UHGV virus genome: UHGV-1570996
DNA: 19,300 nt
From: a virus
Reading direction: 5' to 3' (one strand)
In this document: piece after piece, positions 1 through 19,300 of the stretch
How positions within the stretch are numbered: the stretch's first letter is position 1
How the letters are laid out: each line of letters starts with the position of its first letter
Translations under genes and position numbers: made by a program
The notes under the pieces: model-generated
Databases searched by the model: none
What the model was told of the DNA's origin: nothing
Seen by the model: only the letters and a program-made list of their open reading frames with translations

Positions 1-134
1 CCATGATTTTCATTTTCAAATATTATTAAATAACAATTCCTATTTATAATATCTGTCATTTAATTTGCTCCAGATACAAGGAATCGCCGCAGCATGGCTA
101 CGGTTGGTATTTGTTGCATACCGAAACGGTACGA

Positions 135-163
135 TTGTTGATTTGTACAGTAGGTTTTACGAT
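135..163 (+). promoter_or_regulatory. Candidate sigma70 promoter for mnt (-35 TTGTTG at 135-140, 17-bp spacer, -10 TACGAT at 158-163)
   Basis: Hexamers read directly from sequence; AT-rich region upstream of the mnt start; near-palindrome CCACCCATTTGGTG (172-185) sits between predicted TSS and RBS. Confidence 0.25.
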
Positions 164-191
164 GCCATTCCACCCATTTGGTGAGGCATTG

Positions 192-449
192 ATGATGTAC
201 AGCAAATACGATGAGGCGCAGTTCCACTTGAGGCTTACGCACGAGTTGCACGCTAAGATTAAGCAGCGTGCAAAAATGAATAACAGGTCTATCAATTCCG
301 AAATTGTGGCTACGATGGAAGAATCACTCTCCAAACCATCACCTGTAAGCGGGTATCGTGATGAAGAAGAGAGGCTGGCCTCATTAATCTCGGAACGAGT
401 AAAAGAAGTTGCGGCTGATATCCTTAGAAAAGAAAAAACCCGCGATTAA
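192..449 (+). CDS. mnt: Mnt-like ribbon-helix-helix repressor (homolog of P22 immI Mnt)
   Basis: Translation from ATG 192 (GTGAGG RBS 6 nt upstream) gives about 85 aa; N-terminal strand-helix region FHLRL...NNRSINSEIV matches the Arc/Mnt RHH pattern (recalled P22 Mnt GRSMNSEL); C-terminal SKPSPVSGYRDEEERLA closely matches recalled P22 Mnt SKPSPVTGYRNDAERLA. The ORF-track start at 111 is judged an upstream extension. Confidence 0.7.
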   Translation: MMYSKYDEAQFHLRLTHELHAKIKQRAKMNNRSINSEIVATMEESLSKPSPVSGYRDEEERLASLISERVKEVAADILRKEKTRD

Positions 450-457
450 GCGGGTTT
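436..457. terminator. Bidirectional rho-independent terminator between convergent mnt and the ant operon
   Basis: AAACCCGC-gattaa-GCGGGTTT hairpin; on the minus strand it is followed by TTTTTCTTTTCT, on the plus strand by a weaker T-rich tract; the mnt stop codon lies in the loop. Confidence 0.6.
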
Positions 458-463
458 AGTTGG

Positions 464-685
464 TTAGTTATCAAAAAGTCCGTACGTTTCTTCTTCTTCA
501 GGTGTAAGGGGAAGAATCTCTACTCTATCTATAGATACCTTTTCAATGTACCCATGAGGTCTACTTAAAATTAAAGCTCTCTCATGCCACAGAACTCCAA
601 GAATGTGATACCTTCCAGCATCGCCTTTTACCCTGGCTCTTCCTTTGATTCTTGGCGGCATAATGCCATATTTTTTCTTTGCCAT
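464..685 (-). CDS. Hypothetical 73-aa protein, translationally coupled to the upstream antirepressor gene
   Basis: ORF with ATG at 685-683 overlapping the TAA stop of the upstream gene by one base (TAATG); basic N-terminus, acidic C-terminus; no family recognised. Confidence 0.5.
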   Translation of the reverse strand: MAKKKYGIMPPRIKGRARVKGDAGRYHILGVLWHERALILSRPHGYIEKVSIDRVEILPLTPEEEETYGLFDN

Positions 686-1413
686 TATGCAACATTACTC
701 CCATGAATCAGGTGTTGTAGTGCTTTAACACCTTCCGCATTGTAGCGGAATGCTTCCACCTGTTTGCTGGAATGCGCAGATTTATCCAGGAAGAACTTAC
801 CGTACTGCTCAGTTTTGAGGTTGTTTGCGTTAGCAATGCGACCAATCTTGTTGGCCGTTACTCCAAGCTGCTCTGCAACCTCCCCTGCTGAGTAGTAATG
901 CTCTTCTATTGCTGGAAGAGGTATTGCATTAAAACCAACGATCGGGTTGATTATGCTTGCTGCCGCAGTCTGCTTTGCTTCCGGCGCAAGATTTGGCATC
1001 AAATCGAACAGATTGGTAACAGCTTCAACCGTCATTTTCAATGTTCGCGCCTGGCGATACTCAACAAGTCCACTAGACGATTTACCGCTTTTAATGTGCG
1101 CTTCTTGCATACTTTCAAGTTGGTCTACAAGTGAGCGGCGAACAGCTTTAGATTCACGAGCAGCCACTCGAAGGGCTTGCTTAATTGACATAACAACTTT
1201 TTCAGAAGTTGTCTTGTTTGATTTTTGAACTACGAAAATTTCGTAGTGCTCACCTTCAAGTTCATCCTTAATGCGTGCAATAAAGTCGTTATTGCGGACT
1301 TCTTTTTCCCCGCACTGTCTACGAGCATGATTGACCATCTCTAACAGGTACTGGCTATCAATGGTTTTATCCGTGACAACGGATCCGATGTTTGCTACAT
1401 TCTTAAAAGTCAT
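685..1413 (-). CDS. Antirepressor-family protein, Rha-like N-terminal region with KilA-C-like C-terminal domain (ant2)
   Basis: Start chosen at ATG 1413 (AAGGAA RBS 7-8 nt upstream) rather than the track start 1464; C-terminal YYSAGEVAEQLGVTANKIGRIANANNLKTEQYGKFF resembles the KilA-C/ANT C-terminal domain; N-terminal TIDSQYLLEMVNHARRQCGEKEVRNNDFIARI resembles phage Rha regulatory proteins. Confidence 0.6.
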   Translation of the reverse strand: MTFKNVANIGSVVTDKTIDSQYLLEMVNHARRQCGEKEVRNNDFIARIKDELEGEHYEIFVVQKSNKTTSEKVVMSIKQALRVAARESKAVRRSLVDQLESMQEAHIKSGKSSSGLVEYRQARTLKMTVEAVTNLFDLMPNLAPEAKQTAAASIINPIVGFNAIPLPAIEEHYYSAGEVAEQLGVTANKIGRIANANNLKTEQYGKFFLDKSAHSSKQVEAFRYNAEGVKALQHLIHGSNVA

Positions 1414-1482
1414 TAGGCATTCCTTATGTGGTAGTAAGGGTGTGACATAGGCCGCCAGCAGCACACTGGCGGTTTTCTTTTT
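1408..1482 (+). ncRNA. Candidate sar-like antisense RNA covering the RBS and start codon of ant2
   Basis: Plus-strand -35 GTGACA (1373-1378), 17-bp spacer, extended -10 TGcTACATT (1393-1401), then a plus-oriented hairpin plus T-run at 1451-1482; no plus-strand gene is present here. Confidence 0.3.
1451..1482 (+). terminator. Plus-strand rho-independent terminator in the ant1-ant2 intergenic spacer
   Basis: GCCGCCAG-cagcaca-CTGGCGG stem-loop followed by TTTTCTTTTT on the plus strand; on the minus strand the same hairpin is preceded by an A-tract with no U-tract after it, so it is oriented for plus-strand transcripts. Confidence 0.45.
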
Positions 1483-1501
1483 GCGCCGTCCGGCGCACCA
1501 A

Positions 1502-2128
1502 TCAATGAATCCATTCCTCGCCGCGCAGTTTTGCCAGCATTGGCTGAGCGTTCTTTACGACAAAATTGTTGGTATCAAGATTCTTCATTTCACGAAGAAG
1601 TGATTTCTTGGTTTCTTCTGACATGTAGCGAGTCTCATATGCAATATCGTAAATCCTTCCTGAAAGCTCAGAACCAATTTGCTTCATTCCTGGGTAGATG
1701 TGTTTGCACATTTGTTGACTCTTCTCCATCCACAATTGTAAGTAGCAGAGATTAACCAGTTCTTCGTCAGTAAACTGTTTTGCAATCGGTGAGCATTCTG
1801 CCTGCCGATCCAAAATATCCAGCACCCAGCGGCGGAACTCTTTGGCTACCGGAGTGCGAGCAAACATCGCGATTAGGTGGGCACCGCGTAGTGAGAAAAC
1901 TCGCACTTTTTTGCGATAATTTCCTGAGGTACTCACTTCGAGTACCTGAGTCATTCCGGCGCTAAATTCATCGCTATACTTGTTATAAATCATTGTTACT
2001 GCACGACTATTTGCGTATTTAAGTGCAGATGCAATATTAGATGATGTAAACCAAACACCATGCATATCACGGGTGGGCACCAACTCAACTCCGTGGAAGT
2101 TGTAATCTGATTTTGCTACAATATTCAT
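1502..2128 (-). CDS. Antirepressor-family protein with AntA/BRO-N-like N-terminal domain (ant1)
   Basis: Start chosen at ATG 2128 (AAGGAAA RBS 7 nt upstream), giving about 208 aa beginning MNIVAKSDYNFHGVELVPTRDMHGVWFTSSNIASALKY, typical of the N-terminal domain of phage antirepressors; the track start 2233 would overlap the arc ORF. Confidence 0.6.
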   Translation of the reverse strand: MNIVAKSDYNFHGVELVPTRDMHGVWFTSSNIASALKYANSRAVTMIYNKYSDEFSAGMTQVLEVSTSGNYRKKVRVFSLRGAHLIAMFARTPVAKEFRRWVLDILDRQAECSPIAKQFTDEELVNLCYLQLWMEKSQQMCKHIYPGMKQIGSELSGRIYDIAYETRYMSEETKKSLLREMKNLDTNNFVVKNAQPMLAKLRGEEWIH

Positions 2129-2205
2129 GTTAGTTTCCTTGCATACGGTTACTGACATAGAGGCCCGGTTTGTGTTCGCGCACTGCCGGGCTTCACTATT
2201 TTTAT
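2129..2205 (+). ncRNA. Candidate sar-like antisense RNA complementary to the ant1 RBS and arc-ant1 spacer
   Basis: Plus-strand extended -10 TGcTACAAT (2114-2122) just inside the ant1 start predicts a TSS near 2129; plus-oriented hairpin GCCCGG...CCGGGC (2163-2190) followed by TTCACTATTTTTATT; arrangement parallels P22 sar as recalled. Confidence 0.35.
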
Positions 2206-2375
2206 TGGATGACAACATCGCCCTTTGCCTCAAGTTTCATCAATAACTCCATTCGATAAGCTATCTCTGCCTGAATTGACCTATGGCATCTTTTTGCTGA
2301 TTCGCGGATATGTGAATCAACCTTTTCTGTAAAACGAACCTGACGCGGCTTGATGGAAGATATCTTTTCAGTCAT
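2202..2375 (-). CDS. arc: Arc-like ribbon-helix-helix repressor (57 aa; below the ORF-track size cutoff)
   Basis: Manual translation from ATG 2375 (AGGAG RBS, 6-nt spacing) to TAA 2204-2202: MTEKISSIKPRQVRFTEKVDSHIRESAKRCHRSIQAEIAYRMELLMKLEAKGDVVIQ; strand QVRF then two helices with an RS-x-x-EI motif as in P22 Arc (GRSVNSEI); lies immediately upstream of ant1 as arc does in P22. Confidence 0.65.
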   Translation of the reverse strand: MTEKISSIKPRQVRFTEKVDSHIRESAKRCHRSIQAEIAYRMELLMKLEAKGDVVIQ

Positions 2376-2424
2376 TATGCACTCCTGTTTTTGAAAAACT
2401 CATAATCTCACTTTTTGCAGTTTG

Positions 2425-2453
2425 ATTATTCACTCACACTCAGTATGAGTCAA
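2425..2453 (-). promoter_or_regulatory. Candidate Pant-like promoter with operator repeats in the spacer
   Basis: Minus-strand -35 TTGACT (plus 2453-2448), 17-bp spacer, -10 AATAAT (plus 2430-2425), about 45 nt upstream of arc; spacer holds tandem CACTCA CACTCA plus an inverted TGAGTCA copy (plus 2431-2453), including inverted repeat ACTCA-gta-TGAGT. Confidence 0.4.
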
Positions 2454-2474
2454 TGAATTTTTTATGGTGAACTA

Positions 2475-3116
2475 ATGAATTTTGACGATCAATTCCCATC
2501 AAGAGTATCTCTGGCAAGACAGTCCAGGGGTATGACGCAGGCGCAGTTGTCAAAATTAGCTGGTGTTGTTCAACGTCAAATAGCTGCATACGAGGGTGGT
2601 GAGGCTAAACCACGGCTTCGTGTATTGCAGGCATTAGCCAACGCATTAGGTACTACGGCTGAGTGGTTAGCTCTAGGTGAAGGTCAGGGTCCAGGAACAA
2701 AAAACGTCATGCCTGACGTTCTGGTAAAGCAAATACCAATTCTCAAACTAGATGAAGTTATGCATTACCTAAACACAGGTGAACATTCATCGTCTAGATT
2801 TCATCCGGCAATATACAATGTTGGTGACTCTGCATTTGCATTGACTATTGAAGGTGAAGCTATGACTACAAGTTCAGGTATTAGCTTTCCCAGAGGATCG
2901 GTTGTCACGTTCAGCCCTCTAGTAAAAGCTAAAAGCAAAGATTATGTAATAGCATCATTGGATAAAGAGCAAATATTGAGCTTCAAACAGGTTTACATTG
3001 GTGAAATAGAGACAAACCTAGTATCCCTAAACCCAATGTATCCTAATATTCTTGTTAGAAATGAAGATGTTAGTATTTTGGCAACCGCAGTTTACCTTGA
3101 AATCCCGTTGCTTTGA
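2475..3116 (+). CDS. cI/C2-like repressor: N-terminal HTH (XRE type) and C-terminal LexA/S24-like domain with catalytic Ser apparently replaced by Ala
   Basis: 213-aa ORF with GGTGA RBS; HTH region MTQAQLSKLAGVVQRQIAAYEGGEAKPRLRVLQALANALG; C-terminal EGEAMTTSSGISFPRGSVV aligns with lambda cI EGNSMTAPTGSKPSFPDG (Ser to Ala at the nucleophile), FKQV aligns with cI FKKL, and LNPMYPNI with LNPQYPMI. Confidence 0.8.
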   Translation: MNFDDQFPSRVSLARQSRGMTQAQLSKLAGVVQRQIAAYEGGEAKPRLRVLQALANALGTTAEWLALGEGQGPGTKNVMPDVLVKQIPILKLDEVMHYLNTGEHSSSRFHPAIYNVGDSAFALTIEGEAMTTSSGISFPRGSVVTFSPLVKAKSKDYVIASLDKEQILSFKQVYIGEIETNLVSLNPMYPNILVRNEDVSILATAVYLEIPLL

Positions 3117-3176
3117 TATCCTTTAGGAAGCGACACATTATCATCTGGTATCCTGCTCAAAACTAAGGAGGTTGGT

Positions 3177-3404
3177 GTGAAGCGATGGTTCCTCATAATT
3201 ACTGTTTTCGCGATCATTTACGCTATTTTCCCTGCATTAAAAGCACCAATGCAAATAATTTCACTAGCAATAATTGCAATTGGTGCTTTCATTACAGTAT
3301 CCGTACTTGTGTTTAAGGTTTTAAAGTTTTTAGTTTGGCTATCAAAAGATGATGGATGCAAAGTTCATCAAGAAAAAGAAGGCAAAATAACCAAAGTTGA
3401 CTAA
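3177..3404 (+). CDS. Small 2-TM membrane protein (75 aa) downstream of the repressor gene
   Basis: GTG start at 3177 preceded by AAGGAGG with 6-nt spacing; two hydrophobic helices (FLIITVFAIIYAIF and IISLAIIAIGAFITVSVLVF) and a charged C-terminus; its stop overlaps the stop of convergent gp16. Confidence 0.5.
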   Translation: MKRWFLIITVFAIIYAIFPALKAPMQIISLAIIAIGAFITVSVLVFKVLKFLVWLSKDDGCKVHQEKEGKITKVD

Positions 3405-5524
3405 CTGTCACTAGCGAGCCATGTAATAATCCCAGTGCGAGCAATGGTTTTTGCTTCATCTGTTGATAGGGTTTTCTCCCATCTCTTAAATACCCCAGAT
3501 TGCATCAGTTTCCTTTCTATTGCGCGTCTCACTTCTGCTCTGTCTACTGGTGCGTTTTGCAGGCGAAATAGCATTGATTTAAACTCAGGAGAAGACAGTA
3601 GAGCATCAGCAGCCTTTATCCTGCTTGTTTTCCCTGACATCAATGCGGACGTTATCACCCCTGTTGCACCTACACCAGGAAGACCAGATAAGCTTGTAAC
3701 ACCTTCCGCCGCAGCAGCTTTTGAGGCTATTCCATAAATTTTTGCTAGACTACCCTTTTCCTTCAGAAAGTTATTAACTTGCTGATCCACAAGGCTGCTA
3801 GCATACTGCTTACCAGTATTGAGTCTATTCATAGCCTTGGCTGCTTGATAAATCGTATCAAGGCGCTTTGATGCATCTGTGCCAATAGCATCACGGAGAG
3901 CCTTCATATTGGCCCCATTGCGTGACATTCCGTTATACCATTTTACAAATCCATCAACCCCTAATTGCTGACCTGGTGATTTAGCATAGCTGGTAAATGC
4001 TTTATTCATTGAGGTGAGCGCAACTTCCTGCCGCATATCCTTTGGAATTGACTTCATTAATTGCCTAAAGTCACCACCGTTTCCTTTTGCCATATTAACA
4101 ACGGCACTTTCAACTTTTGGAATTGCTGATTGCTGAAGTTTTCTACCCAAAACGGTTACGGCATCATCTTCAATGGATTTTCGTGTTTTTACCAACTCCT
4201 TACCAAGCGTCCATAACTCCCCTGCGCCATATTTTTCTGCGACAGCCTGTTGGTCATCTGTTATAGCTGCATATAACTTTTTAAGAACACCTGTTTCTTC
4301 ATCCTTGAATGGGCCAGAGCCTTTGCCAATAGCTTGCCCAACCTGCTTTCTAGCGAGATCTAAACGCCCATACGTTGGCAAGGTGTTTGGATCAAGTCGG
4401 TTCAATGTCCGCTTCATTATTGGAGATAATTCATCAATTCCACCTATGTCATCAGCAAAATCCTCTAAAAAATTCAATGTATTGGTTGCCTCAATACGGT
4501 CTCTTACTGGAACCTTTTCGGCAATTTTGTTGTAGATGTTATCTGACTGATTTTGTAATGATGAAATGGTTTTATCAAAATTATCTGCAAGCCTGTCAGA
4601 AACCAGTTGCTTATCAAGGTTTCCCCCAAATGAAGTTATCATTTCATCAGCTTTTCTTCCTAATTCAGTAATAAAGCGCTTATGCGCCTCACTAATCTCT
4701 GTTCCAGGAAGACTTGCCACTGCATTATCAAGAGCCCTGACAGCAGGATTATTAGAGATCATTCCTGGAGTGGCATAATTTTCCAGTTCTAGCTCACGGA
4801 TGGCATTTATCGCGTTAAAATCAGGATTAACTTCATCGGCGAAACCTTGAATAGCTCGTTGCCCGCCAATAAATTTATTATCCATTGCGCCAGCAGCTTT
4901 CTTTAACGTTGCTTTAAATGATTTACTCCCCATCCCTACGGATGAGCGATAAATATCCCCGGCACTATTTTTAATTTTTCCTGCAATCTTCCCAAGCGCT
5001 GGACCAACAATCTCGGCTACAGGGCCAGCCACAGCGCCAATAGCAGCGCCGGAAGCAACATCGCTATTTGTTCCATTGGCTACAATAGCCCCTTCTCCAG
5101 CACCAAGCCCTGCGGCGGCAGCCAGCCTTGCCGCCCCTTTCGGAACCTGAGAAATAATCCCACCACCACTAACAAATGGCGCGGCTTGTCCAACAAACTC
5201 ACCAACATCTTGTGCGGTTGATGGTTTTGCCGCTAACTTCTGCTGTAGAGACTGAATTGCGGCTTGCTCTTCTGGTGTCATATCCTGAAACAGGCCAACA
5301 CCTTTACCAACATCCATCAATCCACTGAGAACGCCATACATAAAACGGTCGAAGCCGTTAGCATTATTAACAACATTTTCCTGTCTGGAATTTTCCTCTG
5401 GTGAAACCAAAGGAGATTGCTGCTGTTCTGGTTGGGCATCAAGCACAAAGCCATCAGGAAGCTGTGAGTTATCAGGCTGATTATCGAGAACAAAGCCTTC
5501 GGGTAAACCTACATCGGTTGCCAT
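3401..5524 (-). CDS. gp16-like ejection (internal virion) protein, N-terminally extended with a short tandem repeat
   Basis: 707-aa ORF at the position of P22 gene 16 (last gene of the morphogenesis operon after gp20); Ala/Gly-rich low-complexity segments; N-terminus carries [12 protein letters not shown] / [12 protein letters not shown] repeat. Confidence 0.65.
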
Positions 5525-6852
5525 TGTCCGTTCCTGTAAATGAGTTTCTGACCAGTTTTAGGGTTCGTTGCCGTCGCGCCTTCTGATATCCCACTTGGCG
5601 CAGCTTTTGTCTGCCCATTACCACCTTGTGGTGTAGGCTGCGCTGGGACATCGTCAAATAGCTTGGCCTTCCTTCTCCCTAAGCTTTTTTTCAGCCCCTG
5701 AGGAATAGTATCTCCATACGTATCCAGATATTCGTCTACCTGCTGGTTAAACTGCTGCCCCATAGCGTTGGCGTTAATTTTTGCTGCGTTAACAATGTTA
5801 TCCCTCGCTTCCTGTGACAAGCCATTCCCTGCATTAAGCTGGTCTACATATCCTTTTATCTGCCCCCATATGCCATCAGAGCGCATAACCTGAACCTGTT
5901 CACCTTCGCGAACAACTGACTGAGGGTCGAGAGACTTCATGTAATTAAAGATAATCCCAAGTTGGGCAGCGCCAGTATTTACCTTGCTAAGGGCTTGCAG
6001 AGAGTTTGCCGCCGCTCTGACAGAGTTATAATTTTTACCAAAATTGGTAATGTCAGAATTTAATCCCTTAATTAAGTCTGCTGACGGCTTACCTTTTTGC
6101 CCCAGCTCCATTAGCTTCAATCCCATCTCATCTGAGTGCATTTGTGCCCGCTGAGCCCTGTCTAGTTGAGCGTTTTGGATATTTGCCCATCCTCTCGCGT
6201 TCTCCATGTCAGCCTGACGGATGCTTTCATCCAATCGCCCTTTCTCAAGTTGGCGACCAACCATCTTATCCTGATAATCCAGCATTTTATCCGGACCAAC
6301 AGCCCCTAGCGTCATAGTAGTCAGCATGTGTGATAGCTGCTCTGGATTCTGAATACCTGTCTGAATCATCCAGTCAGCATTCGCCCCCACGCGATTTAAC
6401 CTGTCCTTGTTATCAGTAATGAATTTACTGTAGGCTTCCGGTCCCTGAGAAAGAGCGACGTTAGCCCTCATGGCTAAATCGCCCATATCGTTGCGTTGCT
6501 GCTCATTAAGACCGGAAAATGCCTGTTGTGCCTGTGCAACAAACGCTGGATTTTCCTGGGCAAACTTAAATAGTCCCGATGGATCACCAGAAGCCCATGC
6601 ATCAGCATGAACCTTATTGAACGCATTAATCGCTTTCTGTTGCTGTTCCTGCTTATAAATATCAGCAACTCCAGCCAGACCACGTAACGCGGTCAGACCA
6701 ACGTTATTTGCACCTGAGCGAGCCAGTTCATTGTTTTCGCGGATCAGACCAAGCGTTGCGTTAATGTCGCTTGCCTTTGGCGCATTCTCATTTTGCGCAC
6801 CGATGCCAGCCAGAAAACCACCAGAATTAATACCCTGTTGCCACGTAGCCAT
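5509..6852 (-). CDS. gp20-like ejection protein
   Basis: 447-aa ORF between the gp7-like and gp16-like genes, matching P22 gene order 7-20-16; assignment by synteny and size. Confidence 0.65.
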
Positions 6853-6862
6853 TGATTACCCC

Positions 6863-7555
6863 TTAAAACAACGAGCCAAGCAGACCAAGACCGCCGCCGA
6901 TCGCAGCCCCCCACGGAGTTGATGAACCAATTAATTTCGCAAGTCCGGCCCCAGCAATAGCACCAGACGCACCTCCGCCAATAGCAGATTGCATTGCTGA
7001 TGGTCTGTTGGCATTTGCCGCTGCAAGAGCCGCACTTTGCTGCGAAATCTGACTCATGTTGTTGGCATATGTCTGCCCTGCGTTTGCCTGACCTTGCAGA
7101 GCACCAAGCCCAACGTTTGCCAGATTCTGGTAGTTGTTCATCTGACCAGACAGCCACTGCTGACCAAGCGTTGGTGCGATTGTTGCTAACTGATTACCGG
7201 TTGCAGTGGAACCCAATCCACCTGTTGCTTCCGCTGCAGCCAGACTCTGATAGCGAGCCTGACCAGCAAGATCTTTGTACTGCTGAGAGTTGTAATACTG
7301 GTTAAGCGCCTGACCTTGCCCTTCCAGAGACGATAAGTTCTCGAGGCTGCCGACATACTTATCAGCCAGAGGAGTAAACGGCTTCAGGTTGTTCATGATG
7401 GTGTTGAACTGCTGATTTTGCAGGTCTGCGGCATACTTCTGAGCTTCTGCTGCATACTTTGCGCTTTTATCAGAGCTGCCACCTTTCCCGCCTTTTTCAG
7501 GGCACCAAGGTTCCTCGCCGCGCAGTTTTCTGCCCAGCTTAAATGCATATAACAT
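6863..7555 (-). CDS. gp7-like ejection protein
   Basis: 230-aa ORF (P22 gp7 is about 229 aa) in syntenic position; Gln/Ala/Gly-rich with hydrophobic glycine-rich C-terminus. Confidence 0.65.
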   Translation of the reverse strand: MLYAFKLGRKLRGEEPWCPEKGGKGGSSDKSAKYAAEAQKYAADLQNQQFNTIMNNLKPFTPLADKYVGSLENLSSLEGQGQALNQYYNSQQYKDLAGQARYQSLAAAEATGGLGSTATGNQLATIAPTLGQQWLSGQMNNYQNLANVGLGALQGQANAGQTYANNMSQISQQSAALAAANANRPSAMQSAIGGGASGAIAGAGLAKLIGSSTPWGAAIGGGLGLLGSLF

Positions 7556-7557
7556 GG

Positions 7558-8013
7558 CTATCTCCCGTGATTCAGGAAGTCGATTAGTTCTTCGCGTGTT
7601 GCGCTGTAAAACGTCACGTCATCCACGCCTTTGAAGTATTTCTTGATGGTTCCTACACGATTAAGGCCAATCATTGCGCAGTACATCTGACCGTGGCGGA
7701 ATTTGCGTGCAGCGAACGATGTGACGCACTGAACGGTGGTGTTAGTCAGAATGTATCGCCAGAACGCCAGCCCGATTTCCTTGCTGAATCCGCGAATCTC
7801 TGGCAGGTACATGGCGTGGCAATCGAATGTCAGCGGCTGAATCTCCTGATAGTAAACAATGCCGCCGAACTGCCCGTGCACGTTCACCTCAAAGTAACGG
7901 CAATCAGGTTTGTAGTCGTATCCATCACCGTTGTTGCTCCCGGCGATGATGTCAGGGTGATTTCCTACTGCTTCGATCAGGTCGATGTTTCGCGTTGGTT
8001 TGAATGTAATCAT
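7558..8013 (-). CDS. gp14-like virion assembly/ejection-associated protein
   Basis: 151-aa ORF between the tail needle and gp7-like genes, as for P22 gene 14; assignment by synteny only. Confidence 0.5.
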   Translation of the reverse strand: MITFKPTRNIDLIEAVGNHPDIIAGSNNGDGYDYKPDCRYFEVNVHGQFGGIVYYQEIQPLTFDCHAMYLPEIRGFSKEIGLAFWRYILTNTTVQCVTSFAARKFRHGQMYCAMIGLNRVGTIKKYFKGVDDVTFYSATREELIDFLNHGR

Positions 8014-8714
8014 CAGTCAATCAGCCCATGTAATCTAAGTGCTGTTTCAAGCGCCAGAATACGCTGCCGCGCCTGCTGCAAACCTGTAGCGAGAGCTGCG
8101 ACTTCGGATTGTGTGTACGTAGTGCCGACCGTGTATGACTGGTTAGCGTTGAATGAGCCAAGAAGTGGCGTACCTGTGGCTGCAGTCCATCCGGTATTTC
8201 TTGCTCCAACAACCTGAATTCCATCAACTGAATATGATGTTTTTACATCCAGCGGTGACTCAAGAGACTGCAATTCGGTTACGGTTTTCGATACGTAATC
8301 ACTCTTAATGCCAGAGACATCGTTTTCTACGTCATCCAGTCTTTGGTCAACAGTGACCAGATGCGCCTGAATATCGATAACCTCATCCAGCAAGTAATCA
8401 ACATCGCTACGCAGTACGACTATCTTCCCTTCGGCAGTTGTTAACCTGACCTCAAGTAGATTTATCGCTTTTGTGTTTGCGGTGATTCTTGCGTCGTGAT
8501 CAGCCAGTTCGACGTCCTGTTCATCGTTTTTCACCTGAGCATCGTAAGCGCCCTGACCAGCCTGATTTGCCTTCCCGGCAATTGCGCCGACATCAGCCCC
8601 CTGATTAATGACATACAGCAGGTAAGACTGGCTGAATATATTGCGTGGAAGGATTGATGTATCGAGCCGCGTCGCCTGCACAATAACAGGGGTGTTGAGA
8701 TTCGAATCAGCCAT
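8013..8714 (-). CDS. 26: Tail needle protein (P22 gp26 homolog)
   Basis: 233 aa, same length as P22 gp26; N-terminal [64 protein letters not shown] and C-terminal [13 protein letters not shown] closely match recalled P22 gp26. Confidence 0.9.
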
Positions 8715-10132
8715 TACTCAATCCTTATCTGGCAGCCAGACAGAGTGACAGGTGACTTCGTGATAACGCGCAATTTGAAGCCGACATTTTTCCTGATGCG
8801 CCCGACTCGCTTCCACAAAACGCGTTTGTCGTAAACGAACGGTTCATTCTGCTCAATCATCTGCTCACGACCGTAATTTATGCCGTCAGTGGTTGCAGAG
8901 AGGAACAGGCGGTCGGCGTACTGCGCAACGCCAGTTGACGATTCAACCTCAAGGTCGAAAACTCTGGCGTTATCCGCTTTGAACAACGGAGTAAACAGCA
9001 GGTGTTCCTGTTGCTTGTCGTACTGGCTGCTGATGTCGAATTGCAGTTTCCCGGTAACAGATTCCAGCTTATCGCCGCACGTTATCTGATTGCCTTCGTA
9101 AATGAAGTCGATAGCGCGGTACACATCGTCATACAAGCCAGTTTTCAACACACACCATTGCGGACCATTGGCGCTTGAAGATGCGTCGTACACGAGAACA
9201 TGGCGTGGAAGGTGGATAATCAGCAACTCATGAGCATCAAATCTCAGAGACTCCATCACGCCATCAGCCAGTTCATCAGCAGTGTAGGAGCGTAGTATTT
9301 TCTCAATGCTCGCGCTGGCGATTGGTGATACCTGCCCGGAACCGATGATGTATACAGATGGCGCACCTGTTGCCGGATTGCTGATGAACGCATAGGAATC
9401 AGCGAATGGCGTTTTGCAATAGGTTCCGGCAATACCTTTCTGCACCATCAGCGATGGTTGTGCAACATACAAAGCGGCACCAACGGTGGTTGCACCAGTC
9501 AGGGAGAAATATTCAATCGTCGATGAACCAAAGCAGACGATGAAGTCTCGCCATGTTCCGATGCCGATGATGCCGTCCGGCTGAGACTCGGCACGATATT
9601 GTGCACTGTAGCGGTCAGGATGTGATTCGTCTTCAAGGTCAGTGATGAACCATGAATCAGTTCCGTCTTTTGACCACGCATAACGCCCACGTAAGCGCGT
9701 AATGTCGCGGACTGAGCCTAACTCATACTGCGTGAATCCGCTGTCTGTAGGCCAGTTTGAGACGGTTTTAACCGTGCCATCATAGCGATACTCGACCAGT
9801 TGACCATTAACGCCTACCGCCTGTGATGTCCGACCATGCGCCATTGATACGCGACCACTTCCGGCAACATCACCGACTTCACTTTCTCCTTTGTACAGCT
9901 TGCCGCCACACACGCGATAAACAGCATTCTGCGCCATGTTGTACTCGACTCCGCGAGATACACCGTTCACATCAGAACGTTTGGCAATGCCCGGGAATGA
10001 GCGAAGATATCCGCTACTGTTCAGGATTTCTTTGGGTGTAGCCAACATATTCACTGGCAGATAGTCGATATAGTCGGCATTTCGAAAGTCTTTGCCGACG
10101 CCTTTCATGAGCGGAAGTTGCTGAATCGGCAT
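8714..10132 (-). CDS. gp10-like tail hub / head-completion protein
   Basis: 472 aa, same length as P22 gp10; syntenic between gp4-like and gp26; start overlaps the gp26 region in operon fashion. Confidence 0.75.
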
Positions 10133-10141
10133 TTATTCACC

Positions 10142-10603
10142 TCACGTACTCGGATCATCTTTCTCGATGTAAAACCGATTCCACGTAAACGCGCTTTTGT
10201 TACCACTACCGCGAGGCATGTCATTTCGCCGCTCAAGTGGTGGTATTTTGGTTAAAGCGATACAGATTGTCTGATATGCGCTGTCGGCAGCGGTAAGGAG
10301 AGCGTCTGCCGGCTGAATGACGTTATCCATGCACACTTGCACAGCGAGTTTCAAAGCGACGCCATCATTTGCCCATGCAGGGATACCTGAATCATCGTCA
10401 GGTAACGGCATGATGCCGTTTTCTGTATCAGCAAACTGATACCCAAGCTCGATACCTTTCGCCTGCCATGCTGCCATCATGTCTTCGAGGTCATTAATGG
10501 CATCTTCAATTGCCTGAGGGTCAGCATCTGTCAACGTGGCATTGGAATACAGCCCGGCTTTTCGTAAAGCCTTTAGAACGAGATCACCCTTCGTTTTTGC
10601 CAT
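10142..10603 (-). CDS. gp4-like tail adaptor / head-completion protein
   Basis: 153-aa ORF in P22 gene 4 position between coat and gp10. Confidence 0.65.
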   Translation of the reverse strand: MAKTKGDLVLKALRKAGLYSNATLTDADPQAIEDAINDLEDMMAAWQAKGIELGYQFADTENGIMPLPDDDSGIPAWANDGVALKLAVQVCMDNVIQPADALLTAADSAYQTICIALTKIPPLERRNDMPRGSGNKSAFTWNRFYIEKDDPST

Positions 10604-10772
10604 CTTCTTCCGCCTTAGCCACTTTTTGCTTCGTTGCGGTTTCTTCAGGAGTTTTTACCCAACCTTTTTTCAGGTGAGATTTAACTTCTTCGTCATCAAC
10701 AATGATGTAATCGACAGCAAACTGACCACAGGTGATCATGTTGCCCGGCTTATAGAGCATTGTTCGTGCCAT
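10584..10772 (-). CDS. Small hypothetical protein between coat and gp4 (P22 orf69-position)
   Basis: Start chosen at ATG 10772 (GGGAGAAG RBS 5 nt upstream), 62 aa; the track start 10808 is a GTG inside the terminator hairpin; P22 carries a small ORF at this position as recalled. Confidence 0.45.
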   Translation of the reverse strand: MARTMLYKPGNMITCGQFAVDYIIVDDEEVKSHLKKGWVKTPEETATKQKVAKAEEDGKNEG

Positions 10773-10781
10773 TGTCTTCTC

Positions 10782-10808
10782 CCAATAAAAATGGGGCCGA
10801 AGCCCCAC
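10782..10808 (-). terminator. Rho-independent terminator immediately downstream of the coat gene
   Basis: On the minus strand: TGGGGC-UUCG-GCCCCA hairpin followed by UUUUUAUU, starting about 6 nt after the coat stop codon. Confidence 0.55.
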
Positions 10809-10813
10809 CTAAA

Positions 10814-12067
10814 TTACTGCCCGGCAATAACGATGCCCGTATATTCAGGAACCAGTACAGAGCAACCGTACAGAGTGGTGAAACGCGCAGTGGTTACGCC
10901 TTTGATGTGGTCGAAGGCGTAAGACATGATCAGCGTAGCGCCCTGCTCGGTGGTTGCTGTCATTACCTGTGGACCCTGACCAGTAGGGAACGCCAGTTTG
11001 CCGTACATCAGTTCAACAGAACCATCAGCCCAGAACAGGTTAGCCGGTGCGGCATTTTTGTTGAGAATGGTGATTGCTGCGCTACTTGCCGCATTAGCAT
11101 CAACGTTTGCATATGGGCGGCTGGCGACATCCGTGTTGTCAGGCGGCAGAATTTTCGGGGAAATAGTCACTGTCGTTCCGCTAACAGCAAGAACGCGGAA
11201 TACCTGCGGCTGACCGGTGGTATCTTTGGTGATCTGGTGTACGGAATTCACGCCAGCAATGGTGAACGCATCGCCAACCTGCAAACCTTCAGCAGATACC
11301 GTAATGGTTCCTTGTCGGTTATCCACGGGCATATCGTTGGCATCTTTCGCTTCAACCTTGTGAGCAGGTGCTGCTGCCAGCGTAATCGAAGTTGCTGTAC
11401 CTTTCGGCACACGACCAGAAATATCGGTCTTGTAGCTATCGAAGGACGCAACCGGAGGGATCTGCGCTTTTTCGTATGCTGTCAGTGTTGCGCCCTGAGC
11501 ATAGGCACGGTGACCAAGCTCGCCAGCAAGGTCTTTGTAGTTGAAGGGGTTCCAGAAAGAGCGACGGTTGATACCCTGCGGTACACCAATCGCCGTCATG
11601 GTGGCATCAATACCTGCCGCGCAGTTCCACAAATCACGGCCCTGTGTACCTGTGGTTGAGTCAGCCATCGTGATCACGTTAGTAGCACGCTGCGTGACCA
11701 TGGAAATCAGGTCAGAGTCAATCTGTGCAGCAAGGCGCATACCTGCGGCTCGACCAGCTTCAGTTTTATGTTCCGGGTCACGCATTTCACGCGCATCCAG
11801 AGTGTACAGAATGTTTTTTGGCTCCTTGAACACGGAAGGAACAAGGCGCTGAACCAGTGCGGTAGGCGTTTTGCTGCTGAGATCGAGGCCTTCCTCAATG
11901 TTCATGTGGTAATGCTGCGGACGATACAGAACATCGCCTGCTCGCTGCATTGCAGTATCACCGGGACGGAATTTTTTAGCGTTACGGGAAACTACGCAGG
12001 CGGCCTCAAAGCCTTCAACGTAGTTTTCGAACATGATTTCAAGGTCTTTTGCTAATTGGTTAGCCAT
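10814..12067 (-). CDS. Major capsid (coat) protein, P22 gp5-like HK97-fold family
   Basis: 417-aa ORF after scaffold; short motifs shared with recalled P22 coat (NLFWADGSVEL vs NVFWADDAIR; YANVDANA vs YANVNTSL); followed by a terminator. Confidence 0.8.
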   Translation of the reverse strand: MANQLAKDLEIMFENYVEGFEAACVVSRNAKKFRPGDTAMQRAGDVLYRPQHYHMNIEEGLDLSSKTPTALVQRLVPSVFKEPKNILYTLDAREMRDPEHKTEAGRAAGMRLAAQIDSDLISMVTQRATNVITMADSTTGTQGRDLWNCAAGIDATMTAIGVPQGINRRSFWNPFNYKDLAGELGHRAYAQGATLTAYEKAQIPPVASFDSYKTDISGRVPKGTATSITLAAAPAHKVEAKDANDMPVDNRQGTITVSAEGLQVGDAFTIAGVNSVHQITKDTTGQPQVFRVLAVSGTTVTISPKILPPDNTDVASRPYANVDANAASSAAITILNKNAAPANLFWADGSVELMYGKLAFPTGQGPQVMTATTEQGATLIMSYAFDHIKGVTTARFTTLYGCSVLVPEYTGIVIAGQ

Positions 12068-12085
12068 GCTTAATGCTCCGATAGG

Positions 12086-12979
12086 TTATTTTTTTGCCTT
12101 TTTAGCGGCGAAATACGGCGTCCAGTCACCAGTTTCCAGCGCCTTGGCTTTCAATTTGTCTAGGTTGTTGATTACTGCGCCGTTGCTCCCCTTAACTGTC
12201 GGGGTTGTGGCTGCCGTGGTTTTTGCTTTTGGCATGATTCTGGCCTTCGATTCGATACGTTCCAGCAGACGACCAATTGCTACGAGGTTGGTAGCTTCTG
12301 CCAGTTGCTTGCGCAGTTCAGCGTTGCGACCGAGTGCCAGAACAACGATTTCCGGCTTCTCTGACTCAAACAGGATCGCGTTTTGTGTCTCGATGGGGAT
12401 TTCCTCGAGTACGGCCTGTTCTGCTTCCTGATAGCCAGGAACCTTGAGAGCCTTAACACGTTGCTGATATTTGGATAATCGATCTTGATAGGCAGCCTGA
12501 AGCTCCTGCTCCTTCTGCTTGCGAGCCATCTCCTGTTGCTGGTACTTGCCGTTATCCTCTGCCCACTTAGCCATGCGTTGCTGGTAGATTTCTTCATCGA
12601 AACCGATGTCCTCATCGTCCAGTTTTGGCATTCGCGGTGGTTGAGTGATTACCGGCTGCTGCTCGACGGGTTTCTGAGACTGACGCATCAGCTCTTTCAG
12701 CTCGCGGTCTTTCTCTTTAATCGTCTTGCGCAAGTGTTTTACCAGTCCATGCTCAGCTCCATCTTCGCTGGTTGGCGAATCCAGCTTTTCGTCACCAAAG
12801 TAGAATTCCTGTTCTGATTCGTCGTCATCAGTTTCAGTAGCTTCCTCTACATCATTGCCGGATGACTCACTGCCATCTTCTGTTTCGACTTCTTCAGCCA
12901 GTTCGACATCATCAGGAATCTGCTCTGACGCGTCGGTTTCGATTTCAACTTCTGGTGTGTTTTCTGCCATCTGGTCCAT
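12086..12979 (-). CDS. Scaffolding protein
   Basis: 297-aa ORF between portal and coat; very acidic N-terminus, coiled-coil-like charged middle, basic C-terminal tail (KAKALETGDWTPYFAAKKAKK); not obviously similar to recalled P22 gp8, so assigned by position and composition. Confidence 0.6.
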   Translation of the reverse strand: MDQMAENTPEVEIETDASEQIPDDVELAEEVETEDGSESSGNDVEEATETDDDESEQEFYFGDEKLDSPTSEDGAEHGLVKHLRKTIKEKDRELKELMRQSQKPVEQQPVITQPPRMPKLDDEDIGFDEEIYQQRMAKWAEDNGKYQQQEMARKQKEQELQAAYQDRLSKYQQRVKALKVPGYQEAEQAVLEEIPIETQNAILFESEKPEIVVLALGRNAELRKQLAEATNLVAIGRLLERIESKARIMPKAKTTAATTPTVKGSNGAVINNLDKLKAKALETGDWTPYFAAKKAKK

Positions 12980-13069
12980 TTGTTACCCCTGTTTACTCGA
13001 TGTTCAGCCCATCGGAAGGCAATAGGGTGCCAGGCCTCATAAAGACAGCCATTGCACGTTATGGGTTAA

Positions 13070-15268
13070 TTACTGCTGTGGTTGTTGCTGAGTTGATTTT
13101 TGCAGGATGCTGCTGATGTCCATTCGTTGTGCATGGCCCTGTGCCTGACTTTTCAGGACAAGCTCTGCATCAGCACGGGCATTGTCTCCTTGCTGTTGCT
13201 GGAACTGTCCGAGCAGTTTCAGCGCCTCACGGATATCAGATTTTTGCTGGCTATCGGCAGATGCGAGGATTTTCACAACATTTGCCGCTGCAACCTGAGC
13301 ATCAGTCTGTGCCTGGAATGCTTTAACCTGAATGGCTGCCTGTTCGTTCTGCGCTTTCTGCAATTCAGCCTGACCAGCAAGAAGCTGACCTTGCGCAGCA
13401 ACCATAGCCGGATCTGGCTGACTGGCCTGTTGTTGTTTCGCCTGCTCAACCATTTGCTGCTCTTCTGGCGTTCTCGGCTTGATAACTCCAGACAGAAGCA
13501 ACTGATTGCGGTTGTATTCTTTAAGGTCGTCCATCCCTTCGCCGTCCATATTGTCGAGAATCATCGACGATACAAGGTCGTGCTTCGGCGTTCCTGGTGG
13601 GATAAGTGCCAGCATGGAAAGTAACGACTTAACCGTTGCATCACGGCGAGTAGCGAACGACTGACCGACATCGACAGTCACTTCATAGTTACCCTGCGAA
13701 AGGTCGTTAAGCGCGATAACCTGCCCTGTCTGACGGTCAACCACTTCACCAGTCATCAGCGCCACATCATCGCTGCCATCCTCATTAACGATGCGCATTG
13801 GCGTATCGCTGCCATAGACTTCACGAGCCATAGAAAGCCACACGACGCCAGCACGGCGCATGGATTTAGCCATGTTGTCCATGTAGATATAGGACTGCGT
13901 GTCCATCCGGTTAAAGATGCTATCAACGGTATCGGTGGCGACGTTGCTCGGCATGTTCTCAAGCTGCGACGCACCTGTAATTTGCTGAATAGCCGTTCCG
14001 GTGTACTGCAATAGCCCGGCAAGAGCTGGAGGCATTTGTGTCGGAGGTGTCCAGCCAGCAACCTGAGCTTCTGAAATGACCGTTCCGTTTTTGTCCTTCT
14101 TGCTGGTCATAGGAAGAACTGCTGGTCTTTTCTTATTCCTCTCTGCCCAGTGATTCATTAATGGACCGGGAATGAAATCAACATCCACGATAGGAATGCC
14201 ATCACCGCCCGCCTGAGTAGCGTTATCTGCAATCATGGAAACCATCAGGTTCTCAAGACGCTGTGCATCCATCGCTTTTGCTGCGTGACCTTCGATTCGC
14301 TCCTGATTATCAACAAATGATCGACGCCCATATACCGGGATGAGAGGAATATGCTCTCCCGGAATACGCTTCGGTTCTTCCAGCCATTCAGCGCCAGACA
14401 GAAGGCCGCAATAAACGCGGCGTTTCTTCACTGTCCGCTCACCGATCAGCTCGAATGCACCATCGGTTAGCTCGTCAACAATATCTTTGATCTGTTCTTC
14501 ATCATAGATTGCCGTTTCTCCGCTGACAGGATTGCGCCACGCCGTGAGCTTCACCTTCTCTATGCGAACTTCGTAGTAGCGTCCAACATAGATGGCATCA
14601 GGTGTTGACCAGTCATATTGAGTACCAGTGTCATCACGAGAAAGACTTGCCGCGATGGAATCAGGGTATTCAGCCTCGAACGCTTTAGGCGTCATGGAGA
14701 ACATTTCCATAGCCCACATAGCATCAGAGCGGTCATATTGCTTGCTGTCCTGATCGAAGAAGACGCATGTCGCCGGGTCGTAAACAGGAAGAAGACTGAT
14801 GCGTCGCTGCTCGTTACTCGGATCCATTTCATCTTCGTAATCGGCACACATGCGGAAACAACCGAATCCACCCGTTACGGCATCATCAAATGCGTTATCA
14901 CACGCTTCGCCACCGGATGTTTCCTGATAGTCAGCGCGGAATTTGCCGTTCATTTTTTCGGCTAACGCTTCCGATGCCTTGTCATCCTTCGGCCTGAATT
15001 TAACGCTGATGCGATTCTGTCGATACTCGCCAATGATGCGATCACATTCACGGGCAATCTTATTTAGTTCAAAGCGCGGGTAATGCTCAAACCTGCCTTC
15101 ATCAAATGAGTAACCAGCGTTTGTGCTGCCTTCCCACTGTGCACCGGACACCCTGACGAAACGTTGAGCCTCAATAATCTGCTCACGCATATCCTGCGTT
15201 GCTGACCAGGCATTATCAAAGTTGCACAGCACCTTGCGATGCCAGTCAGTCATCTTTTTTTCTGCCAT
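13070..15268 (-). CDS. Portal protein (P22 gp1-like)
   Basis: 732 aa (P22 portal about 725 aa); directly downstream of large terminase; Gln-rich helical C-terminus like the P22 portal barrel. Confidence 0.85.
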   Translation of the reverse strand: MAEKKMTDWHRKVLCNFDNAWSATQDMREQIIEAQRFVRVSGAQWEGSTNAGYSFDEGRFEHYPRFELNKIARECDRIIGEYRQNRISVKFRPKDDKASEALAEKMNGKFRADYQETSGGEACDNAFDDAVTGGFGCFRMCADYEDEMDPSNEQRRISLLPVYDPATCVFFDQDSKQYDRSDAMWAMEMFSMTPKAFEAEYPDSIAASLSRDDTGTQYDWSTPDAIYVGRYYEVRIEKVKLTAWRNPVSGETAIYDEEQIKDIVDELTDGAFELIGERTVKKRRVYCGLLSGAEWLEEPKRIPGEHIPLIPVYGRRSFVDNQERIEGHAAKAMDAQRLENLMVSMIADNATQAGGDGIPIVDVDFIPGPLMNHWAERNKKRPAVLPMTSKKDKNGTVISEAQVAGWTPPTQMPPALAGLLQYTGTAIQQITGASQLENMPSNVATDTVDSIFNRMDTQSYIYMDNMAKSMRRAGVVWLSMAREVYGSDTPMRIVNEDGSDDVALMTGEVVDRQTGQVIALNDLSQGNYEVTVDVGQSFATRRDATVKSLLSMLALIPPGTPKHDLVSSMILDNMDGEGMDDLKEYNRNQLLLSGVIKPRTPEEQQMVEQAKQQQASQPDPAMVAAQGQLLAGQAELQKAQNEQAAIQVKAFQAQTDAQVAAANVVKILASADSQQKSDIREALKLLGQFQQQQGDNARADAELVLKSQAQGHAQRMDISSILQKSTQQQPQQ

Positions 15269-15269
15269 A

Positions 15270-16685
15270 TCAACCTACACCACAAGGAATTGAGTAACTG
15301 GAATAGTCGGGTTGCGCAGCCGACTCTGGGCAATGCATACACATCATCAGCGCATCAGCCAGGTTAGGGGATGGAATACCGAGCTTCTGCTTCATTTCGA
15401 CCTTAGTCATAAGCTCCAGCTTCCCGTTGTTATTGAATTTGCGCTGAATCTGCGTCAGTTCTGCAAACAGCTTCTCCAGCATCTTCTCGCCTATCGCTTC
15501 TTTGTCGAAACTCAGCATGTCGTCGGGGTCTGCATACTCACCGTGGACAACCGCCCGATATGTCAGATACAGCCTGTCAGCCAGCGCGTAATAGAATTGC
15601 GCTCGCTTATTGCGGAACACATCACCAATAGTGCGAACGTTGTCGCCCTGTACGACTTCATCAGCCCATGCTCCGGCCTGATACGGTGCATCTTCATCGA
15701 ATGGCGATTCGCTGCCCTTGAACATCGTGGCGGTGATTTTCTTGCCGGAGAACGCTTCCGTTGTCTGTCTGCGTAGGCCCGCACCGACGCCATCACCATC
15801 CCACAGGTAATGGTCAGCGCCGTCTTCAATCGCCAGCGAAGTAGCCCAGTCAGCACCCTCGTTGATGTCCATCAGCAGACCTTCGGCAATGCGCTTAACT
15901 ACCGAACCGTGACGCGATGCGTAACCTTTAGCATCTGGCCCTGTATCTGACGGGTCATGCGCAGAGACAACAGCGCCTTTCGCTTTCCATCCGAGTTTCT
16001 TGTGCGCATCGGTTGCGGCTTCAAGCCATTCACGTTTGATGATTGCCATATCACTTGCGCTTACTGGCTCACCAAGCCAGATGTGACGATACAGTGTCGG
16101 ATTTCTGCGTTTACACTCTTCCATCTCCAGACGGAGAACTTCAGGAAAATGCGGGTTGTCGGTGTAGTTCACCGTCAGCAGGCAAATATCATCGGGAGGA
16201 TTTACAACGAATCGCTGATAGGTATCGTCGAGTATGTTCTTCGGGTTAAAGCTCACCCATATTTCGGAAAACGGCTTGCGGATGGTTGGTATCAGGATAT
16301 CCCATGATTCCTTCGTTACCGCTTCCGCTTCTTCCACCCAGCAGATATCAATGCCTTCGAGCGATTTAATCTTCGTCGGGTTGTTTTTGATGCCGTAGAA
16401 CATGAACTCAGCATTCGTTCCGAGATGACGAATCATGGAACGCTGAATTTCAAACTCAGCCGTATACCCTTCACGCTCTATGGTGTCTTCAAGCAGCCGG
16501 ATTACCGAATCGCTGATACTGTTTTGCAGTTCACGAGCGCAGAGAATACGCACTGGCTGCCGACGCGCCGCTTCAACAAGCAGCCTCGCAATTGCCCATG
16601 ACTTACCGCTACCTCGACCGCCTTTGGCGACTTTGTAGCGATGCGCCTCAATAAACGGTTCAAAGATAGGATTAATCGAGGTCAT
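15270..16685 (-). CDS. Terminase large subunit
   Basis: 471 aa; Walker A-like KGGRGSGKS near the N-terminus and a C-terminal nuclease-like region; 4-nt ATGA overlap with the upstream small subunit gene. Confidence 0.85.
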   Translation of the reverse strand: MTSINPIFEPFIEAHRYKVAKGGRGSGKSWAIARLLVEAARRQPVRILCARELQNSISDSVIRLLEDTIEREGYTAEFEIQRSMIRHLGTNAEFMFYGIKNNPTKIKSLEGIDICWVEEAEAVTKESWDILIPTIRKPFSEIWVSFNPKNILDDTYQRFVVNPPDDICLLTVNYTDNPHFPEVLRLEMEECKRRNPTLYRHIWLGEPVSASDMAIIKREWLEAATDAHKKLGWKAKGAVVSAHDPSDTGPDAKGYASRHGSVVKRIAEGLLMDINEGADWATSLAIEDGADHYLWDGDGVGAGLRRQTTEAFSGKKITATMFKGSESPFDEDAPYQAGAWADEVVQGDNVRTIGDVFRNKRAQFYYALADRLYLTYRAVVHGEYADPDDMLSFDKEAIGEKMLEKLFAELTQIQRKFNNNGKLELMTKVEMKQKLGIPSPNLADALMMCMHCPESAAQPDYSSYSIPCGVG

Positions 16686-17122
16686 TTTCCGAACAGAGTG
16701 CTCATCGGTGATGTTTCAATCTGAATTGCGCCGCCGTCTTTGCCTGTTAGCTCGTGATCAACCTTGTCGCGCCATTTATCCTTCTGTCGGTTCTTAAGCC
16801 AGAAGATGGCAGCTGTTGTATCAGGCGGGTAATACTTCTCAAGCGGAGTTTCGACAATTCTGTTTTCAATAACACGAATATCGATGTCTGGAGCCACGAA
16901 GCCCATAGCGCGTTGATAAAGACGGTCACTAACTTCTGCATCAGCGACGGCCTTACCCTTTTTTATGGACTCCGAAAACTTAGGATAATCAAGCTTCCAC
17001 TTGTTAATAGTTGACTCACTGACTTCAAAGAAATCAGCAAGTTCTGCGTCTGTATAGCCCAGCAAGCACAGTTTGCGTGCCTGTTCGGCATACGCCTCTT
17101 GATACTTTGTTGGGCGCGCCAT
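16682..17122 (-). CDS. Terminase small subunit
   Basis: 146-aa ORF immediately upstream of and overlapping the large terminase; N-terminal HTH-like segment (AELADFFEVSESTINKW). Confidence 0.7.
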   Translation of the reverse strand: MARPTKYQEAYAEQARKLCLLGYTDAELADFFEVSESTINKWKLDYPKFSESIKKGKAVADAEVSDRLYQRAMGFVAPDIDIRVIENRIVETPLEKYYPPDTTAAIFWLKNRQKDKWRDKVDHELTGKDGGAIQIETSPMSTLFGK

Positions 17123-17124
17123 GT

Positions 17125-17367
17125 TTATGCTCCGGTAGTGAACAGGTCTAACGCTTCCTTCGATTTACGCACCGCTTCGATAGTTCGGGTCGTGATATCT
17201 GAATTAGCGCCGCCTGACTGGAAGTGAATTTTGAATAGCTCAAGCTTCAGTTCGTCAGTGCCAATGAACTGAAATGCTTCTTCTGCGGCTGCGTTCTGGT
17301 TCATGACCAGTTTGTAAATCTCTAACTGGAATTTCTGTTCTTGAGTCATGGGAATAATCTCTGCCAT
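17125..17367 (-). CDS. Hypothetical 80-aa protein upstream of small terminase (P22 orf80-position)
   Basis: ORF with GGAG RBS 9 nt upstream of ATG 17367; stop 2 nt before the terS start; no family recognised. Confidence 0.5.
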   Translation of the reverse strand: MAEIIPMTQEQKFQLEIYKLVMNQNAAAEEAFQFIGTDELKLELFKIHFQSGGANSDITTRTIEAVRKSKEALDLFTTGA

Positions 17368-17380
17368 TGTTGGCTCCGTT

Positions 17381-17414
17381 TATCCGTTAAAAGGGATATC
17401 AGTTAAGTTATCCC
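17381..17414 (-). promoter_or_regulatory. Alternating hairpin element in the leader of the orf80-terminase operon
   Basis: Three arms TATCC (17381-17385), GGGATA (17393-17398) and TATCCC (17409-17414) can form two mutually exclusive hairpins; the upstream hairpin is followed by UUUU on the minus strand, and the element ends about 13 nt before the orf80 RBS. Confidence 0.3.
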
Positions 17415-17694
17415 GTGTAGGGTATAAGCCATTGTCGAGACCACTCATTGAATGGCCTCTGCAATAACCGATGTCTTTCCATCAGTCCGCCACCACAAAG
17501 AATCTTTTTTGCCATAAGGCAGGAGGTTCATCTTTCAGTGGCTGCCAGTGTTATTTCCCCACTTACTGGCTTGGGTTGCTTCGTGGTACTGCCGTTAACT
17601 GGTGGCCCAGAATAAATTCCGGTTTCATTATCAAGCCCACCCGTAGATGGGCTTTGTAATGAAGAGTTGTTATGAAAATTGCTCTAAACAAGCA

Positions 17695-18183
17695 TTAATA
17701 GCCATCAGAAGTAATCGCTACAGATTTCAATCCCTCAATGTCATCCTTGGACAGGGCGAACCATTCACCGTGCTTTCTCTTTGCGGCAAATTTGCGATGA
17801 AGCATGTTTTCAGTTTCTCTTCCACCAGGGATCAGGCACTCAAGCTTCAAGCAGTCTGGTCCAGAGTTGCCAAGCGATTTGATGCGTTGTGGAATGTTGG
17901 ATGAATACCCAATTTTGGTTAGCCCAGTTTTCTTCGATGACAAAACGTATACCTGAGGAGGTTCTTTTCTCTGGTCTTCCATTACACGTCTCATTGTTGC
18001 CATAAGTCCGCCGTGCATCAGCATTTCAACAAAGAACGCTGACCGAACACCTGACGACTTAAGCATGCCAGAAAATTCACTTGCCAATTCCATTAACTCT
18101 GCGATGTTTTCAGGAACTTTTTGGCAGTTATCTTCCTTGTATAAGGAAATCATTCTTTGAAGCTTTTCTTCTAATTGGTTCAT
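17695..18183 (-). CDS. T5orf172 (GIY-YIG-like) domain protein, stand-alone accessory gene
   Basis: Start chosen at ATG 18183, 162 aa; C-terminal half VYVLSSKKTGLTKIGYSSNIPQRIKSLGNSGPDCLKLECLIPGGRETENMLHRKFAAKRKHGEWFALS fits the T5orf172 pattern (YV..KIG..R...L....E..LH..F...GEWF); flanked by 347-bp and 327-bp non-coding regions; visibly more AT-rich than neighbours. Confidence 0.7.
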   Translation of the reverse strand: MNQLEEKLQRMISLYKEDNCQKVPENIAELMELASEFSGMLKSSGVRSAFFVEMLMHGGLMATMRRVMEDQRKEPPQVYVLSSKKTGLTKIGYSSNIPQRIKSLGNSGPDCLKLECLIPGGRETENMLHRKFAAKRKHGEWFALSKDDIEGLKSVAITSDGY

Positions 18184-18294
18184 AGCGTCTTTACCTTTTA
18201 GAAAGTGAGCCTGTCTCACAGAAAAGCCGCCCCGAGATGGTCGCCACCATATACGGCAGTTCTCAGGCTCAACTTTCTGAAAGGCTCGGGTGAT

Positions 18295-18322
18295 GTAATA
18301 TGCGCGTGAGATGCGCTGTGAA
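18295..18322 (-). promoter_or_regulatory. Candidate sigma70 promoter for the T5orf172-domain gene
   Basis: Minus-strand -35 TTCACA (plus 18322-18317), 16-bp spacer, -10 TATTAC (plus 18300-18295), just downstream of the post-Rz terminator; a GTGAG-N5-CTCAC inverted repeat (18205-18219) lies in the predicted leader. Confidence 0.3.
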
Positions 18323-18332
18323 ATTCAGATGT

Positions 18333-18356
18333 AAAAAAGCCCCGCGAATGCGAGGC
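18333..18356 (-). terminator. Rho-independent terminator downstream of the lysis cassette
   Basis: Minus strand: GCCUCGC-AUUC-GCGGGGC (one G-U pair) followed by UUUUUU. Confidence 0.55.
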
Positions 18357-18530
18357 TAAATCCTGGTGTTTGTGATGACTGGCTCTTATCTCAACGCAGC
18401 CCCTTACCGCGCGCCAGATGCTCAATATCAAGCATCAGCAATGAGATGTTTAATCTGGATTCACTCCAGAAGTGATCACCACCCTGTCTACAGAGCCAGA
18501 TGTGAAGGATGATGAGTAAAATTATCGCTA

Positions 18531-18998
18531 TCATCGAAGGCATTGCGTCCTGATGTATTCCTGAAGCGTTCTCAGTGCTGTTTGGTCGCTGATGATTCCG
18601 TCCCGGATACCGAGAACGTTTCGTCCAGCAACTGGAGAGAGTTCGACGGTGGCATCATTGCCCATGCCGGAGGCGCTGGAGGTTTCGGCTGAGGATGGCA
18701 TAGGGCATTTTCCTTTGACGAACACCCGACCACCATTATCAAGCTTGCGCCGAAGAGCATCATTTTCAGCTTTCGCATCAGCTAACTCCTTCGTGTATTT
18801 AGCATCGAGTGCATCAGCAGAACGCTGGCGCTGCTGCATGTCAGTAATGGTGGCGGTCGCCTGCTTCAGCTCACTGACTTTTTTATCTCGCTGTTCTTTG
18901 TAGGCGATGGCGTTATCACGGTAATGATTAACCGCCCATGACAGGAAGACGATGATGCAGATAACCAGAGCGGAGATAATCGCGGTTACTCTGCTCAT
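18531..18998 (-). CDS. Rz: Rz i-spanin (lambda Rz-like)
   Basis: N-terminal [39 protein letters not shown]...[22 protein letters not shown] is near-identical to recalled lambda Rz; start ATG overlaps the endolysin stop (ATGA). Confidence 0.9.
18572..18778 (-). CDS. Rz1: Rz1 o-spanin lipoprotein, embedded in the +1 frame of Rz
   Basis: [21 protein letters not shown] lipobox plus proline-rich [16 protein letters not shown], matching recalled lambda Rz1 (MLKLKMML...VVGCTS...PPPPPAWIMQPPP); entirely inside Rz. Confidence 0.85.
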
Positions 18999-19300
18999 AC
19001 CTCAATCTCTCTGACCGTTCCGCCTGCTTCTTTGAATTTTGCAATCAGGTTGTCAGCCTTATGCTCGAACTGACCATAACCAGCGCCAGGCAGTGAAGCC
19101 CAGATATTGCTGCAACGGTCGATTGCCTGACGGATATCACCGCGATCAATCATCGGCAAAGCGCCACGCTCCTTAATCTGCTGCAGCGCAACAGCGTCCT
19201 GGCTTTTGGGAGAGAAGTCTTTCAGGCCAAGCTGCTTACGGTAGGCATCCCACCAACGGGAAAGAAGCTGGTAGCGTCCGGCAGCTGTTGATTTGAGTTT
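18995..19300 (-). CDS. R: Endolysin, lambda R-like lytic transglycosylase (partial; N-terminus beyond the window)
   Basis: Translation of the minus strand from 19300: [101 protein letters not shown], near-identical to the recalled lambda R C-terminus. Confidence 0.9.

Follow-up and report, generated by a model that had tools for sequence, protein, structure and literature searches.

The region analyzed here lies in a stretch of 19,300 nucleotides that we refer to as the window, and it represents the "ant moron" of an E. coli prophage that is P22-like (Lederbergvirus). The genes that flank the block are ejection and structural genes of the P22 type. From the ejection-protein gene toward the tailspike side, a gene for a cI-like repressor is divergent from an arc-like gene (arc57), which is followed by two antirepressor-class genes (ant1 and ant2), a small reading frame (orf73), a terminator, and a homolog of mnt that is convergent with the preceding operon. 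An ORF check placed every reading frame named in a preliminary description of this DNA where it had been reported, and all ORFs of the block are intact in the window. The gene order, with mnt at the far end and convergent with the ant operon, also agrees with the earlier view that the layout is unlike the immI region of P22.

The gene order is not new; it is already present in the sequenced phage JEP4 and in a prophage of E. coli HS. Because the block is conserved at 95 to 99% in JEP4 (95% identity) and in 21 of 5,426 complete E. coli genomes, a chance origin is ruled out. For the regulatory core, identity reaches at least 99% across 28 genomes, and a Leclercia prophage has the same gene order with proteins that are 37 to 52% identical. 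More broadly, each of the 14 distinct related loci had the cI-like gene divergent from an arc57 homolog and an ant gene. These loci represent eight named genera (Salmonella, Klebsiella, Yersinia, Leclercia, Tatumella, Providencia, Xenorhabdus, and Morganella), a metagenome contig, and an unclassified genome from the Enterobacterales. Of 13 loci, 11 had 97 to 100 bp between the cI-like gene and arc57, and the remaining two had 90 bp. Matches resembling Mnt were found in the fetched flanks of 3 of the 14 loci; the cI-like gene is thus paired with arc57 and an ant gene irrespective of a nearby mnt. The layout is a recurring variant of a classic phage immunity circuit. Figure 3 of Villafane et al. 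2008 (PMC2629481) covers E. coli HS and has a gray triangle for an IS3, and we infer that the HS locus is the HS-1 of the "ant moron" comparison in that paper, whose HS-1 moron is described there as having no recognizable arc and hence a control of ant unlike that of P22.

The first gene of the ant operon, arc57 (2202 to 2375, minus strand), is preceded by a strong Shine-Dalgarno sequence (AGGAG) and encodes a ribbon-helix-helix protein of 57 amino acids. When a profile built from 12 family members was compared to one of Arc/Mnt, hhalign gave an in-register alignment (probability, 86%; E, 5e-6), whereas BLASTP found no similarity between the product and P22 Arc, and its score against Pfam Arc (16.0 bits) was under the cut-off of 20.4. 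The AlphaFold monomer is a single long helix, and a fold search with this model returned no match. The next gene, ant1 (1502 to 2128, minus strand), encodes an antirepressor-family protein with Bro-N (41.4 bits) and P22_AR_C (52.7 bits) domains, each over its cut-off. It matched phrog_245, "anti-repressor Ant" (2e-53), it shares 29% identity with P22 Ant in its C-terminal part, and the gene is 94% nucleotide-identical to one in phage SPN3UB that RefSeq names "anti-repressor Ant." As had been proposed, the second antirepressor-class gene is of a different kind. The product of ant2 (685 to 1413, minus strand) is modular, with a conserved C-terminal domain and an N-terminal domain, and it falls in the Bro/Rha "antirepressor-like" class; in homologs, the same C-terminal domain is fused to pRha or Bro-N. 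Since ant2 matched phrog_1726, "anti-repressor" (2.4e-100), and no model in Pfam or NCBIfam, its antirepressor label comes from database annotation. The last gene, orf73 (464 to 685, minus strand), encodes a small basic/acidic protein of 73 amino acids. As read from the sequence, it overlaps the ant2 stop codon as TAATG, which would couple its translation to that of ant2, in line with the earlier account. It belongs to phrog_4977, a family of unknown function; a homology search recovered close homologs only, and its AlphaFold model is poor (mean pLDDT, 63.7). Furthermore, the gene is optional in relatives, with no gene annotated at its position in phiKp_30 and in the Leclercia locus L010.

Upstream of arc57 is a predicted sigma-70 promoter, Pant (TTGACT-17-AATAAT; 2425 to 2453, minus strand), which agrees with the consensus at 10 of 12 positions and is the best promoter-like site in positions 1 to 3600. 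Its -35 element, TTGAC, is invariant and in the same position in 13 loci. Half-sites of the form ACTCA/TGAGT, at 2398, 2432, 2438, and 2446, flank and overlap the core of Pant and define a candidate operator region (2398 to 2453). Across 11 diverged intergenic regions, which are related sequences and not independent, there were 25 copies of this motif compared to 2.0 +/- 1.4 in shuffled sequence (maximum of 8 in 2,000 shuffles), an enrichment of about 12-fold, with recurring offsets from the -35 of Pant. The arrangement ACTCAT-N41-ATGAGTCAA occurs once in the window, and no clear dyad was resolved in the operator region near Pant. A weak candidate promoter for the cI-like gene may lie at 2422 to 2449 (TTGATT-16-TATGAG, plus strand); we infer this site from a reading of the sequence and a comparison with the P22 annotation, and a consensus scan made no call there. 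If correct, the two promoters would sit back to back, each with its -35 over the -10 of the other, like Pant and Pmnt of P22.

The gene divergent from arc57 (2475 to 3116, plus strand) encodes, as originally suggested, a cI-type protein with an XRE-type helix-turn-helix and an S24-like domain, for which HTH_3 (48.4 bits) and Peptidase_S24 (47.9 bits) both exceeded the Pfam cut-offs. Alignments to lambda cI and to the C2 repressor of JEP4 revealed that the catalytic serine of the S24 domain is an alanine (GEAM) while the lysine is kept, a loss that the preliminary description had overlooked. In the same alignments, the Ala-Gly site is absent, with LDE in its place. Among 22 homologs, the helix-turn-helix is almost invariant. 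Most homologs retain the Ser-Lys pair, so the family may keep some proteolytic activity elsewhere, and a second clade has lost both residues.

These features bear on whether the locus could be triggered by the SOS response, like the antirepressor switches of Gifsy phages or of coliphage 186 (Tum). In that case, DNA damage would relieve repression of the ant operon, either by way of LexA or because the cI-like protein cleaves itself, and the prophage would be induced by Ant1 and Ant2. Antirepressors of Gifsy phages are controlled by LexA (Lemire et al. 2011, as cited in PMC7067206), an S24 domain is present in the repressor, most of the distant homologs keep the serine and lysine, and one copy carries the RefSeq name "LexA family transcriptional regulator." Yet RecA-type self-cleavage is unlikely because the serine is an alanine and there is no Ala-Gly site, a condition shared by the closest relatives. 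In addition to the clade that lacks both residues, there is no LexA box in the window, and JEP4 already has a normal, cleavable-looking C2 repressor in immC. We consider such a switch highly improbable.

Downstream of the cI-like gene, orf75 (3177 to 3404, plus strand) encodes a predicted small membrane protein of 75 amino acids that matched phrog_7294, a family of unknown function. It is possible in principle that the cI-like protein chiefly regulates this cargo as part of an exclusion or defense module, and that its adjacency to ant is incidental. The gene is read in the same direction as that of the cI-like protein and has a strong Shine-Dalgarno sequence, P22 has sieA at the equivalent place, and the helix-turn-helix resembles those of the defense-system regulators RmrA and CapH (PADLOC), although these matches span the generic helix-turn-helix only. 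The pairing with arc57 and ant, at fixed spacing in every locus, makes this quite unlikely, as does the variability of the orf75 slot between phages: the match to JEP4 stops at 3182, EC.P3 and E212 have the orf75 segment at 97% identity, and JEP4, E. coli HS, and the Leclercia and Salmonella loci have a different gene, or none, at this place. Given also a promoter-like site of its own (3113 to 3141), orf75 is probably outside the regulatory cassette.

Two antisense-RNA units, at about 2129 to 2206 and about 1408 to 1485, had escaped the preliminary description. The first, sar1 (2114 to 2206, plus strand), is a sar-type antisense RNA gene directed against ant1 and is identified by its fold, its conservation, and a covariance model. 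Its promoter has an extended -10 element (TGCTACAAT, 2114 to 2122) within the first codons of ant1, and the RNA (about 2129 to 2206) forms two hairpins, would pair with the ribosome-binding site of ant1, to which it is complementary, and ends in a run of T that overlaps the arc57 stop codon. The fold is stable (dG, -33.3 kcal/mol; z = -5.9) and has the same two-hairpin shape as P22 sar, with which it shares sequence blocks. The unit is kept in each cassette locus examined, and 7 of the 12 pairs in the terminator stem are changed on both sides among loci. When a covariance model was built without the window or JEP4, it matched positions 2129 to 2206 (40.2 bits; E, 6.8e-7) as the sole significant match in 19.3 kb, and it found nothing at sar2.

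The candidate second unit, sar2 (1373 to 1485, plus strand), is probably an antisense RNA against ant2, as judged from promoter- and terminator-like sites called on the plus strand. The promoter (GTGACA-17-TACATT with an upstream TG) is at 1373 to 1401, and a hairpin at 1449 to 1475 precedes a run of T. The predicted RNA (about 1408 to 1485) would cover the start codon and ribosome-binding site of ant2. The box TTTGCTACAxT occurs twice, at 1391 and at 2112. Folded as a single sequence, the unit scores weakly (z = -2.15). The hairpin recurs upstream of ant2 homologs, where both partners differ in 6 of its 13 pairs.

At the other end of the block, the mnt homolog (192 to 449, plus strand) encodes 85 amino acids comprising a ribbon-helix-helix domain and a C-terminal region resembling that of Mnt. 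The product shares 47% identity with P22 Mnt across 73 residues, C-terminal region included, and it matched Pfam Arc (54.6 bits; cut-off, 20.4) and phrog_795 (6.5e-33). JEP4 annotates the gene as "regulatory protein mnt," and translation most likely begins at the ATG at 192, in agreement with the JEP4 annotation, and not at the TTG at 111. Upstream, the perfect palindrome TACCGAAACGGTA (119 to 131) is a candidate Mnt operator that abuts the -35 of a candidate mnt promoter (TTGTTG-17-TACGAT; 135 to 163, plus strand). The palindrome lines up with the mnt operator of P22 and, in ST64T, with the palindrome AAGACCACGGTGGTCTT; its arms, TACC and GGTA, are present in JEP4, VSe13, and Sf101, and the right arm only is retained in L010. 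The promoter, which we read from the sequence and which a consensus scan did not call, aligns with TTGTGG-17-TATGAT of ST64T, TTGTGG-17-TAAGAT of L010, and our own reading of the Pmnt annotated in NC_002371 for P22 (TTGAGA-17-TATCAT). By alignment, then, the sequence upstream of mnt can be matched column by column to the mnt operator and promoter of P22 and ST64T, with which it is homologous. The ant operon ends in a predicted intrinsic terminator (436 to 457, minus strand), an 8-pair stem with 5 G-C pairs and the tail TTTTTCTTTTCT. It had been described as bidirectional, which is only partly borne out because the scan called it on the minus strand only; on the plus strand, the hairpin directly follows the mnt stop codon with a tail that is merely TTTAGTT.

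On the tailspike side, positions 47 to 104 are a conserved boundary sequence (93 to 100% identity in many P22-like phages) that is annotated in CUS-3 as "bsq1 boundary sequence." Within it is the relic start codon of a P22-type tailspike gene (CAT at 57 to 59, reading MTDI...), which is the tailspike start in VSe13 but opens merely a 21-codon ORF in JEP4. In ST64T and Sf101, mnt is alone between gene 16 and the tailspike gene; in VSe13, it adjoins the tailspike gene; in all three, the two genes are divergent.

Taken together, our results are best explained by two independent modules that lie side by side, a reading to which we assign a probability of roughly 0.6. Module A (about 47 to 457) matches the mnt-only arrangement of ST64T and Sf101, and we read it as a relic of a P22/ST64T-type immI from which arc and ant, formerly between mnt and the tailspike gene, would have been lost. 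In this module, mnt has its own candidate promoter and, beside the -35, a palindromic operator, facing the tailspike side. Mnt would most likely regulate its own expression, and it may additionally repress matching operators of incoming relatives. Module B (about 464 to 3116) would be a complete and portable alternative immI cassette that keeps the arc, sar, and ant features of P22, with a cI-fold repressor in the position of keeper instead of Mnt. Specifically, the strong Pant would drive arc57-ant1-ant2-orf73, and the cI-like repressor, made from its weak promoter, would bind the ACTCA-type sites and hold the ant operon off in the lysogen, the job that Mnt has in P22; lacking the catalytic serine and the Ala-Gly site, it should stay uncut in an SOS response. 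As the earliest product of Pant, arc57 would close the promoter again after infection, like Arc in P22. Late transcription would have to traverse the cassette en route to the tailspike gene, which we propose is the reason that translation of each ant gene is also blocked by a separate antisense RNA encoded in cis (sar1 and, probably, sar2). Both Ant1 and Ant2 presumably bind and inactivate repressors of the C2/cI type.

The preliminary description had instead suggested a rewired circuit whose control could not be deduced by analogy with P22. This was too pessimistic, since comparison separates the two modules. A single integrated circuit would have Mnt, the cI-like protein, and arc57 jointly set antirepressor levels, with the distal Mnt also acting on the cassette, for example on Pant, the sar promoters, or terminator read-through. 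P22 Mnt is the maintenance repressor of Pant (P22 annotation; Villafane et al. 2008, PMC2629481), mnt is beside the cassette in both E. coli and Leclercia despite the divergence of their proteins, and two Providencia loci have Mnt-like matches at most 3 kb from the cassette. However, the sole perfect copy of TACCGAAACGGTA in the window is upstream of mnt, with none in the Pant region (2376 to 2474). Moreover, most cassette loci have no nearby mnt, and ST64T, Sf101, and VSe13 have mnt by the tailspike gene without the cassette. Integration of this kind seems unlikely to us, and a relic beside an alternative immI cassette is the better reading because the region upstream of mnt is homologous to that of P22 and ST64T and the pairing of the cI-like gene, arc57, and ant is independent of mnt.

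An argument can also be made that mosaic recombination has left a decaying remnant without a working circuit. According to Villafane et al. 2008 (PMC2629481), the ant moron is in rapid flux and contains many degraded genes, IS3 has inserted within ant2 of E. coli HS, and the tailspike start at 57 to 59 is a relic. We regard this as very unlikely for a locus whose ORFs are all intact, whose regulatory core is nearly invariant among the 28 genomes, and whose cassette is conserved in the eight named genera with compensatory changes in its RNA stems. Furthermore, JEP4, which is a near-identical phage, propagates as an isolate.

The window holds the late region of a P22-like (Lederbergvirus) phage on its minus strand, with the Rz spanin gene followed by the terminase, the head genes, and the ejection proteins. 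A variable block lies between the gene 16 homologue (3401-5524, -) and the tailspike side, which is the slot occupied by immI in P22. P22 immI is a textbook circuit, where Mnt, Arc, and the antisense RNA sar control Ant, and it has influenced thinking on ribbon-helix-helix repressors, promoter overlap, and control by antisense RNA. The preliminary description of the window proposed a rewired version of this circuit at 111-3404. Our results agree that the region differs from P22. They do not favor rewiring, in the sense of Mnt and Arc having been placed onto new promoters. Rather, the block is best read as a relic mnt module (about 47-457) that sits beside a self-contained, alternative immI cassette (about 464-3116). 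In this cassette, a gene for a cI-like protein is divergent from an operon in which the promoter Pant (2425-2453, -) precedes arc57 (a 57-aa arc-like gene), two antirepressor-class genes (ant1 and ant2), and a coupled 73-aa ORF (orf73). All of the ORFs originally listed were present in our ORF check.

The layout, which had been presented as unlike that of canonical P22 immI, is real but already represented among sequenced genomes. The block occurs in identical order and at 95.4% nucleotide identity in the near-identical phage JEP4 (MT740315). At least 80% of it is found in 21 of 5,426 complete E. coli genomes, and the regulatory core (2129-3116) is present at ≥99% identity in 28 E. coli genomes. 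The same order occurs in a prophage locus of Leclercia (L010), where gene 16 is followed by a small ORF, a cI-like gene divergent from a 57-aa gene, ant1, ant2, mnt, and the tailspike gene. Because the proteins of this locus are only 37-52% identical to those of the window, the arrangement is conserved and is no accident of one genome. Among 50,697 phage records, the cI-like protein is encoded only by JEP4 and a Providencia phage. In E. coli HS, the block has 95% nucleotide identity and an unchanged order, with an IS3 element within ant2; the gene that follows the cI-like gene is a different one. We take this locus to be HS-1 of Villafane et al. (2008, PMC2629481), matched through its accession and through the legend of their Figure 3 on "ant morons," which takes in E. 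coli HS and marks IS3 with a gray triangle. In the available text of that paper, HS-1 and CUS-3 are said to seem to lack arc, such that control of ant must differ from P22; the same text describes no arc gene, sar RNA, or cI-like repressor for HS-1. Our literature search returned no functional study of the block, and the JEP4 paper contains no regulatory work. The gene order was thus on record before, both in databases and, in the case of the E. coli HS prophage, in print, while the logic of the cassette is uncharacterized.

The mnt homologue (192-449, +) is 47% identical to P22 Mnt across residues 7-79 (73 residues), including SKPSPVxGYR and the helix that follows. It has an Arc-type ribbon-helix-helix N-terminal domain (Pfam Arc 54.6 bits; cut-off 20.4) and a C-terminal region that resembles the tetramerization region of Mnt. 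A start at the TTG at 111, as first suggested, is unlikely, given that JEP4 annotates the ATG at 192, after a GGTGAGG Shine-Dalgarno sequence. In P22, a Mnt-family repressor is divergent from Pant and its operator covers the Pant start. In the window, by contrast, mnt is about 2 kb from Pant, convergent with the operon and past its terminator hairpin (436-457), which our scan calls on the minus strand only, and it has a candidate operator of its own. This setting is reminiscent of the "mnt-only" phages ST64T, ST104, and Sf101, in which mnt is likewise divergent from the tailspike gene and a palindromic operator abuts the -35 of the mnt promoter. In ST64T and Sf101, mnt is the sole gene between gene 16 and the tailspike gene, and in VSe13 it adjoins the tailspike gene. 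The difference is that the mnt-only phages have nothing or one unknown gene between gene 16 and mnt, where the window has the whole cassette. The available text of Villafane et al. (PMC2629481) describes the ST64T type of ant moron as mnt plus one gene of unknown function only.

The control region of mnt can be followed at the nucleotide level. The 130 bp upstream of the gene align column by column to the corresponding region of ST64T and to the annotated mnt operator and promoter of P22. The P22 palindrome GGTCCACCGTGGACC is accompanied by the promoter TTGAGA-17-TATCAT (hexamers by our own reading of the promoter annotated in NC_002371), and the ST64T palindrome AGACCACGGTGGTCT by TTGTGG-17-TATGAT. 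The window has a candidate operator palindrome, TACCGAAACGGTA (119-131), and a candidate promoter, TTGTTG-17-TACGAT (135-163). The TACC/GGTA arms of the palindrome are retained in JEP4, VSe13, and Sf101, and the right arm alone in the Leclercia locus. The operator center differs between the window (TACCGAAACGGTA) and ST64T (GACCACGGTGGTC), which fits with altered strand-contact residues in Mnt, predicted to be QFHLRL in the window and HFNFRM in P22. Another palindrome, GGTATTTGTTGCATACC (105-121), was considered as the Mnt operator and rejected, as it is not conserved in JEP4 or VSe13. In the entire 19.3 kb, TACCGAAACGGTA has one perfect copy, at 119-131, and the same whole-window search recovered no perfect copy of a Mnt-type palindrome near Pant. 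We infer that the targets of this Mnt are local, namely the mnt promoter itself and perhaps a decayed promoter that reads into the tailspike gene, along with operators of the matching type on incoming phages, and that mnt is not wired into the cassette. The neighboring sequence at 47-104 is the conserved tailspike boundary, known as "bsq1" in CUS-3. It keeps the Shine-Dalgarno sequence and the MTDI... start (57-59, -) of a P22-type tailspike head-binding domain. In both the window and JEP4, this start opens merely a short, dead ORF, and the real tailspike gene of JEP4 begins about 130 bp further on, past the left end of the window. The relic start looks like the footprint of a tailspike-module swap.

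A plausible candidate for the repressor of Pant is the product of the divergent cI-like gene (2475-3116, +). Using the cI-like protein as query together with an alignment of 22 homologues, we identified 14 distinct loci from Salmonella, Klebsiella, Yersinia, Leclercia, Tatumella, Providencia, Xenorhabdus, Morganella, one unclassified Enterobacterales genome, and one metagenome contig. In all 14, the cI-like gene is divergent from an ORF of 56-67 aa. Next to this ORF comes an antirepressor gene, either of the P22 Ant type or of the ant1 type, or else a pair of the ant1 and ant2 types. Across the 13 loci that could be aligned, the distance between the two start codons is 97-100 bp in 11 loci and 90 bp in the remaining two, and the -35 element of Pant (TTGAC) is invariant in position. 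In the window, Pant (TTGACT-17-AATAAT) is the top promoter-like site of the region in a consensus scan. A weak plus-strand candidate, TTGATT-16-TATGAG, which the same scan does not call, stands back to back with it, such that each -35 lies over the -10 of the other. This predicted geometry is that annotated for Pant and Pmnt in P22.

The intergenic regions also contain candidate binding sites. In 11 diverged intergenic regions, we counted 25 copies of the pentamer ACTCA/TGAGT, compared with 2.0 ± 1.4 in shuffled sequences. The copies recur at set positions that cover the -35, lie close to the -10, or come downstream of the start. A search for exact inverted repeats across these regions yielded no consistent dyad, and the solid result is the enrichment of the half-site alone. 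Among proteins with 37-99% overall identity, there is almost no variation in the helix-turn-helix of the cI-like protein (GVVQRQIAAYEGGEAKPR). In a Providencia/Morganella clade, the recognition region reads GVSQRQ...G(H/R)E and the repeated motif is ACTTCAT, which at the sequence level is a small piece of covariation. Based on the near-invariant helix-turn-helix, the enrichment of the pentamer, and this covariation, we assign the ACTCA sites to the cI-like protein and infer that it is the maintenance repressor of Pant.

The cI-like protein does not appear to be an ordinary SOS-responsive repressor. Its N-terminal helix-turn-helix (HTH_3, 48.4 bits) and C-terminal S24 domain (Peptidase_S24, 47.9 bits) both exceed the Pfam cut-offs, and its closest solved relative is the C-terminal domain of lambda cI; NCBIfam and PADLOC searches gave generic helix-turn-helix matches alone and nothing specific. 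The general-base lysine (lambda Lys192) is in place, with SFKQV aligned to TFKKL of lambda. The catalytic serine (lambda Ser149, G-x-S-M) is replaced, with EGEAM in the window versus EGNSM in lambda and KGDSM in the C2 repressor of JEP4. The Ala-Gly or Cys-Gly linker site is missing as well, with LKLDEVM versus SWVSAGCW in JEP4 C2, and only one of 22 homologues has Ala-Gly at that position. These features are not peculiar to one sequence: the protein is 100% identical in JEP4, 28 E. coli genomes carry its DNA at ≥99% identity, and the serine-to-alanine change is shared by its closest relatives. Most of the distant homologues have the Ser-Lys pair and lack Ala-Gly. Judged from these residues, the cI-like repressor is probably not cleavable. 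The main immC repressor of JEP4, C2, has the serine, the lysine, and the Ala-Gly site, and looks self-cleavable. Furthermore, there is no LexA box in the window. Taken together, the loss of the serine and linker site in the cI-like protein, the apparently cleavable C2, and the lack of a LexA box make an SOS-triggered antirepressor switch unlikely. The results also correct existing annotations: JEP4 lists the cI-like gene as "repressor protein C2," and a RefSeq copy of it is labeled "LexA family." When homologues of 2475-3116 from three other loci (L020, L021, and L027) were compared, the S24 catalytic residues were found to have been lost at least twice in the family. In the clade of the window the change is Ser to Ala, and the Providencia/Morganella clade independently has Ser to Ala together with Lys to Arg. 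In many other members, both residues are intact and the protein has a coiled-coil-like C-terminal extension of about 50-70 aa, which is absent in the window protein.

In P22, a strong Pant is followed by a small ribbon-helix-helix gene and then by the antirepressor gene, and the window has the same order with arc57 (2202-2375, -) as the first cistron. The relationship between arc57 and P22 Arc is distant. The arc57 protein has no likeness to Arc that BLASTP can detect, and it falls below the gathering score of Pfam Arc PF03869 (16.0 bits, E 0.011; cut-off 20.4) and below the cut-off for ParD_like (19.8 bits; cut-off 23). A profile of 12 arc57 members nevertheless aligns in register with the Arc/Mnt profile (hhalign probability 86%, E 5e-6), matching the strand (RQVRF versus QFNLRW) and the RS-x-Q/N-x-EI turn. 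Structural searches were less informative. The AlphaFold monomer (pLDDT 83) is one long helix over residues 17-50, and the ribbon-helix-helix fold forms only as a dimer; a Foldseek search of this monomer against the PDB gave no match, and a PDB sequence search returned AmrZ alone, at E 0.8. By position and predicted family membership, arc57 is the counterpart of Arc.

The feature list in the preliminary description missed the predicted antisense RNAs. In P22, an antisense RNA of about 70 nt begins immediately past the start codon of ant and extends to the stop codon of arc. In the window, a predicted plus-strand extended -10 promoter, TGCTACAAT (2114-2122), lies within the first codons of ant1. 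The candidate RNA, sar1, would start at about 2129 and is predicted to fold into two hairpins (dG -33.3 kcal/mol; z = -5.9), with a 3' run of T that overlaps the arc57 stop codon. It has the same start relative to ant as P22 sar, the same two-hairpin shape, and shared blocks (GUUxGUUU, UUACUGACA, and GCCC...GGGCUUCA), and it is complementary to the ribosome-binding site of ant1. The element is found in every cassette locus examined and in Salmonella phage SPN3UB, and 7 of the 12 pairs in its terminator stem have changed on both sides. When P22, SPN3UB, and nine cassette loci were used to train a covariance model, with the window and JEP4 left out, the model gave a single significant match in the window, at 2129-2206 (40.2 bits, E 6.8e-7). 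The Rfam sar model RF00262, which scores P22 itself at 97.8 bits and has a gathering threshold of 43 bits, gave no match at E ≤ 1 in 1-3600. A permissive Rfam scan of the same interval had symR at 2126-2197 as its sole match, which we rejected as an identity for the element (21.8 versus 61 bits). A further 43 E. coli genomes share with the window the sar segment alone (2129-2208, 95-99% identity), which in them is linked to other genes that bear the annotation "Arc family DNA-binding protein." The sar and ant 5'-end segment seems to be a recombination joint between differing arc and ant modules.

A second antisense RNA, sar2, is probable ahead of ant2, with support that is weaker than for sar1. 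The TTTGCTACAxT box of sar1 recurs at 1391, along with a promoter-like site (GTGACA-17-TACATT with an upstream TG) and a plus-strand hairpin followed by a run of T (1449-1484). A conserved form of this hairpin precedes ant2 homologues, and both partners have changed in 6 of its 13 pairs. The single-sequence fold has z = -2.15, and the sar1 covariance model has no match at this site. A need for such RNAs would follow from the position of the cassette. Antiterminated late transcription would have to cross it to reach the tailspike gene, and repressors that act on promoters could not stop this transcription, so each ant gene would need a block at translation. The underlying, established P22 biology reportedly comes from the papers by Susskind and McClure on sar, which PMC2629481 cites.

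Ant1 (1502-2128, -) has in common with P22 Ant only the C-terminal domain (29% identity; P22_AR_C 52.7 bits) and carries Bro-N instead of P22_AR_N, while other copies of the cassette encode true P22_AR_N Ant proteins. Ant2 (685-1413, -) is assigned to PHROG 1726, "anti-repressor" (2e-100), and has no Pfam or NCBIfam match, no BLASTP similarity to P22 Ant, and nothing meaningful in a PDB sequence search. Calling both proteins antirepressors thus follows PHROG names and is an annotation-level assignment; JEP4 annotates the two genes as "Rha" and "KilA." The C-terminal half of Ant2 (about residues 110-242) is strongly conserved without a Pfam model and may merit a domain family of its own. Comparison of the window gene (685-1413) with its counterparts in L010 (3234-3938), L020 (3247-4002), and L027 (396-1151) revealed this half joined to three N-terminal types (unassigned, pRha, and Bro-N), which by sequence is domain shuffling typical of the protein class. 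The last gene of the operon, orf73 (464-685, -), has a start that overlaps the ant2 stop (TAATG). It has close homologues only, a low-confidence AlphaFold model (pLDDT 63.7), and no gene annotated at the equivalent position in phiKp_30 or L010.

The ant1 gene is 94% identical at the nucleotide level to a gene that RefSeq names "anti-repressor Ant" in SPN3UB. We considered this phage as the source of the whole operon and rejected it, as the two have only ant1 in common; the arc gene of SPN3UB, the genes after it, and the Mnt-type regulator are either unrelated or distant. Instead, the 94% identity next to unrelated arc and downstream genes indicates that ant1 moves between immI-like modules of different phage types. 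SPN3UB is a lambdoid siphovirus, and its arrangement is canonical, with the Mnt-type regulator divergent from arc and ant, inside the tail gene cluster (L004, 2400-4900).

Relative to P22, whose Mnt has a homologue in the window, the alternative cassette appears to keep the arc-sar-ant core and to place a cI-fold, probably noncleavable repressor where Mnt would be. Further differences are the additional antirepressor-class gene ant2, the probable antisense RNA sar2, and the coupled orf73. Other systems offer analogies. Like the window, the immI regions of P1 and P7 (c4, icd, and ant1/ant2) appear to gate an antirepressor with a cis-encoded antisense RNA and have two Ant products, a likeness in layout for which no sequence relationship is expected. 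In P1, a single gene gives both ant1 and ant2 as nested, in-frame products, its transcript is also processed to yield c4, and we know of no divergent protein repressor. The LexA-controlled antirepressors of Gifsy prophages and Tum of coliphage 186 are encoded apart from the main immunity region and act on a cI-type repressor (see in part PMC7067206). The window genes may be analogous in both respects, but they have no LexA box, and their local repressor is phage encoded and without the catalytic serine.

These properties raise the possibility that the cassette is a portable, "public" immunity module. With a near-invariant helix-turn-helix from E. coli to Xenorhabdus and the same ACTCA sites at every Pant, a single resident copy would keep the antirepressor operon silent in each cassette-bearing phage that enters, whatever its Ant. 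This would be the opposite of ordinary immunity repressors, which diversify. The variable and often catalytically dead S24-like domain could then serve as a sensor or interaction surface (for a ligand, a partner protein, or Ant) that times the release of the antirepressor. The outcome would be a trigger for prophage cross-induction that is independent of SOS and double-locked by one antisense RNA per ant gene. We give this reading as a whole a chance of roughly one in four.

Our analysis points to a second, widely spread version of the P22 immI circuit in nature. Such a cassette can hold two distinct antirepressors, with probably one antisense RNA for each, and databases carry no annotation of these RNA genes. 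If the proposed wiring holds, the cassette would be a compact natural case of a swap in repressor type at an unchanged promoter architecture, and a candidate way for Enterobacterales prophages that share a host to influence one another independently of SOS. It would also be a ready experimental system, as both JEP4 and the E. coli HS prophage are available.

The orf75 gene (3177-3404, +) encodes a hydrophobic, predicted 75-aa membrane protein with two spans. Its GTG start is served by a strong Shine-Dalgarno sequence (AAGGAGG), and the gene has a promoter-like site to itself (3113-3141). The gene is 97% identical in phages EC.P3 and E212; the JEP4 match stops at 3182, and E. coli HS has a different gene in this slot. 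Since the slot is the position of sieA in P22, orf75 may be an exclusion-type cargo gene. Its coding sequence contains a 29-nt imperfect inverted repeat (3232-3297; 76% complementary, with 8 nt between the arms). Finally, a 174-aa ORF (17695-18219, -; phrog_4284) lies between the genes for the Rz spanin and the small terminase. The corresponding slot of JEP4 holds a "Rha protein" (JEP4_60), and the ORF may be another Rha-class regulator gene outside the ant moron.

Follow-up and report, generated by a model that had tools for sequence, protein, structure and literature searches.

The window, i.e., the whole 19,300-nucleotide stretch of UHGV virus genome UHGV-1570996 that we analysed, was part of a P22-like (Lederbergvirus) prophage. 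Positions 1-3182 were 95% identical to Escherichia phage JEP4, and 724 of 5426 complete E. coli genomes matched positions 1-700, with identities up to 98.9-99.8%. The minus strand carried the late morphogenetic genes of the window, and a gp16-like gene was found at 3401-5524 (-). Near the left end, on the plus strand, there was a homolog of the P22 repressor gene mnt (195..449). Facing it was a minus-strand antirepressor (ant) operon (464..2375), delimited from the ORF list and a domain search. It encoded a 73-aa ORF (464-685), a KilA-annotated protein (685-1413), an antirepressor with BRO-N and P22AR_C domains (1502-2128) and an Arc-like ribbon-helix-helix (RHH) protein of 57 aa (2202-2375). 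The mnt gene and the ant operon are thus convergent, as an earlier note on this DNA had reported. The control region of the operon (2376-2474, 99 bp) had a promoter, TTGACT-17-AATAAT, on the minus strand. Divergent from the operon, a gene for a C2-like repressor with HTH and S24 domains occupied positions 2475-3116 (+).

The variable region between gene 16 and the tailspike gene of P22-like phages is known as the “ant moron” (PMC2629481). The locus studied here belongs to this category, lying between the last ejection-protein gene and the tailspike, within the late operon, and having genes on both strands. In JEP4 the neighbours were as in the window: a 73-aa ORF, KilA, Rha/Ant, an RHH protein, a C2-like repressor and DNA transfer proteins. 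The mnt copy of JEP4, gp19, is annotated as “regulatory protein mnt” and was 98.8% identical to the window protein. Together with the RefSeq records WP_000287065 and WP_032202021 (“Arc family DNA-binding protein”) the range was 98.8-100%, essentially no difference from the window mnt.

The mnt homolog, recognized with Pfam, 1MNT and tblastn, encoded 84 aa, or 85 aa if translation begins at the ATG at 192; in VSe13 and Sf101 the equivalent of the ATG at 195 is the only one present. By direct reading, a ribosome-binding site GGTGAGG was found at 180..186 (+), and it was kept in relatives. The product matched Pfam Arc PF03869 (E 4e-15, 55.8 bits vs. a cutoff of 20.4) and PDB 1MNT “Mnt repressor” (E 2.9e-16, query residues 6-78). 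It shared 46.6% identity (tblastn) with P22 Mnt, which has 83 aa. These matches bore out the proposed Mnt homology, and the sequence match to 1MNT settled the fold. From the N-terminus, the protein had a ribbon-helix-helix with the beta-strand QFHLR, a linker SKPSPVSGY (SKPSPVTGY in P22 Mnt) and a C-terminal helix, in the same order as in P22.

What sets Mnt apart from Arc is a C-terminal extension of about 30 aa, the tetramerisation helix. This Mnt-type extension was present: the 1MNT alignment reached query residue 78, including GYRDEEERLASLISERVKEVAADILR vs. GYRNDAERLADEQSELVKKMVFDTLK. A conserved Mnt C-terminal region had been noticed before, and indeed SKPSPVSGYRDEEERLA shared 13/17 positions with P22 SKPSPVTGYRNDAERLA, but this stretch covers the linker and the first part of the C-terminal helix rather than the actual C-terminus. 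P22 Arc belongs to the same RHH fold family (PF03869) and has a similar beta-strand (PQFNLRW). However, it is a dimeric protein of 53 aa without a C-terminal helix, whereas the window protein aligned with Mnt over its full length, and the window had a separate Arc-like gene (2202-2375) besides mnt. Judged by sequence, domain organisation and operator geometry, the mnt product is an intact member of the Mnt repressor family. Among the relatives, the N- and C-terminal halves of Mnt recombine independently, so that, for instance, a window-type tail can follow a QFNLR head and a P22-type tail a QFHLR head.

A GC-rich hairpin, AAACCCGC-GATTAA-GCGGGTTT, was found by folding and terminator scan at 436..457, with the mnt stop codon (447-449) in its loop. 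It folded on both strands (-15.2 and -12.4 kcal/mol, z about -4.3) and was kept in VSe13 and in the prophage contig L068. On the minus strand the 8-bp stem was followed by UUUUUUCUUUUCU, and the terminator scan called it. On the plus (mnt) strand the same stem was followed by UUUAGUUGGUUAG (UUU and then AGUUGG), and the scan gave no call. We consider the hairpin a predicted canonical intrinsic terminator for the minus-strand ant operon and a plausible, but weaker, candidate terminator for mnt. Its earlier description as a bidirectional terminator holds for the folding on both strands and for the minus-strand call; for the plus strand, with its short U-tract, it is doubtful.

To the left of mnt, the window kept the remains of a tailspike start. 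Positions 47-104 were 93-100% identical to the DNA just upstream of the tailspike genes of many Lederbergviruses, with the homology ending at around position 47. This region included the conserved tailspike leader (60..104, -), the “boundary sequence” called bsq1 in CUS-3, with the ribosome-binding site GGAG (complement of 68-71). By direct reading it also included a remnant of the tailspike start, ATG ACA GAT ATT (MTDI; 48..59, -). The tailspikes of P22 and VSe13 go on as MTDITANVV, while the window departed after codon 4, and in JEP4 the MTDI remnant leads into a dead-end ORF of 21 codons. Window position 59 is exactly where the canonical tailspike gene begins in many E. coli prophages. Folding of the leader gave a small stem-loop at 87..103 (-), CCGUAGC-CAU-GCUGCGG on the tailspike-sense strand. 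Its alignment fold had six pairs, with G-U/G-C alternation and one pair with compensatory changes, and it was also present in P22 and CUS-3.

From the near-identical contig L006 (98.9%) and JEP4, the tailspike gene now in place (MPDITPNVV...), which has replaced the old one, begins about 225-280 bp left of the window. Positions 1..46, with a GC content of 17%, were a foreign spacer between the old tailspike start and the present gene; in the near-identical genomes the AT-rich DNA extends over about 270 bp up to the replaced tailspike. The G + C content was 18.6% in 1-59, 44.7% in 60-191, 42.5% in 105-191 and 47.8% in the whole window. JEP4 and E. coli E100341 shared the AT-rich left scar and also had the tailspike left of mnt, and with L006 they allowed the leftward neighbour of the window to be annotated as the tailspike gene. 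By its composition and broken homology, the AT-rich stretch at 1-59 is best described as a tailspike-replacement scar and not as a promoter. The earlier note had treated the whole of 1-191 as an AT-rich promoter region; a predicted promoter and operator do lie there, within 117-163, but only 1-59 is AT-rich, and that part is the scar.

The predicted operator, CATACCGAAACGGTACG, occupied positions 117..133. It was a dyad TACC-N5-GGTA centred on 125, found by alignment with the P22 operator. Next to it we predicted the mnt promoter, Pmnt (135..163, +), with a -35 TTGTTG (135-140), a 17-bp spacer, a -10 TACGAT (158-163) and an expected start near 170. We infer Pmnt from its position relative to the P22 mnt promoter annotated in BK000583. 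The two elements, CATACCGAAACGGTACG (117-133) and the following ATTGTTG (134-140), shared alignment columns (alignment A2) with the annotated P22 mnt operator and promoter, where the operator abuts the -35 in the same manner (AGGTCCACCGTGGACCT followed by ATTGAGA). In the same alignment, ATTG at the -35 and TAnnAT at the -10 were kept in all operator classes. The predicted Pmnt would be weak, with 3/6 and 4/6 hexamer matches, and it fell below the threshold of our consensus promoter scan. P22 also has a 17-bp dyad abutting the -35 of a weak Pmnt, with equal spacing. The Mnt-operator-like palindrome that was suggested as a target of search in 1-191 is thus found at 117-133, at the same place relative to Pmnt as P22 Omnt.

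The P22 operator, GGTCCAC-C-GTGGACC, differed from the window dyad, TACC-N5-GGTA with an AAA centre. The recognition strands differed as well: P22 Mnt recognizes its operator through His6, Asn8 and Arg10 in the strand HFNFR, and the window protein, with QFHLR, has Gln, His and Arg at the aligned positions in place of the P22 set. With respect to these two features, we found three classes. P22, with the strand HFNFR, had the operator GGTCC...GGACC (AGGTCCACCGTGGACCT followed by ATTG). ST64T, SE1, 720R6 and five IMG/VR loci, with QFNLR, had the operator AGACCACnGTGGTCT (AAGACCACnGTGGTCTT followed by ATTG). The window, JEP4, VSe13, Sf101 and prophages of Serratia and Buttiauxella, with QFHLR, had TACC-nAAAn-GGTAC (CATACCGAAACGGTACG followed by ATTG). 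Among the 85 QFHLR loci (22 distinct sequences), which span Escherichia, Salmonella, Shigella, Serratia and Buttiauxella, TACC, the central AAA and GGTAC were invariant or nearly so, positions 7 and 11 were free, and the flanks diverged. Computation shows the predicted operator changing together with the beta-strand recognition residues across the three classes. This indicates that the changed residues and operator make up another specificity class, still within the Mnt family, and that 117-133 is the predicted cognate Mnt operator, with a specificity other than that of P22.

The predicted operator was unique in the window. A position weight matrix scan of all 19.3 kb gave 28.7 bits at 117 and 8.9 for the next best site; the matrix was built from the homologous sites, so the score at 117 is high by construction and only the absence of other sites is informative. 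No second TACC-N5-GGTA operator was present in the window or in the 39-kb JEP4 genome, also when searching for RTACC-N5-GGTAY with up to one mismatch. We considered the one-mismatch matches as further targets and discarded them, as they were located inside coding regions at roughly chance frequency.

These scans bear on the idea that Mnt maintains repression of the adjacent Arc-like/Ant operon from 2376-2474, as it would in P22, its gene simply having been moved to the far end of the operon. Its proximity to the operon, the analogy with P22 immI and the occupation of the canonical mnt position by another type of repressor would all fit such a role. However, the arc-proximal region 2376-2474 had no Mnt-type site (best score -10.3 bits, no CC-N5-GG). 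The operon has a divergent C2-like repressor and an Arc-like protein of its own, and relatives sharing this distal Mnt either lack ant or have an ant control region of quite another kind. We regard control of this operon by Mnt as very improbable.

On the opposite strand, facing the tailspike, P22 has the strong promoter Pant (TTGACA-17-TATATT), which overlaps Pmnt and starts within the operator. The equivalent hexamers were ATGGCA-17-CAAATC in the window and TCGGCA-17-TATATC in ST64T. By eye, a C was found at the critical -7 T in the window class, ST64T and 720R6, but not in Proteus phage Brookers. The consensus promoter scan returned nothing in 1-200 on either strand, and we rejected a leftward promoter near mnt after inspecting the aligned minus strand by eye, where only decayed hexamers were seen. 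The Pant equivalent facing the tailspike has decayed, and neither the scan of 1-200 nor the aligned hexamers gave evidence that the mnt product switches a leftward promoter. The region had been described as facing whatever lies to its left and possibly controlling a different target. It does have its own left-facing control region, but the gene on that side is the tailspike, with which the late operon ends, and a credible leftward sigma-70 promoter is lacking.

The window did not have the canonical immI circuit, in which mnt is divergent from arc-ant and the operator overlaps a strong Pant, and in which Mnt keeps antirepressor synthesis off and is required to keep the lysogen. In P22, as in the window, mnt is between gene 16 and gene 9, but it is divergent from arc-ant. 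The window mnt was monocistronic and ended in the terminator of the convergent operon, with a decayed overlapping Pant. That mnt is not divergent from arc-ant as in P22 had been observed correctly, its divergent neighbour being the tailspike leader and arc-ant lying convergent and downstream. Presenting this layout as a departure from the norm was not justified, as this Mnt clade has it as a rule, in agreement with earlier descriptions of orphan mnt genes.

To place the locus among its relatives, we compared 80 IMG/VR loci with proteins 65-100% identical to the mnt product. In all 79 contigs with enough left flank, mnt adjoined and diverged from a tailspike gene with a P22-type head-binding N-terminus, with or without an ant module. 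Out of 81 rows (the 80 loci and the window), 27 had no ant homolog nearby, 30 had an ant module with its own proximal RHH regulator of 83-127 aa and an Arc-like gene, and 23 had a C2-like regulator as in the window. In Sf101, ST64T and SE1, mnt was alone between gene 16 and the tailspike, and in ST64T, SE1, 720R6 and Brookers it was directly divergent from the tailspike. A scan of genome contigs gave at least four relatives, in agreement with the other data.

Orphan mnt genes beside gene 9, as an ant moron reduced to mnt, have been reported from ST64T, ST104 and L, by Villafane et al. 2008 (PMC2629481) and, in the case of phage L, by Zaworski et al., for whom the mnt-like gene of L could be either a remnant or a gene with a new function. 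The orphan mnt genes of ST64T, ST104, L and SE1 resembled that of the window: they adjoin and diverge from the tailspike, with an intergenic region of ~135 bp, and have the dyad at the equal place and a weakened Pant face. Their Mnt proteins were about 49-57% identical to the window's, with the beta-strand QFNLR and the operator AAGACCACnGTGGTCTT. They are without any ant module, whereas the window has a complete, separately regulated one beyond mnt. The mnt gene, with its position and neighbours, has already been annotated in JEP4 and in hundreds of E. coli prophages, and the layout is known from the literature. Apparently new are the specific operator assignment, the covariation of operator class and recognition strand, and the finding that the tailspike-adjacent copies are ant-independent and strongly constrained.

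The constraint was seen in substitution rates and gene integrity. Between the window and VSe13, L054, L055 and L068, dN/dS was 0.01-0.02 in the first 50 codons (dN 0.008-0.025, dS 0.95-1.84). More distant members gave 0.03-0.07 for the RHH domain and, at full length, 0.11-0.18. The overall value for the RHH domain was 0.01-0.03, with saturated dS. All 86 homologs, from several genera in a sample dominated by closely related E. coli prophages, were intact, with 83-88 aa and no frameshifts. The mnt gene is under strong purifying selection and is functional rather than decaying.

This weighs heavily on whether mnt is a non-functional relic of a degraded immI region. The former partners arc, ant and Pant are gone, and the phage L paper raised this possibility for L's mnt-like gene. 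But the low dN/dS, at saturated dS, and the 86 intact copies in several genera do not fit a relic, nor does the retention of the operator and the -10 within an otherwise diverging intergenic region. A relic is, in our view, highly unlikely.

In our reading, which we consider probable, the 117-449 region is a self-contained, functional “orphan” Mnt repressor/promoter/operator cassette, derived from immI and independent of the ant operon. Mnt would be made by the prophage and act at 117-133 alone. Homology, the unique operator-like site, the operator/residue covariation, synteny and purifying selection were computed, and from them we infer DNA binding, a tetramer, promoter activity and a physiological output. 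One relative, L068, carried a cassette 92% identical to that of the window. Between its operator-side boundary sequence and the tailspike there was a frame-broken 3' fragment of a P22-type ant with its terminator, as would be left behind if a canonical immI had lost arc and the 5' part of ant.

The simplest history for the orphan cassette would comprise two steps. First, a canonical mnt/Pant-arc-ant-tailspike region would have lost arc-ant between the operator and the tailspike leader, the cassette then being inherited as a unit joined to the 5' boundary of the tailspike gene. Second, new ant modules with their own regulators would have entered the space separating gene 16 from the 3' end of mnt, making mnt convergent with the ant operon. 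In the window, the ant module would have brought its Arc-like RHH protein and its C2-like repressor.

By analogy with P22, Mnt, presumably as a tetramer via its C-terminal helix, would place its QFHLR beta-ribbons into the TACC/GGTA half-sites. The centre of the dyad would be some 45 bp upstream of the mnt transcription start, with the geometry of P22 Omnt/Pmnt. With the Pant-type promoter decayed, Mnt binding would no longer switch an antirepressor; its effects in the lysogen would be confined to autoregulation of mnt and occupancy of the tailspike leader. In the lytic phase, late transcripts would cross mnt in antisense before entering the tailspike gene. With just one site, located in the mnt promoter, the repressor has no obvious output, yet selection is very strong, so there is probably a further target or role; such a target may lie outside the phage.

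One such role could be a trans-acting secondary immunity, in which the prophage Mnt represses the ant promoter of superinfecting or co-resident phages with the same operator type and so protects against induction by foreign Ant. The Mnt of a P22 prophage represses ant of superinfecting P22, a precedent from established genetics. The scar in L068 shows that the QFHLR class was once linked to ant, and strong purifying selection would agree with such a function. On the other hand, the canonical mnt-operator-arc-ant layout was found in 0/85 QFHLR loci, and the ant control regions of relatives carry other palindromes, e.g., TTGGTTCTAGAACCAA. An IMG/VR scan for the operator core CATACCNAAANGGTAC also spoke against targets in trans: among the matches listed, at least 40 were upstream of QFHLR mnt genes and at least 85 were in unrelated, chance-like contexts. 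As a rough, uncomputed estimate, 14 specified bases have hundreds of chance matches in a collection of IMG/VR's size, and we dismissed the unrelated matches as Mnt targets because they are consistent with chance. Taken together, we find immunity in trans quite unlikely. In five contigs (L104, L111, L149, L165 and L202) the exact 16-mer occurred twice, 515 bp apart, just upstream of small genes. They represent a non-P22-like phage family with terminase and methylase neighbours, and the paired 16-mers were not retained as Mnt sites but treated as a chance match amplified by duplication.

Another possible role is that of a gate on the tailspike in the lysogen. Mnt bound at 117-133, ~60 bp upstream of the old tailspike start, would together with convergent transcription from Pmnt block leftward transcription that enters or starts in the direction of the tailspike gene. 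Mnt would either form a roadblock or shut off a weak residual promoter, and in the lytic cycle antiterminated late transcription would override it. Wherever the flank was long enough, the relatives had the tailspike as divergent neighbour, whether they carried ant or not, and the operator is within the tailspike leader. In P22, Pant transcripts read into gene 9, and Villafane et al. suggest that Mnt and Arc may influence this read-through (PMC2629481). Such a gate would also account for the strong selection on a repressor without ant to control. However, there is no recognisable leftward promoter, with the C at -7 in the window class, ST64T and 720R6 (not in Brookers). The distance between operator and tailspike start is not fixed (by hand count, about 54 bp in Sf101 vs. 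66 bp in the window), and the same leader is found without any mnt in many P22-like phages, for example CUS-3, N7 and Kapi1. Moreover, the real tailspike start in the window has moved away by more than 270 bp, and the minus-strand terminator at 436-457 already stops transcripts of the ant operon. We offer the gate as a tentative and unlikely explanation.

A related proposal is that the tailspike-adjacent Mnt proteins (QFHLR and QFNLR) are a distinct lineage that is without antirepressor control and has a conserved job at the tailspike end of the prophage; we find it doubtful. If true, Mnt would gate lysogen transcription into the tailspike and outward into host DNA, or repress targets elsewhere in the cell. 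Several mutually orthogonal operator specificities would then allow one prophage to hold both a distal Mnt and a proximal Mnt-type repressor without cross-talk.

The orphan cassette has consequences beyond these proposals. The site at 117-133 is a concrete candidate operator, and the three-way natural covariation of RHH residues and half-sites could serve to derive RHH specificity rules and orthogonal repressor/operator pairs. For the prophage, the results suggest how the secondary-immunity region is wired: the ant operon would be under its own C2-like and Arc-like regulators and not under the Mnt homolog, while the Mnt cassette would be inherited separately. The strong purifying selection implies that the orphan mnt copies of these phages do something.

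Several relatives that carry the same distal mnt gene had a second, proximal Mnt-like ribbon-helix-helix (RHH) gene of 83–127 aa (L020, L007, L042, L055 and others), divergent from an Arc-like gene. In E. coli AH19B041 this proximal copy is annotated by RefSeq as a truncated pseudogene. In each proximal Mnt-like/Arc-like region, a strong promoter of the TTGACA type was accompanied by a palindrome particular to that region, e.g., TTGGTTCTAGAACCAA or CCCCACCGTGGGG. Thus, at least five immI control types are found alongside the same distal Mnt. Domain shuffling was evident among the Mnt homologs from loci L008–L087: the RHH head, with either QFHLR or QFNLR, was combined in several ways with the C-terminal helix, which was of the window type (EEERLASLISERVKEV...), the P22 type (DAERLADEQSELVKKMVFDTL...) or the ST64T type (EAEREADI...).

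The 3′ end of the distal mnt overlapped a terminator hairpin (436–457), the left arm and loop of which encode the last four codons (K T R D) and the stop codon (447–449). Only 14 bp separate mnt from the convergent 73-aa gene.

The operator-like 16-mer CATACCGAAACGGTAC was found, as two exact copies, in an unrelated phage family (L104, positions 7579–7594 and 8094–8109; also L111, L149, L165 and L202), having terminase and DNA-methylase genes as neighbors. Each copy lay within a repeated promoter-like element of ~80 bp, directly upstream of small genes, and the spacing of the two copies in the L104-type phages was 515 bp. The presence of the 16-mer in this family is probably a coincidence.

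The tailspike mRNA leader had a conserved stem-loop of 6–7 bp (87–103, minus strand; CCGUAGC-CAU-GCUGCGG), recognized also in P22 (1086–1102) and CUS-3. Comparison across relatives revealed one compensatory pair and a G-U/G-C alternation, the latter valid only on the tailspike-sense strand. The stem-loop is positioned at the "boundary sequence", a junction point of modules. P22 had two copies of TGGCTACGGTGAATTTT, on either side of a segment of ~110 bp. In Sf101 (3384–3404) and IME10 the interval from the Mnt operator to the ribosome-binding site of the tailspike gene contains, in place of the hairpin, a different imperfect palindrome of 21 bp, TGCAACCATGATGTGATTGCA.

A tailspike-replacement scar was found at 1–59, and in the related genomes L006 (4776–5059) and L001 (5784–6059). 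Within it, the codons MTDI of the canonical tailspike start were retained (59..48, minus strand), followed by ~270 bp with 27% GC and then by a different tailspike gene (MPDITPNVV...). In JEP4 a dead-end ORF of 21 codons opens from the old tailspike start, and at the scar position of other relatives an HNH endonuclease is annotated (hits H17 and H112).

Divergent from the Arc-like/Ant operon we found a C2-like repressor with HTH and S24 domains (2475–3116, plus strand). It has GEAM in place of the catalytic GDSM of the L068 repressor and of the immC C2 of JEP4, a separate gene in the latter, and retains the Lys of FKQ. Because of this replacement, the repressor may be unable to self-cleave. 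If true, this loss would bear on the SOS-inducibility of the antirepressor operon.

What the first reader, a model, noticed from the sequence alone, without database searches (positions are those of the whole stretch)
1373..1482. Second antisense unit over the ant2 start with a near-identical promoter element
The motif GATGTTTGCTACATT before ant2 closely matches GATTTTGCTACAAT before ant1, and here it has a decent -35 (GTGACA, 17-bp spacer). Downstream on the plus strand is a clear hairpin plus TTTTCTTTTT terminator that has no coding-strand explanation. Two tandem antisense units, one per antirepressor, would be an unusual elaboration of the single sar system.
Basis: seen in the sequence. Interest (0 to 1): 0.65.

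Follow-up and report, generated by a model that had tools for sequence, protein, structure and literature searches.

The report
Second sar-like antisense RNA gene
A P22-like E. coli prophage appears to carry a second small antisense RNA gene, built like the classic P22 sar RNA but unrelated to it in sequence, placed over the start of its second putative antirepressor gene; it belongs to a conserved, portable regulatory cassette found in many enterobacterial prophages.

Summary
No expression data exist.

Window 1373-1482 (+) holds:
- a -35 GTGACA, a 17-nt spacer and an extended -10 TGcTACATT, all inside codons 5-13 of ant2
- a predicted start at A1408
- a 5' stem-loop carrying the anti-Shine-Dalgarno sequence
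- a strong intrinsic terminator

The predicted RNA of about 75 nt fills the ant1-ant2 intercistronic gap and covers the ant2 ribosome-binding site and AUG.

- **Prevalence.** 75 of 80 viral-contig ant2 homologs carry the cassette, as do all 8 full-length genome homologs (42-68% amino-acid identity).
- **Promoter.** All five wobble positions inside the promoter elements are invariant, against 2 of 11 outside them.
- **Terminator.** The helix is 98.9% paired, and 5 of 9 pairs show compensatory changes.
- **Strand.** G·U pairs and the T-run assign the structure to the + strand.
- **Family.** Rfam sar does not match it, and a model built from it does not find P22 sar. It is a distinct family with the same architecture.
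- **Portability.** The same cassette precedes an unrelated gene family, with a mosaic junction exactly at the -10 motif.

Unit 1, over ant1, is a diverged true sar homolog. I rate this a new variant of a known kind, of moderate interest.

The parts
1373..1378 (+). -35 hexamer GTGACA of the predicted antisense promoter (Psar2). It lies inside ant2 codons 12-13.
   Evidence: Promoter scan. Invariant in 18 distinct viral variants and in 8 genome homologs of 42-68% amino-acid identity. Both wobble positions inside it are invariant while the flanking wobble sites vary.
1393..1401 (+). Extended -10, TGcTACATT (TG at 1393-1394, hexamer at 1396-1401). It lies inside ant2 codons 5-7 (N-V-A).
   Evidence: TGCTAnAnT is invariant. 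The amino-acid changes N to T and V to L keep T1, A2 and T6 of the hexamer. The same motif type forms the annotated P22 Psar, TGCTATACT.
1408..1482 (+). Predicted antisense RNA of about 75 nt ('sar2'). It is complementary to the ant2 AUG, the Shine-Dalgarno sequence and the ant1-ant2 intercistronic region.
   Evidence: A1408 lies 7 nt after the -10, the same spacing as the annotated P22 sar 5' end, and is invariant in the alignment. Fold -25.1 kcal/mol, z -2.77. The covariance model R1 matches only here in the window.
1409..1446 (+). 5' stem-loop of the predicted RNA. It contains the anti-Shine-Dalgarno sequence CCUUA.
   Evidence: Minimum-free-energy folds. Almost every leader class forms its own 5' hairpin (the exceptions are two close variants of the window class, L040 and L070, where part of the hairpin remains). 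86% of cells are paired, with 33 G·U pairs on the + strand against 3 possible on the - strand. RNAalifold finds no consensus across classes.
1449..1482 (+). Intrinsic terminator: hairpin 1449-1475 plus the T-run TTTTCTTTTT.
   Evidence: Covariation: 97.6% paired with 3 compensatory pairs; 98.9% paired with 5 of 9 compensatory pairs, reached by 0 of 500 shuffles. No U-run follows the hairpin on the - strand.
685..1413 (-). ant2, the target gene (242 aa plus stop). ATG at 1413-1411; Shine-Dalgarno AAGGA at 1425-1421.
   Evidence: ORF list. PHROG 1726 'anti-repressor', E = 2e-100. No Pfam, NCBIfam or PDB match.
1502..2128 (-). ant1, an antirepressor with Bro-N and P22_AR_C domains.
   Evidence: Pfam; PHROG 245.
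2114..2210 (+). Unit 1, the sar-type antisense unit over the ant1 start. Extended -10 TGCTACAAT at 2114-2122; predicted start G2129; two hairpins (about 2128-2157 and 2160-2194); T-rich tail to about 2208.
   Evidence: -33.8 kcal/mol, z -4.55. It aligns with P22 sar, SPN3UB sar and the unit 1 of E. coli A41. The -10 is kept in 80 of 80 ant1-family loci. It is below the Rfam sar threshold.
2202..2375 (-). Small Arc-position gene (57 aa), the first gene of the operon.
   Evidence: weak ParD_like ribbon-helix-helix hit; PHROG 10182. Syntenic with the 'Arc-like repressor' of SPN3UB.
2425..2453 (-). Pant-like promoter, TTGACT-17-AATAAT, driving arc-ant1-ant2-orf73.
   Evidence: Best promoter-like site in the region, 10 of 12 matches.

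Best explanation
Window 1373-1482 encodes a small cis-antisense RNA gene ('sar2'). An extended -10 sigma-70 promoter, embedded in codons 5-13 of ant2 on the opposite strand, starts transcription at about A1408. The transcript crosses the ant2 start codon and Shine-Dalgarno sequence and stops at the intrinsic terminator at 1449-1482, giving an RNA of about 75 nt with two hairpins.

By analogy with P22 sar, it would pair with the ant1-ant2 intercistronic part of the arc-ant1-ant2 mRNA, and of late-operon read-through transcripts. That pairing would occlude the ant2 ribosome-binding site and block Ant2 synthesis. Unit 1 at 2114-2210 would do the same for ant1.

Shown here: the sequence elements exist; the promoter and terminator are under purifying selection; the structure belongs to the + strand; and the cassette is modular. 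Inferred: that it is transcribed, that it pairs with the mRNA, and that it represses translation.
For: Anatomy
- The -35 matches 5 of 6, the spacer is 17 nt, and the -10 is TG-extended. A strong terminator follows 48 nt downstream.
- The layout matches the annotated P22 Psar, sar RNA and terminator.

Promoter under selection inside a coding region
- GTGACA and TGCTAnAnT are invariant across 18 distinct variants.
- All 5 wobble positions inside the promoter elements are invariant, against 2 of 11 outside them. My own hypergeometric estimate gives p of about 0.005, ignoring phylogeny.
- Amino acids change (N to T, V to L, V to S) while the key promoter bases stay the same.
- All 8 full-length homologs of 42-68% identity, from six named genera (Buttiauxella, Citrobacter, Kluyvera, Dryocola, Intestinirhabdus, Atlantibacter) plus an unclassified Enterobacterales bacterium and a contig labelled Chryseobacterium, keep both hexamers at the same offsets.

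Terminator
- 98.9% of cells are paired, 5 of 9 pairs carry compensatory changes (25 cells), and 0 of 500 shuffles reach this.
- Loops vary freely and the T-run is always present.

Strand
- There are 61 G·U cells on the + strand, against 3 that could be G·U on the - strand.
- 17 of 18 variants fold better on the + strand.

Prevalence and modularity
- 75 of 80 viral ant2 loci carry the full cassette.
- 80 of 80 loci of the SPN3UB gp22 gene family also have TGCTAMATT plus a terminator. That family has no BLASTP similarity to ant2.
- L085 (ant2 body) and L319 (gp22 body) are 92% identical, starting exactly at TGCTAAATT and running through the RNA and beyond. The gene bodies show no similarity.

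Biological rationale
- The ant region lies inside the late operon and is read through from Plate (PMC2629481; PMC12111858). Each ant cistron would therefore need its own post-transcriptional brake.
Against: - There is no RNA-level evidence of any kind. No RNA-seq, northern blot or 5' end mapping was available for this or any related phage.
- There is no match to Rfam sar or to any other Rfam family.
- Promoter-like consensus matches are no more frequent here than in shuffled sequence.
- The 5' stem-loop cannot be aligned across leader classes, and RNAalifold supports only the terminator.
- 5 of 80 viral ant2 homologs lack the canonical cassette, so it is dispensable.
- The function of ant2 as an antirepressor is untested.
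- Part of the invariance of the -35 overlaps a conserved protein motif (VVT).
Confidence: 0.72

Rival explanations
1. The unit acts mainly through convergent transcription. RNA polymerase starting at Psar2 would collide with, or occlude, polymerases coming from Pant or Plate and so lower transcription into ant2 (transcriptional interference). The terminator would only stop this antisense transcription from entering ant1. On this view the RNA product is a by-product.
For: The promoter faces the operon head-on inside ant2. The promoter and terminator are the conserved parts, while the RNA body between them is hypervariable, with at least 6 leader classes.
Against: Almost every leader class still folds into a 5' hairpin that holds the anti-Shine-Dalgarno sequence, and the RNA always spans the ribosome-binding site and the AUG. 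The P22 precedent works by RNA pairing at the ribosome-binding site. The two mechanisms are not mutually exclusive.
Confidence: 0.12
2. The conserved motifs are recombination 'linker' sequences at mosaic module boundaries. They would be kept because they mediate exchange of ant gene bodies, not because an RNA is made.
For: One mosaic junction falls exactly at TGCTAAATT. KP12 and AMR2684 share the gene-body 5' end but carry different leaders. Upstream contexts diverge immediately after the T-run.
Against: A linker role does not explain the compensatory base-pair changes, the G·U strand asymmetry, the obligatory T-run, or the invariant -35 with 17-nt spacing inside the non-exchanged gene body.
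Confidence: 0.06
3. The hairpins act on the minus-strand mRNA, for example as a structure that sequesters the ribosome-binding site, or as a stability or processing element between ant1 and ant2. On this view the plus-strand promoter resemblance is incidental.
For: The minus-strand RNA also folds (-19.5 kcal/mol, z -2.25), with the Shine-Dalgarno sequence partly inside a stem.
Against: - 61 G·U cells would become A·C mismatches on the - strand, and 17 of 18 variants fold worse there.
- The conserved T-run becomes an A-run 5' of the hairpin on the - strand, with no known role there.
- Promoter invariance at wobble sites is left unexplained.
Confidence: 0.05
4. The match is a chance resemblance and the sequence has no function.
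For: Promoter-like sites are not enriched in the window.
Against: Conservation holds across roughly 190 of the 248 homologous loci examined, in two ant gene families and several genera, with covariation.
Confidence: 0.02

Closest known systems
P22 sar RNA (Rfam RF00262; immI region of Salmonella phage P22)
   Same: - It is a cis-antisense RNA of about 70 nt.
- Its extended -10 promoter (TGCTATACT) sits inside the first ant codons.
- Its 5' end lies next to the ant AUG.
- It has two hairpins and terminates in the upstream intercistronic region.
- It targets the ribosome-binding site of an internal antirepressor cistron.
   Different: - The two are not detectably related in sequence. RF00262 does not match unit 2, and the unit-2 model R1 does not match P22 sar.
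- The terminator stem family differs: GCCGCCAG/CTGGCGGC here, GAAGCCC/GGGGCTTC in sar.
- The predicted start lies 3 nt inside the ORF, so the AUG is covered.
- The -35 is good (5 of 6).
- It serves a second, different gene family and sits in tandem with a true sar-type unit.
Unit 1 of this window (sar-type unit over ant1, 2114-2210)
   Same: The TTTGCTACAWT promoter motif, the orientation, the two-hairpin layout and the TGACATAG stretch before the terminator are shared.
   Different: Unit 1 aligns with P22 and SPN3UB sar along its length and shares their GGGCTTCA...TTTTT tail. Unit 2 does not.
Second unit of Salmonella phage SPN3UB, before gp22 ('transcriptional regulator')
   Same: It belongs to the same RNA family: R1 scores it 44.7 bits, E = 7e-7, and it was not in the training set. 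It has the same terminator and TGCTACATT motif, and it lies downstream of an Rfam-recognised sar.
   Different: The target gene body is unrelated by BLASTP. The -35 is TCGACA. The motif lies at codons 10-12.
Phage P1/P7 c4 antisense RNA controlling icd-ant (from my own knowledge)
   Same: It is a small RNA that blocks antirepressor synthesis by pairing near a ribosome-binding site, and it defines immunity specificity.
   Different: c4 is processed from the same transcript as its target and acts on upstream sites through translational coupling. It is not a convergent cis-antisense unit.
P22 a23 and lambda OOP-type antisense RNAs
   Same: They are short phage cis-antisense RNAs with their own promoter and terminator. 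The P22 record annotates a23, and OOP is described in PMC7067206.
   Different: They target other genes (gene 23/Q, cII), and a23 depends on an activator (C1).

Membership tests
sar RNA (Rfam RF00262) | Significant match to the RF00262 covariance model | tested here: not met
   No hit at the gathering threshold in the window, and none at E up to 10 in 1-3500. Positive controls: P22 sar scores 97.8 bits and SPN3UB sar 48 bits.
sar RNA (Rfam RF00262) | Reciprocal detectability: a model built from unit 2 finds P22 sar or unit 1 | tested here: not met
   With filters off, R1 hits only unit-2-type loci and not L088 (P22), window unit 1, SPN3UB sar or A41 unit 1.
sar-type antisense unit (functional class) | Promoter with an extended -10 inside the first codons of the ant gene, firing antisense | tested here: met
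   TGcTACATT at 1393-1401 in codons 5-7, and the -35 at 17 nt. Invariant at wobble sites. Compare the annotated P22 Psar. Met at the sequence level only.
sar-type antisense unit (functional class) | RNA of about 70 nt ending at an intrinsic terminator within the upstream intercistronic region and complementary to the ribosome-binding site | tested here: met
   1408-1482. The terminator has covariation support. The RNA covers the Shine-Dalgarno sequence at 1421-1425 and the AUG at 1411-1413.
sar-type antisense unit (functional class) | The RNA is made in vivo and represses ant translation | not testable with these tools
   No transcriptome or genetic data were found for this phage group.
Intrinsic (Rho-independent) terminator | G+C-rich stem-loop immediately followed by a U-run on the transcribed strand | tested here: met
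   10 pairs, 6 of them G-C, a 7-nt loop and TTTTCTTTTT. The T-run is present in all variants. There is no U-run on the - strand.
P22-type immI region (mnt / arc-ant / sar) | Mnt repressor gene divergent from the arc-ant operon | tested here: not met
   The divergent gene at 2475-3113 is a LexA/CI-like repressor with HTH_3 and Peptidase_S24 domains. An Arc/Mnt-like gene sits instead at 192-446, convergent at the far end of the operon.
P22-type immI region (mnt / arc-ant / sar) | Small ribbon-helix-helix gene followed by an antirepressor gene, inside the late operon between the ejection-protein and tailspike genes | tested here: met
   A 57-aa gene, then ant1 with Bro-N and P22_AR_C domains. Synteny with JEP4, a Lederbergvirus: DNA transfer protein, then immI, then tailspike.

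The most novel reading that the evidence does not exclude
The unit may be one member of a family of portable 'antisense cassettes'. Each would consist of a conserved extended -10, a hypervariable leader and a conserved terminator.
- The TGCTA motif would double as the recombination junction through which unrelated antirepressor gene bodies are swapped onto a ready-made RNA brake.
- The leader has diversified into at least 6 classes between fixed ends. It would then act as an RNA-level immunity specificity determinant: sar2 made by a prophage would silence only the matching ant2 of superinfecting relatives, as antisense RNAs define incompatibility groups in plasmids.
- Two such RNAs in one operon would give cistron-specific control of two antirepressors that are co-transcribed from Pant and from the late promoter.
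Probability: 0.3. Interest if true: 0.7.

Novelty: new variant of a known kind. Interest (0 to 1): 0.55.

Why it matters
P22 immI, with its single sar RNA, is a textbook case of antisense control. Here the same design recurs as a separate RNA family on a second gene in the same operon, and it travels as a module among prophages of several enterobacterial genera.

- It explains how phages with two co-transcribed antirepressor-type genes could silence each one despite late-operon read-through.
- It gives a clear example of a promoter held by selection inside a coding sequence: wobble sites are invariant down to 42% protein identity.
- It points to the promoter motif as a mosaic junction.
- It adds an sRNA family that is not annotated in any of the GenBank or RefSeq records inspected here and is absent from Rfam.
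- It suggests a simple test of whether leader diversification sets immunity specificity.

Tried and rejected
- **Rfam.** Scans at the gathering threshold and at E up to 10 found nothing at the unit. The only nearby hit was a weak symR match over unit 1 (21.8 bits against a threshold of 61), which I treat as chance.
- **5' stem-loop consensus.** RNAalifold on 16 RNA variants supports only the terminator. The 5' stem-loop has no alignable consensus across leader classes, so I do not claim covariation for it beyond the counts, which lean on a structure derived from the window sequence.
- **Terminator heuristic.** My first heuristic failed on sar-type unit 1 tails, where the T-run is separated from the stem. 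I dropped it and read those sequences directly.
- **Second small hairpin.** GCGCCGTCCGGCGC (1483-1496) is broken in many close variants. I rejected it as a conserved element.
- **Longer ant2 ORF.** A version starting at GTG 1464 is ruled out by leader classes of different lengths and by the conserved ATG and Shine-Dalgarno sequence.
- **Function of ant2.** Pfam, NCBIfam and PDB sequence searches all found nothing. Only the PHROG label remains.
- **Literature.** No paper describing a second sar-like unit was found. One search was wasted because 'immI' matched 'immigrant'. Schaefer & McClure 1997 and Casjens & Grose 2016 are not held.
- **Annotation.** None of the phage records that match the unit annotates an RNA there.
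- **Operator hypothesis.** I considered whether the motif is a repressor operator. The Pant region (2376-2474) shows a different palindrome, ACTCAGTATGAGT, by eye, so I did not pursue this.

Full report
**Context**

The window is the immI ('ant moron') region plus late genes of a P22-like (Lederbergvirus) E. coli prophage. The region 400-2500 is 99.5% identical to prophages in complete E. coli genomes and 93% identical to Escherichia phage JEP4.

On the minus strand a Pant-like promoter (2453-2425) heads an operon of four genes:
- a 57-aa Arc-position gene (2375-2202)
- ant1 (2128-1502; Bro-N plus P22_AR_C domains)
- ant2 (1413-685; PHROG 1726 'anti-repressor', no Pfam, NCBIfam or PDB match)
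- orf73 (685-464)

The late genes lie on the same strand on one side. In JEP4 the tailspike gene follows on the other side. Late read-through transcripts should therefore contain both ant cistrons, as described for P22 (PMC2629481; PMC12111858).

**Checking the observation**

All the elements are present at the stated coordinates:
- -35 GTGACA at 1373-1378, then a 17-nt spacer
- TG at 1393-1394 and -10 TACATT at 1396-1401
- hairpin at 1449-1475 (10 pairs), followed by TTTTCTTTTT to 1482

The exact 11-mer TTTGCTACAWT occurs only at 1391 and 2112, each inside the first codons of an ant gene on the antisense strand. Region 1414-1501 is non-coding. The 75-nt RNA from 1408 to 1482 folds into a 5' stem-loop that contains the anti-Shine-Dalgarno sequence, plus the terminator hairpin (-25.1 kcal/mol, z -2.77).

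Promoter-like matches as such are not enriched here (5 found, 7.6 expected). The case therefore rests on conservation.

**Comparison with P22**

The annotated P22 sar unit has the promoter TGCTATACT inside ant codons 3-5. Its RNA 5' end lies 7 nt after the -10, next to the ATG. The RNA is 70 nt long and its terminator overlaps the end of arc.

Window unit 1 (TGCTACAATATTCATGTTAG..., 2114-2210) aligns with P22 sar, SPN3UB sar and the unit 1 of E. coli A41 along its whole length. It falls below the Rfam threshold.

Unit 2 has the same layout, and the same 7-nt rule puts its start at A1408. It shares only the promoter motif with the sar group.

**Conservation of unit 2**

I collected ant2 homologs without reference to the cassette.
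- In IMG/VR, 75 of 80 loci carry the complete cassette, in 25 distinct sequence versions; 18 of them, counting KP12 and AMR2684, were aligned as A1.
- GTGACA and TGCTAnAnT are invariant. The base at the predicted start is invariant too.
- Third-codon positions are invariant at all 5 sites inside the promoter elements, but at only 2 of 11 sites outside them.
- The amino-acid changes N to T and V to L occur inside the -10 yet keep T1, A2 and T6.
- A scan of one genome per species found 8 full-length homologs of 42-68% identity. They come from Buttiauxella, Citrobacter, Kluyvera, Dryocola, Intestinirhabdus, Atlantibacter, an unclassified Enterobacterales bacterium and a contig labelled Chryseobacterium.
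- All 8 have the -35, the 17-nt spacer, the extended -10, the CAT at the same offset, a 5' hairpin and a terminator.

**Terminator and strand**

- On 21 distinct terminators, 97.6% of cells pair and 3 pairs show double changes.
- On 29 distinct terminators from two gene families, 98.9% of cells pair and 5 of 9 pairs show compensatory changes (25 cells). None of 500 shuffles reach this, and slid controls collapse.
- Loops vary freely, and the T-run is always there.
- G·U pairs number 61 on the + strand, against 3 positions that could be G·U on the - strand. 17 of 18 variants fold better on the + strand.
- On the - strand the hairpin is preceded by an A-run and is not followed by U's.

These points argue against a minus-strand mRNA element.

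**A distinct RNA family, and a module**

A covariance model built from 16 unit-2 RNAs (R1) finds a single copy in the window. It also finds the SPN3UB second unit, which was not in the training set (44.7 bits). It does not find P22 sar, window unit 1 or any other sar-type unit.

SPN3UB therefore also has sar plus a second unit. That second unit lies in front of gp22, a gene with no BLASTP similarity to ant2. All 80 gp22-family loci carry TGCTAMATT in their N-terminal codons plus a terminator.

L085 (ant2 body) and L319 (gp22 body) are 92% identical, starting exactly at TGCTAAATT and running through the leader, the terminator and the upstream gene. On the gene-body side they are unrelated. KP12 and AMR2684 show the converse: the same gene-body 5' end with different leaders.

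Upstream of the T-run the context changes abruptly. The neighbouring gene can be a Bro-N type ant, a P22-type Ant, or something else. The RNA unit is thus bounded by mosaic junctions on both sides. Between the fixed ends, the leader falls into at least 6 sequence classes, and almost every variant forms its own 5' hairpin.

**Mechanism**

The best-supported reading is a second sar-like antisense RNA that blocks the ant2 ribosome-binding site and AUG on Pant and late transcripts. Unit 1 would do the same for ant1.

Transcriptional interference from the convergent promoter may contribute and cannot be separated from RNA pairing here. Expression, pairing and repression are inferred from the P22 precedent (PMC7968456). 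None of them is shown.

**Limits**

- There are no RNA data.
- The 5' stem-loop has no cross-class consensus.
- 5 of 80 homologs lack the canonical cassette.
- The role of ant2 is only a database label.
- The shuffle controls ignore phylogeny.

**Novelty**

- No Rfam family matches the unit.
- None of the GenBank or RefSeq records I inspected annotates an RNA there.
- The accessible literature describes only the single sar.
- The element is nevertheless common.

I rate it a new variant of a known kind, of moderate interest.

Noticed in passing
window 2475-3113 (+): The gene divergent from the arc-ant operon, in the position mnt occupies in P22, encodes a LexA/CI-like repressor with HTH_3 and Peptidase_S24 domains rather than Mnt. 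Related prophages such as E. coli 55989 have an Arc-family gene there instead. This suggests SOS-cleavable control of Pant.
   Followed up: partly
window 192-446 (+), terminator 436-457: An Arc/Mnt-like gene (PF03869, E = 4e-15; called 'mnt' in JEP4) lies convergent to the end of the ant operon. It shares what looks like a bidirectional terminator with orf73.
   Followed up: no
L085 versus L319; KP12 (L004) versus AMR2684 (L005): Mosaic recombination junctions fall exactly at, or just after, the TGCTAnAnT promoter motif. A second junction lies right after the terminator T-run. The antisense unit therefore behaves as an exchangeable module.
   Followed up: partly
leader between CAT and terminator, window 1414-1448 and homologs: At least 6 unrelated leader sequence classes lie between an invariant promoter and a conserved terminator, and they are decoupled from gene-body similarity. 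This may be a specificity determinant.
   Followed up: partly
window 685-688 (-): The ant2 stop and the orf73 start overlap (ATGA), which suggests translational coupling. orf73 is PHROG 4977, of unknown function. If so, sar2 would also control orf73.
   Followed up: no
window 2129-2233 (-) and homologs: A reading frame stays open upstream of the ant1 ATG through the unit 1 terminator hairpin (ORF 1502-2233). The same is seen in many homologs ('MPSKNSEARQCANT...'). It is probably an artefact of hairpin composition rather than coding sequence.
   Followed up: no
L078-L082 and L084 (IMG/VR loci): Five ant2 homologs lack the canonical cassette. Four keep a TGCAATATT motif (N-I-A codons) but have only a weak hairpin with no T-run. 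One has neither element.
   Followed up: partly
L304 (IMG/VR), ant1 family: Here the TG extension of unit 1 is lost (CGCTATAAT), but the hexamer has become the perfect TATAAT. This looks like a compensatory promoter change.
   Followed up: no
window 3177-3401 (+): A 75-aa hydrophobic ORF with no Pfam match lies between the repressor gene and the late genes. It could be a membrane or superinfection-exclusion type moron gene.
   Followed up: no
window 14529-14405 (-): This is the only other promoter-like site followed within about 80 nt by a terminator-like hairpin on the same strand. It lies inside a large late ORF and has a weak T-run, so it is probably chance.
   Followed up: no
L213 (contig CACSKA010000002.1): A contig labelled Chryseobacterium sp. 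18061 carries an enterobacterial-type ant2 homolog with the full cassette. This may be contamination or a mislabelled assembly.
   Followed up: no

Follow-up and report, generated by a model that had tools for sequence, protein, structure and literature searches.

The question raised by this locus is whether the short gap in front of an antirepressor gene of an E. coli prophage encodes, on the strand opposite to the gene, a small RNA of the type known as sar in phage P22. A unit of this kind, at the junction between arc and ant1, had been proposed in an initial annotation of the window (the whole stretch of 19,300 nucleotides analysed, from UHGV virus genome UHGV-1570996). Published work describes sar as an antisense RNA that pairs with the mRNA of ant and reduces Ant (PMC11016777, PMC13397905). 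It is common in the immI regions of P22-like phages (PMC12111858, PMC2629481), and reads covering it have been reported in the sequencing of P22 infection (PMC13397905).

The ant cluster and its genes

In the window lies an immI-like ant cluster, or "ant moron", belonging to an E. coli prophage of the P22-like (Lederbergvirus) type. The closest phage record is Escherichia phage JEP4, 98% identical over positions 1400-3180, and 27 complete E. coli genomes contain 80% or more of the region 2080-2480, with identities of about 98.5-100%; in E. coli E66 all 401 bases are identical. The cluster is flanked by ejection-protein genes (6852-5509 and 5524-3401, minus strand) and, in JEP4, by the tailspike gene. 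It sits within the late operon, and the window strand runs counter to the direction of that operon. Late transcripts traverse the ant moron en route to the tailspike gene (PMC2629481).

A promoter scan located a Pant-like promoter, TTGACT-17-AATAAT (2453-2425, minus strand, 10 of 12 matches), placed to drive three genes on the same strand: an arc-position ORF of 57 aa, possibly coding for a ribbon-helix-helix protein (2375-2202); ant1, coding for an antirepressor-like protein of 208 aa, in which Pfam recognises Bro-N and P22_AR_C domains (2128-1502); and ant2, annotated as KilA in JEP4 (1413-685). A further ORF of 73 aa spans 685-464 (minus strand). At L003, a near-identical locus, the RefSeq ant gene is 627 nt long and corresponds to 1502-2128 of the window.

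The Pant-like promoter is divergent from a gene that begins at 2475 and encodes a C2/LexA-like repressor with HTH and S24 peptidase domains (2475-3116, plus strand, Pfam). This repressor, with its self-cleaving S24 domain, occupies the place of P22 mnt, opposite the Pant-like promoter; the arrangement suggests that ant expression could respond to SOS-induced self-cleavage of the repressor. A Mnt-like Arc-domain protein is encoded at the opposite end of the cluster, by a gene that converges on the ant operon (195-449, plus strand, Pfam). Between the repressor and the ejection-protein genes, where P22 carries sieA, lies a hydrophobic ORF of 75 aa (3177-3404, plus strand), for which no family match was found.

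In the initial annotation the junction was named arc-ant1. The position, between the arc-position ORF and ant1, stands, but the ORF is not demonstrably Arc. When compared to Pfam, it matched ParD_like alone, at 19.8 bits and under the cut-off of 23, and the Arc family PF03869 was not matched. BLASTP found no similarity to P22 Arc, and none to the ORF of the Arc family at L003; in single-linkage clustering the arc-position ORF joins the ORFs found at the Arc position via intermediates only. L003 is otherwise near-identical to the window, with a recombination boundary at the 3' end of sar, at about 2208. The ant moron of the HS-1 type was said to be without arc in a 2008 paper (PMC2629481); strain LAM_HS carries the region of the arc-position ORF at 99.8% identity. 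At L025, L032, L039, L057 and L115 the arc-position gene is a small Cys-rich ORF (CxxC...CxxC), not of the ribbon-helix-helix type, and the sar cassette is intact. The annotations of JEP4 and of the RefSeq prophages list no RNA at the sar-like unit.

The predicted RNA and its putative promoter

The arc-position ORF and ant1 are separated by 72 nt. The sar-like antisense RNA predicted in this gap lies on the plus strand, at about 2129-2203, both ends being inferred. Its 5' end, G2129, adjoins the ant1 start codon, 7 nt past the -10 sequence, and the 5' end of P22 sar (15090) is likewise placed. A transcript of about 75 nt, covering the initiation region of ant1, had been anticipated; the geometry predicts about 71-78 nt from G2129. 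The target would be the ant1 translation initiation region (2126-2140, minus strand), made up of the AUG (2128-2126), a 6-nt spacer and the Shine-Dalgarno sequence AAGGAA (2140-2135). As the two are products of opposite strands of the same locus, complementarity between the predicted RNA and the ant1 leader is perfect.

The plus-strand RNA folds into two hairpins. Stem-loop 1 (2129-2157) has arms at 2129-2134 and 2152-2157 and a 17-nt loop, in which the anti-Shine-Dalgarno sequence UUCCUU (2135-2140) is contained; it is the same helix as in the Rfam sar consensus structure. Stem-loop 2 (2160-2194) is a G+C-rich putative terminator hairpin, with bulges in the stem, and is followed by the 3' tail ACUAUUUUUAUU (2195-2206), whose U-run (2199-2203) shares bases with the stop codon (2202-2204) of the upstream ORF. 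A plus-strand hairpin with a T-run, past the ant1 RBS, had been reported at 2163-2205; it is present, with limits refined to the stem and U-run just given. As a rho-independent terminator it has a strong G+C-rich stem, but the U-run is 4 nt away; it is not listed in the consensus terminator scan, because the T-run begins at that distance past the stem and the stem is bulged. The same hairpin was also considered as a terminator or attenuator of the sense transcript, and this was ruled out: the minus strand has no U-run and folds weakly.

The folding energy predicted for the plus-strand RNA 2127-2205 is -35 kcal/mol (z -5.5), a value reached by none of 200 shuffles, whereas the complementary strand gives a z of -1.85. 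For the RNA 2129-2203, the values are -33.3 kcal/mol, versus -19.5 for the complement. The latter RNA was scored at 82.6 bits by CM R1, the sar model, and at 34.5 bits by CM R2, which was built from the anti-icd RNAs described below, independently of the window. The region 2127-2206 is the sole strong match of CM R2 in the window.

The extended -10 sequence TGcTACAAT (2114-2122, plus strand), here called the putative Psar, was found where the initial annotation had located it, just inside the start of ant1, and falls within codons 3-5. The TG is at 2114-2115; the hexamer TACAAT (2117-2122) corresponds exactly to ant1 codons 3-4 (ATT GTA), and TGC to codon 5 (GCA). The weak -35-like hexamer TGGAAG (2094-2099, plus strand), as read from the sequence, is located 17 bp upstream of the -10, and is aligned in position with the start of the annotated Psar of P22. 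The putative Psar is omitted by the promoter scan because its -35 is poor. The -10 pattern TGNTANAAT occurs once in the window, versus 2.8 occurrences expected, and is not significant alone.

Relation to P22 sar and natural variants

In the P22 record, arc is annotated at 14861-15022, the sar RNA at 15021-15090 on the opposite strand, its terminator at 15021-15058 and its promoter at 15097-15125, while ant starts at 15091. The P22 promoter is thus contained in the first ant codons, and the RNA begins at the base beside the ATG and occupies all of the space between the two cistrons, its 3' end falling at the arc stop. The geometry of the window is the same, with a gap of 72 nt instead of 68. 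Shared features include the position between the arc-position gene and ant, the orientation, the extended -10 in ant codons 3-5, an RNA of about 70 nt with two hairpins, the anti-Shine-Dalgarno sequence in loop 1 and a 3' end at the upstream stop. The P22 -10 is TGcTATACT, 7 nt before the start G, and the window sequence TGcTACAAT aligns with the P22 Psar. Feature by feature, the proposed resemblance to the design of P22 sar was thus borne out.

Other features differ. The P22 tail, AACUUU, is weaker than the U-run of the window, and stem-loop 2 of the window is another allele, 71% identical to that of P22 and 87% to one anti-icd allele. The N-terminal domain of P22 Ant is unrelated to the Bro-N domain of Ant1. 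The protein encoded upstream of sar is Arc in P22 and is not recognisably Arc in the window; mnt is replaced by the C2/LexA-like repressor facing Pant; and the window has a second sar-like unit ahead of ant2.

Direct BLASTN comparison of the window with P22 returned one 24-nt block only, TTGCTAyAmTATTCATGTTrGTTT, and homology was therefore assessed by global alignment with shuffled controls and through intermediate sequences. In the global alignment of the 113-nt units, 70 of 101 positions are identical (69%, z 9.2); the score is 45, as compared to 8.6 +/- 4.0 for dinucleotide shuffles, none of which, out of 2000, scored as high. The alignment with the P22 sar region had been put forward, together with the initial proposal, as a check. 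Flanks of equal length scored 8 on the ant side, at background, and 21 on the arc side, above the shuffle mean and below the highest shuffle (29). Ant1 resembles P22 Ant in the C-terminal P22_AR_C domain only (29% identity over 69 aa). Judged by these alignments, the window unit is homologous to P22 sar, and the likeness does not derive from the flanking proteins.

The Rfam sar model, RF00262, found nothing in the window at the gathering threshold of 43 bits, and nothing at E <= 10 within 1900-2600, while it scored 97.8 bits on the P22 control. The window unit is therefore to be regarded as a diverged allele and not as a textbook member.

In order to collect natural variants, a retrieval pattern was derived from blocks common to P22 and the window: CATGTTRGTTT, 10-16 nt, TTACTGACA. 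Viral contigs contained at least 120 matching loci. The matches listed, plus the window, JEP4, NC22 and P22, correspond to 60 different regions of 147 nt, with 46 different RNAs; these variants are related sequences, not independent samples. They bridge the P22 type and the window type as a continuum, in which first and second hairpin types occur in mixed combinations: at L016, as an example, the first hairpin is of the window type and the second of the P22 type. The exact 78-nt sequence of the window was found at 23 loci or more. Among 14 bridging variants tested with RF00262, the threshold was reached by four, just those with a P22-like 3' hairpin; the curated family therefore spans a part of the continuum only.

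In a structural alignment of the 46 variants, 99.6% of the cells are paired over all 18 pairs, the arms of stem-loop 1 being fixed by the pattern. Stem-loop 2 has 12 pairs, and compensatory changes were observed at 5 of them, as compared to 0-2 when the partners were slid by 1-3 columns. As the retrieval pattern fixed both of its arms, stem-loop 1 has no covariation support; its prediction rests on thermodynamics and on the identity with the Rfam consensus helix. In all 41 variants compared, the plus-strand RNA folds more stably than the complementary strand, the means being -30.0 and -19.2 kcal/mol. Many pairs in the helices are G-U, which become A-C mismatches on the other strand; stability and G-U richness together point to a structure selected on the sar strand. 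T-rich tails past the hairpin are found in most variants. On this comparative evidence, the window unit as a whole is well beyond chance.

The promoter was not included in the retrieval pattern, so that its conservation could be evaluated without bias. Among the matches listed, 33 distinct ant 5' ends were available, and the -10 is TAyAmT in all of them. Positions 1, 2, 4 and 6 of the -10 are invariant, two of these being synonymous third-codon positions. At ant codons 3, 4 and 11, the third base falls on -10 position 4, on -10 position 1 and on the G of the -35-like hexamer (its third base, likewise invariant), respectively, and shows zero entropy in the 33 ends; for the other codons from 6 to 20, the third positions show entropies of 0.95-1.95 bits. 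The invariance spans two Ant N-terminal families, represented by 53 sequences of the P22 type and 34 of the Bro-N type, with no detectable similarity to each other. This pattern indicates that the putative Psar is under selection. Ant proteins encoded behind the sar cassette start with M-x-(S/I)-(I/V)-A, the Ala being present in 29 of 33, because the antisense -10 coincides with codons 3-4 and TGC with codon 5.

Three other readings of these data were weighed. That the promoter is real, and that regulation is by convergent transcription (Psar against Pant or the late transcript) with an irrelevant RNA product, appears quite improbable. Interference is a general property of convergent promoters, and Psar faces Pant from about 300 bp, but the compensatory changes in the RNA and the anti-Shine-Dalgarno sequence kept in the loop argue for selection on the RNA itself. 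P22 sar, in addition, is described as acting by binding ant mRNA (PMC11016777, PMC13397905). RNA pairing and convergent interference are not mutually exclusive.

It is very improbable that the unit is a decaying sar relic, carried along with the ant cluster and non-functional in this E. coli prophage lineage. The failure of the Rfam model on the window unit would fit such a relic, as would a 3' hairpin that looks replaced relative to P22. Decay is, however, hard to reconcile with an exact RNA sequence common to so many loci, with a -10 intact in all variants, or with compensatory pairs arising inside the window-type group (as the change from G-C to A-U in L017); the fold is also stronger than that of P22-type alleles, and the U-run better than that of P22.

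The last reading, in which the hairpins would function in the sense mRNA, in the stretch that separates the arc-position ORF from ant1, as a processing site, stabiliser or coupling barrier, and the promoter-like sequence of the plus strand is a by-product of Ant N-terminal codons, can draw on a complement that also folds into two hairpins, with the Shine-Dalgarno sequence near a loop, and on the location of the unit wholly inside a transcribed operon, but is extremely improbable, since the sense fold is no better than that of shuffles (z -1.85) and is the less stable one in every variant compared, many G-U pairs of the helices work on the plus strand alone, the T-run past the hairpin exists on that strand only, and bases of the promoter do not vary even at synonymous sites, whichever of two unrelated Ant N-domains is encoded there.

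From these sequence comparisons, we estimate at about 85% the probability that this cis-antisense RNA unit, of constitutive type, represents a diverged allele of P22 sar. In the mechanism proposed for such a unit, sigma-70 RNA polymerase would use the extended -10 TGcTACAAT encoded by ant1 codons 3-5 and start at about G2129, beside the ant1 start codon. Transcription would cross the 72-nt gap and stop in the U-run past the 2160-2194 hairpin, releasing an RNA of about 71-78 nt. By analogy with P22, this RNA would pair with the ant1 leader, with occlusion of the RBS and lowered synthesis of Ant1; convergent transcription may add interference with Pant. A check at the RNA level would be needed because late read-through transcripts escape the operator-bound repressors at Pant, and an RNA acting on the ant leader could silence ant on late transcripts that are beyond the reach of the repressors. 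The likely function, as deduced from P22, would be to block the translation of Ant1, including that from late-operon read-through transcripts. Upon induction of such prophages, the output of Ant1 would not track the activity of Pant alone.

Both the family to which this diverged unit belongs and its type of mechanism are known already. What it adds is that the family is broader than the curated model, and that the cassette is modular and constrains the first codons of its target. Antisense control of antirepressor synthesis would thereby reach P22-like E. coli prophages in which both ant and the arc-position gene are unrelated to those of P22. The sar cassette moves as a mosaic unit of its own, fixing the first five residues of the Ant that it precedes (M-x-S/I-I/V-A). 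As a large share of the family is missed by the Rfam sar model, it is missed by genome annotation too.

Possibly related antisense units in mobile elements

A second sar-like unit is predicted at the junction of ant1 and ant2 (1393-1485, plus strand), with an extended -10, an anti-Shine-Dalgarno sequence and a canonical terminator. The extended -10, TGcTACATT (1393-1401), falls within ant2 codons 5-7, and the terminator consists of the stem at 1449-1475 plus a T-run on the plus strand. At L014, L016, L055 and L092 the same arrangement is found, with four other genes downstream. The second unit was not detected in the search with the sar CM R1. The idea that the two units of the window are recent duplicates was rejected: their similarity is weak (z 2.8), and R1 misses the second.

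A further antisense unit was observed opposite the icd-like genes of P4-like integrase/primase islands, at L002 (2452-2550, plus strand), at L004, and at L127-L206 (about 505-600, minus strand). It is apparently undescribed: nothing turned up in the literature searched on an antisense RNA against icd-like genes, nor on a link between sar and SymR, and when the anti-icd RNA was compared to Rfam no family reached threshold, the best being SymR with 34.8 bits (gathering score 61). The unit has an extended -10, TGGTATGAT, in icd codons 2-5, and two hairpins (z -6.2), of which the first is conserved and the second is highly polymorphic, with compensatory changes. BLASTN matches were found in 1473 of 5426 complete E. 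coli genomes.

The anti-icd RNA resembles the window unit in having an extended -10 in the first codons of the target, a start opposite the ATG and two hairpins. The sar CM matches it at 33 bits; in the reverse direction, the anti-icd CM gives 34.5 bits on the window. Stem-loop 2 of the window, with its tail, is 85-87% identical to the anti-icd 3' hairpin, as determined from full-length comparisons (short end-free values, such as 1.00 to L164, are inflated and were left out), and some second-hairpin alleles of the anti-icd RNA are common to sar variants. The two units differ in the target, icd-like instead of ant, in the first hairpin, whose sequence is unrelated, and in the carrier, a satellite-like island instead of a P22-like phage. 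In our reading, sar and the anti-icd RNA genuinely share a terminator hairpin.

SymR (RF01809; L126, 2336-2412, E. coli K-12) is a cis-antisense RNA of 77 nt over the initiation region of symE, and its promoter, too, is embedded in the opening codons of its target gene; silent changes have been used to knock down its -10 (PMC1891008). A two-hairpin shape and the hairpin top GUGUUnnCGCAC are common to SymR, the anti-icd RNA and window-type sar (2126-2197). The window unit was tried as SymR and rejected, with 21.8 bits (E 0.13) versus a gathering score of 61, and ant1, not symE, as the target. The sar CM R1 gave no match to the real symR; the anti-icd CM matched SymR weakly, at 13.8 bits (E 0.022), at its exact annotated 5' end. 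Target and biology of SymR differ from those of the window unit, and the likeness may come from common descent or from convergence.

Another RNA that restrains an antirepressor, again in a second immunity region, is C4, from the immI operon c4-icd-ant of phages P1 and P7. Unlike the convergent cis-antisense RNA predicted in the window, C4 is released by cleavage of the sense transcript, and its targets are sites further downstream in the same transcript. The Rfam search gave no C4 match in the window or in L002.

It is conceivable, though we hold it only tentatively, that sar is one branch of a wider set of 5'-overlapping antisense RNAs in enterobacterial mobile elements. If so, the members would be sar, the second unit before ant2, the very common anti-icd RNA and perhaps SymR; they would be portable cassettes, which dictate the first codons of their targets and swap terminator hairpins by recombination.

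When the sar CM was run on P22 itself, the oop RNA (L005, 32266-32338, minus strand) was matched at 22.7 bits (E 0.016). Common sar alleles have the very same terminator hairpin top as P22 oop, CUGUUCCCGCAGU.

Follow-up and report, generated by a model that had tools for sequence, protein, structure and literature searches.

A conserved divergent control region in the antirepressor module of a P22-like prophage, a variant of the P22 immI design

The 99-bp interval that separates the gene of a 57-residue RHH protein from a divergent cI-like repressor gene in the viral genome UHGV-1570996 is a genuine conserved control region, which is a variant of the P22 immI design and not new in kind. The moment at which a prophage overrides its main repressor is set by antirepressor modules, of which P22 immI is the textbook case. 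The explanation that we consider best, and to which we give about an even chance of being right, is that the interval serves as a two-way promoter-operator for a self-contained module of antirepressor control, which would work like P22 immI, with a 15-bp dyad at the antirepressor promoter as the operator of the cI-like repressor. A literature search found no published description of this module. The window referred to below is the entire stretch of DNA analyzed (19,300 nucleotides).

Results

The module and its neighborhood

The window is part of a P22-like (Lederbergvirus) prophage and its closest phage record is that of Escherichia phage JEP4, which shows 95% identity across 86% of window positions 1-3500. 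The features of the control region and of the surrounding genes are collected in Table 1. To the right of the 213-residue repressor gene lie a small membrane ORF and then the ejection-protein genes on the minus strand, and a gp20-like Inj_translocase is found near the antirepressor module. By synteny with JEP4 and epsilon34, the module sits in the slot that immI holds in P22 and epsilon34, between the ejection-protein genes and the tailspike gene. Villafane et al. named this slot the 'ant moron', which is highly variable in P22-like phages and of which only the P22 version has been studied (PMC2629481). CUS-3 was considered as a carrier of the same moron type, but it differs in having ant plus two mnt genes.

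As in P22 and epsilon34, a strong leftward promoter is followed by a small RHH gene and then by ant. Two distinct antirepressor-family genes (phrog_245 Ant and phrog_1726) lie in tandem and share one promoter with a conserved 73-residue ORF (464-2128, minus strand); the second antirepressor gene distinguishes the window from P22 immI. A further difference is that the true Mnt homologue of the window is not adjacent to the control region. It adjoins the tailspike gene start and is convergent with the antirepressor operon. The sequence upstream of this homologue includes a 13-bp palindrome, TACCGAAACGGTA (117-129), which could be an operator and bears no relation to the ACTCA sites discussed below; a LexA-box-like sequence, TTGTTGATTTGTACAG (135-150), has one mismatch, which is the chance level. 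Where the mnt-like gene and the antirepressor operon meet end to end, a hairpin, AAACCCGC...GCGGGTTT (436-457), is flanked by T-runs on either side and resembles a terminator that acts in both directions.

In the RHH-ant spacer, the plus strand of 2118-2208 faces the start and ribosome-binding site of ant and folds as a pair of hairpins (-35.8 kcal/mol, z -5.4, 0/200 shuffles as stable), the second of which is GC-rich with a U-rich tail that gives it a terminator-like end. An Rfam search of this spacer gave no family match, only a sub-threshold symR, and no promoter for such an RNA was identified. By fold and position the element may be a counterpart of the sar antisense RNA of P22, which lies across the ant ribosome-binding site.

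Table 1 Features of the control region and the surrounding module (window coordinates).
Feature	Position	Strand	Basis or remark
Tailspike gene start	ATG at 58	minus	
Mnt homologue	198-449	plus	Pfam Arc 3.7e-15
73-aa ORF, last in the antirepressor operon	464-685	minus	phrog_4977, function not annotated
Second antirepressor-family gene, same operon as Ant	685-1413	minus	phrog_1726, 2.4e-100
Antirepressor Ant, target of the proposed switch	1502-2128	minus	Bro-N + P22_AR_C; phrog_245
57-aa RHH protein, first gene of the operon (Arc analogue)	2202-2375	minus	Weak profile matches
99-bp intergenic promoter-operator region between RHH gene (minus) and cI-like gene (plus)	2376-2474		ORF calls
Shine-Dalgarno AGGAG of RHH gene	2382-2386	minus	Read from sequence
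Distal box AAAACTCATA, inverted relative to TATGAGT (2444-2450)	2395-2404		~+14 to +23 of the inferred transcript; Omnt positional analogue
Second distal box CTCAC, 8 bp from first CTCA	2407-2411		Conserved in window, L148 and L150; weak evidence
Candidate weak promoter of cI-like gene, TTGATT, 16 nt, TATGAG	2422-2427, 2444-2449	plus	4.9 bits; Pmnt positional analogue
-10 hexamer AATAAT, 17-nt spacer	2430-2425	minus	-10 at 16-18 nt from -35 in every relative scanned
First CACTCA copy	2431-2436	plus	Lineage-specific, probably not a required site
15-bp dyad CACTC-AGTAT-GAGTC, proposed operator overlapping spacer and -35	2437-2451		Arms conserved in close relatives
-35 hexamer TTGACT of antirepressor-operon promoter (Pant analogue)	2453-2448	minus	Sequence and consensus scan
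A/T-rich tract directly upstream of -35, GAGTCAATGAWTTTTT	2456-2465	minus	UP-element-like; UP function inferred
Shine-Dalgarno-like GGTGA of cI-like gene	2466-2470	plus	AAGGTG/GGTG 5-8 nt before ATG in relatives
213-aa lambda/434-type repressor, HTH_3 + Peptidase_S24 fold	2475-3116	plus	Pfam and PDB profile matches

A widespread and portable cassette

Homologous cassettes were gathered from viral, genome and metagenome collections and through homologues of the 57-residue protein. Their repressors range from 100% down to ~35% identity, and wherever neighbors are listed the layout is constant: a gene of ~57 codons, a gap of ~90-102 bp and a divergent HTH + S24 gene, with one or two antirepressor genes after the small gene. 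The divergent genes are mostly 97-102 bp apart (90 bp for the L109 subfamily), and IS insertion or truncation has damaged a few copies. The cassette occurs in Escherichia, Salmonella, Klebsiella, Yersinia, Serratia, Hafnia, Atlantibacter, Enterobacter and other hosts. Part of 2150-3200 is matched by 251 of 5426 complete E. coli genomes, 28 of which have at least 80% of this segment. Instead of P22-type genes, many copies have tail, baseplate or sheath genes next to them and, given these varied structural neighbors, the cassette is portable. In one E. coli locus (L002, strain E272, 6326-8646) the cassette abuts replication/cII/cro/cI genes and the ejection-protein genes are missing, which points to a deleted or rearranged prophage.

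The leftward promoter

A divergent control region between the arc-like and cI-like genes, with a minus-strand promoter TTGACT-17-AATAAT, had been proposed in the initial annotation, and both proposals held. The promoter is the top match of a consensus scan of positions 1-3600 and the sole sigma-70 match of at least 10/12 on either strand of the whole 19.3-kb window, for which ~0.005 would be expected per 99 bp. A minus-strand promoter in the same position, judged relative to the conserved G(A/T)GTCAA, was the top match in 36 of 36 distinct homologous intergenic regions from many Enterobacterales prophages, with scores of 10-14 bits. The -35 sequence TTGAC(T/A) is retained in nearly all of these regions (TTGACC in the L109 subfamily) and the A/T-rich tract is kept across modules whose repressors are just 41-46% identical, the -35 hexamer and the tract behind it being the most conserved part of the region. 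Since its position is maintained throughout the homologous modules scanned, this promoter is very probably real, and from its location we infer a leftward start near 2418.

Control of this promoter by the host, with LexA or a similar protein as the regulator (Gifsy-type/186-type) and the phage proteins as accessories, seems to us exceedingly improbable. Antirepressors controlled by host LexA are known in other prophages (Lemire et al. 2011, as cited in PMC12922286), but CTGT-N8-ACAG is absent from 2376-2474 at up to two mismatches and the module always has its own divergent repressor. Inspection by eye for CRP-like TGTGA/TCACA pairs gave nothing convincing.

The repeats and the 15-bp dyad

The spacer of the leftward promoter (plus strand, 2431-2447) reads CACTCACACTCAGTATG. 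The initial annotation had this spacer filled by two direct CACTCA copies and an inverted TGAGTCA copy. All three are present, the second CACTCA (2437-2442) in tandem with the first, but TGAGTCA (2446-2452) lies mostly within the -35 hexamer, only its first two bases being in the spacer. Together the second and inverted copies give a perfect 13-bp palindrome, ACTCA-GTA-TGAGT (ACTCAGTATGAGT, 2438-2450). In the 15-bp dyad 4 of the 5 arm pairs are complementary, the outermost pair being C/C, and the half-site centers are 10 bp apart.

A search for CACTCA half-sites elsewhere, which had been put forward as a check, gave no enrichment (7 in the window versus 10.8 expected). The sequence CTCANNNTGAG (core CTCA-N3-TGAG) has its single occurrence in the window here, and 0.4 would be expected per window by chance. 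As CACTCA is not enriched and the core is near chance, the repeats cannot be called non-random from the window sequence alone. Their status rests on the relatives, which conserve the dyad but not the first direct copy.

Most is learned from the relatives L148 and L150, whose repressors are 80-82% identical to that of the window overall and 93-94% identical in the N-terminal domain, with an identical helix-turn-helix segment (TQAQLSKLAGVVQRQIAAYEGG). Their RHH proteins are 84% identical to that of the window and the beta-strand is identical. Despite these identical DNA-reading residues, the first CACTCA is replaced by GACCGC (L148) or GACTGC (L150), which argues against the direct CACTCA pair as the functional unit. 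When the window was aligned with these two loci (alignment A4), positions 2376-2415 were almost invariant and the -10 hexamer, CTC (2439-2441) and TGAGTCAATG (2446-2455) were invariant, whereas 2416-2423, 2431, 2434-2438 and the dyad center 2443-2445 were scrambled. Within the E. coli lineage the variants in this part fall at 2442-2445 (GTA to GCA or CTA; CAGTA to CGGAA), the other polymorphic sites being 2393, 2417-2419 and 2461. Because the arms are kept while the center and the first CACTCA vary among relatives, the conserved unit, as read from these alignments, is the dyad with a free center and not the tandem hexamer pair.

Over all loci the N5 register of the dyad gave the best arm complementarity (108 versus 22-84 for other registers), and L090 has a perfect dyad, GACAC-TTTAT-GTGTC, in the same register. 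In four loci whose repressors share the recognition helix of the window's repressor (L004, L145, L152 and L154) the left arm is poor, with 0-1 of 5 pairs, and the dyad is therefore not universal. In a sister subfamily (L107, L108, L109, L111 and L131) ACTTCAT replaces ACTCAT upstream of the cI-like gene, with two or three direct copies exactly 10 bp apart, and an added inverted copy makes a palindrome of 17-19 bp over the promoter spacer or the -35 hexamer.

It could be argued that the interval is a promoter and nothing else, the CACTCA tandem and palindrome having arisen by chance or slippage in an A/T-rich spacer, with regulation elsewhere, for example through a sar-like antisense RNA or intragenic sites. 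We judge this improbable. The chance-level counts given above would fit such an origin, as would the lack of spacer conservation among distant relatives and the many lineages that have no good dyad, and membership of the -35 hexamer would by itself constrain the right arm. Against it, the left-arm CTC is retained in L148 and L150 within an otherwise scrambled stretch of 15 nt, the variants of the window's own lineage mainly hit the dyad center, and other lineages bear their own dyads in the same register. Moreover, a repressor gene 21 nt from a strong promoter would presumably be unusual if it had no operator there.

A candidate rightward promoter

The initial annotation required a plus-strand promoter for the cI-like gene to overlap the leftward promoter back to back. 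The gene has a Shine-Dalgarno sequence in all relatives and hence its mRNA should not be leaderless, which would put its start upstream of ~2462, inside the opposite promoter. The best candidate in the window, TTGATT-16-TATGAG, lacks the -7 T and scores 4.9 bits versus 13.5 for the leftward promoter, and no convincing or conserved plus-strand promoter was found in the window or in the relatives scanned, the candidates varying by lineage. The further suggestion that one bound protein could switch both promoters is a fair one, because the P22 Pant and Pmnt promoters are divergent and overlapping and both are repressed by Arc (PMC2724298).

The distal box and the leader

Downstream of the inferred leftward start lies a second conserved element, the distal box, which does not vary among the loci that encode a class-A RHH protein, including those with an unrelated spacer, and is the best conserved non-promoter element of those loci. 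In most lineages an ACTCA core is found in the opposite orientation to the proximal TGAGT, offset from it by -39 to -42 or -48/-49, and by eye similar CTCA pairs 8 bp apart occur in other lineages. The distal box is not a dyad in the window or in most lineages, although L145 has ACTC-ATATC-GAGT. In the full JEP4 genome the distal box occurs in this region only, and the dyad pattern occurs here plus one match in a coding sequence. As both are nearly confined to this region, the switch appears to act locally.

The distal box may be a site for the RHH protein, a second site for the repressor or both. An apparent covariation of the distal flank with the repressor recognition helix was rejected, since the exceptions (L084, L126 and L127) follow left-half homology, that is, linkage. 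The flank appears to follow its linked half and thus we draw no ligand from it. Looping through helical phasing of the distal and proximal ACTCA elements was also considered, but the offsets (39, 41-42 and 48-49) give no clean series of integral turns.

The leader (2376-2404, minus strand) contains AUGAGUUUU, the reverse complement of AAAACTCAT, which opens a short upstream ORF that overlaps the RHH start. A leader peptide was dismissed: class-A loci retain the AUG, but a consistent ribosome-binding site is lacking and the peptide is unconserved in class-B loci. A 13-bp palindrome, GTTTTTGAAAAAC (2387-2399), immediately precedes the RHH Shine-Dalgarno sequence. Its central G2393 is replaced by A in many near-identical relatives, position 2391 differs in L148 and L150, and the palindrome may be no more than low-complexity sequence.

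Comparison with P22 immI and other operators

In the epsilon34 control region, read in the same orientation, Pant consists of TTGACA, a 17-nt spacer that is Oarc, and TATATT, followed by Omnt just downstream of the -10 hexamer (~+5 to +21 if the start is ~7 nt past the -10). On the opposite strand we read TTGAGA-17-TATCAT, which fits the joint 'Pmnt/Pant' feature of the record and has the same spacer. The window shares this geometry. The initial annotation had noted that the repeats lie where the Arc operator lies, and they do occupy the same position as in the P22/epsilon34 spacer; a second conserved element likewise follows just downstream of the start, the weak plus-strand candidate sits at the relative place of TTGAGA-17-TATCAT, and the divergent repressor ATG is 21 nt from the -35 hexamer for the cI-like gene versus 22 nt for mnt of epsilon34. 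The operators, however, are unrelated. Positions 2376-2474 contain neither TAGA-N5-TCTA nor GGTCCACGGTGGACC, and the interval has no similarity to the epsilon34 control region beyond the promoter hexamers. The divergent repressor also differs, being a 213-residue HTH + S24-fold protein rather than the RHH tetramer Mnt of P22.

With lambda and 434 cI the module shares the kind of repressor and a candidate operator that is likewise a short dyad with conserved arms, a free center and half-sites one helical turn apart, overlapping a promoter. Unlike those systems, the window has one full dyad and no tripartite OR-type array, and the dyad would govern the antirepressor operon rather than lytic early promoters. 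The two direct repeats and one inverted repeat resemble the omega heptad array of RHH repressors. The operators of Arc and CopG are 13-bp elements with 4-bp inverted boxes 5 bp apart, a 4-5-4 geometry shared by ACTC-N5-GAGT (PMC2724298). In contrast to the Arc, CopG and omega systems, the conserved and co-varying parts of the window's region do not follow the RHH protein and the 6-bp tandem spacing is unconserved.

The two regulator proteins

The 213-residue repressor matches HTH_3 (9e-13) and Peptidase_S24 (1e-12) in Pfam, and by PDB profile matches it is homologous to 434 repressor in its N-terminal domain and to lambda cI in its C-terminal domain. Ala129 (codon 2859-2861) aligns with the catalytic Ser149 of lambda cI (GEAM versus GNSM), whereas the lysine is retained as K171. 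Relatives, both close and distant, mostly have Ser at this position (GDSM or GESM), L037 also having Ala. No Ala-Gly cleavage site is evident in the linker of the window repressor, a further difference from lambda and 434 cI. As Ala stands in place of the catalytic Ser, the repressor of the window's E. coli lineage is probably unable to self-cleave and is probably a non-cleavable maintenance repressor, which would fit a Mnt-like role.

The 57-residue protein belongs to phrog_10182, a family of unknown function. It matches Pfam ParD_like at 8e-4, below the cut-off, and has weak PDB profile matches to Arc and CopG (E 0.017-0.3). An hhalign comparison with Arc gave 2.4e-4 at 44% probability, with alignment along strand, helix and helix including the RS(I/V)xxEI motif. 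The name 'arc' given in the initial annotation is thus reasonable as a functional label, since the similarity to Arc and CopG is weak but consistent, whereas family membership is not established: there is no match to Pfam Arc (PF03869), another departure from P22. The AF2 model of the monomer, a single long helix, is of no use for a protein that is an obligate dimer.

Which protein reads the dyad

The repressor has the recognition helix x-R-Q-I-A-A-Y-E, invariant across the loci except at x, which is Gln33 in the window and, by alignment with 434 repressor and its numbering, falls at the first position of helix 3. All loci with x = Arg carry GTGTCAA in place of GAGTCAA, and they fall into three separate clusters of N-terminal domains, as grouped by UPGMA on 65 residues, which is not a tested phylogeny. 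In L090, where x is Arg, both arms are changed symmetrically to GACAC...GTGTC, a complementary change relative to the window. The RHH proteins of L090 and L098 are 98% identical (one residue differs), yet their repressors are of the Arg and Gln types and their spacers and flanks are unrelated, differing with repressor type. L107 has a window-type recognition helix together with another RHH subfamily, and by eye AACTC-N6-GAGTT lies in its promoter spacer. Co-variation of the operator with the DNA-facing residues of the RHH protein fails among the loci compared, only the ACTCA core being common. Half-site centers 10 bp apart suit a dimer of the 434 type. Because the dyad tracks the recognition helix of the cI-like repressor across lineages and not the RHH protein, we favor the cI-like repressor as its probable ligand. 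The initial annotation had instead pointed to the Arc-like protein as the reader of the site, which disagrees with the finding that the lineage-specific part follows the repressor.

A rival reading that builds on this has the Arc-like protein occupy the spacer and shut both promoters, binding either the 13-bp symmetric element ACTC-AGTAT-GAGT as a dimer of dimers or the three hexamers as an array. The cI-like repressor would then sit on the distal box (+8 to +23) in the manner of Mnt at Omnt, blocking the antirepressor promoter and sparing its own. We think this rather unlikely, although the layout is positionally identical to that of P22 and epsilon34, with Oarc in the spacer and Omnt downstream of the start, ACTC-N5-GAGT has exactly the form of the 13-bp Arc/CopG operator (PMC2724298), the 57-residue protein aligns with Arc through its characteristic motif and the distal box is so well conserved in class-A loci. 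Several observations count against it: nearly identical RHH proteins face unrelated spacers in L090 and L098; the four class-A loci with a poor left arm share the window's DNA-facing RHH residues, yet have no ACTC-N5-GAGT; the variable base of the proximal site follows the repressor recognition helix; and the first direct hexamer is unconserved. In addition, a distal box that is no dyad in most lineages would be an awkward site for a lambda/434-type dimer.

The assignment of the cI-like repressor to the dyad, which we hold at even chance, has difficulties of its own. The P22 arrangement would assign the spacer to Arc and a site beyond the start to the maintenance repressor, and ACTC-N5-GAGT suits Arc and CopG as well. 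The plus-strand promoter that repression at the dyad would also control is weak and unconserved, the outermost pair of the dyad is C/C and the left arm is poor in the four loci named above. Finally, the proximal site is ~125 bp from the recognition-helix codon, and the association of residue and base is confounded by linkage.

Discussion

Taking together the sequence elements, their conservation, the protein families and the P22 geometry, we infer which protein binds where and in which direction regulation runs, as follows. The strong minus-strand sigma-70 promoter would drive the RHH protein, Ant, the second antirepressor and the 73-residue ORF. The dyad, which covers part of the spacer and half of the -35 hexamer, would be the operator of a dimer of the divergent lambda/434-type repressor. 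In the lysogen, repressor bound there would exclude RNA polymerase from the antirepressor promoter. The dyad also covers the -10 hexamer of the weak candidate promoter that lies back to back and would serve the repressor gene itself, and the bound protein would thereby restrain its own production. The RHH protein, made from the antirepressor promoter, would exert an Arc-like negative feedback. Its candidate sites are the ACTCA-core elements that are nearly universal in the lineages, TGAGTCA at the -35 hexamer and AAAACTCATA/CTCAC at ~+8 to +23.

A bolder form of this scheme, speculative and in our opinion unlikely, is that two unrelated repressors, one a lambda/434-type dimer without catalytic activity and the other a minimal RHH protein, recognize overlapping ACTCA-core sites (at the -35 hexamer and ~+17, 38-48 bp apart and inverted) and jointly clamp one strong promoter, possibly through a small loop. 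The portable 99-bp cassette would then have repeatedly re-specified its operator by single recognition-helix changes (Gln, Pro or Arg at position 33 with ATGAGT, TTGAGT or GTGTGT). If this two-repressor reading of ACTCA were true, the cassettes would form a natural series for the evolution of repressor-operator specificity.

Known principles are unchanged by these findings, but the cassette is widespread and has gone unannotated. The variant replaces Mnt with a lambda-type repressor and uses an unannotated RHH family, phrog_10182. Related cassettes that differ in recognition-helix residues and carry matching operator changes provide a ready panel for specificity experiments, and the presumed loss of self-cleavage bears on whether these prophages answer DNA damage by this route.

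Follow-up and report, generated by a model that had tools for sequence, protein, structure and literature searches.

The 213-aa protein described here is probably a Mnt-like maintenance repressor, blind to SOS, that acts on the antirepressor operon diverging from its gene and is built on the scaffold of a lambda cI-type repressor whose autoprotease appears, from its sequence, to be dead. It is encoded in a window of 19,300 nucleotides (the whole stretch of the virus genome UHGV-1570996 that was analysed; Table 1), which corresponds to a P22-like (Lederbergvirus) genome; in the parts that the two have in common, its identity to Escherichia phage JEP4 is about 95%. The virion and DNA-transfer genes are on the minus strand.

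The immI region of P22 is the textbook example of a secondary immunity system. The annotated P22 record lists, in this order, gene 16, sieA, orf59a, mnt (on the opposite strand), the Pmnt/Pant promoters together with Oarc and Omnt, and then arc, the antisense sar, ant and gene 9; the repressor gene of the window has the place and orientation of mnt. It is located between the gene-16 homologue (3401..5524, minus strand) and the leftward antirepressor operon, within the 'ant moron' (immI) that separates gene 16 from the tailspike gene, and on the strand opposite to the late operon. The location, between gene 16 and gene 9 and divergent from an arc-ant operon, and the partners, an Arc homologue, a sar antisense RNA and an Ant homologue, are thus those of a P22-type immI. 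Such regions have been described for P22-like phages (PMC2629481, PMC8022706); they are variable, change rapidly and frequently include degraded genes, and many of these 'ant morons' must control their antirepressors otherwise than by Mnt (PMC2629481).

Table 1. Coordinates of the repressor gene, its key residues and the surrounding features in the window.
Feature	Position	Strand	Description and evidence
HTH_3 + Peptidase_S24-like (lambda cI-type) repressor gene	2475..3116	+	213 aa, ATG start; ORF listing, Pfam and lambda cI matches
HTH_3 DNA-binding domain	2514..2669	+	residues 14-65, Pfam E 9e-13
Cleavage-site-equivalent segment 'QIPILKLDEVMHY'	2730..2768	+	residues 86-98, aligned to lambda 'YPVFSHVQAGMF'
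S24-like C-terminal domain	2796..3092	+	residues 108-206, confident predicted beta-fold
Ala129 codon GCT	2859-2861	+	catalytic Ser position (lambda Ser149, LexA Ser119)
Lys171 codon AAA	2985-2987	+	general-base position (lambda Lys192), retained
Divergent control region	2376..2474	.	99 bp, between the 57-aa gene and the repressor gene
Arc-like ribbon-helix-helix protein gene	2202..2375	-	57 aa, first gene of the leftward operon; phrog_10182
sar-like antisense RNA unit	2114..2204	+	two hairpins, fold -35 kcal/mol
Antirepressor gene	1502..2128	-	Bro-N + P22_AR_C (Pfam); PHROG 'anti-repressor Ant' E 6e-66
Second antirepressor-type gene	685..1413	-	phrog_1726 'anti-repressor' E 3e-100, from residue 17 of the longest ORF
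73-aa gene	464..685	-	function unassigned, last in the leftward operon; phrog_4977
Terminator-like hairpin	457..436	-	after the 73-aa gene; terminator scan
True Mnt homologue	192..449		47% identical to P22 Mnt; away from the ant promoter

The boundaries of the repressor gene in the original prediction agree exactly with the ORF listing, and the start at position 2475 is supported because the N-terminus MNFDDxFPxRV is kept in all homologues. The HTH_3 domain scores above the Pfam gathering cut-off and also matches the N-terminal domain of the 434 repressor in a comparison with PDB sequences; its recognition helix, 'VVQRQIAAYE', is nearly invariant across the family. In the C-terminal half, the Peptidase_S24 match of Pfam (residues 108-206, E 1.3e-12) reaches 47.9 bits for a cut-off of 23.3. 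The same residues are aligned by phmmer with the C-terminal domain of lambda cI from the PDB (E about 1e-7), and a profile made from 23 family members recovers the same alignment columns against lambda cI at E 3e-23. The AlphaFold2 model of the protein has a mean pLDDT of 86.4, with values mostly above 90 in the S24-like domain, and its top Foldseek match is the lambda repressor, followed by LexA and UmuD'. The modelled C-terminal domain superposes on lambda cI (1f39) with a TM score of 0.84 and an rmsd of 1.8 A over 98 columns, with 32% identity. The predicted fold places the protein in the S24/lambda-cI family, in agreement with the original assignment of its C-terminal domain. No NCBIfam model was found above its cut-off for any protein of the antirepressor module.

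LexA and lambda cI are no longer cleaved when either the catalytic Ser or the P1' Gly is mutated (cf. the structures 1jhh, S119A, and 1jhf, G85D). In the 213-aa repressor, both positions differ from those of the active enzymes. The phmmer alignment pairs 'TIEGEAMTT' with 'EVEGNSMTA' of lambda cI, which contains Ser149, and 'LSFKQV' with 'FTFKKL', in which the first Lys of 'FKKL' is Lys192, as indicated by the K192A construct 2hnf. The phmmer, profile, MAFFT and fold alignments agree in placing Ala129 of 'GEAM' at lambda Ser149, and Lys171 falls in the Lys column of the profile alignment. The replacement of the nucleophilic Ser by Ala, already noticed in the original prediction, is therefore confirmed by pairwise, profile and structural comparisons. 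The cleavage-site segment aligned to lambda 'YPVFSHVQAGMF' contains no Ala-Gly: at the cleavage column, 'KLDEVMHY' of the repressor stands opposite lambda 'SHVQAGMF', with neither Ala-Gly nor Cys-Gly. Two defining features of an active S24 autopeptidase, the Ser nucleophile and the Ala-Gly pair, are thus missing, and the Lys is present. A repressor lacking both features should not be filed as self-cleaving, and self-cleavage of this protein is very unlikely from its residues; the original prediction had come to the same view from the Ser position and had overlooked the loss of the scissile Ala-Gly.

Several trivial explanations for Ala129 could be discarded. The serines of the 'TTSSG' run, which had been named as a possible source of another nucleophile, fall opposite the 'APTG' loop of lambda, beyond the catalytic position, and lack conservation among the family members. 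A sequencing error is rejected, as the identical protein is encoded by phage JEP4 and by more than 20 independent IMG/VR contigs. A pseudogene is equally rejected, the ORF being identical across many sources and selection on it purifying. Of 5426 complete E. coli genomes, 28 cover at least 80% of the stretch 2150-3420, which holds the gene. Among the relatives whose DNA was retrieved, the nearest (L002, 81% identical) has TCT (Ser) at the codon of Ala129, a single transversion away from GCT.

We collected the relatives of the repressor by a word-indexed search, which gave 22 homologues, and by scans of GTDB genomes and IMG/VR, which brought the total to 55 distinct protein sequences. When these were aligned to lambda cI and LexA, Ala-Gly was absent from the cleavage column in all 55; the usual pairs there are A-R, F-A, V-M and A-S. 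In 17 of the 55 sequences, Ala or Gly stands in place of the Ser, and in the same number (17/55) Arg, Met or Val stands in place of the Lys; both residues are kept in 33. On a neighbour-joining tree, parsimony calls for five or more changes of state at the Ser column and four or more at the Lys column. An exhaustive profile search against 1.84 billion representatives gave ~70 top full-length matches that repeat the family pattern; among these, A-G occurs only in P0016 and P0045, both of which also have Ser and Lys. Classical repressors of the type 'PLISWVQAG...GDSMT...TFKQL' appear only further down, at 120-145 bits. The C-terminal domain of the window protein differs from that of L002 by 41 non-synonymous and 62 synonymous changes, with dS saturated, and the S24-like domain is under purifying selection. 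The simplest reading of these data is that a repressor of the cI type took on an SOS-indifferent job, lost the cleavage site and went on to shed catalytic residues, while its fold was kept, presumably for oligomerisation. The presence of Ser and Lys in 33 of the 55 sequences would nevertheless be odd for a wholly non-catalytic family, and those members might cleave at a non-canonical site.

The residues that line the former active site, G127, M130 and S137-F138-P139, are invariant or nearly so, even in proteins without Ser and Lys. One way to account for this is that the S24-like domain was repurposed as a pseudo-protease receiver whose former cleft binds a partner, either an incoming Ant or RecA* without being cleaved. 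We consider this rather unlikely; if it were true, the Ant of one phage could unlock the ant operon of a resident prophage and start a cascade of cross-induction. The same conservation, together with that of Lys171 and with the Ser and Lys kept in many relatives, can also be read as the mark of a repressor that is still inducible and wired to SOS, being inactivated by RecA* or by a different protease through another cleavage site, cleavage in trans by an intact S24 protein or non-proteolytic sequestration. P0016 and P0045 do make SOS-coupled versions of the module plausible. For the 213-aa repressor itself, however, this reading is quite improbable, given that both the nucleophile and the scissile Ala-Gly are missing and that the residues conserved in the cleft also define the fold of all S24 proteins.

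The operon that diverges from the repressor gene resembles the arc-ant operon of P22. Pfam Arc is matched by 17 of the 37 members of the 57-aa protein family, and hhalign matches the profile of this family with P22 Arc (81.6% probability, E 1e-5) over the beta-strand and helix A. For the antirepressor, the ATG at position 2128, with its Shine-Dalgarno sequence, was taken as the start; the second antirepressor-type gene is labelled as a KilA protein in JEP4.

The control region contains a leftward Pant-like promoter (-35 TTGACT at 2453..2448, -10 AATAAT at 2430..2425, spacer 17), which has 10 of 12 matches in the promoter scan and is laid out like the annotated Pant/Oarc/Omnt of P22. The promoter geometry and the spacing of about 100 bp are constant over 50 distinct intergenic regions. 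The inverted hexamers ACTCAT (2398-2403) and ATGAGT (2445-2450) are present on either side of the core promoter, and a 13-bp palindrome, ACTCA-GTA-TGAGT (2438-2450), overlaps the -35 element and the spacer. These repeats, which vary among lineages, are candidate operators. An Arg at the first position of the recognition helix co-occurs with TGTGTCAA in 11/11 loci; since the covarying base is the sixth base of the -35 hexamer, this association may reflect lineage or promoter strength instead of binding specificity.

The spacer between the Arc-like and antirepressor genes aligns with the annotated promoter, RNA and terminator of P22 sar. It contains an extended -10 element (TGCTACAAT, 2114-2122) with a predicted transcript start near 2128, a first hairpin (2127-2158) complementary to the Shine-Dalgarno sequence and start codon of ant, and a GC-rich terminator hairpin (2160-2194) followed by a T-run. 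The same two-hairpin unit is present in nearly all related loci, with differing stem sequences. In Rfam, which has no curated family for this RNA, the interval 2126-2197 gave a match of 21.8 bits to symR, an antisense RNA, below the gathering score of 61. RNAalifold found no consensus structure on the MAFFT alignment of the region, in which the hairpins are out of register; the unit was therefore judged by folding each sequence separately and by alignment to the annotated P22 sar.

The association between the repressor and these genes is conserved. An Arc-like gene of 56-57 aa, on the opposite strand and starting about 100 bp upstream of the repressor, is present in 54 of the 55 distinct loci. 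The gene that follows it carries antirepressor-type domains: among 45 loci scanned, Bro-N was detected in 31, P22_AR_C in 14 and P22_AR_N in eight, and the rarer ANT, KilA-N and pRha domains in four, three and two, respectively. The repressor and the antirepressor operon travel together as a mobile regulatory cassette. It occurs in P22-like phages (L007), in a lambda-like siphovirus (L002), where it lies between tape-measure and minor-tail genes, in a tail region of HK97 type (L094) and beside an integrase at a prophage end (L004-L006).

In P22, Mnt represses ant in lysogens, and ant mutants remain SOS-inducible (PMC7380047). The original prediction had taken the 213-aa protein for a cI-type immunity repressor, with induction plausibly through the adjacent antirepressors. 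The divergent pairing in almost every locus points to the opposite relationship: the protein most likely represses the antirepressor genes and is not their target. It is probably not the master repressor of the phage. An immC repressor diverges from cro at PRM/PR-OR, with the early left operon on one side and the early right operon on the other, whereas this gene lies in a late-operon moron beside gene 16. Phage JEP4, which has an identical 213-aa copy (labelled 'repressor protein C2', with an annotated start 24 codons too late), also encodes in its immC a canonical C2 with 'SAG', 'GDSM' and 'FKKL', beside cro and c1 and 26% identical to the 213-aa repressor. This canonical C2 was seen only in JEP4, a phage that is mosaic with respect to the window, the immC of the window phage itself being outside the window. 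In the prophage of the relative P0016 (L093), a separate gene with Phage_CI_repr and S24 domains stands next to a cro-like gene and lies about 5 kb from the module. The earlier view thus probably had the relationship between repressor and antirepressors reversed: induction has a cleavable repressor of its own.

Non-cleavable master repressors that are inactivated by antirepressors are well documented (PMC3121763, PMC7380047), and the change of Ser to Ala and the adjoining antirepressor genes would fit a primary immunity repressor of this kind, as in Gifsy, 186 or SPC32H. We regard this as highly improbable for the 213-aa protein, in view of its position outside immC and of the separate repressors of JEP4 and L093. 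Moreover, the module also occurs within tail operons and beside integrases, without adjoining lytic early genes. Finally, reading by eye revealed no LexA box in the control region ahead of the ant operon, where a 'CTGT' at about 2386 has no ACAG at LexA-box spacing.

A true Mnt homologue is also encoded in the window and could in principle be the ant repressor. Its sole candidate palindrome, TACCGAAACGGTA (119-131), adjoins its own gene and has no near match in 2376-2474. The Mnt homologue was rejected as the repressor of Pant on the absence of this palindrome from the Pant region. We consider it likely to be a relic of, or a regulator for, the tailspike-proximal promoter, because TACCGAAACGGTA adjoins its own gene and is absent from the Pant region. 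At the settings used, no inverted repeats were found upstream of the mnt gene of JEP4. The idea that the 213-aa protein is a decaying remnant, i.e., a redundant second repressor without current function beside an Mnt homologue that controls ant, could appeal to the presence of this homologue and to the frequent gene degradation in ant morons (PMC2629481), but it is highly improbable, since the ORF is intact in every copy, including that of the isolated phage JEP4, both domains are under purifying selection, the synteny is near-universal, the recognition helix hardly varies and the Pant region has no Mnt-type palindrome.

A Mnt-like maintenance repressor would operate as follows. The protein made by the prophage would bind, through its 434/cI-type HTH, within the 99-bp region that it shares with the divergent promoter, and so shut off the leftward operon, i.e., the Arc-like repressor, the two antirepressors and the 73-aa protein; the sar-like antisense RNA would damp this operon further. 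The S24-like domain would be kept only for dimerisation or cooperative binding. With Ala in place of the nucleophile and no Ala-Gly, no self-cleavage would follow from RecA*, and antirepressor expression would be uncoupled from SOS, as with Mnt, because the repressor could not cleave itself. Prophage induction would run through a separate canonical C2/cI at immC. Binding to the leftward promoter, repression, the lack of cleavage in vitro and the role in oligomerisation are what we infer from the comparisons presented above.

Compared with P22, the cassette shares the place between gene 16 and the tailspike gene, the divergence from arc-ant, homologous Arc, sar and antirepressor components and the layout of Pant, as well as, if the predicted role is correct, SOS-independent maintenance repression of ant. 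The repressor itself differs: Mnt is an 83-aa ribbon-helix-helix tetramer, whereas the 213-aa protein, with its HTH_3 domain and S24 fold, falls outside the Mnt/Arc ribbon-helix-helix family and shows no sequence relation to Mnt. Only the mnt slot of an otherwise P22 immI-homologous cassette holds a non-homologous protein. With lambda cI (the best match), P22 C2 and 434 cI, the protein shares the two-domain architecture, the fold and the Lys, but it has Ala instead of Ser, lacks Ala-Gly and is found neither in immC nor beside cro and the early promoters. The engineered LexA S119A and the lambda cI Ind- mutants have the same fold and the same Ser to Ala lesion at the nucleophile, which in the present case is natural, fixed in a clade and combined with loss of the cleavage site. 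These mutants keep DNA binding and dimerisation (PDB 1jhh, 1jhc). The systems GfoR/GtgR of Gifsy, CI/Tum of 186 and Rep/Ant of SPC32H likewise combine antirepressors with a repressor that RecA cannot destroy (PMC3121763, PMC7380047); unlike the apparent controller described here, however, those repressors are master repressors and the targets of LexA-controlled antirepressors (PMC3121763). No description of a cI-like/S24 repressor at the mnt position was found in the literature, in which subscription journals were incompletely covered.

The locus thus represents one non-Mnt solution to the control of antirepressors, in which a repressor of the lambda cI type would have been recruited into the mnt slot of an arc-sar-ant cassette. 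Across its family, the disappearance of the cleavage site and recurrent losses of Ser or Lys would have disabled the autoprotease, and the 213-aa repressor would be a natural example of an S24 pseudo-enzyme. A further, rather unlikely reading is that the family forms a series from SOS-wired proteins (P0016, P0045) to SOS-blind ones such as the 213-aa repressor, which would correspond to repeated switching of the response of antirepressors to DNA damage. Annotation pipelines and readers at first glance are likely to mistake such genes for the master repressor, as illustrated by the 'repressor protein C2' of JEP4, with the consequence that inducibility would be mispredicted. Being small and portable, and moving from podovirus to siphovirus backgrounds or back, the cassette would allow the wiring of cross-talk between SOS, antirepressors and prophages to be compared in versions with intact and dead catalytic sites.

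The repressor gene and its divergent antirepressor operon are flanked or overlapped by further features in the window, whose coordinates are collected in the table below. The intergenic unit resembling the sar antisense RNA has an extended -10 element (TGCTACAAT), a hairpin complementary to the Shine-Dalgarno sequence and ATG of ant, and a terminator hairpin followed by a T-run. The annotated sar of P22 aligns with it and nearly all related loci keep such a unit, with differing stem sequences; an Rfam search of this segment returned no family above threshold.

Additional features of the moron and its surroundings in the window
Feature	Position (nt)	Strand	Description
Palindrome TACCGAAACGGTA	119-131		Perfect, 13 bp
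Mnt homologue	192-449	+	85 aa; true homologue, 47% identical to P22 Mnt
sar-like antisense RNA unit	2114-2204	+	In the spacer separating the Arc-like and antirepressor genes
75-aa ORF	3177-3404	+	Strong Shine-Dalgarno sequence (AAGGAGG); phrog_7294 (unknown function)
Gene-16 homologue	3401-5524	-	DNA-transfer protein, 707 aa (621 aa annotated in JEP4)

The Mnt homologue, encoded convergently with the ant operon, occupies the end of the moron nearest the tailspike gene. Its start codon lies about 60 bp downstream of the palindrome, and no site resembling the latter was found at the ant promoter. The Mnt homologue may autoregulate its own gene; alternatively, it may act on a relic promoter directed towards the tailspike gene. 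Directly downstream of the repressor gene, the position of sieA is occupied by the 75-aa ORF, which is not annotated in JEP4 and whose conservation does not extend to other versions of the module. Two hydrophobic stretches, recognized by eye in its product, are probably membrane-spanning, and this product may be a membrane protein expressed by the prophage, e.g., for exclusion. Nucleotide identity with JEP4 breaks in the region of the gene-16 homologue, which points to a mosaic junction adjoining the moron. In the relative L002 (5761-6681), a lambda-like siphovirus, the cassette is inserted as a whole, with its repressor, Arc-like, Bro-N and pRha genes, between the tape-measure and minor-tail genes, and is a moron within a tail operon.

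The start of the repressor gene could be fixed because the N-terminus MNFDDxFPxRV is conserved. Compared with position 2475 of the window, the GenBank start of the identical JEP4 gene (L001, 8555-9124), named there 'repressor protein C2', is 24 codons too late, so that the HTH domain loses its helix 1, and the metagenome gene calls of three homologues (P0002, P0003 and P0007) start 12-15 codons too early. At the other end, most of the longer members of the family, which have 255-290 aa (P0012-P0021, L053-L077 and further loci), carry an extra C-terminal tail of about 50 residues with a heptad-like pattern ('RLSALENRLDEIMHLIR'), which is absent from the clade of our repressor. This tail, reminiscent of the C-terminal tetramerisation coil of Mnt, may be an added oligomerisation helix.

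Two relatives of the repressor, P0016 (L093, 4988-5809) and P0045, have kept the complete Ala-Gly, Ser and Lys set. P0016 is encoded within the same arc-like/antirepressor cassette; RecA-dependent cleavage may therefore persist in some versions of the module, and would render their antirepressor SOS-inducible.

Follow-up and report, generated by a model that had tools for sequence, protein, structure and literature searches.

Organization of the locus

The window, meaning the whole 19,300-nt stretch of DNA that was analyzed, appears to be the end of the late operon of a P22-like (Lederbergvirus) E. coli prophage, and its best DNA matches were E. coli chromosomes, with 95-97% identity. Its minus strand carries gp7 (Pfam P22_gp7; 6863-7555), gp20 (Pfam Inj_translocase; 5509-6852) and the gene for a 707-aa gene-16-type ejection (DNA transfer) protein (3401-5524), which matched phrog_6704 over its full length and phrog_770, ‘DNA transfer protein’, weakly (E 3e-26). 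Convergent with this gene, on the plus strand, is the 75-aa ORF studied here (3177-3404, GTG start, TAA stop), which is preceded on the same strand by the gene for a 213-aa cI/C2-like repressor of the ant moron (2475-3116; Pfam HTH_3 and Peptidase_S24).

The cI-like gene is part of the ant moron and diverges from a 57-aa Arc/RHH-like gene and the antirepressor gene. The Arc/RHH-like gene (2202-2375, minus strand) is the first of the antirepressor operon and matched phrog_10182, with weaker matches to the Arc-like phrog_228 and to ParD_like; the antirepressor Ant (1502-2233, minus strand) was recognized by Pfam and PHROG (Bro-N and P22_AR_C). Between the divergent Arc-like and cI-like genes we observed a perfect 13-nt palindrome, ACTCAGTATGAGT, at 2438-2450, which is a candidate operator and overlaps the -35 element of a predicted leftward promoter (TTGACT-17-AATAAT, 2453-2425). 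A second regulatory module in the same moron consists of an Mnt/Arc-type RHH gene (111-449, plus strand) convergent with a 73-aa gene (464-685, minus strand), together with a gene for a 259-aa antirepressor (phrog_1726; 685-1464, minus strand). Therefore, as in JEP4, two antirepressor genes and two different repressors occur together in the ant-moron region.

DNA searches showed that the region is mosaic. JEP4 matched the repressor gene up to the start of the 75-aa ORF, E212 and EC.P3 matched the 75-aa ORF and the end of gene 16, and the two matches overlap in approximately 47 nt just upstream of the ORF. The presence of an RNA gene in this region was rejected because an Rfam search of positions 1-7000 (E up to 1) gave nothing relevant.

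Evidence that the 75-aa ORF is a gene under selection

The original prediction described a 75-aa ORF initiated by a strong AAGGAGG sequence, with a stop codon overlapping that of the convergent gene 16, and both features were found. AAGGAGG occupies 3165-3171, within TAAGGAGGT (3164-3172), and the GTG follows five nt on; at the other end, the TAA (3402-3404) and the minus-strand TAG of gene 16 (3401-3403) have two bases in common, and the two reading frames overlap by 4 nt. The gene is 34% GC, compared with 45-52% for the structural genes, and is moron-like in this respect.

The length of the ORF alone does not beat chance in 36% GC DNA. We conclude that it is a gene because of four observations. 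Its product matched PHROG 7294, a phage protein family without an assigned function, over the full length (residues 1-75 on profile positions 1-75 of 75, E 3e-48); the frame was intact in 12 of 12 distinct DNA variants, the sole length variant being an in-frame duplication of three residues, LKF; two independent ribosome-binding contexts occur in front of it, with AAGGAGG before GTG in one and GGGAGG before ATG in the other; and its dN/dS is 0.29 against the divergent homologue described below. A search of 5.8 billion proteins returned 21 clusters, all at least 78% identical to the 75-aa protein and all from E. coli and Salmonella. The most frequent variant, found on 619 contigs, is the one that has ATG and GGGAGG in another upstream context. 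Longer database entries were recognized as upstream mis-starts, in which the leader region is translated into differing N-terminal junk.

When 1.84 billion representatives were searched exhaustively with an HMM, a single further true homologue emerged, the distant P0022, which is also 75 aa long and is 57% identical; two long matches from the same search (P0023 and P0024) were dismissed as repetitive hydrophobic proteins. The family thus amounts to two clusters at 50% identity among the 1.84 billion representatives, and 34 of the 5426 complete E. coli genomes searched had the gene. No significant match to the protein was found in Pfam, NCBIfam or PADLOC, and Pfam at E values up to 10 gave DUF4229 alone (E 4.1). 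A tblastn search of 50,697 phage records found E212 and EC.P3 only, and hence no T4-like phage with a detectable relative. In phage E212 (MZ043897.1) the gene is present at 4043-4270 of the locus that we compared, where it is unannotated; the adjacent gene-16 homologue is labelled ‘transglycosylase’, for which Pfam and NCBIfam searches gave no backing.

Comparison of the window gene with the gene for P0022 (locus L133, 68% DNA identity) gave an overall dN/dS of 0.29 at a dS of approximately 1.06, with values of 0.46 in the transmembrane part and 0.12 in residues 47-75. Among 16 variants, residues 44-75 were invariant save for position 63. Our results indicate that the 75-aa protein is under purifying selection, which is strongest on the juxtamembrane and tail segment LKFLxxLSKxDxCKVxQExxGKITKVD. 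That the ORF arose by chance, or is a decaying and functionless remnant, would agree with the very small size of the family, its rarity in E. coli genomes and the values of 0.3-1.4 for dN/dS between close variants, which are noisy because very few changes are involved. However, the selection seen against the divergent homologue, the intact frame in every copy, the two different and good Shine-Dalgarno contexts and the spread of one variant over 619 contigs make this explanation extremely improbable.

Predicted structure of the 75-aa protein

Hydropathy analysis bore out the claim of a double-pass membrane protein, for which topology prediction had been proposed as a check. Two Kyte-Doolittle peaks reached 2.6-2.8 over 17-19 residues, placing TM1 at approximately residues 4-21 (nt 3186-3239) and TM2 at approximately residues 26-46 (nt 3252-3314), with the loop FPALKAP between them. 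TM2 is followed by KVLKFLVWLSK and then by the rest of a conserved, amphipathic and charged tail (residues 47-75, nt 3315-3401). Applying the positive-inside rule to K2 and R3 at the N terminus and to seven lysines in the tail suggests an N-in/C-in hairpin. With a predicted periplasmic loop of only about five residues, any action of the protein would have to be intramembrane or on the cytoplasmic side. AlphaFold2, run on a shallow alignment, returned a single continuous helix (pLDDT 77, pTM 0.38), a model that speaks neither for nor against the hairpin.

A conserved leader precedes exchangeable coding sequences

The 33 nt that end with the start codon of the 75-aa ORF (3147-3179, plus strand), GGTATCCTGCTCAAAACTAAGGAGGTTGGTGTG, include its Shine-Dalgarno sequence and form a conserved leader, as seen by alignment to P22 sieA, HK620 hkcB, epsilon34 gene 14, JEP4 and E212. 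The stretch of approximately 47 nt upstream of the ORF was found in 71 phage records, and over the 34 nt through the start codon, identity to the P22 sieA leader is 97%. In P22, the stretch lies under ‘sieA’ and the annotated sieA promoter, and PsieA ends where the conserved stretch starts. An alignment of six phages showed TGGTATCCTGCnnAAAACTAAGGAGGTTGGTGTG, in which only the two n positions vary, in front of five different coding sequences, i.e., P22 sieA, HK620 hkcB, epsilon34 gene 14, an unannotated ORF of JEP4, and the 75-aa ORF (E212 and the window); the GTG of the leader is the start codon in every one of them. A 281-nt query matched 417 of 5426 complete E. coli genomes, of which 383 matched in a short part only, mostly the leader of about 50 nt.

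The leader could alternatively be read as the 5’ end of a divergent gene, as hkcC starts beside it in P22 and HK620. This reading was rejected because no divergent gene starts beside the leader in the window, JEP4 or E212, and yet the leader is conserved there.

IMG/VR was scanned with the leader pattern, and the products were translated from the GTG and clustered. This gave, in P22-like phages and prophages, at least 124 complete cargo ORFs in at least 12 unrelated families behind the 33-nt leader (GGTATCCTGCnnAAAACTAAGGAGGTTGGTGTG; loci L001-L125). Among the matches listed, the families were the HkcB/epsilon34-gp14 type (24 members), a 129-aa signal-peptide-like protein (22), a 109-aa protein with a transmembrane segment and coiled coil (13), a 62-aa two-TM protein (12), SieA type A (12), the 75-aa protein (10) and six rarer families. 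An N-terminal transmembrane or signal-like segment was present in 11 of these 12 listed families, two of them by inspection only, and annotation was available among them for SieA and a YobH-like domain only. The cassettes are AT-rich (34-43% GC). Upstream contexts, of which there were at least 36 distinct sequences, and cargo are freely shuffled. For example, the 3’ end of the same cI-like gene followed by the leader preceded six different cargoes among the matches listed: SieA type A (L024 and L038), the 75-aa protein (the window and L012), the 62-aa protein (four times) and three other families.

Starting from the GTG of the leader (GGTATCCTGCNNAAAACTAAGGAGGTTGGTGTG), the 75-aa ORF runs toward the convergent gene 16. 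It lies between the gene-16 homologue and immI/ant, so that its earlier assignment to the sieA region of P22-like phages is borne out and extended by the shared sieA leader; all 20 copies of the gene among the matches listed have the P22-like position between homologues of genes 16 and 9. Thus, the 75-aa gene is an alternative cassette, or ‘allele’, of the sieA slot and not a SieA homologue. Variability of the ‘ant moron’ has been published before, with ten types in sixteen genomes (Villafane et al. 2008, PMC2629481), and we found no mention of the shared leader or of the bias toward envelope proteins in that paper.

Upstream genes and probable expression

The 75-aa gene was originally predicted to be expressed in the lysogen since it lies 60 bp downstream of a cI-like repressor gene with no terminator between, and this position, the one that superinfection-exclusion genes hold in P22-like phages, made it a candidate exclusion or abortive-infection factor. 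The spacing was confirmed: the TGA of the cI-like gene is at 3114-3116, the spacer is exactly 60 nt (3117-3176), and no terminator-like hairpin was found in a scan of this interval. The upstream gene is indeed a co-oriented HTH_3/Peptidase_S24 gene, but it encodes a second, ant-moron repressor and not the main immunity repressor, as the related phage JEP4 possesses both this gene and a distinct, normal immC c2-cro-c1 region. Furthermore, the placement is not conserved and was seen in only 2 of 17 close copies among the matches listed. The idea that the gene is located downstream of the main repressor of the prophage was therefore rejected, on the basis of the JEP4 immC c2 gene and of the five upstream contexts of these 17 copies.

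Alignment of the cI-like protein to lambda cI structures showed that the catalytic Ser149 (EGNSMT) is replaced by Ala (EGEAMT), and its S24 domain is probably not self-cleaving. The protein probably replaces Mnt as the repressor of the adjacent Arc-like/Ant operon and, by analogy with Mnt, its gene is probably expressed in the lysogen.

A promoter-like site, TTGATA-17 nt-CATTAT, was predicted at 3113-3141 on the plus strand; the stop codon of the cI-like gene falls within it, and 5 nt separate its end from the leader. Its score is 9.5, and a score of at least 9 was obtained for only 2% of random 63-mers drawn from the loci. Promoter-like sites were not enriched in the region, with 3 found and 3.6 expected from shuffled sequences.

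The other upstream contexts of close copies, among the matches listed, were of the P22, E212 and epsilon34 types and mnt-orf92-orf186-orf75. In the P22-type context (four contigs), the 75-aa gene is preceded by a terminator, a PsieA-like region and divergent hkcC, and the terminator and PsieA-like region imply a sieA-like independent transcription unit there. A further context was seen for the divergent copy in L133, which lies downstream of a ClpP-like gene. In the commonest variant (L126-L132, ~3875-5228; Salmonella Kentucky and E. coli), the co-oriented genes mnt-orf92-orf186-orf75 end with the 75-aa gene, and orf186 encodes a coiled-coil protein with a C-terminal TM anchor that is annotated as ‘CCDC90 family’.

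Because linkage to the cI-like gene is not conserved, expression from a promoter directly upstream of the leader, or from the mnt operon in the commonest variant, is more likely than expression tied to this repressor. The lysogen would most likely transcribe the 75-aa gene, using a promoter immediately before the leader and, in the window, probably read-through from the ant-moron repressor gene as well, and translation would use the same leader, Shine-Dalgarno sequence and GTG as for sieA. A terminator-like hairpin with a T-rich tail is present on the plus strand at 3608-3625, inside gene 16 and approximately 200 nt past the stop codon of the 75-aa ORF. This hairpin could end the transcript of the sieA slot.

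Linkage of the 75-aa gene to one gene-16 type

Among the matches listed, 20 of 20 copies of the 75-aa gene adjoined a single C-terminal type of gene 16 with the same 4-nt overlap; this was true for 10 of 10 leader-bearing copies, 7 of 7 copies of the ATG variant and 3 of 3 copies of the divergent homologue. The gene-16 partner in L133, the one long contig of the divergent homologue, is 78% identical to that of the window. The 707-aa type is only 21-24% identical to the HK620 and epsilon34 homologues and had no detectable similarity to P22 gp16. Other cassettes are partly linked to gene-16 types but recombine, five cargo families being found beside the P22-type gene 16 among the matches listed. 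The linkage of the 75-aa gene to its gene-16 type can be explained by physical adjacency alone.

Constant adjacency, with the 4-nt overlap kept even at 68% nucleotide identity, might also be expected if the 75-aa protein served the lytic cycle as an accessory of the 707-aa gp16, i.e., as a membrane partner, chaperone or immunity factor, or acted like a holin or antiholin. Class II holins (e.g., the S21 type) are about 70 aa long, with two TM helices and a charged C-terminal tail, and the 75-aa protein shares this textbook layout, which is a generic architecture. However, the gene is not in a lysis cassette, has no adjacent endolysin gene or dual-start motif, and lies on the side that would be expressed by the prophage, where the strong Shine-Dalgarno sequence would be lethal for a true holin. 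No holin family match was found in Pfam or PHROGs, and JEP4 has a complete holin-lysin-Rz cassette elsewhere. In addition, the orientation of the gene is opposite to that of the late operon, so that it cannot be cotranscribed with gene 16, and L057 and L068 carry this gene-16 type with another cargo in place of the 75-aa gene. A lytic accessory role is, therefore, quite improbable.

Relationship to SieA and other exclusion systems

P22 SieA is the characterized protein with which the 75-aa protein is best compared. SieA proteins of types A, B and C have 162-200 aa, 3-4 predicted TM segments and a C-terminal FxRYPxEAxxFNK motif on the cytoplasmic side (Leavitt et al. 2024, PMC10883804). SieA blocks injection of P22-like phage DNA, mutations that escape it map to the C-terminal regions of gp16 and gp20, and only about one third of P22-like phages carry sieA (PMC10883804). 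P22 sieA and the 75-aa gene are alike in slot, orientation, 33-nt leader, Shine-Dalgarno sequence and GTG start, both are AT-rich cargo on the prophage side with a predicted inner-membrane product, and in other phages they interchange behind the same upstream gene. On the other hand, the 75-aa protein is much shorter than SieA and has two TM segments by hydropathy. BLASTP against P22 SieA gave an E value of 2.3 over short hydrophobic stretches only, the two did not cluster at E 1e-5, and the FxRYPxEAxxFNK motif was absent from the 29-residue tail. HK620 HkcB and epsilon34 gp14, which occupy the same slot behind the same leader, are likewise small and envelope-targeted; HkcB-type proteins have one N-terminal TM segment and a coiled coil, and their sequence is unrelated to that of the 75-aa protein.

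T4 Imm is similar in size to the 75-aa protein and has two hydrophobic segments. It comes from a lytic phage and a different genomic context and has no known homology to the 75-aa protein, so that the analogy is purely functional: Imm is described as a small membrane protein, encoded by the phage, that keeps related phages from injecting their DNA (Lu & Henning 1989, cited in PMC11436027).

In the mechanism that we propose, the 75-aa protein would be a small inner-membrane helical hairpin and one of at least 12 interchangeable cargo cassettes of the sieA slot, and superinfection exclusion at the DNA-entry step would be its most likely job. Like SieA, though unrelated to it and far smaller, the protein may use its TM hairpin and conserved cytoplasmic tail to interfere with the gp16/gp20 conduit of superinfecting P22-like phages. 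This reading draws on the sieA slot and orientation, the shared leader, the presence of SieA among the cargoes and the swap of the two behind the same cI-like gene, as well as on the constant linkage to gene 16, purifying selection, the moron-like GC content of 34% and the independent transcription unit in four contigs. Against it are the absence of SieA homology or of its motif, the lack of a PADLOC, Pfam or NCBIfam match, and the weak promoter predictions. Since SieA is the only one of the 12 listed cassette families with a known function, occupancy of the slot does not prove an exclusion function. We tentatively favor the interpretation that the 75-aa protein is a minimal injection blocker, non-homologous to SieA, that would act at the inner membrane via its TM pair and conserved cytoplasmic tail, although we would put its chances slightly below even.

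The same small inner-membrane architecture with a conserved cytoplasmic tail would also suit a moron that is expressed by the prophage and acts on the host, either as a small membrane regulator that binds a host transporter, sensor or envelope machine or as a membrane-depolarizing abortive-infection effector. Envelope proteins of very diverse kinds occupy the slot, with a YobH-like one among them, and 10 of the families among the matches listed are uncharacterized; PADLOC gave a match to ‘4TM effector’ that is weak and not significant (E 0.046). However, no family assignment points to a host target, the sole characterized occupant of the slot is an injection blocker, and the 75-aa gene is strictly linked to one ejection-protein type. 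We consider a host-directed function somewhat unlikely.

PHROG 7294 had already been catalogued, though not characterized, and the variability of the region and the function of SieA had been published. The present analysis adds the assignment of the 75-aa gene to the sieA slot, as a cassette with the sieA leader; it also describes how selection acts on the gene, ties the gene to one gene-16 type, and outlines a set of at least 12 envelope cassettes behind one leader. Other phages have, in the same slot and after the same leader, at least 11 further small proteins of unrelated sequence, and in ten of these an N-terminal membrane or signal-like segment is present. Should these cassettes be alternative exclusion proteins, they would provide a ready panel to dissect the gp7/gp20/gp16 conduit that crosses the inner membrane and to study the coevolution of phages and prophages around it. 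The 75-aa hairpin would then be the smallest such tool, and the phages that carry it, E212 and EC.P3, are cultivable. Without an exclusion function, the 75-aa gene would be no more than an ordinary hypothetical moron gene.

A junction motif at the 3’ ends of most cassettes

The cassettes also share a feature at their 3’ ends. The motif CC[ATG]TCC[ATG]TGG, often in the form GCCATCCATGGC, which is a near-dyad, was located at or beside the cargo stop codon at 83 of the 124 sites listed (loci L002-L125), and these 83 sites were nearly all of its 88 occurrences in 1.26 Mb. Among the matches listed, it was found in 9 of the 12 cargo families and beside all six gene-16 types with more than one locus. 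This motif may be a recombination linker or a binding site. The 75-aa cassette differs from most other ant-moron cassettes in this regard, as the motif was found at the stop codon in none of its 10 copies listed and was absent from positions 3390-3440 of the window. Its absence fits the tighter linkage of the 75-aa cassette to gene 16.

A broader version of the exclusion reading would take the sieA slot as a dedicated cassette-exchange locus, bounded by the 33-nt leader on the 5’ side and mostly by the 11-nt junction motif on the 3’ side, flanks that would allow unrelated envelope proteins to replace one another, with each of the at least 12 families being a distinct DNA-entry blocker matched to types of ejection protein. 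The 75-aa hairpin would be the minimal one, acting on the 707-aa gp16 family via its TM pair and cytoplasmic tail. We regard this extended scheme as speculative and unlikely in its full form.

Finally, in four loci (L026, L029, L057 and L068), a hydrophobic ORF of 21-22 aa (MVTVGWIIAFLIAFWVGRHWL or MVTVGWIIVALLVALWAKNRYY) with its own GGAG was observed 26-32 nt past the cargo stop codon, where the 3’ end of gene 16, read from the other strand, overlaps it.

Follow-up and report, generated by a model that had tools for sequence, protein, structure and literature searches.

Introduction

Among the nearest known counterparts of the gene reported here are Odn (Gp88) and the T5orf172 homing-endonuclease genes of the vibriophage ICP1. 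The ICP1 T5orf172 proteins are phage-encoded, often near terminase genes, and nuclease activity has been demonstrated for Odn (PMC8263062, PMC10448857). Across phages, T5orf172 genes lie mostly near terminase genes, at boundaries of genetic exchange (PMC10448857). The protein that we describe resembles the ICP1 proteins in having a C-terminal T5orf172 domain with a conserved Arg and Glu, preceded by an N-terminal accessory domain. In the ICP1 proteins, which belong to lytic vibriophages, the accessory domains are RepA_N or Zn-finger (CapR, DUF723, DUF4397) DNA-binding domains, whereas here the accessory domain is an acidic three-helix bundle with no recognisable DNA-binding domain, and the phage is lambdoid and temperate, with the gene in its late operon. 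From the GIY-YIG nucleases of known structure (SLX1/HIGLE, the catalytic domain of I-TevI, the N-terminal domain of UvrC and UPF0213) the protein is set apart by a similarity below the Pfam GIY-YIG threshold, by a Lys in the place of the second Tyr and by different partner domains.

In the comparison of HK97 with HK022, a moron is said to be an inserted gene with a promoter and a terminator of its own. The T5orf172 gene is like lambdoid morons in that it is an addition which some genomes have and others lack between the same conserved neighbours, with a somewhat deviant GC content and a hairpin on either side, but it is unlike them in that no promoter was detected and the terminator identified stands upstream, not downstream. 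The hairpin that follows the gene (hairpin 2) lacks a U-tract and occurs in empty alleles too.

The slot between Rz and the terminase genes, with the same terminator and the same hairpin leader, is also occupied by Rha (P22 orf201 type, Phage_pRha+ORF11CD3) and by KilA-N (HK620 hkbK followed by hkbL), whose effector domains are DNA-binding (winged-helix or KilA-N), in contrast to the nuclease domain of the T5orf172 protein. Misregulation of the slot-mate rha (P22 orf201), which belongs to the late operon, harms phage growth (PMC4936722), in agreement with a need for tight control in the slot. A literature search for KilA-N, Rha and P22 in combination returned no match. The ten Pfam families that define the Bro-N network do not include T5orf172 (PMC10111431), and Pfam finds only MUG113 and T5orf172 in our protein. 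Its tie to that network is indirect, by way of the common slot, leader and N-terminal domain and of Bro-N+T5orf172 fusions that occur elsewhere (P0044).

Results

In lambdoid and P22-like temperate phages, the stretch between Rz and the terminase genes is a hypervariable accessory slot, and the T5orf172 gene is one of its alleles. In the window, by which we mean the whole 19,300-nt stretch of viral DNA analysed (UHGV-1570996), it is a genuine ORF of 162 aa on the minus strand (18183-17695), flanked by Rz (18998-18531) and by DUF2560 and terS (17367-17125 and 17122-16682). Rz, in which Rz1 is embedded (18778-18572), comes last among the lysis genes and borders the slot on the left; in P22-like genomes the DUF2560 gene borders it on the right. 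The region contains the following features:

17125..17367, minus strand, DUF2560 gene of the HK620 hkbM type (Pfam DUF2560, E 3.4e-43)
17368..17623, minus strand, mosaic conserved spacer upstream of DUF2560 (segmental matches)
17624..17663, minus strand, hairpin 2, GCCCA-loop-TGGGC extended by UUCAUUA/UAAUGAA, without a U-tract (fold)
17695..17967, minus strand, C-terminal T5orf172/MUG113 (GIY-YIG superfamily) nuclease domain, residues 73-162 and stop codon
17968..18183, minus strand, N-terminal domain of the T5orf172 protein, residues 1-72, three-helix bundle
18184..18331, minus strand, 5' leader of the slot, common to Rha and KilA-N cassettes, with sequence conserved up to ATGAA
18332..18357, minus strand, intrinsic terminator with an 8-bp stem (6 GC pairs), a 4-nt loop and a T6 run (terminator scan)
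18391..18543, minus strand, conserved 50-aa ORF with a hydrophobic N-terminus (phrog_11822, E 3.9e-38)
18531..18998, minus strand, Rz i-spanin (Pfam Phage_lysis, E 4.5e-29; ORF list)

A GTG at 18219 (174 aa) was rejected as the start codon in favour of the ATG at 18183, because the conservation common to other cassettes reaches exactly ATGAA. The low GC content for which the gene had been singled out in a first-pass annotation of this DNA is only modest: the ORF has 42.9%, as compared with 51.7% in Rz, 51.5% in terL, 47.8% in the whole window, 45.3% in DUF2560 and 46.9% in terS.

The same annotation had assigned a T5orf172 domain related to GIY-YIG nucleases, and profile searches upheld the assignment: Pfam MUG113 (PF13455; E 7e-15, 55.7 bits against a gathering cut-off of 22.3) and Pfam T5orf172 (PF10544; E 3e-10, 40.8 bits against a cut-off of 20) both scored above threshold. 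The Pfam GIY-YIG model (PF01541) stayed below its cut-off, with 12.5 bits against 22.6 (E 0.18) over residues 89-116 only, and membership of the superfamily is therefore drawn from the related T5orf172 model and from the fold. GIY-YIG nucleases were the best match of the modelled C-terminal domain, which has the beta-beta-alpha-beta-alpha core, and the sequence matches in the PDB, which were weak, were nearly all to GIY-YIG proteins, with the VY...KIG...R motif aligned. Residues Y79, K90, G92, R100 and E125 are invariant in alignments of 66 and of 101 homologues; K90 replaces the second GIY-YIG tyrosine, and the helix-1 His/Tyr is absent. By their putative correspondence with I-TevI residue numbers, Y79, R100 and E125 would be the GIY tyrosine, the helix-1 arginine and the metal-binding glutamate, and they align with the motif in the PDB matches. 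The helix-1 His/Tyr is absent in ICP1 Odn too, and this T5orf172 nuclease depends on the equivalent glutamate, as its E180A mutant shows (PMC8263062). Selection on the protein is purifying, with a dN/dS of ~0.14 that is the same for both domains. Judging from its sequence, the catalytic core of the C-terminal domain appears intact, and metal-dependent cleavage of DNA is its most likely activity.

The N-terminal domain, which had been put down as helical and uncharacterised, turned out to be just that: it is helical, and a Pfam search matched it to no family. It is mildly acidic (pI 5.3). We looked in the T5orf172 protein for a sequence-specific DNA-binding domain and for a Zn-finger and found neither. 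The small hkbL-type protein is homologous to this domain, which also occurs as a stand-alone protein of ~75-90 aa, directly after the KilA-N gene at every place examined. The domain ties the nuclease to KilA-N modules, which suggests a common partner. We infer that its role is oligomerisation or partner binding, and not sequence-specific DNA reading.

The long non-coding flanks ascribed to the gene did not survive closer inspection. The upstream flank is made up of the 50-aa ORF, the terminator and the structured leader, and the 327 nt downstream are a conserved mosaic in which no convincing ORF was found. The start of the 50-aa ORF overlaps the end of Rz; this ORF was found in 37 surveyed loci and is, by annotation, the equivalent of Sf6 gene 65 and epsilon34 gp67. 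The terminator, whose hairpin spans 18357-18338 with the T-run after it, had been correctly placed upstream of the gene, as confirmed by the scan and by rho-independent terminators annotated at the equivalent position in HK106 and epsilon34, and it is retained by some loci that have no cassette. A scan of 16600-19300 on both strands gave 0 sigma-70-like promoters, where shuffled sequences give 3.4, with the proviso that it covers sigma-70 consensus sites only, so that a weak or unusual promoter would escape it; by eye, the leader offered only poor hexamers. The candidate promoter of its own that the first-pass annotation had proposed for the gene thus finds no support, and the ~150 nt before the ATG are instead a leader common to unrelated genes. 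Given no detected promoter and a terminator upstream, the gene is expected to be expressed by late read-through, and not from the prophage. The terminator and the 5' leader are a property of the slot, not of the T5orf172 gene. One-mismatch matches to IHF sites, 29 in the window as compared with 20 expected, were discarded, and the overlap of one with the start codon (18172-18184) is not meaningful.

The leader contains a ~95-nt hairpin (18285-18193) in which a basal CCUUU pairs with the AAAGG Shine-Dalgarno sequence (18197-18194), and its MFE z-scores were -3.7 and -4.1. Rha and KilA-N genes have the same leader in front of them, through to the start codon ATG; its identity to the window is 85% in HK106 and 89% in epsilon34, and megablast detected it in 906 of 5,426 complete E. 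coli genomes. Of the 80 loci in the T5orf172-family scan, 78 have a match to R1, the covariance model of the leader, immediately ahead of the ATG, and the remaining two lack DNA upstream of the gene; most Rha and KilA-N genes have a match in the same position. A first set of closely related leaders yielded 1 compensatory pair only and covariation was not assessable; it was assessed with divergent Enterobacter-type leaders and the covariance model. Compensatory changes were then seen in 29 of the 34 hairpin pairs, and 92.5% of the cells were paired (75.5% when shuffled, at most 50% when slid), in an alignment whose fitting to the model structure inflates the pairing; in a plain MAFFT alignment of the leaders, 5 compensatory pairs remain. 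The fold with the sequestered Shine-Dalgarno sequence was recovered in five of six divergent leader variants. No match was returned by an Rfam scan of 16600-19300 at E values up to 1. The leader is an undescribed candidate regulatory RNA, and as such more novel than the ordinary gene itself.

On the other side of the gene, an alignment of filled and empty alleles identified hairpin 2 as the recurrent right-hand junction of the slot, common to empty, Tad2-like and T5orf172 alleles. The cassette lies between the two copies of an imperfect 10-nt direct repeat, with TCATCACAAA at 18378-18369 and TCATTACAAA at 17662-17653. The downstream flank is mosaic: its segments are conserved in P22-like phages with or without the T5orf172 gene, with breakpoints at flank positions 32, 86-91 and 225-230, and the spacer is strongly structured as RNA (MFE z -5.3). 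There is a second insertion point at ~17470, where gp49/Sf6-gene-66-like or other small genes are found in some relatives; the epsilon34 spacer carries an annotated remnant resembling the N-terminus of ST64T orf118. Polymorphisms confined to gene-bearing genomes were not seen in the immediate flanks. Short direct repeats that the ORF shares with its downstream flank were attributed to chance, as their local alignment score was equalled in 34 of 300 shuffles.

The T5orf172 gene is rare. It was present in 80 of 5,426 complete E. coli genomes, in one of 80 DUF2560-anchored IMG/VR loci (about ten of the alleles were empty) and, among 50,697 phage records, in 2 phages, with a 33%-identical paralogue in 3 more. 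The earlier suggestion of an acquired module agrees with these counts and with the comparison of junctions; the gene is exchangeable and not universal at this junction. Following Rz in IMG/VR, the gene was found in a lambda-like context about 21 times, in a P22-like context about 17 times and in an HK97-like context once; a scan with the family alignment gave 2 loci only because the collection searched holds one genome per species, and the scan of viral contigs was used instead. HK106 gp64 (YP_007151734), its Chlobot homologue and WP_016245257 from an E. coli prophage are 99.4-100% identical at the protein level and likewise follow Rz and the terminator, and blastn reported no mismatch in the ORF (printed 100%) among the window, HK106, Chlobot and E. 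coli prophages. The virion and packaging modules downstream are HK97-like and lambda-like in these relatives, whereas here they are P22-like. The three proteins are named "GIY-YIG nuclease family protein" or "hypothetical protein", and PHROG 4284 is listed as of unknown function. Epsilon34 gp68 and g341c gp64 (cluster P0017) likewise have two domains and use the same slot and leader, but their amino-acid identity is only 33%, from which we conclude that the family has long been resident in the slot. The slot is otherwise occupied by Rha+ORF11CD3, by KilA-N+ORF11CD3 with the N-domain protein after it, by KilA-N alone or by a Tad2-like anti-Thoeris domain, or it is empty; P0031 and P0081 are decayed deletion-fusion derivatives. 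Anti-CRISPR genes are annotated in the matching stretch of one phage record.

Discussion

Our preferred, if tentative, reading is that the gene encodes a late-expressed and translationally throttled accessory DNA endonuclease, an interchangeable allele of the slot, which may act on non-self DNA. As the gene has no detected promoter of its own and is preceded by a terminator, it would be transcribed only by the antiterminated polymerase of the late operon, which late in lytic growth would read through the terminator into the T5orf172 gene. Translation would be held low by the ~95-nt hairpin that pairs the Shine-Dalgarno sequence, and the hairpin would serve any occupant of the slot, be it Rha, KilA-N or T5orf172. 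The nuclease would probably attack non-self DNA during lytic growth, such as that of co-resident prophages, satellites or co-infecting relatives; this is the least certain step. Against the reading stand the sub-threshold score of the GIY-YIG model, the Lys in the place of the second Tyr, the absent helix-1 His/Tyr and the failure to find a Zn-finger, a DNA-binding domain carried by 87% of surveyed phage T5orf172 homing-endonuclease genes (PMC10448857). A homing-like spread of the cassette via its conserved flanks may be a by-product.

RBS-sequestering hairpins are typical of the homing-endonuclease genes of T4, and the hairpin described here would suit a classic free-standing gene of that kind, one whose product cuts a specific site at or near the Rz-terminase junction of gene-less genomes and which is copied in by repair from a gene-bearing genome, for its own spread only. 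So would the sporadic occurrence at one genomic position, the mismatch-free copies of the ORF in unrelated backbones, the decayed derivatives and the conserved flanks, which could serve as homology arms. T5orf172 is, moreover, an established family of putative phage homing-endonuclease genes, with terminase in 35% of neighbourhoods and a location at recombination boundaries (PMC10448857). We nevertheless regard this account as unlikely. In our protein no sequence-specific DNA-binding module was found, and its N-terminal domain is an acidic, generic helical bundle that also occurs without the nuclease. Rha, KilA-N and Tad2-like cassettes use identical junctions and an identical leader; mosaicism at the slot therefore does not require the T5orf172 nuclease. 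Two 33%-identical alleles in one slot, together with the low dN/dS, point to long-term selection on the protein, and no private polymorphism was seen in the immediate flanks of gene-bearing genomes. The slot and leader held in common with Rha and KilA-N proteins of the Bro-N network (PMC10111431), and the N-terminal domain held in common with the KilA-N partner protein, are consistent with a catalytically silent or domesticated DNA-binding regulator, an analogue of Rha and KilA-N that might be antirepressor-like or modulate late genes and would use its T5orf172 fold for DNA binding only; T5orf172 was first predicted to bind DNA on account of its frequent fusion to Bro-N or KilA-N (PMC8096241), and P0044 is a Bro-N+T5orf172 fusion. 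Such a regulator is quite improbable, however, since the residues that are invariant in 101 diverse homologues are the catalytic Tyr, Arg and Glu of GIY-YIG nucleases, and the sole T5orf172 protein tested biochemically is a nuclease requiring that Glu (PMC8263062). In addition, what the domesticated CapR kept was the DNA-binding domain, not the T5orf172 domain (PMC8096241).

Less probable again is a lysogenic-conversion or defence moron, that is, a nuclease made by the prophage that destroys incoming phage DNA and so brings about superinfection exclusion. The GC content somewhat below that of the neighbours and the terminator and hairpin that bracket the gene are moron-like, and PADLOC gave one match, to the candidate system PDC-S57, although this match was weak (E 7e-6) and confined to residues 73-146, the T5orf172 domain alone. 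The missing promoter in 16600-19300 and the upstream terminator weaken a reading that requires expression from the prophage; the gene lies behind that terminator in a late operon with its Shine-Dalgarno sequence sequestered, and it has its leader in common with Rha, which in P22 has been described as a late-operon gene (PMC4936722). An accessory packaging nuclease that aids terminase, like the HNH protein gp74 of HK97, is very improbable: the gene is immediately upstream of the terminase genes, and its HK106 copy adjoins a gp74-like HNH gene, but only a few of the packaging modules, though otherwise nearly identical, carry it, it occurs alongside three unrelated terminase systems, and HK106 retains its own HNH gene besides.

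Beyond the accessory endonuclease that we favour, a wider and rather improbable proposal is that the Rz-terminase slot is a dedicated conflict locus of lambdoid phages, in which a portable RNA leader would gate the late translation of interchangeable effectors, a three-helix adaptor would couple their heads, and T5orf172 would supply the nuclease, directed against co-resident prophages, satellites or host defences. The adaptor, free-standing beside KilA-N genes and fused here, would link the effector heads to a common partner or target. ICP1 Odn, the Tad2-like occupants of the slot and the anti-CRISPR genes of the one phage record may be noted as analogies.

The T5orf172 gene in itself is routine lambdoid mosaicism, already deposited under a generic name from HK106, epsilon34 and numerous prophages. 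The lysis-to-packaging junction is home to a handful of interchangeable cassettes, which makes it a practical place in which to seek phage conflict genes, and the covarying leader that hides the RBS is a regulatory RNA candidate suited to simple reporter fusions. If the slot is indeed a conflict locus, the leader would represent a cis-regulatory RNA of a new class, carried by about one-sixth of complete E. coli genomes. Should the protein prove to be a nuclease that is active on a defined target, the idea of phage nucleases directed against rival elements, as exemplified by Odn, would extend to temperate coliphages.

Locus organization and translation start

The T5orf172 gene lies between Rz and the terminase genes, in the slot where lambdoid and P22-like phages carry interchangeable cassettes. 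Every gene in this part of the window is on the minus strand, and the features run 5' to 3' as follows:

truncated by the window end, minus strand: lysozyme, first gene of the region
18998-18531, minus strand: Rz, with Rz1 embedded
18543-18391, minus strand: conserved ORF of 50 aa, hydrophobic at its N-terminus and overlapping the end of Rz (phrog_11822, E 4e-38)
18357-18332, minus strand: intrinsic terminator
18331-18184, minus strand: leader, ~150 nt
18290-18178, minus strand: hairpin of ~95 nt sequestering the Shine-Dalgarno (SD) sequence, also found directly 5' of many start codons in the surveyed loci (L001-L175)
18183-17695, minus strand: T5orf172 ORF
between the T5orf172 ORF and DUF2560, minus strand: spacer, 327 nt
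17367-17125, minus strand: DUF2560 gene
17122-16682, minus strand: terS
downstream of terS: terL, then portal

The first-pass annotation had described an acquired module of low GC with an upstream terminator, its own candidate promoter and long non-coding flanks. Our scan recovered the terminator, which is also annotated at the equivalent place in HK106 and epsilon34. The GC content does deviate in the direction claimed, but only modestly (42.9% for the ORF versus 51-52% for Rz/terL, ~45-47% for DUF2560/terS and 47.8% for the window). In contrast, a promoter scan of 16600-19300 found no sigma-70-like site on either strand, and the upstream flank proved to be occupied by the small conserved ORF, the terminator and the structured leader. 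That ORF is the counterpart of Sf6 gene 65 and epsilon34 gp67 and is present in about half of related loci.

The initial ORF listing started the gene at a GTG at 18219 (174 aa). The true start is the ATG at 18183 (162 aa), because identity with unrelated genes of other genomes stops exactly after ATGAA; deposited homologues are likewise 162 aa long. Gene callers frequently overextend Rha and T5orf172 ORFs 5' into the common leader (P0001, P0003, P0023; Rha ORF L040:1747-2358), giving spurious N-terminal extensions that terminate in ...FLKGKDA, an annotation artefact that arises because the leader is in frame.

On the downstream side, the spacer (17700-17360, minus strand) is predicted to form unusually structured RNA (z -5.3), and its hairpin 2 (17663-17624) is a recurrent right-hand junction of several cassettes, at which empty and Tad2-like alleles join as well. 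An imperfect 10-nt direct repeat (TCATCACAAA, 18378-18369; TCATTACAAA, 17662-17653) flanks the terminator-leader-gene unit. The window terS encodes a 146-aa HTH-type protein whose Pfam matches all fall below threshold; other P22-like relatives sharing this DUF2560 gene have a P22 gp3-type terS in its place (loci: window 17122-16682 and L093:3831-4319), so DUF2560 itself adjoins a recombination boundary.

The T5orf172 protein

The domain assignment was borne out by profile searches, with MUG113 (E 7e-15) and T5orf172 (E 3e-10) both over their Pfam thresholds; the protein scores below threshold with the Pfam GIY-YIG model. In an AlphaFold model built with 66 homologues as input (pLDDT 91), residues 3-71 form three long helices and residues 77-155 a beta-beta-alpha-beta-alpha-beta-alpha domain. 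Profile-based searches against the PDB gave weak matches, nearly all to GIY-YIG proteins, with VY...KIG...R aligned to the motif. Eight residues, Y79, K90, G92, R100, E125, H129, W141 and F142, do not vary in the 66-sequence alignment; in an alignment of 101 sequences H129 and W141 are almost invariant and the other six fully so. By correspondence, Y79 is the GIY tyrosine, R100 the catalytic arginine and E125 the metal-binding glutamate, while K90 takes the position of the second GIY-YIG tyrosine. Fold and residues suggest a GIY-YIG-type DNA endonuclease. ICP1 Odn, the sole T5orf172 protein tested biochemically, is a nuclease inactivated by mutation of the equivalent glutamate, and it has no helix-1 His/Tyr (PMC8263062), which the window protein lacks too.

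A dN/dS of 0.14 against 87%-identical relatives, similar across both domains, indicates that the protein is under selection and is no decaying remnant. Two deletion fusions among database proteins (P0031 and P0081) are evidence for cassette decay in some prophages: one joins the first 107 residues of the epsilon34-type nuclease (the 33%-identical paralogue) in frame to DUF2560, and the second links a fragment of Rz to the terminal portion of the nuclease. More distant T5orf172 domains, found in phage records of Mx8 (p19), Acinetobacter and Mycolicibacterium phages and Sphingopyxis phage VSN-002, fall within features whose annotation names a replication initiator, a DnaD-like helicase loader or a DnaB-like helicase, recalling Odn, a RepA_N-T5orf172 chimera.

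Occupants of the slot and their spread

We sorted 80 DUF2560-anchored IMG/VR loci by their content between Rz and DUF2560.

Content of the slot in DUF2560-anchored loci
Rha (Phage_pRha+ORF11CD3): 28 loci
Second Rha type: 2 loci
KilA-N+ORF11CD3, then N-domain protein: 8 loci
Other KilA-N proteins: 8 loci
Tad2-like (Thoeris anti-defence) domain protein: 4 loci
Cassette absent: about 10 loci
Epsilon34-type T5orf172: 2 loci
Window-type T5orf172: 1 locus

The Tad2-like protein (Thoeris anti-defence 2; 173 aa, Pfam E 4e-26) occurs in the related loci L011, L028, L032 and L079 (e.g., L028:2176-2697). A second insertion point lies further downstream, at ~17470, and often holds a gp49/Sf6-gene-66-like gene; in one phage record (Huey), anti-CRISPR genes are annotated in a stretch matching this region. 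Anti-defence genes may be concentrated at the Rz-terminase junction, making it a hot spot.

Among 50,697 phage records, the window-type protein was found in HK106 and Chlobot only, and the 33%-identical paralogue in epsilon34, g341c and NM-3. The gene is present in 80 of 5,426 complete E. coli genomes, eight of them with the window's exact arrangement; megablast matched the leader in 906. A second IMG/VR scan, anchored on the T5orf172 protein family, placed the window-type gene in ~21 lambda-like contexts (DUF1398, YlcI, nohD downstream), ~17 P22-like contexts with two different terS types and one HK97-like context, preceded by Rz wherever upstream sequence exists. By blastn, the ORF shows no mismatch (printed as 100%) among the window, HK106, Chlobot and E. 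coli prophages, whereas the leader of HK106 reaches only 85% identity and the Rz genes hardly align. The coding cassette is thus mobile apart from the sequence around it, and its joints lie at the ATG and close to hairpin 2.

A conserved leader RNA

The 113-nt stretch that ends with the start codon folds as a long hairpin (z -4.1), at the base of which CCUUU pairs with the AAAGG SD sequence. Five of six sequence variants folded singly gave the same architecture, including highly divergent Enterobacter-type leaders. We used four E. coli and Salmonella leader variants to build a covariance model, which matched directly 5' of the start codon in 78 of the 80 loci that the T5orf172-family scan yielded, at protein identities as low as 30%; the remaining two have no DNA upstream of the gene within the locus. 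The model also matches most Rha/KilA-N cassettes missed by blastn, and lies before other late-operon accessory genes, such as an HNH_3 gene between Q and holin (L089), a 198-aa gene (L088) and a 246-aa gene (L087). In 53 distinct sequences, aligned by fitting to the covariance model, which favours pairing, 29 of 34 pairs show compensatory double changes, and 92.5% of cells are paired versus 75.5% after shuffling and at most 50% with the 3' partners slid; none of 500 shuffles equalled any observed measure. Five compensatory pairs persist in a plain MAFFT alignment. Rfam gave no match to the leader.

We therefore take the leader to be a conserved RNA structure and a property of the slot. Because a promoter is missing, and given its position and orientation, the cassette would be transcribed from the late promoter, with antiterminated polymerase passing the terminator, and the hairpin would then throttle translation. 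Restricting translation of the downstream accessory gene is the most economical role, RNase III processing being a possible alternative. Tight control in the slot fits the behaviour of its occupant rha (P22 orf201), described as a gene of the late operon that becomes harmful to phage growth once IHF regulation is lost (PMC4936722). With its strong covariation, the hairpin may represent a new cis-regulatory RNA in the late operons of lambdoid phages.

The N-terminal domain

The mildly acidic N-terminal domain (18183-17968, minus strand; pI 5.3) has no Pfam match. Its profile retrieved 146 proteins, mostly free-standing, about 75-90 aa long and encoded by prophages of Escherichia, Enterobacter, Citrobacter, Klebsiella and Salmonella, HK97p61 among them; hhalign against one free-standing member gave a probability of 95% (E 2e-8). 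Proteins with this three-helix domain constitute a separate family. We looked at eight genomic places (L086-L093, at about 3001-3264), and in every one the small gene lies directly 3' of a KilA-N gene (KilA-N+ORF11CD3 or KilA-N+P63C), with overlapping frames in four, those of ORF11CD3 type. The pair occupies the same Rz-terminase slot, 5' of at least five terminase types. Free-standing forms carry a Lys/Arg-rich tail at the position of the basic nuclease domain in the fusion, and we infer an oligomerisation or partner-binding module.

Possible functions of the cassette

The gene may be a selfish homing-type element. Homing has precedent in the T5orf172 family and would suit both the mismatch-free ORF copies across unrelated backbones and the position beside terminase genes at a genetic-exchange boundary (PMC10448857). 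Against pure homing, the window protein has no recognisable DNA-recognition domain, while 87% of surveyed T5orf172 homing-endonuclease genes encode Zn fingers (PMC10448857); its junctions and leader are shared with non-nuclease genes, and two deeply diverged alleles are maintained by purifying selection. The nuclease may also be turned on rival DNA, by analogy with Odn and the rival element PLE, a reading compatible with homing. The terminator, the lack of a promoter and the sequestered SD sequence make an exclusion function expressed from the prophage unlikely.

The gene has already been deposited as "GIY-YIG nuclease family protein" or "hypothetical protein", and its PHROG is of unknown function; it is an uncharacterised addition to the phage T5orf172 nucleases within a known mosaic region. 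Our searches of Rfam and the literature found no description of the slot-wide hairpin leader, of an N-terminal domain common to the nuclease and KilA-N partner proteins, or of a junction gathering Bro-network, Tad2-like and nuclease cassettes. These three features make the locus somewhat more interesting than the gene itself.
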